From: Promethearchaeota archaeon | Lineage (GTDB): Archaea > Asgardarchaeota > Lokiarchaeia > Sigyniarchaeales > SOKP01 | Direction of reading: 5' to 3' | Assembly (NCBI GenBank): GCA_048941285.1 | Contig: JBHLNS010000067.1 | Coordinates: forward strand, 1 to 14,748 | DNA: 14,748 nucleotides | Shown here: positions 1 through 14,748 of the stretch, in pieces | Numbering within the stretch: the stretch's first letter is position 1 | Layout: each line of letters opens with the position of its first letter | Made by a program: the position numbers and the translations under genes | Notes under the pieces: generated by a model | Database searches by the model: none | What the model was told of the DNA's origin: nothing | The model's input: the letters and a program-made list of their open reading frames with translations, nothing else

Positions 1-55
1 AAATAAATTTAAAGAATTCACACAAATTGAAAGAAATTTATCTCAGAGATTAAAA

Positions 56-511
56 ATGCTTCTTAATTTAGTTAGCGGCAATTCTTATTCTGAAAAAACT
101 AAAATTAACTTCTGGAAGTGTCTTGCATGTGGTTATGAAGTTGCTGTGGATGAATTATCTAATGATTTCAGTTGTCCTTCTTGTGGGCATTTTAAGTCAT
201 ATTTTCAAAGAAAGAGTTTAAGCTTAATTCTTGATGAAAAATTGATGAAAAAAAAAGAAATTTCTGGTTGGGTATGTATGGAATGTGGGTATGAGGTTAG
301 TTTAGATGAATTACCAGATGATTGGGAATGTGCTTCATGTGGTCGCTCTAAAGCTTATTTTAAACGAAAAACTTTGAAACTTAAAAATTATGAAATTGAA
401 ACTATTTCAAGACAAAAGGGACGTTGGGTATGCCTTGAATGTGGGAATGAGGAAGAAATTGAATTACCAGCAGGAACGAAATGCTCAAAATGTGGATTTC
501 CTAAAGAATAA
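56..511 (+). CDS. Triple rubredoxin-like / zinc-ribbon domain protein
   Basis: 151 aa with three W-x-CxxCG...CxxCG units: WKCLACG..CPSCG, WVCMECG..LPDDWECASCGRSKAYF and WVCLECG..CSKCG. LPDDWxCxxCGxxKxxF is the rubredoxin-type signature. Confidence 0.85.
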   Translation: MLLNLVSGNSYSEKTKINFWKCLACGYEVAVDELSNDFSCPSCGHFKSYFQRKSLSLILDEKLMKKKEISGWVCMECGYEVSLDELPDDWECASCGRSKAYFKRKTLKLKNYEIETISRQKGRWVCLECGNEEEIELPAGTKCSKCGFPKE

Positions 512-529
512 TCAATTCATATAGGCTTT

Positions 530-1360
530 CTATTTCATAAATTTTAATTGAATGATTTTTGCGGTTTTAAAACGTTCAGCCATTTTAATCATTTTTAAAG
601 TCTTTTTATCCCATCTTGGATTTAATTCTGTTCGAGCATACATTGTATACCAATCAATTACTTTAAGCTTATCAGACCACTTAGAGATAGTTTTTATTGG
701 ATCTCCAATTCCTATATGCCAAAATGGCGTTTCAGCCCCGGTTTTTTTTGCTCTTTTGTGAGCAACTTTGATAGCTAAATTTGATACAGAATCAAAAATT
801 ATTTCACCATTAGGAAATCTAACCGCTAAAGCTTTAAAAAGTTCCGATATCTCTGATTCTTGAAAATAATATATAAATCCTCCAGCAATAATAAAAAATC
901 CCTTATCAGGAGTGAATTCTACTTCATTAAACCAAGAATAGTCAAAAGCAGATTTCGAAATATATAAACATCTTTTTGATTCTGGTATATATTTTCTTCG
1001 AAATTCAATCGCATCGGGCAAGTCTAGATCATACCATTTAATATTCCCATTATCTACTCGGAAAAAGGTTGTGTCAAGTCCAGCTCCAACATTAACAATT
1101 GTTGCTTCAGGAAATTTTTTTATATATTTTATTACTGCTACGTCAAAGTTTCTCGCTCTGACCAAAAGTCCAATACTACGCCATTCACCAAGATATTCTT
1201 GTATTTTAGTAAAATTATAATCAATCTTAGCGATGATCTCAGAGGATTTTTTATCGTCTAATATTTCAGGATATAATTGGCTATATTTAGCTCTTGCCCA
1301 TAAAGGCCCTAGCATAGTTTCTTGTACCGTTCCCTCAGATAATATATCATCTTGAGCCAT
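530..1360 (-). CDS. Class I SAM-dependent methyltransferase, LCM/TcmP-like O-methyltransferase family
   Basis: 276 aa. Shows VQETMLGPLWARA, an RARNFD motif, SAM motif I IVNVGAGLDT, WYDLDLPDAIEFRRK and IAGGFIYYF, all typical of the leucine-carboxyl-methyltransferase/TcmP family. Confidence 0.9.
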   Translation of the reverse strand: MAQDDILSEGTVQETMLGPLWARAKYSQLYPEILDDKKSSEIIAKIDYNFTKIQEYLGEWRSIGLLVRARNFDVAVIKYIKKFPEATIVNVGAGLDTTFFRVDNGNIKWYDLDLPDAIEFRRKYIPESKRCLYISKSAFDYSWFNEVEFTPDKGFFIIAGGFIYYFQESEISELFKALAVRFPNGEIIFDSVSNLAIKVAHKRAKKTGAETPFWHIGIGDPIKTISKWSDKLKVIDWYTMYARTELNPRWDKKTLKMIKMAERFKTAKIIQLKFMK

Positions 1361-1841
1361 AAAAGTGAAAATTTAACAAACTTAAAAAAATTAATTAGAG
1401 AGATGCTTGAGATATATACTTACGTTTCTATCAGAGGATTAATCACCCAAACCTCTATGGACCATCAAATTAAGTGGCTTATCTAATGCTAGATCCAATT
1501 AGATTATCGTTTTTATTAGATATTGCACCTAGGTTTTAACTAATTCCAACCATTCCTTCCTACAATTACTCTGGCTCGCATCCAAGTCATTTTTATGCGT
1601 AAGAAGGCAGTGGCATTTCAATTGCTAAAAAAAAGGTTTTAAGAAATTTAGAAGAAATTGTATGAAGCACTTTGTTTCAAAATAAACTCAAAGATTTAGA
1701 TTTTTTTTCTCAAGATCCTAGTTTTTTGCCGGATCGTCAAGTTAGTTTTATTATATGTCTAAAGTGTTAAAGAAATTATAGAAAATTATACTTGATAAAT
1801 TTAGTTTTTATCGAAATATAGAAATAATTAAGCATCTTAAA

Positions 1842-1865
1842 ATAACAATAGCTGATTATTGTTAT
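1842..1865. promoter_or_regulatory. 9-bp inverted repeat (candidate operator) just upstream of the SIR2-TPR start
   Basis: ATAACAATA-gctgat-TATTGTTAT has perfect 9-bp arms and ends 11 nt before the ATG at 1877. It is AT-rich, so chance is not excluded. Confidence 0.4.
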
Positions 1866-1876
1866 AGAAATTACCA

Positions 1877-4800
1877 ATGAAATATAAAAACCTCACAATA
1901 AAGAATTTAATATCTAAAAGAGAGAAATTAACATTTCTGGTGGGTGCAGATTGCTCTATGGATGCCCCCTCAAGTCTTCCAAATAAACGGGTAATGATGG
2001 AAGCTATCATTAATTATTTTTGTGCGGAATCTGAAAGAGAAAAAATTTCGAGTATAAAAAATCTAAAATTGGAGCAATTGCTAGAAATAATTCCTCAAAG
2101 TTTTGATGAAAAACTTAAAATTTTAGACTATTTTGGATTGTGTGATAAACCTAATCTACAGCATTTCTTTTTGGCAGATTTAATAAAGAAAGGAAATTTT
2201 TTAATGACAACAAATTTTGATTCTTTAATAGAATATGCTCTCCTTAAATCAGAAGTTCCCCATGAAAAAATAATCCCTATAATTACTAAAGATGATTTTG
2301 AGGAATATAATAATCCAGTTCAATTATTAAAGAAGGGTTTTAAAACAGTATATAAGATCTATGGAAGTCCCAGAAATATTATTTCCGGGAAAGATACAAG
2401 AGATTCAATAATGGCAACTATTAAAGCTTTTGGTTTAAATAATGAGAGTAAGAATATCTTGCACATAGAACCTTTTAAACGCAAAGTTTTCGACAACCTC
2501 TCAAATGAATGCTCTTTAATTGTAATGGGTTATTCAGAAAGTAATGATTCTAACATAATAAATATAATAAAAGTATTAAGAAATGTTCAAAAAATTATTT
2601 GGATAAACCATTCAGAATCAATTCAAACTGATAAGGAAAAGATTTATGAGATTAACTCGGGCGAAATTCAGTCATTAAATAATTTAAATAAAAATCTAAA
2701 AGAAATTGTTGAGAGATTATATGAGATCAGACGAATGGGTATTGCTAATAAAATTTATCTTGTTGATATAAACACGAAAAACATGGTTAAAGAATTATTA
2801 CAATTTAAACCAAAATTAAGCTCAAAGAATTTTACAATGAGCCCAATGAAATGGCTCGAGAACAATTTCGACCAGCCAAAAATGACTATAAAATTTTTAA
2901 TATCTGCTTTAACATATTATAATTTTCGCATGTATAAAGATGCAATGAGATGCGCTAGATTGGTTCTGCGATTTCTCACATTTGAAGATATAAAATTCTG
3001 GAAATCTTTTGCGCAAAATGCAATTGCAAAAAGTTTTCGCTACCAACAAGACAATCTAGGAAATCTAAAACAGAAGAATAAATTAGATGAGAATGATACA
3101 CAAGTTGAAAATTTATCAATAAAAGCTATCACTCTTAGCACCATTGGTAGAATTCATCAAGCTCAACAAAGATATCCTGAAGCATTAAAAAATCTTGAAG
3201 ACTCCTTAATTATCGAAGAAAAATTAGGAAATTTGAGAAGGAAGGTATTATGTCTTAATGACATTGCCAATATATATCAAATACATGGTAATTATCTTGA
3301 AGCTTTTAAAAGAATTAAAGAGGCTTTAAGAATTAATGAACAGCTGAAAGATGCAAGGGGGAAGGCTTCTAATCTTAAAAAGATTGGGGATATTTATACA
3401 ATAAGGGGTGAATATCCTAAAGCTCTAAAGTGTTATTTGAGTGGATTAAAGATTAATAGACAATTGAGAGATTTAAATGGAAAAGCCATATTTCTAAATA
3501 ATATTGCAAAAATTTTAAACATACAAGGAAATTATCCTAAAGCTTTGAAATGCATTATAAATACTTTAAAGCTTTATAAGCATTTGGGAGATTTAAATGG
3601 TAAAATTACAGCTCTTAGCGATATAGCATCAATTAAATATGATCAAGGGAAATTTCTCGAAGCATTGGATTATTATAACGAAATATTAGAAATTTATGAA
3701 CAATTAGGAAATTTGAATATGAAAGCTATATGTCTTAATAACATTGCATCAGTTAACCTAGCTCAAAAGAGATATCCAGAGGCATTGAAGCATTTTTATG
3801 AAGAGTTGGAGATCTATGAACACTTGGAAGATTTAAACCAGAAAGCAAGATGCCTTAATAATATTGCTTCTATTCATTTTATTGAAACAAATTATATAGA
3901 AGCATTGAAGCATTACAAACAAGCATTAGAAATTTATGACCAATTAGATGATATGGAAAAAAAAGCTATATGTCTTAATAATGTTGGTGACGTATTTCAA
4001 ATACAAGGAAACTATCTAGAGTCATTATTAAATTATAATCTAGCAATAGGGATTTATGAGCAATTAGGAGATTTAACTGGAAAAGCTACATGCCTTAAGG
4101 ATATCGGTTTAATCAAATATAATCAAAAAAACAATCCAGAAGCATTGAGATATTATATTGAAGCACTAGAGATCTATGCACACTTAGGAGATTTAAAGCA
4201 GAAAGCTACATGTCTTAATAATATAGCATCTATCCATGTTACTAATAGAAATTATACAGAAGCAATGAAGTATTATAATGAAGCGCTAGAGATCTATGAT
4301 CATTCAGATGACTTAAACCAGAAAGCTGCGTGTCTTAATAGCATTGCATCTATTCATGTAACTGAAACAAACTATGCTGAAGCACTGAAGTATTATAATG
4401 AAGCGCTAGATATTTATGAACACTTAGGGAATTTAAATTTGAAAGCCATATGTCTCGTTGATATAGGAGATGTCTTTCAATTACAAGAAGAATATGTAAA
4501 GTCATTGACAAGTTATAATTTAGCACTAAATATTTATGAACAATTAGGAAATTTAAAAATGGAAGCTATGTGTCTCACTAATATCGCTTTAATCAAATAT
4601 AATCAAGAAGGTTATACAGAAGCGTTGAAACATTATAATAAAGCACTAGAAATCTATGAAAAATTAGGAAATTTAAGCTTGAAAGCTACATGTCTTAATA
4701 ACATTGCATCTGTTCACTTTACTGAAGTAAATTATGCAGAAGCATTGAAATATTATAACAAAGCATTAGAAATTTATGAACAATTAGACGATCTGGAAAA

Positions 4801-5767
4801 AAAAGCTATATGTCTTAATAATGTAGGTGATGTTTTTAAATCTCAAAAAAATTATCCTGAGGCTTTAAAACAATATTATATGGCATTAGAAGCATATGAA
4901 CAATTGAAAGAAGCGAGCAGTCAAGCTATTTGCCTTATAAATATCGCAATAATTAATTATGATCAAAAAAATTATCGAGAAGCGTTAATTTTCTTTAATA
5001 TTGCTTTAAAAATTGTTCAACAATTGGGAGATTTTAAGATGATGGCTTTGTGTCTCAATAACATCGCTTCAGTTTATTTTGTCCAATTAAAGTATCCAGA
5101 AGCATTAATGCATTACATAAATGCATTAGAAATTTATGAAAGGTTAGAAGATTTGAGTGGAAAAGCTACTTGTCTTAGTAATATCGCTTTAATTAATTTT
5201 AATAACATAGACTACCCAGAAGCGTTAAAACCTTACAAAGAAGTACTTTCAATTTATAAAAATCAAACTATCAATGATCTCCCAAAATTAAGAACCATAA
5301 AAAAAAAAATTGAATCTTTTCCCTATCCGTCAACCCAAAAAAATTATATTAACAATTGGGAAATACTTAAAAAAAAAATATTCAATCAACTTGATTCAAG
5401 TAAATCTATCTTTTCAACCGTTTCTAGAAAAAAGATCAGAACTCAAATGGATTCTGTTGATATGATAATGAAAAAACTCAAACAAAAGGATTTTACCCAA
5501 CTCGGAACTATTTATAAAGCTCAGGGAAATTTTGAAAAGGCTTTGATACAATATGAAGAAGCATTAAAGATTGCTAAACAATTAGGAGATTTGAAGAATA
5601 AATTAGAAATTCTTCATAACATCGGAGATATTTATACGATTAAAGGGAAATACAGGGAGGCATTAAAACAATACGAAGAAGCATTAACAATTGCCGCACA
5701 ATTGGATAATATCTCTATAAAAATGGTATTTCTTAATAAAATTCGACATATATATAAACAGCTTTAA
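1877..5767 (+). CDS. SIR2-like (SIR2_2) domain plus long 40-aa TPR array protein; SIR2 motifs degenerate
   Basis: 1296 aa. The N-terminal ~300 aa has sirtuin-like motifs FLVGADCS, PNLQHFFLA, MTTNFD, YKIYGS and VMGYSES. These are followed by 18 contiguous 40-aa repeats (KAxCLNNIAxIxxxQxNYPEALKYYxEALEIYEQLGDL), a linker, and about 2 more repeats at the C-terminus. Confidence 0.9.
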   Translation: MKYKNLTIKNLISKREKLTFLVGADCSMDAPSSLPNKRVMMEAIINYFCAESEREKISSIKNLKLEQLLEIIPQSFDEKLKILDYFGLCDKPNLQHFFLADLIKKGNFLMTTNFDSLIEYALLKSEVPHEKIIPIITKDDFEEYNNPVQLLKKGFKTVYKIYGSPRNIISGKDTRDSIMATIKAFGLNNESKNILHIEPFKRKVFDNLSNECSLIVMGYSESNDSNIINIIKVLRNVQKIIWINHSESIQTDKEKIYEINSGEIQSLNNLNKNLKEIVERLYEIRRMGIANKIYLVDINTKNMVKELLQFKPKLSSKNFTMSPMKWLENNFDQPKMTIKFLISALTYYNFRMYKDAMRCARLVLRFLTFEDIKFWKSFAQNAIAKSFRYQQDNLGNLKQKNKLDENDTQVENLSIKAITLSTIGRIHQAQQRYPEALKNLEDSLIIEEKLGNLRRKVLCLNDIANIYQIHGNYLEAFKRIKEALRINEQLKDARGKASNLKKIGDIYTIRGEYPKALKCYLSGLKINRQLRDLNGKAIFLNNIAKILNIQGNYPKALKCIINTLKLYKHLGDLNGKITALSDIASIKYDQGKFLEALDYYNEILEIYEQLGNLNMKAICLNNIASVNLAQKRYPEALKHFYEELEIYEHLEDLNQKARCLNNIASIHFIETNYIEALKHYKQALEIYDQLDDMEKKAICLNNVGDVFQIQGNYLESLLNYNLAIGIYEQLGDLTGKATCLKDIGLIKYNQKNNPEALRYYIEALEIYAHLGDLKQKATCLNNIASIHVTNRNYTEAMKYYNEALEIYDHSDDLNQKAACLNSIASIHVTETNYAEALKYYNEALDIYEHLGNLNLKAICLVDIGDVFQLQEEYVKSLTSYNLALNIYEQLGNLKMEAMCLTNIALIKYNQEGYTEALKHYNKALEIYEKLGNLSLKATCLNNIASVHFTEVNYAEALKYYNKALEIYEQLDDLEKKAICLNNVGDVFKSQKNYPEALKQYYMALEAYEQLKEASSQAICLINIAIINYDQKNYREALIFFNIALKIVQQLGDFKMMALCLNNIASVYFVQLKYPEALMHYINALEIYERLEDLSGKATCLSNIALINFNNIDYPEALKPYKEVLSIYKNQTINDLPKLRTIKKKIESFPYPSTQKNYINNWEILKKKIFNQLDSSKSIFSTVSRKKIRTQMDSVDMIMKKLKQKDFTQLGTIYKAQGNFEKALIQYEEALKIAKQLGDLKNKLEILHNIGDIYTIKGKYREALKQYEEALTIAAQLDNISIKMVFLNKIRHIYKQL
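3119..5278 (+). repeat. Intragenic tandem array of 18 x 120-nt TPR-coding units
   Basis: Exact 120-nt periodicity. For example, aaagctatatgtcttaata recurs at 3722, 3962 and 4802, and 3901-3990 closely matches 4741-4830. Confidence 0.9.
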
Positions 5768-5970
5768 AATCTTCCTGAAATTATTTTAAAATCGGATACA
5801 TTAAGTGATAAATAAAGTAGTAGTTATTCTGTTATAAAATAAATAAAATTTTTAAAAAAATCTGACAGTCCAGGGCCTAAATTTTTTTATTAGTAGTATT
5901 ACAACTTATAATAAATATGCTTATTTAATTAAATTTGAAATGATTAATTTTAATATTAGTAAAACTTAGG

Positions 5971-6495
5971 TTAATATAATTCACTTTTACGTATTTGATC
6001 TTTTGTTTGAACTTCGATGTCTTTTTCATCAAGTTTCTTATGATTTATTAAGGTATCCTTAATAGCTTTTATTTCTGCTCTTGTTTTAAGATCTATATTT
6101 GTCTTTAAATGCTCTAAAATCTCTTTTTCTTTGAGACCTTTATTATAAAGTCGCTTGAATTTATCAATTGTCTCACTATTATAAAAAATATATCTATTAT
6201 TCAAAAACACAACTAAACCACCTCTATTTTTTTGGTGATTGTGAAGTTTAGAAAGTGTTTTTCTAATTTTTTCAATTTTGCAATTTAAATCTTTGGCAAG
6301 ATCGTTATCTACTATTCGATTGTGCTTTTGCATAATTCTGATGAGTTTCTTTTTAAAAGTTAGAGAAAAAATATAAATCAATGTAGCTACCGCAAGAAGT
6401 AAAAGAGTAAGCCCGATTGCTAATAATCTATAAAAGAAAAAAATTACAAATATAGATCCTATTAAAAAAATCCATAAAATAGAATTTCTCTTCAT
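5971..6495 (-). CDS. Membrane-anchored protein: two N-terminal TM helices plus tandem winged-helix/HTH-like domains
   Basis: 174 aa. Residues ~5-46 are hydrophobic. They are followed by a helix-strand-helix-helix-hairpin pattern (KKLIRIMQKH/RIV/DNDLAKDL/KIEKIRKTLSKL/GLVVFLNNRYIFY) and a second three-helix unit. The ATG is 2 nt after the upstream stop. Confidence 0.7.
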   Translation of the reverse strand: MKRNSILWIFLIGSIFVIFFFYRLLAIGLTLLLLAVATLIYIFSLTFKKKLIRIMQKHNRIVDNDLAKDLNCKIEKIRKTLSKLHNHQKNRGGLVVFLNNRYIFYNSETIDKFKRLYNKGLKEKEILEHLKTNIDLKTRAEIKAIKDTLINHKKLDEKDIEVQTKDQIRKSELY

Positions 6496-6497
6496 TT

Positions 6498-8183
6498 TTA
6501 CTTTTTACTAATTCTTTCCAATTTTTCTATCTCAAATTCTATTAAATTTAATTTAGTATTATATTTCTCAAAAAGTTCTGTATAACTATTGATATCGATA
6601 TCATTGTTATCATATAAACTTTTCAATTCTTTGATTGTTCTTCCCAACGCTGTTTTTTGGCTTAATAATTCTTCCTTCTTTTTTTGGGGATTTGGTTTAT
6701 CTAAGTATTTTAATTTATATTTTCTATATATTTCGACATTCACATCGATTGGTTTCATATTTGATAAATATAATGTTGTTCTAGGTAATTTTTCTGCTAG
6801 ATTTTCAGGCACAGTAATATAAGGTTCTGGATTTTCAATATGCTGAAGAACATTATAAGGCAAAACTTCGACATCAATTTCCATGATATTATCATTAACA
6901 ACCGATAAATTAAACAGGATATTTCCTTTCTCTTTTTCTGTGAGATCTTTAAATTTTTTCAACATTTGTTCCCAAGTTTCTTCTGCTTTTGAAAAGTAAT
7001 AAACAGCTTTTTTTAATAGATCTTCAATCAACCGTTTTTGAATATGTTGATCCGAAGATTCAGAGATTTCCATTTTTTGAAATGCTTGAGCTTTTAAATA
7101 ACATGCTTTTCCCATATCAAAATCAGCTTGAGCATTTAACTGTTTATTTATTTTTTCATTATCAAATCCTAAATAAAATAATCTCCTTGATAATAAACTT
7201 ACTCCAGCATACAATTTAGAAGCCAGAATTAAGTTGTCTTGTCTTTCTTCCTTAATCGCAGCAAGACCCTGAGCAAAAATTCTGCATTGTTCAGCTTCAA
7301 ATTCCAAATTTTTTGGTTCTAAACTCTTACCTATCTTATTTTGATTAACTGCGGCTGCGCTAAAGTATGTTGCTGTCTTATACATCTTACAACATTTAAC
7401 CATTGAGATTATAGCATTTTCCCAATCTTCTGTTTTTTCAAAAATTTTCGAGAGTTGATTATATATTCGGGCTAAGACCCAAGAAACTCGAGCGCATTCA
7501 AACATAATATCGTAAATATTAATTTCCTTATTATCGGCAGGATCATAATATGACCTAGTAATATCTAGTTCCTCTATGATCAGATTTTGATTCTTGGACA
7601 AATAATTAATATTTAGTATATCTATATATTCAAATATGAGATCTAAATCATCATAAGGAATATCACTATTCTTATCAAGAATTTCTTCCAAATTTTTTAT
7701 TTTAAAGTGTAAAAATCTAATTCGTTGTGCGATTTCTTCAGTAAAAAAATCTTTAATATAACCAATAACCACTTTATCTTCTGCTTTTGCGGTTGTTTTT
7801 TCCTTTTTCAAAGGTTTTTTCTTCTGAGTGCTTTTTTTAGATATCTCTTGTTTTTTAAGTTTTGGCTTATCAGATGTTTTCTCCAATTTGATTTCCTTGC
7901 CTTTTCCCTTTTTTTGAGAGATCTCCGATTCAAGTTTATGAGTTTTTTCAGAAACTTCACTAATACTTTCTATTTTATCAATATTCTCATCCTCTTTTTT
8001 ATTAAGAAAATCAATTGCTTCTTGAATGTAATTTACAGCCATCATTACAGTAAATCCTTTGATCTTTACCAAATCTTTAACATTACTAGACGCCAGTTTC
8101 TCAATTGTATCTATTCCAGCTTTCTTTAAAAGATCAACATTTTCTTTATTTATATCACTAAACTTTTCTAATTTAAACTCCAT
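6498..8183 (-). CDS. HhH (RadA/Rad51 N-terminal-like) + Lys-rich linker + Bro1/ALIX-like domain + steadiness-box-like C-terminal hairpin
   Basis: 561 aa. aa ~4-60 contain LLKKAGIDTIEKLASSNVKDLVKIKGF (HhH). aa ~145-460 have Bro1-like motifs in the right order: YYDP..DIMFECARVSWVLARIYNQLS, SLEPKNL..FAQ, LASKLYAGVS, GKACYLKAQ and NDNIMEIDVEVLP..IENPEP. aa ~503-556 contain ALGRTIKELKSLYDNNDIDINSY. The ORF is clear, while the Bro1 and SB calls are by-eye inference. Confidence 0.65.
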   Translation of the reverse strand: MEFKLEKFSDINKENVDLLKKAGIDTIEKLASSNVKDLVKIKGFTVMMAVNYIQEAIDFLNKKEDENIDKIESISEVSEKTHKLESEISQKKGKGKEIKLEKTSDKPKLKKQEISKKSTQKKKPLKKEKTTAKAEDKVVIGYIKDFFTEEIAQRIRFLHFKIKNLEEILDKNSDIPYDDLDLIFEYIDILNINYLSKNQNLIIEELDITRSYYDPADNKEINIYDIMFECARVSWVLARIYNQLSKIFEKTEDWENAIISMVKCCKMYKTATYFSAAAVNQNKIGKSLEPKNLEFEAEQCRIFAQGLAAIKEERQDNLILASKLYAGVSLLSRRLFYLGFDNEKINKQLNAQADFDMGKACYLKAQAFQKMEISESSDQHIQKRLIEDLLKKAVYYFSKAEETWEQMLKKFKDLTEKEKGNILFNLSVVNDNIMEIDVEVLPYNVLQHIENPEPYITVPENLAEKLPRTTLYLSNMKPIDVNVEIYRKYKLKYLDKPNPQKKKEELLSQKTALGRTIKELKSLYDNNDIDINSYTELFEKYNTKLNLIEFEIEKLERISKK

Positions 8184-8417
8184 TTTACATCAAAATGTTA
8201 TTGAATTTTTTTCATAAGCCTTAAATATAAGATTAATAAAAAATATTTTTGTTTGAAATTAGGGATGAAGAATGTTTATATGTCTTATATAGCAATACAT
8301 CAAAAATATAATTTTGCATAAAATATTCAAAGAAAATTAATTGATATTTGATTATCATAGTTTTAAAATTTACATTTATAATCGACAAAATCGGTTATTT
8401 TCCGACATCTTATAATT

Positions 8418-8433
8418 ATCATTTTAAAATGAT
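8418..8433. promoter_or_regulatory. Perfect 16-bp palindrome in the divergent promoter region
   Basis: ATCATTTTAAAATGAT is its own reverse complement and lies between the divergent starts at 8183 and 8744. Confidence 0.35.
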
Positions 8434-8743
8434 GGGAGGATTTATCTTGCAGATTTACATATTAGGATTTGTGAAATATCTATCTTTCGCGTTTAACTAA
8501 CTGAATAACTAACATTAAGTAAAGATTATTTAGAAATTGGAGTTAGATTTTCCCATTTGTCGTAGGACAAAGTAAACATTTAAATATAGTAATTATTTTT
8601 CTTATTTTAGTAAAAGGGATATTATATACATGGCTTTATGATCATAATTGACATTATTGATAAAAAGTCATTTCAGTCACGTGGAATTAACTCAGGAAAT
8701 CATTTAAGTTAATTCATAATTGGTTAGTCTAAATTTGTAAAGG

Positions 8744-11700
8744 ATGGTGGTCTTAATTTTATTTAGAAAAAAAACTTTAAAAACGGGTTTTATATTAATA
8801 ATTATTTTATTTATATCTATATTTAATTTATATTTTGTGACCTATCTAGATTCATTTTTAACACAAAATTACACAAACTCAATACCGAATACATTTCCTA
8901 TAAAAGGTGATATAAGTGAAGAAACTGAAAGAGACTTGCAAACCAATATTATTACTTGGAGTGAATTATTGAATAATAACCCATATCTCCTTAATTTGAA
9001 TAATATAATTTCCTATTCCGAAAGTGCTTTGGTTAAAGTTCGAGAAGATGAAAAAATTGAGTTTATAGTAAAAAAAGATTCTATGGAATTCTCTTCTCAG
9101 GCTCGAGAATTGCTTTCAGAATATAATGTTGAATTTTTTGAAGAAATTTCAGGGTTTAATGCAAATATTGTTTATATTTCACTAAGTATTCTTGATGAAT
9201 TCATAAATAAAGCTAAATCTACCCCAGGAATCGCATATATTGAACCTAACTTTTATATAGAACTTGATTTTGTACCTAATGATGAATATTATGCAAGTGA
9301 TTTATGGGCTCTACCATTAATTGGTATGGAATCAGCTTGGGATCATGAATTAGGATCGCATGATATAGTTGTTGCAGTTGTTGACACTGGAATTGACTAT
9401 ACACATCCTGACTTGAGTGAAAATTATGTCTCCTTGGGTTATGACTGGGTTAATGACGATAATGATCCGAAGGATGATCATTACCATGGAACTCATTGCG
9501 CAGGTACAATTGCAGCCGTTATTAATAATGAAATTGGAGTTACAGGATTGGCTAATGTTTCTATTTTTGCTGAAAAAGCGTTTAATGCTATTGGATCTGG
9601 TTCGCACGAATCAACTTCATCAGCGATAAGGCATGCGGTGGATATGGGAGCAGATATAATTAGTTGTAGTTGGGGTGGTACTTCTTATTCTGAGCTTTTA
9701 TATGATGCTATTAAATATGCAGTAGAAAATGGTGTACTGGTAATTGCCGCTGCAGGGAATAGTGATTCTGATGATTTGCACTATCCTGCAGCTTATCCAG
9801 AAGTAATAGCAGTAAGTGCTACTGATCAAAATGATGATAAAGCAACTTTTTCGAATTTTGGTGATTGGGTTGATATTTCAGCGCCGGGAGTTGATATTAT
9901 GTCTACTGTACCATATTATACTAGAGGGACTTATTATATGCTCGCATCGGGTACATCTATGGCTACGCCTCATGTATCTGGTTTTGCAGCTTTACTCAAG
10001 AGCGCATATCCAACTAAAAGCGCAATTGAGATTGAAGCTTTAATTTATGATAGTGCTTTAGATTTAGGTGATATTGGTTTTGATCCCGTTTTTGGGAACG
10101 GGAGAATTGATGGAACTACCATCTTTGGACCTGATAACGCTCCACCATCATTTTCAAATTTAATTGAGAGTGCAGACCCCATAGAATTGGGTAATACAGA
10201 AGTTATTTCGATTGATGTAATTGATCCTTCAGGAGTTAACCAAGTTATAATCGAATTTGAAGGGTCTAATCATTCAATGGTAAATATTGGAGGAATCACA
10301 TGGCAATACGACGCTTGGATACCATTAAGTATTGGCAATTATACCTATACGATTTATATGGGAGATAACAATAATAATTGGGGTTCTGTTAGTGGTTCTA
10401 TTAGAGTTGTAGAAAAAGGATCTGATATAACACCCCCAACATATTCAAATTTAATAGAAAGTGCTGATCCCTTAAAATTAGGCAAAACAGAAGTTATCTC
10501 GATTGATGTTACTGATCAATCAGGAGTTAATAAGGTTAACATCGAATTTGAAGGATTAACTCATTCGATGATAAACATTGGAGGTGATACCTGGCAATAC
10601 GACTCTTGGACACCTTCCAGTCCAGGTACTTATACCTACACAATTTATATGGAAGATAATTACGAAAATTTGGCTTCAGTTAGCGGTTCCATTAGTGTAA
10701 TTGATGGAAGTTCGGATACAACTCCACCAACTCTAGTGAAGTTAACTGAAAGTGCAGATCCCTTAGAACTAGGGAATAAAGAGTTGATTTTTGCGGACGT
10801 TATAGACGATTCGGGAGTTAACCAAGTGTTAATTGAATTTGAAGGATCCAACCATTCGATGAGAAGAATTGGTGGTAATGTATGGTTGTATGACTCTTGG
10901 ATTCCCTCAAGCATTGGAATATATCCATATACAATCCATATGGAGGATATTTTTAACAATTGGGGTTCAGTTAGCGATTCAATTGAAGTAATTGAGGGTG
11001 ATTCTGACACCACACCCCCAACATACTCAAATCTAATAGAAAGTGCAGATCCCTTAGAATTGGGTAATACTGAAGTAATCTCAATCGATGTTACTGATCC
11101 TTCAGGTATTAACCAAGTTAGAATCGAATTTGAAGAATCTGTTTATTCAATGACGAATATTGGGGGTGATACTTGGCAATATAACTCGTGGACCCCCTCA
11201 AGTATAGGCATATATCCCTATACAATTTCTATGGAGGATAATAATAACAATTGGGGTTTCGTTAGTGACTCAATCCAAGTTATTGAAGGTGGTTCTGACA
11301 TTACACCACCAACATATTCAAATTTAATAGAAAATGCAGATCCCTTAGAATTGGGTAATACTGAAATAATTTTAATTGATGTTACTGATCCTTCAGGCAT
11401 TAACCAAGTTTTAATTAAAATTGAAGGATTAACTCATTCGATGATAAACATTGGAGGTGATACCTGGCAATACAACTCTTGGATACCTTCAAATACTGGT
11501 TTATTCCCATATACAATATATATGGAAGATAATAATAATAATTGGAATTATGTCAGTGATTCAATTCAAGTACTTGATACTAATCCACCCACATGCATAA
11601 TTCTAACTAATAATACAACACCATTGGAATTAGGGAATTCTAAACTAATCATGGTAAAAGCACGAGATATTTCTGGTATTAATCAAGTTTTAATCGAATA

Positions 11701-13048
11701 TGAAGGATTAACCGACTATTTGACTAATTTAGGTGGAGATGTTTGGCAATATAAGGACTTTTTTCCATCAAATATAGGAAATTGTATTTACACCATAAAA
11801 ATAGAGGATAATAACAATAATTGGAATTCAACTAGCGCTTCTATCGAAGTTAGGGATACAATAGCACCAAATGCTCCTTTATTAATTGATTATCCATGGG
11901 GAGAAGTAAAAGGAAAAATTATCTTTAACTGGGAAGACGGTATTGACCCTTCAGGGATATTGTATTATAGATTGATTATTGATAACGAATCAAATCCTTT
12001 AATTACTCCTGGGAATATATTTGAAATTGAAATTGAAAATTTAGGGTCTGAAAGTAGTTATTTTGAGTTAGAGGAACCTCTAGCATTAGGTACTTATTAC
12101 TTTTTCCTATATCAAACCGATGGATCAGGTCATGAAAGTCCTTCTACAACAGGAACTTTTACAGTAGTATCATTTTCTAATGTAAATAAGGACCAATTTT
12201 CTGCAATAAAATTTTTATGGTGGGTACTCGCTATAGGCGCCGTTTTATCGGTTCCTAGCATTAGCATTGTCGCTATTAAAAGAATAAAGAATGGAAAATC
12301 TAAATTTAATATGGATAATTTTGAAATAAAAAATTTAAAAGGGGAGCTTAAGGATCTCGTTAATAGAAAGAAACAATTACAAAAAGCTGCAGAAACTTCT
12401 ATTAGATACGGTAATTATACTAAAGCTGCGGAATTATATAAAACATGTGAGGATATATCTAACGAAATTTTTAAAAACGGTAATATTACTGAAGCAGAAA
12501 AAACTAAATACTATGCAAATATGAGACACAAAGCTTTTCAAGCTATAGAGCGTAAGGATTCATTTGTTAATTTCCAGATTAACGAATTTTTAACGAAATA
12601 TTTTGATAATATAGGAATAAAGTATTACAGTTATCCTCAAATATATAATAATGGTCAAAGAGCACTTAATGGTTGGATTTTAAATCATACTAAATTCTTA
12701 CAACATCGATTATCAAATCCAAAAAATGGATTAGAATTAGTTCGAGAATTAGGCATTAATCCAGGAATCATATCTCATATAACAGCAATTCAGTTTGTAT
12801 TCACAAATAATTTATCATATGATTCCATTATAGATATTTGCATGAGTCATCAAGGTCAAAATATATTTATGTTCATAATGGGAACGAAATGGCCTTCAAC
12901 ATTCCATAACCACCGTTCTTTTATGCCACCTGAAAACGTAGAAACAATAAATAGAGAAAATATTAGAATAATTAACTATAGTTTACTTGCTGATTTTATT
13001 GGTCTAGAAAATAAAAATAAAAAGTTATTCTTACAAAATTTCTTTTAA
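8744..13048 (+). CDS. Membrane-anchored S8 (thermitase-like) serine protease with Ig-like repeat stalk and a large cytoplasmic C-terminal region
   Basis: 1434 aa. It has an N-terminal signal/TM segment and an I9-like propeptide ending YIEPNF. The catalytic residues are intact: D214 (VVDTG), H248 (HGTHCAG), oxyanion N339 (AAAGN) and S405 (GTSMATPHV). Next come six DxTPP-initiated beta-rich repeats, an FN3/Ig-like unit, a TM helix (FLWWVLAIGAVLSVPSISIVAI, 12212-12277) followed by KRIK, and a 256-aa tail. Confidence 0.92.
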   Translation: MVVLILFRKKTLKTGFILIIILFISIFNLYFVTYLDSFLTQNYTNSIPNTFPIKGDISEETERDLQTNIITWSELLNNNPYLLNLNNIISYSESALVKVREDEKIEFIVKKDSMEFSSQARELLSEYNVEFFEEISGFNANIVYISLSILDEFINKAKSTPGIAYIEPNFYIELDFVPNDEYYASDLWALPLIGMESAWDHELGSHDIVVAVVDTGIDYTHPDLSENYVSLGYDWVNDDNDPKDDHYHGTHCAGTIAAVINNEIGVTGLANVSIFAEKAFNAIGSGSHESTSSAIRHAVDMGADIISCSWGGTSYSELLYDAIKYAVENGVLVIAAAGNSDSDDLHYPAAYPEVIAVSATDQNDDKATFSNFGDWVDISAPGVDIMSTVPYYTRGTYYMLASGTSMATPHVSGFAALLKSAYPTKSAIEIEALIYDSALDLGDIGFDPVFGNGRIDGTTIFGPDNAPPSFSNLIESADPIELGNTEVISIDVIDPSGVNQVIIEFEGSNHSMVNIGGITWQYDAWIPLSIGNYTYTIYMGDNNNNWGSVSGSIRVVEKGSDITPPTYSNLIESADPLKLGKTEVISIDVTDQSGVNKVNIEFEGLTHSMINIGGDTWQYDSWTPSSPGTYTYTIYMEDNYENLASVSGSISVIDGSSDTTPPTLVKLTESADPLELGNKELIFADVIDDSGVNQVLIEFEGSNHSMRRIGGNVWLYDSWIPSSIGIYPYTIHMEDIFNNWGSVSDSIEVIEGDSDTTPPTYSNLIESADPLELGNTEVISIDVTDPSGINQVRIEFEESVYSMTNIGGDTWQYNSWTPSSIGIYPYTISMEDNNNNWGFVSDSIQVIEGGSDITPPTYSNLIENADPLELGNTEIILIDVTDPSGINQVLIKIEGLTHSMINIGGDTWQYNSWIPSNTGLFPYTIYMEDNNNNWNYVSDSIQVLDTNPPTCIILTNNTTPLELGNSKLIMVKARDISGINQVLIEYEGLTDYLTNLGGDVWQYKDFFPSNIGNCIYTIKIEDNNNNWNSTSASIEVRDTIAPNAPLLIDYPWGEVKGKIIFNWEDGIDPSGILYYRLIIDNESNPLITPGNIFEIEIENLGSESSYFELEEPLALGTYYFFLYQTDGSGHESPSTTGTFTVVSFSNVNKDQFSAIKFLWWVLAIGAVLSVPSISIVAIKRIKNGKSKFNMDNFEIKNLKGELKDLVNRKKQLQKAAETSIRYGNYTKAAELYKTCEDISNEIFKNGNITEAEKTKYYANMRHKAFQAIERKDSFVNFQINEFLTKYFDNIGIKYYSYPQIYNNGQRALNGWILNHTKFLQHRLSNPKNGLELVRELGINPGIISHITAIQFVFTNNLSYDSIIDICMSHQGQNIFMFIMGTKWPSTFHNHRSFMPPENVETINRENIRIINYSLLADFIGLENKNKKLFLQNFF
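10133..11854 (+). repeat. Six tandem Ig-like domain repeats (4 x 291 nt, then 2 x 279 nt)
   Basis: Units start at 10133, 10424, 10715, 11006, 11297 and 11576. Consensus: DxTPPTYSNLIESADPLELGNTEVISIDVTDPSGxNQVxIEFEG.xHSMxNIGGDTWQYxSWxPSSIGxYxYTIYMEDNNNNW. Confidence 0.92.
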
Positions 13049-13352
13049 TTAAAATTATTCCTTTGAACTTATAGAGATTAATAATTATATTTTGTATCAA
13101 CCTCTGTACTTAACTTCTCTACAGACTAATACAAGATAATTAGATTAAGATTTATATGCTTTATTAATTGAATCGTATAATCTGATAAAAATTTTTAAAG
13201 ATTACCTTATTTGAAGTTATTACGTTTTTATTTGGAGTTGTATATCAATTTTTAGGTTCGATATTATTTTTTATTTAAATTAATCAATGCTAAATAATAT
13301 CATTTCCATTTTTGTAAACTATAACAAAAAATTTAAATTCATATTTATCCAA

Positions 13353-13379
13353 TTATATAATGTGACTTTTTAAGTCACA
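13353..13379 (+). promoter_or_regulatory. Putative TATA box (TTATATAA) immediately followed by an 8-bp inverted-repeat operator
   Basis: TTATATAA at 13353-13360 is followed by TGTGACTT-ttt-AAGTCACA at 13361-13379, about 50 nt upstream of the ATG at 13430. Confidence 0.55.
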
Positions 13380-13429
13380 AAAATGTGAAATTCAAAGGTG
13401 ATGAGAAAAAAAAAAAAATATGAGCACCA

Positions 13430-14227
13430 ATGAAATTAGATGACAGCAATAAAAGATATTCACACTTTATTGCAGGGATTCTGATAATATCCTTGGCTTC
13501 TATTTTCTTGGCGTGCGCATTGGGGGTATGGGATCATAAAGTTATTTCCAATAACAACCCACTTCCAAATGGAGTGGTTACATCATGGAGTAACGGAAAT
13601 AAAATTACTGAGAATAATGATTTTGTTATTCCTCCAGGAGTAGCTTCCTTACCAACACACGAAAAAGTTTGTAGAAAACTTGACACTGTTGAAGGTTGGA
13701 TATTTTTTGACCAAGTCCCAGTTGAGGATCTCCCATTAACCATAACTCAAGCTGTGGTTGATGATTGGGGATACGCTCATGCTTATTCATATGGTGGTTA
13801 TTCATTCGTCGAGGGTGGTGCAGACCTTTATCAAAAGGATGATGGATGGATAGGTTCGATTACCTATAGTATAGAAGGAACTCCAGTAGAAACTACCGAA
13901 ATTGCAGTAGGTATTGACTTGGATGGAGATACCATCATGGAGGATGACTATACAGTAATGGATTACACTATAAAATTAACATTAGACCAAGCTGTAATTA
14001 ATATTGATAGTAATCACTTACCACAATTATATGATAGTGGCTGGATGTGGGCTTATGATTGTCCACCAGTCGAAGACCTAGATAAAGAAGTCGTATTTAA
14101 GGAAAAAATGAAATGGGAAGGTTGTCATCAAAATGACCAACAATTCCGTGTAATGTTGGCATACATACGTATGCTCCGGAGTCCCGAACTCCCGATTAAA
14201 AATTTCATCGCCAGTTTTGAGCAATAA
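13430..14227 (+). CDS. Secreted or membrane-anchored acidic protein of unknown function
   Basis: 265-aa ORF with an N-terminal hydrophobic stretch (FIAGILIISLASIFLACALGVW) and an acidic, aromatic, beta-rich body containing a DLDGD motif. No family recognised. Confidence 0.75.
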   Translation: MKLDDSNKRYSHFIAGILIISLASIFLACALGVWDHKVISNNNPLPNGVVTSWSNGNKITENNDFVIPPGVASLPTHEKVCRKLDTVEGWIFFDQVPVEDLPLTITQAVVDDWGYAHAYSYGGYSFVEGGADLYQKDDGWIGSITYSIEGTPVETTEIAVGIDLDGDTIMEDDYTVMDYTIKLTLDQAVINIDSNHLPQLYDSGWMWAYDCPPVEDLDKEVVFKEKMKWEGCHQNDQQFRVMLAYIRMLRSPELPIKNFIASFEQ

Positions 14228-14256
14228 AGTTATATTTGTCTTTTAAGATTGCTGTG

Positions 14257-14332
14257 TGATCGACCTTGATTCATTGAGGATTGACCTCGATCATCGGTCT
14301 ATCAATGCTTTTTTTTTTTTCTTTTTCTTTTT
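14257..14332 (+). terminator. Long imperfect hairpin followed by T tracts; probable terminator of 13430..14227
   Basis: TGAT-c-GACC-tt-GAT...GAGG-attga-CCTC...ATC-GGTC-t-ATCA (14257-14304) is followed by T12 at 14309-14320 and further T runs, between convergent genes. Confidence 0.55.
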
Positions 14333-14419
14333 AAAAAAATATTAATTAACAGTTTATTTTGTCAAAAAAAAAATAAGGATATACCTCTTTAACATATGGA
14401 ATAAAAATTTTTTATATTA

Positions 14420-14746
14420 TTAGAAAATGAAAAATAATAATAGTAAACTGATTAAAGTTAGGCCAAGATATAAAATACCGTTAACTTTCCTTTGTTGTTT
14501 TTCATCTATTCTCTTAAATGTTTTGCTAGTTTTTATGATCATAGTCGTGATCCCTAAAGCAACTCCTAATGTTCCTACAAAAGTAATACTTGTTAGTCTA
14601 GTTAATTCAAACCAATTAAAGGGTTTCTTTATTATAATAATTACATCTTGGACTGCGATGTGGCCCAATGTATCATTAGCGTAAAATCTAATTGAAATTA
14701 AATCTCCATTAGAACTGAATTTCCAAACATTGTACCATTTTTCTTG
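14420..14746 (-). CDS. C-terminal part of a surface protein (Ig-like domain end plus two TM helices); start lies beyond the window
   Basis: The frame is open to the window edge (QEKWYNVWKFSSNGDLISIRFYANDTLGHIAVQDVIIII...), so the 14668 TTG start in the ORF track is an edge artefact. The W..NG.I.IRFYAND.LG motif is typical of Ig-like repeats I recall from Lokiarchaeal surface proteins. Two hydrophobic helices end the protein. Confidence 0.8.
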   Translation of the reverse strand, partial: QEKWYNVWKFSSNGDLISIRFYANDTLGHIAVQDVIIIIKKPFNWFELTRLTSITFVGTLGVALGITTMIIKTSKTFKRIDEKQQRKVNGILYLGLTLISLLLLFFIF

Positions 14747-14748
14747 AT

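Follow-up and report, generated by a model that had tools for sequence, protein, structure and literature searches.

The 561-residue protein encoded at 6498..8183 of the window (the whole 14,748-nt stretch of DNA that was analysed, from an Asgard (Loki-type) archaeon) joins a Bro1-fold domain to a steadiness-box (SB) hairpin in a single chain. It is probably an HhH-headed accessory paralogue within an Asgard-specific adaptor family, whose members have a Bro1-fold core, a conserved strap and an SB of the ESCRT-I type. This reading builds on the predicted fold, on a hairpin homologous to SBs, on the presence of paralogues and on the pairing with a downstream gene; its mechanism is a proposal. 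In the literature searched we found no description of a Bro1 fold and an SB hairpin in one protein, in agreement with an earlier sequence-only reading that knew of no characterised protein with this architecture.

The interval holds exactly one ORF, which lies on the minus strand, with its ATG at 8183 and its stop codon at 6498..6500; the plus strand of the same interval is stop-rich. The sequence-only reading left the strand unstated. Five parts follow one another from the N terminus, all on the minus strand. An (HhH)2-type head, in part degenerate here, was located by profile matches (7998..8183, aa 1-62). A Lys/Glu-rich linker, presumably disordered, was recognised by composition (7767..7997, aa 63-139; 24 K and 12 E among 77 residues), and its length differs widely between relatives, whose whole proteins range from 530 to 760 aa. 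The Bro1-fold helical domain, with ~11 helices and one beta-hairpin, was delimited by AlphaFold2 and Foldseek (6843..7766, aa 140-447). It is followed by an extended conserved strap, seen in alignment A1 (6738..6842, aa 448-482), and by a short helix with the SB-like helical hairpin, placed by the model and by hhalign (6501..6737, aa 483-561). The strap carries the strongest linear motif of the family, IENPEPYITVPENLAEKLP, and its P, E, P, I, P, E, N, L, A and P columns are invariant in alignment A1; in the AlphaFold2 model it has no secondary structure, and pLDDT drops from ~75 to <50. The same motif reappears in other Asgard families, within distantly related Bro1-like proteins.

Profile matches, composition and the AlphaFold2 model agree that the four-part anatomy proposed from sequence alone (HhH, K/E linker, helical domain and C-terminal hairpin) is real. 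The strings quoted in that proposal all lie where it placed them, starting at residues 228 (FECARVSWVLARIYNQLS), 287 (SLEPKNLEFEAEQCRIFAQ), 320 (LASKLYAGVS), 358 (GKACYLKA), 430 (NDNIMEI), 438 (VEVLP) and 449 (IENPEP). Its architecture withstood every test run, and its overall interpretation is partly supported.

Bro1 domains fold as long TPR-like helical solenoids of ~350-380 aa that carry a small beta element near the N terminus. The AlphaFold2 model of aa 140-561 (pLDDT 83.5, pTM 0.72) has an all-helical domain at aa ~149-446 with a beta-hairpin at aa 211-222 within it. Foldseek found 21 matches in the PDB at E<=0.001, and the best 19 of the 21 are all Bro1 domains, from four eukaryotic proteins: ALIX/PDCD6IP (2oew, 3c3o, 2oev), yeast Bro1 (1zb1), HD-PTP/PTPN23 (3rau, 5crv, 5mk0) and BROX (3r9m, 3zxp, 3um3). 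Their E-values run from 3.9e-6 to 4e-4 over 320-367 aligned columns; the best match is 1zb1, and the BROX match has TMq 0.51 and TMt 0.56. The next class, designed repeats, comes ~100-fold worse (E 5.3e-3), and TMq is 0.37-0.52 for the Bro1 matches versus 0.15-0.25 for generic repeats. The Bro1 TM-scores are moderate in themselves (0.37-0.56, rmsd 6-9 A), and structure-based identity to the Bro1 chains is only 11-15%. Because Foldseek returns Bro1 domains, the middle domain is not the generic TPR/SNAP solenoid that the sequence-only reading had named as the outcome that would count against it.

Pfam BRO1 (PF03097) has no match in the window protein at E<=1 and none across its whole genome at E<=10; among 21 aligned family members, two match at E<=1 and 19 do not. 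The gathering score of 35.1 bits is reached by no family member, the best being a distant relative (P0148) at 33.3 bits (E 3.2e-8) over a 174-residue match. This relative is retrieved by the family profile at E 9e-36 and has a precomputed PF03097 label on record; its register pairs window-protein aa 154-327 with BRO1 positions 33-208. Helical repeats often align out of register. The BRO1 matches of two further proteins, P0176 and L164 (E 1.5e-3 and 4.9e-4), were dropped as support because they lie ~70 residues off the P0148 register, so they add nothing. Sequence and profile searches of the PDB with P0001, A1, A2 and P0148 found no Bro1 chains, only a designed TPR protein and chance matches; queries with P0148 and P0176 retrieved no more than 2 and 7 proteins, all archaeal, with no eukaryotic bridge. 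In the ESM Atlas the neighbours are eukaryotic BRO1 clusters (score 0.86), and the cluster that holds the protein itself bears the automatic name 'putative BRO1 domain-containing protein'. Judged from the predicted structure, the middle domain is a divergent yet genuine Bro1 fold.

At the C terminus the model places two antiparallel helices (aa 499-525 and 531-560, pLDDT 81-88) that form a hairpin of ~60 residues, which had been proposed to be SB-like. An hhalign comparison of a hairpin alignment broadened with divergent relatives (A7) with independently gathered Asgard SBs (A6, in which 18 of 25 members match Pfam Vps23_core) gave 94.3% (E 1e-7), while the narrow hairpin alignment (A5) gave only 35.7% (E 3.9e-4) with A6. 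Comparison of A7 with A8, a set partly chosen by the family profile, gave 97.4% (E 1.4e-11), and helical controls gave 0.3% and 0.9%. By BLASTP the hairpin is 32% identical over 63 aa to an SB from its own genome (E 0.001). None of 25 family hairpins, that of the window protein included, matches Vps23_core (PF09454) at E<=1, and in searches of the own genome the hairpin and SB profiles have no mutual matches at E<=1. In other Asgard classes the family profile also matches UEV-Vps23-type proteins at their SBs; one such protein scores 32.1 bits with Vps23_core, over the cut-off. At the level of profiles, then, the hairpin is homologous to the steadiness box, as these comparisons with the broadened alignment and the cross-matches of the family profile bear out.

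The HhH pair proposed for the head holds as a module of the family and is sub-threshold in the window copy. Here Pfam HHH_5 (PF14520) matches aa 5-45 at E 3e-5 with 24.8 bits, below the 27-bit cut-off; the NCBIfam NusA C-terminal repeat matches aa 11-59 with 29.4 bits, below 48.15, and there are weak NCBIfam matches to the RadA/Rad51 N-terminal region. The HhH signal as a whole spans aa 5-59. Against PDB sequences the head finds the RNAP alpha CTD, the Rad51 N-terminal domain and HhH-bearing eL32 (E 0.02-1.7). In paralogues HHH_5 is clear, with 36 bits in the 655-aa paralogue of the same genome and 47.8 and 50.7 bits in others, and many relatives carry precomputed PF14520 labels. Read from the sequence, the hairpins of the window copy deviate from the G-I-G / G-V-G (G-hydrophobic-G) pattern of the paralogues. 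Across the family HhH heads are the variable addition, with one or two per protein.

Relatives at E<=1e-3 number 379, and of the 134 genomes in the GTDB family to which the window belongs, 127 contain a match; the gene is therefore conserved well beyond chance. In a sister family belonging to the window's order, 0 of 14 genomes have the domain, so any role it has is not universal to that order. Three paralogues are present in the own genome, a fact that the sequence-only reading overlooked. The 410-aa paralogue is near-universal, and among the matches listed frames of 472-604 aa (near the length of the window copy) occur almost all in the window's own genus. The window copy shares 70-93% identity with its orthologues across the core. 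Two other Asgard families carry this Bro1-like domain joined to a JAB/MPN deubiquitinase-type domain (hhalign 96.3%), and fusions to a Zn ribbon occur as well. An in-frame TAA flagged in one genus proved to be the natural stop codon rather than recoding. One 197-nt metatranscriptome contig, for which DNA carry-over is possible, maps to 6780-6976; the same run has no RNA cover elsewhere on the stretch.

A partner gene of 174 aa lies directly downstream on the minus strand (5971..6495), starting 2 nt past the stop of the 561-aa ORF. The sequence-only reading had also missed this conserved membrane winged-helix partner of the HhH-bearing copies. It is found directly downstream of 6/6 window-type copies, 4/8 long HhH copies and 1/71 stand-alone copies; the gap after HhH copies runs from -31 to +131 nt, and the frames often overlap or nearly abut. 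The partner has two N-terminal hydrophobic helices followed by a winged-helix/helical domain (model pLDDT 77). In Foldseek its best matches come from SelB and UFL1/DDRGK1, through their tandem winged helices (E 5.5e-3 to 2.6e-2), and no PDB match stands at <=1e-3; searches of the PDB and the ESM Atlas gave a generic tandem winged-helix likeness and no named family. Winged helices are common among nucleic-acid binders. At the loci examined no ESCRT genes adjoin the window gene or its paralogues, and the stand-alone form is located in a housekeeping block. Its JAB/MPN neighbour (c10) and membrane-protein neighbour (c3) were rejected as kin of the family or of the partner (hhalign 0.1% and 0.2%). 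The own genome encodes Vps4, ESCRT-IIIA, ESCRT-IIIB and Vps28, together with an SB protein; besides the window protein, the SB proteins of this genome are a Vps28-like protein and a Zn-ribbon/coiled-coil/SB protein.

In the mechanism that we propose, the SB hairpin would plug the protein into SB assemblies with the Vps28-like and Zn-ribbon/coiled-coil/SB proteins of its genome. By analogy with ALIX and Bro1, the Bro1-fold domain may serve as a docking surface for ESCRT-III. The two-transmembrane winged-helix protein, putatively co-transcribed, would anchor the HhH-bearing versions at the membrane, and the head, on its long flexible linker, might reach out to nucleic acid or to another protein. 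The cellular process and all of these binding partners are conjectural. A complex prediction that paired the core domain (A1) with the last 77 residues of the own-genome ESCRT-IIIB (A3), run without controls, scored 0.00 (mark 0.32), a value that speaks neither for nor against binding.

The fold and hairpin could be genuine and the protein still not recruit ESCRT-III. With its membrane partner it might instead work at the membrane, tethering or organising nucleic acid, be it chromosome, plasmid or RNA, or it might scaffold enzymes of the ubiquitin pathway. The variable HhH heads, a partner that is a membrane-anchored winged-helix protein, a location outside any ESCRT neighbourhood and the fusions of the Bro1-like domain to JAB/MPN and Zn ribbons speak for this account. 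To our knowledge, however, all Bro1 domains characterised so far engage subunits of ESCRT-III. The account is also opposed by the SB hairpin, an element particular to ESCRT-I assembly, by the full complement of ESCRT proteins in the genome and by the degenerate HhH of the window copy. We think it rather unlikely.

Two further explanations make less of the protein. Its middle domain could be a generic TPR-like solenoid that has converged on Bro1, with an ordinary coiled-coil as hairpin, making it an unrelated scaffold. Weak TPR_8 and MIT matches, a designed TPR protein as the sole PDB profile match, TM-scores of ~0.5 at 11-15% identity and an ambiguous BRO1 register in the weak matches all point that way. 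The structural matches do not: the best 19 of 21 significant ones are all Bro1, with generic repeats 100-fold behind. The near-threshold 174-residue Pfam BRO1 match lies in a clear relative, P0148, the ESM neighbours are BRO1 families, and the hairpin reaches 94-97% with SB profiles, against 0.3-0.9% for the helical control; convergence seems improbable. The window copy could also be a redundant accessory duplicate drifting towards loss of function, with the near-universal 410-aa paralogue doing the real work. The presence of three paralogues, the near-restriction of frames of 472-604 aa to the own genus among the matches listed and an HhH score under that of the other paralogues favour this view. 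Its frame of 561 aa is intact, however, its orthologues keep 70-93% identity over the core, partner pairing is kept in 6/6 cases, and one metatranscriptome contig lies on the gene, which is weak evidence. We give drift very little credence. Alongside the adaptor reading, which we prefer, stands a bolder one: Bro1 and the ESCRT-I SB might have begun as one Asgard polypeptide, the eukaryotic ALIX and ESCRT-I routes to ESCRT-III might descend from a single ancestral adaptor, and the HhH paralogues with their membrane winged-helix partner might couple DNA (chromosomal or mobile) to ESCRT-III scission, in division or in DNA-carrying vesicles. Taken together we regard this as doubtful.

Bro1/ALIX is a main adaptor of eukaryotic ESCRT-III. 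Its presence in Asgard archaea is unsettled in print: in one survey Bro1/ALIX orthologues are described as not identifiable in Asgard (PMC10936438), and the main text of another paper announces Asgard Bro1 homologues without detail (PMC10307638). The present analysis supplies a concrete and widespread Bro1-fold family, with defined proteins in which binding to ESCRT-III and to DNA, and assembly through the SB, can be examined. It suggests that adaptor modules that are separate in eukaryotes were differently combined in their archaeal relatives, which bears on the origin of the eukaryotic membrane-remodelling system.

The ~310-aa helical domain has its fold in common with the eukaryotic Bro1 proteins. 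Unlike them, the window protein is archaeal, lacks a V domain, proline-rich region, PDZ and phosphatase, and has an HhH head before and an SB hairpin after the Bro1 fold. With the ESCRT-I SB proteins (Vps23/TSG101, Vps28 and Vps37) it has in common the ~60-aa C-terminal hairpin, in which alignments show the same Gly/Asn-x-Ile turn with an aromatic residue after it; in contrast to those proteins it has no UEV domain, coiled-coil stalk or Vps28 C-terminal domain. The fungal PalC/Rim23-type proteins, stand-alone divergent Bro1-like proteins of ~400-460 aa that act in eukaryotic pH signalling, are ESM Atlas neighbours at 0.84, a score to be taken as a lead. An Asgard Zn-ribbon/coiled-coil/PH/SB family is named in PMC10936438.

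CdvA, the archaeal ESCRT-III recruiter of Thermoproteota, resembles the adaptor mechanism proposed here and has been reported to bind membrane and DNA. CdvA has no Bro1 fold, the window protein has neither the PRC-barrel nor the E3B peptide of CdvA, and the similarity is weak. PMC10936438 likens the helical hairpin of CdvA to the SB. Pfam CdvA is matched by 2/25 family hairpins, at E 0.0023 or weaker.

A minus-strand ORF of 561 aa fills positions 6498..8183 of the window (ATG at 8183, stop at 6498-6500), which is AT-rich (23-36% G+C); the plus strand across the same interval is interrupted by many stops. Each peptide string quoted in the sequence-only reading was located in this protein at the residue assigned to it. 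The N-terminal head is an HhH-type module (aa 5-45; Pfam HHH_5, E 3e-5, 24.8 bits, cut-off 27), which in NCBIfam matches the NusA C-terminal repeat and, weakly, the RadA/Rad51 N-terminal domain, and among PDB sequences the RNAP alpha CTD, the Rad51 N-terminal domain and the HhH-bearing eL32. A linker of 77 residues (24 Lys, 12 Glu) leads to a helical domain (aa ~149-446), followed in the AlphaFold2 model by a conserved extended segment, the strap (aa 448-482), and a helical hairpin (aa 499-560). The order HhH, Bro1-like domain and hairpin of steadiness box (SB) type, proposed earlier from sequence, is borne out by Foldseek, hhalign and the HhH matches, and we consider this overall architecture very probable.

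The middle domain has, as modelled, a Bro1 fold. AlphaFold2, given aa 140-561 and an alignment of 23 sequences, reached a mean pLDDT of 83.5 (pTM 0.72), and Foldseek of the model against PDB gave 21 matches at E<=0.001. All 19 listed are Bro1 domains, from yeast Bro1 (1zb1, 3.9e-6), HD-PTP, ALIX (3c3o, 2oew, 2oev) and BROX (TMq 0.49-0.52, TMt 0.55-0.56), aligned over 320-391 columns at 11-15% identity; the other two are further chains of listed entries. The next class, designed helical repeats, begins at E 5.3e-3 with TMq 0.15-0.25. Since the significant matches are Bro1 domains, the region at aa 140-465 did not turn out to be a generic TPR/SNAP solenoid lacking any Bro1 match, the result that the sequence-only reading had named as telling against it.

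Sequence support for the Bro1 identity is thinner than structural support. Pfam BRO1 has no match in the window protein and none at E<=10 across the whole source genome, and is matched at E<=1 by only two of the 21 aligned family members; sequence and profile searches of PDB found no Bro1 chain. The link is made by P0148, a distant relative (family-profile E 9e-36) that matches PF03097 over 174 residues (E 3.2e-8, 33.3 bits, cut-off 35.1 bits) and also carries a precomputed PF03097 label. Carried over through family alignment A2, this match places window aa 154-327 at BRO1 profile positions 33-208, a register that we take, judging from ALIX numbering, to be that of the collinear motif pairs noted earlier. 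BRO1 matches of P0176, another distant relative (1.5e-3), and of L164 (4.9e-4) were discounted, lying ~70 residues, roughly one helical repeat, off the P0148 register. A protein-language-model search agrees with the Bro1 assignment: the protein's own cluster is auto-named 'putative BRO1 domain-containing protein' (score 0.97), and after it come eukaryotic BRO1 clusters at 0.86, sharing 186-187 features, and proteins of PalC type at 0.84.

The C-terminal hairpin is assigned, by profile comparison, to the SB type (Pfam Vps23_core). The source genome encodes a 663-aa protein (contig C1, L133:6935-8926, plus strand), two genes from ESCRT-IIIB, with an N-terminal Zn ribbon, coiled coil, a long low-complexity stretch rich in Asn, Gln and Pro, and, at the C-terminus, a hairpin with a sub-threshold Vps23_core match. 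Genes of this type are kept beside ESCRT-IIIB in many genomes of the window's family, and by architecture the protein would correspond to the 'Znr_CC_PH_SB' family named in PMC10936438. The two hairpins share 32% identity over 63 aa in BLASTP (E 0.001). Among 25 aligned SBs of the 663-aa type, 18 match Vps23_core, and in hhalign this alignment was matched by A7 (hairpins plus divergent family members) at 94.3% (E 1e-7, 64 columns) and by a narrow hairpin alignment at 35.7% (E 3.9e-4); helical controls gave 0.3% and 0.9%. Against a set that also held UEV-Vps23-type SBs, A7 reached 97.4% (E 1.4e-11), a partly circular value, as the family profile had itself selected five of the 20 rows. Independently of this comparison, the hairpin part of that profile matches SBs from other Asgard classes; among them are two Zn-ribbon/SB proteins and two Vps23-type proteins with a UEV domain, one of which has Vps23_core above the cut-off (32.1 bits). 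None of 25 family hairpins matches Vps23_core at E<=1, two of the 25 match CdvA weakly, and the hairpin and SB profiles do not cross-match in the source genome at E<=1.

With aa 140-561 as query, 379 proteins were found at E<=1e-3 (8000 candidates scored). Among the 120 listed, all named relatives are Asgard MAG proteins, labelled Promethearchaeota, Lokiarchaeota/-ia or, by submitters, Thor-, Hermod- or Hodarchaeota, and annotated as 'hypothetical' or 'helix-hairpin-helix domain-containing'. They have two architectures, the core alone (~410 aa) and HhH, linker and core (530-760 aa). When 1.84 billion cluster representatives were searched exhaustively with the profile, just 62 matched at E<=1e-3, many of them fragments, so the family is narrow. 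It was matched in 143 of 400 genomes of the phylum: 127 of 134 in the window's own GTDB family, and 5/5 in a family belonging to a different class, where four match at E 1e-69 to 1e-75 and the fifth at 4.7e-4. Two further families of the window's order had no match (0/1 and 0/14, 15 genomes together), and matches in the remainder were weak and scattered. The source genome (3.55 Mb, 94% complete) holds three paralogues: a stand-alone form of 409 aa, the window copy of 561 aa, which has a single HhH module, and a form of 655 aa carrying two such modules.

The Bro1-like domain recurs in other fusions. It follows JAB/MPN in ~590-aa proteins of two further Asgard families within the same class (L166, L172; in L166, JAB at aa 16-129 and the Bro1-like domain at aa 279-535), with Pfam JAB at 55-57 bits and an hhalign match of 96.3% (E 1.7e-9) to the window family. 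In another family, from a different class, it precedes a Cys4 Zn ribbon in proteins of ~371-374 aa (L167, L168, L171; hhalign 97.4%, E 1.2e-11). Both fusions retain some form of the 'PEP...P' strap motif, 'DPQPLMVHPDP' in the Zn-ribbon proteins. Through the JAB fusion the domain is linked to ubiquitin handling, which fits a role in the ESCRT pathway without proving it.

Gene context was compared for 85 family genes from 80 public loci, two loci of the source genome and the window. Pairing of HhH-bearing copies with a membrane winged-helix gene, c19 (158-174 aa), is conserved: c19 directly follows all six window-type copies on the same strand, and four of eight long HhH copies. One further long copy lies upstream of a tandem paralogue that c19 follows, one just downstream of a c19 gene that follows the neighbouring paralogue, and the last two are at contig ends; only 1/71 stand-alone copies has c19. 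Gaps between the genes run from -31 to +131 nt (2 nt in the window). The partner is modelled (pLDDT 77) with two hydrophobic N-terminal helices, a winged helix and three further helices; no PDB structure matched it at E<=1e-3, the best being the SelB and UFL1/DDRGK1 tandem winged helices (E 5.5e-3 to 2.6e-2). On two public Promethearchaeota contigs (L009, L016), two paralogues of HhH-Bro1-like type stand in tandem or flank the partner gene, with DnaJ and DnaK genes immediately downstream on the opposite strand. Unrelated genes that form a conserved block surround the stand-alone paralogue; they encode an acyltransferase, ATP-grasp, NifU-like and JAB/MPN proteins, a hydrolase, PRPP synthetase and a kinase-like ATPase. 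No ESCRT gene adjoins the paralogues in the loci examined.

Elsewhere the source genome encodes Vps4 adjoining a CHMP2/1-like ESCRT-III, a Vps20/32/60-like ESCRT-IIIB (PDB 9fn1_U, 2.5e-100) and Vps28 domains. An ESCRT-adaptor role for the window protein is moderately favoured: its hairpin may join SB assemblies, its Bro1 fold may dock ESCRT-III, the partner would anchor HhH versions at the membrane, and the HhH head could contact nucleic acid or a protein. ALIX-like binding of ESCRT-IIIB is a tentative prediction with the balance against it, and predicted DNA binding by the degenerate head of the window copy is similarly doubtful. Two motifs are conserved in ESCRT-IIIB tails (L098-L127), 'MPxxPxDDLQYIPE' and, at the terminus, an amphipathic helix 'SKEKLxxEIEKLRKEL'; both are candidate sites at which partners of MIT or Bro1 type could dock.

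Published accounts of Bro1 in Asgard archaea differ: PMC10936438 describes Bro1/ALIX orthologues as not identifiable, and the main text of PMC10307638 reports Asgard Bro1 homologues among ESCRT-III regulators, without detail. The available portions of PMC9192718 and PMC13037920 mention Bro1 solely as a eukaryotic component. The literature searched, whose supplementary tables may list the family, gave no description of an HhH-Bro1-SB protein; we regard the window protein as a real finding.

Three further genes noted in the window lie on the plus strand. Positions 2-511 encode the C-terminal part of a protein with three tandem rubredoxin-like Cys4 zinc ribbons (RUBY_RBDX, three stretches). The 1296-aa protein at 1877-5767, with an N-terminal SIR2-like domain (PF13289) and a very long TPR array (TPR_12, 421 bits), resembles a sensor of STAND or defence-like type; its synteny is limited to the closest relatives. 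At 8744-13048 lies a 1434-aa subtilase (Peptidase_S8) with ~7 near-identical Ig-like repeats of ~95 aa, a transmembrane helix and, on the cytoplasmic side, a tail of ~270 aa without a family match.
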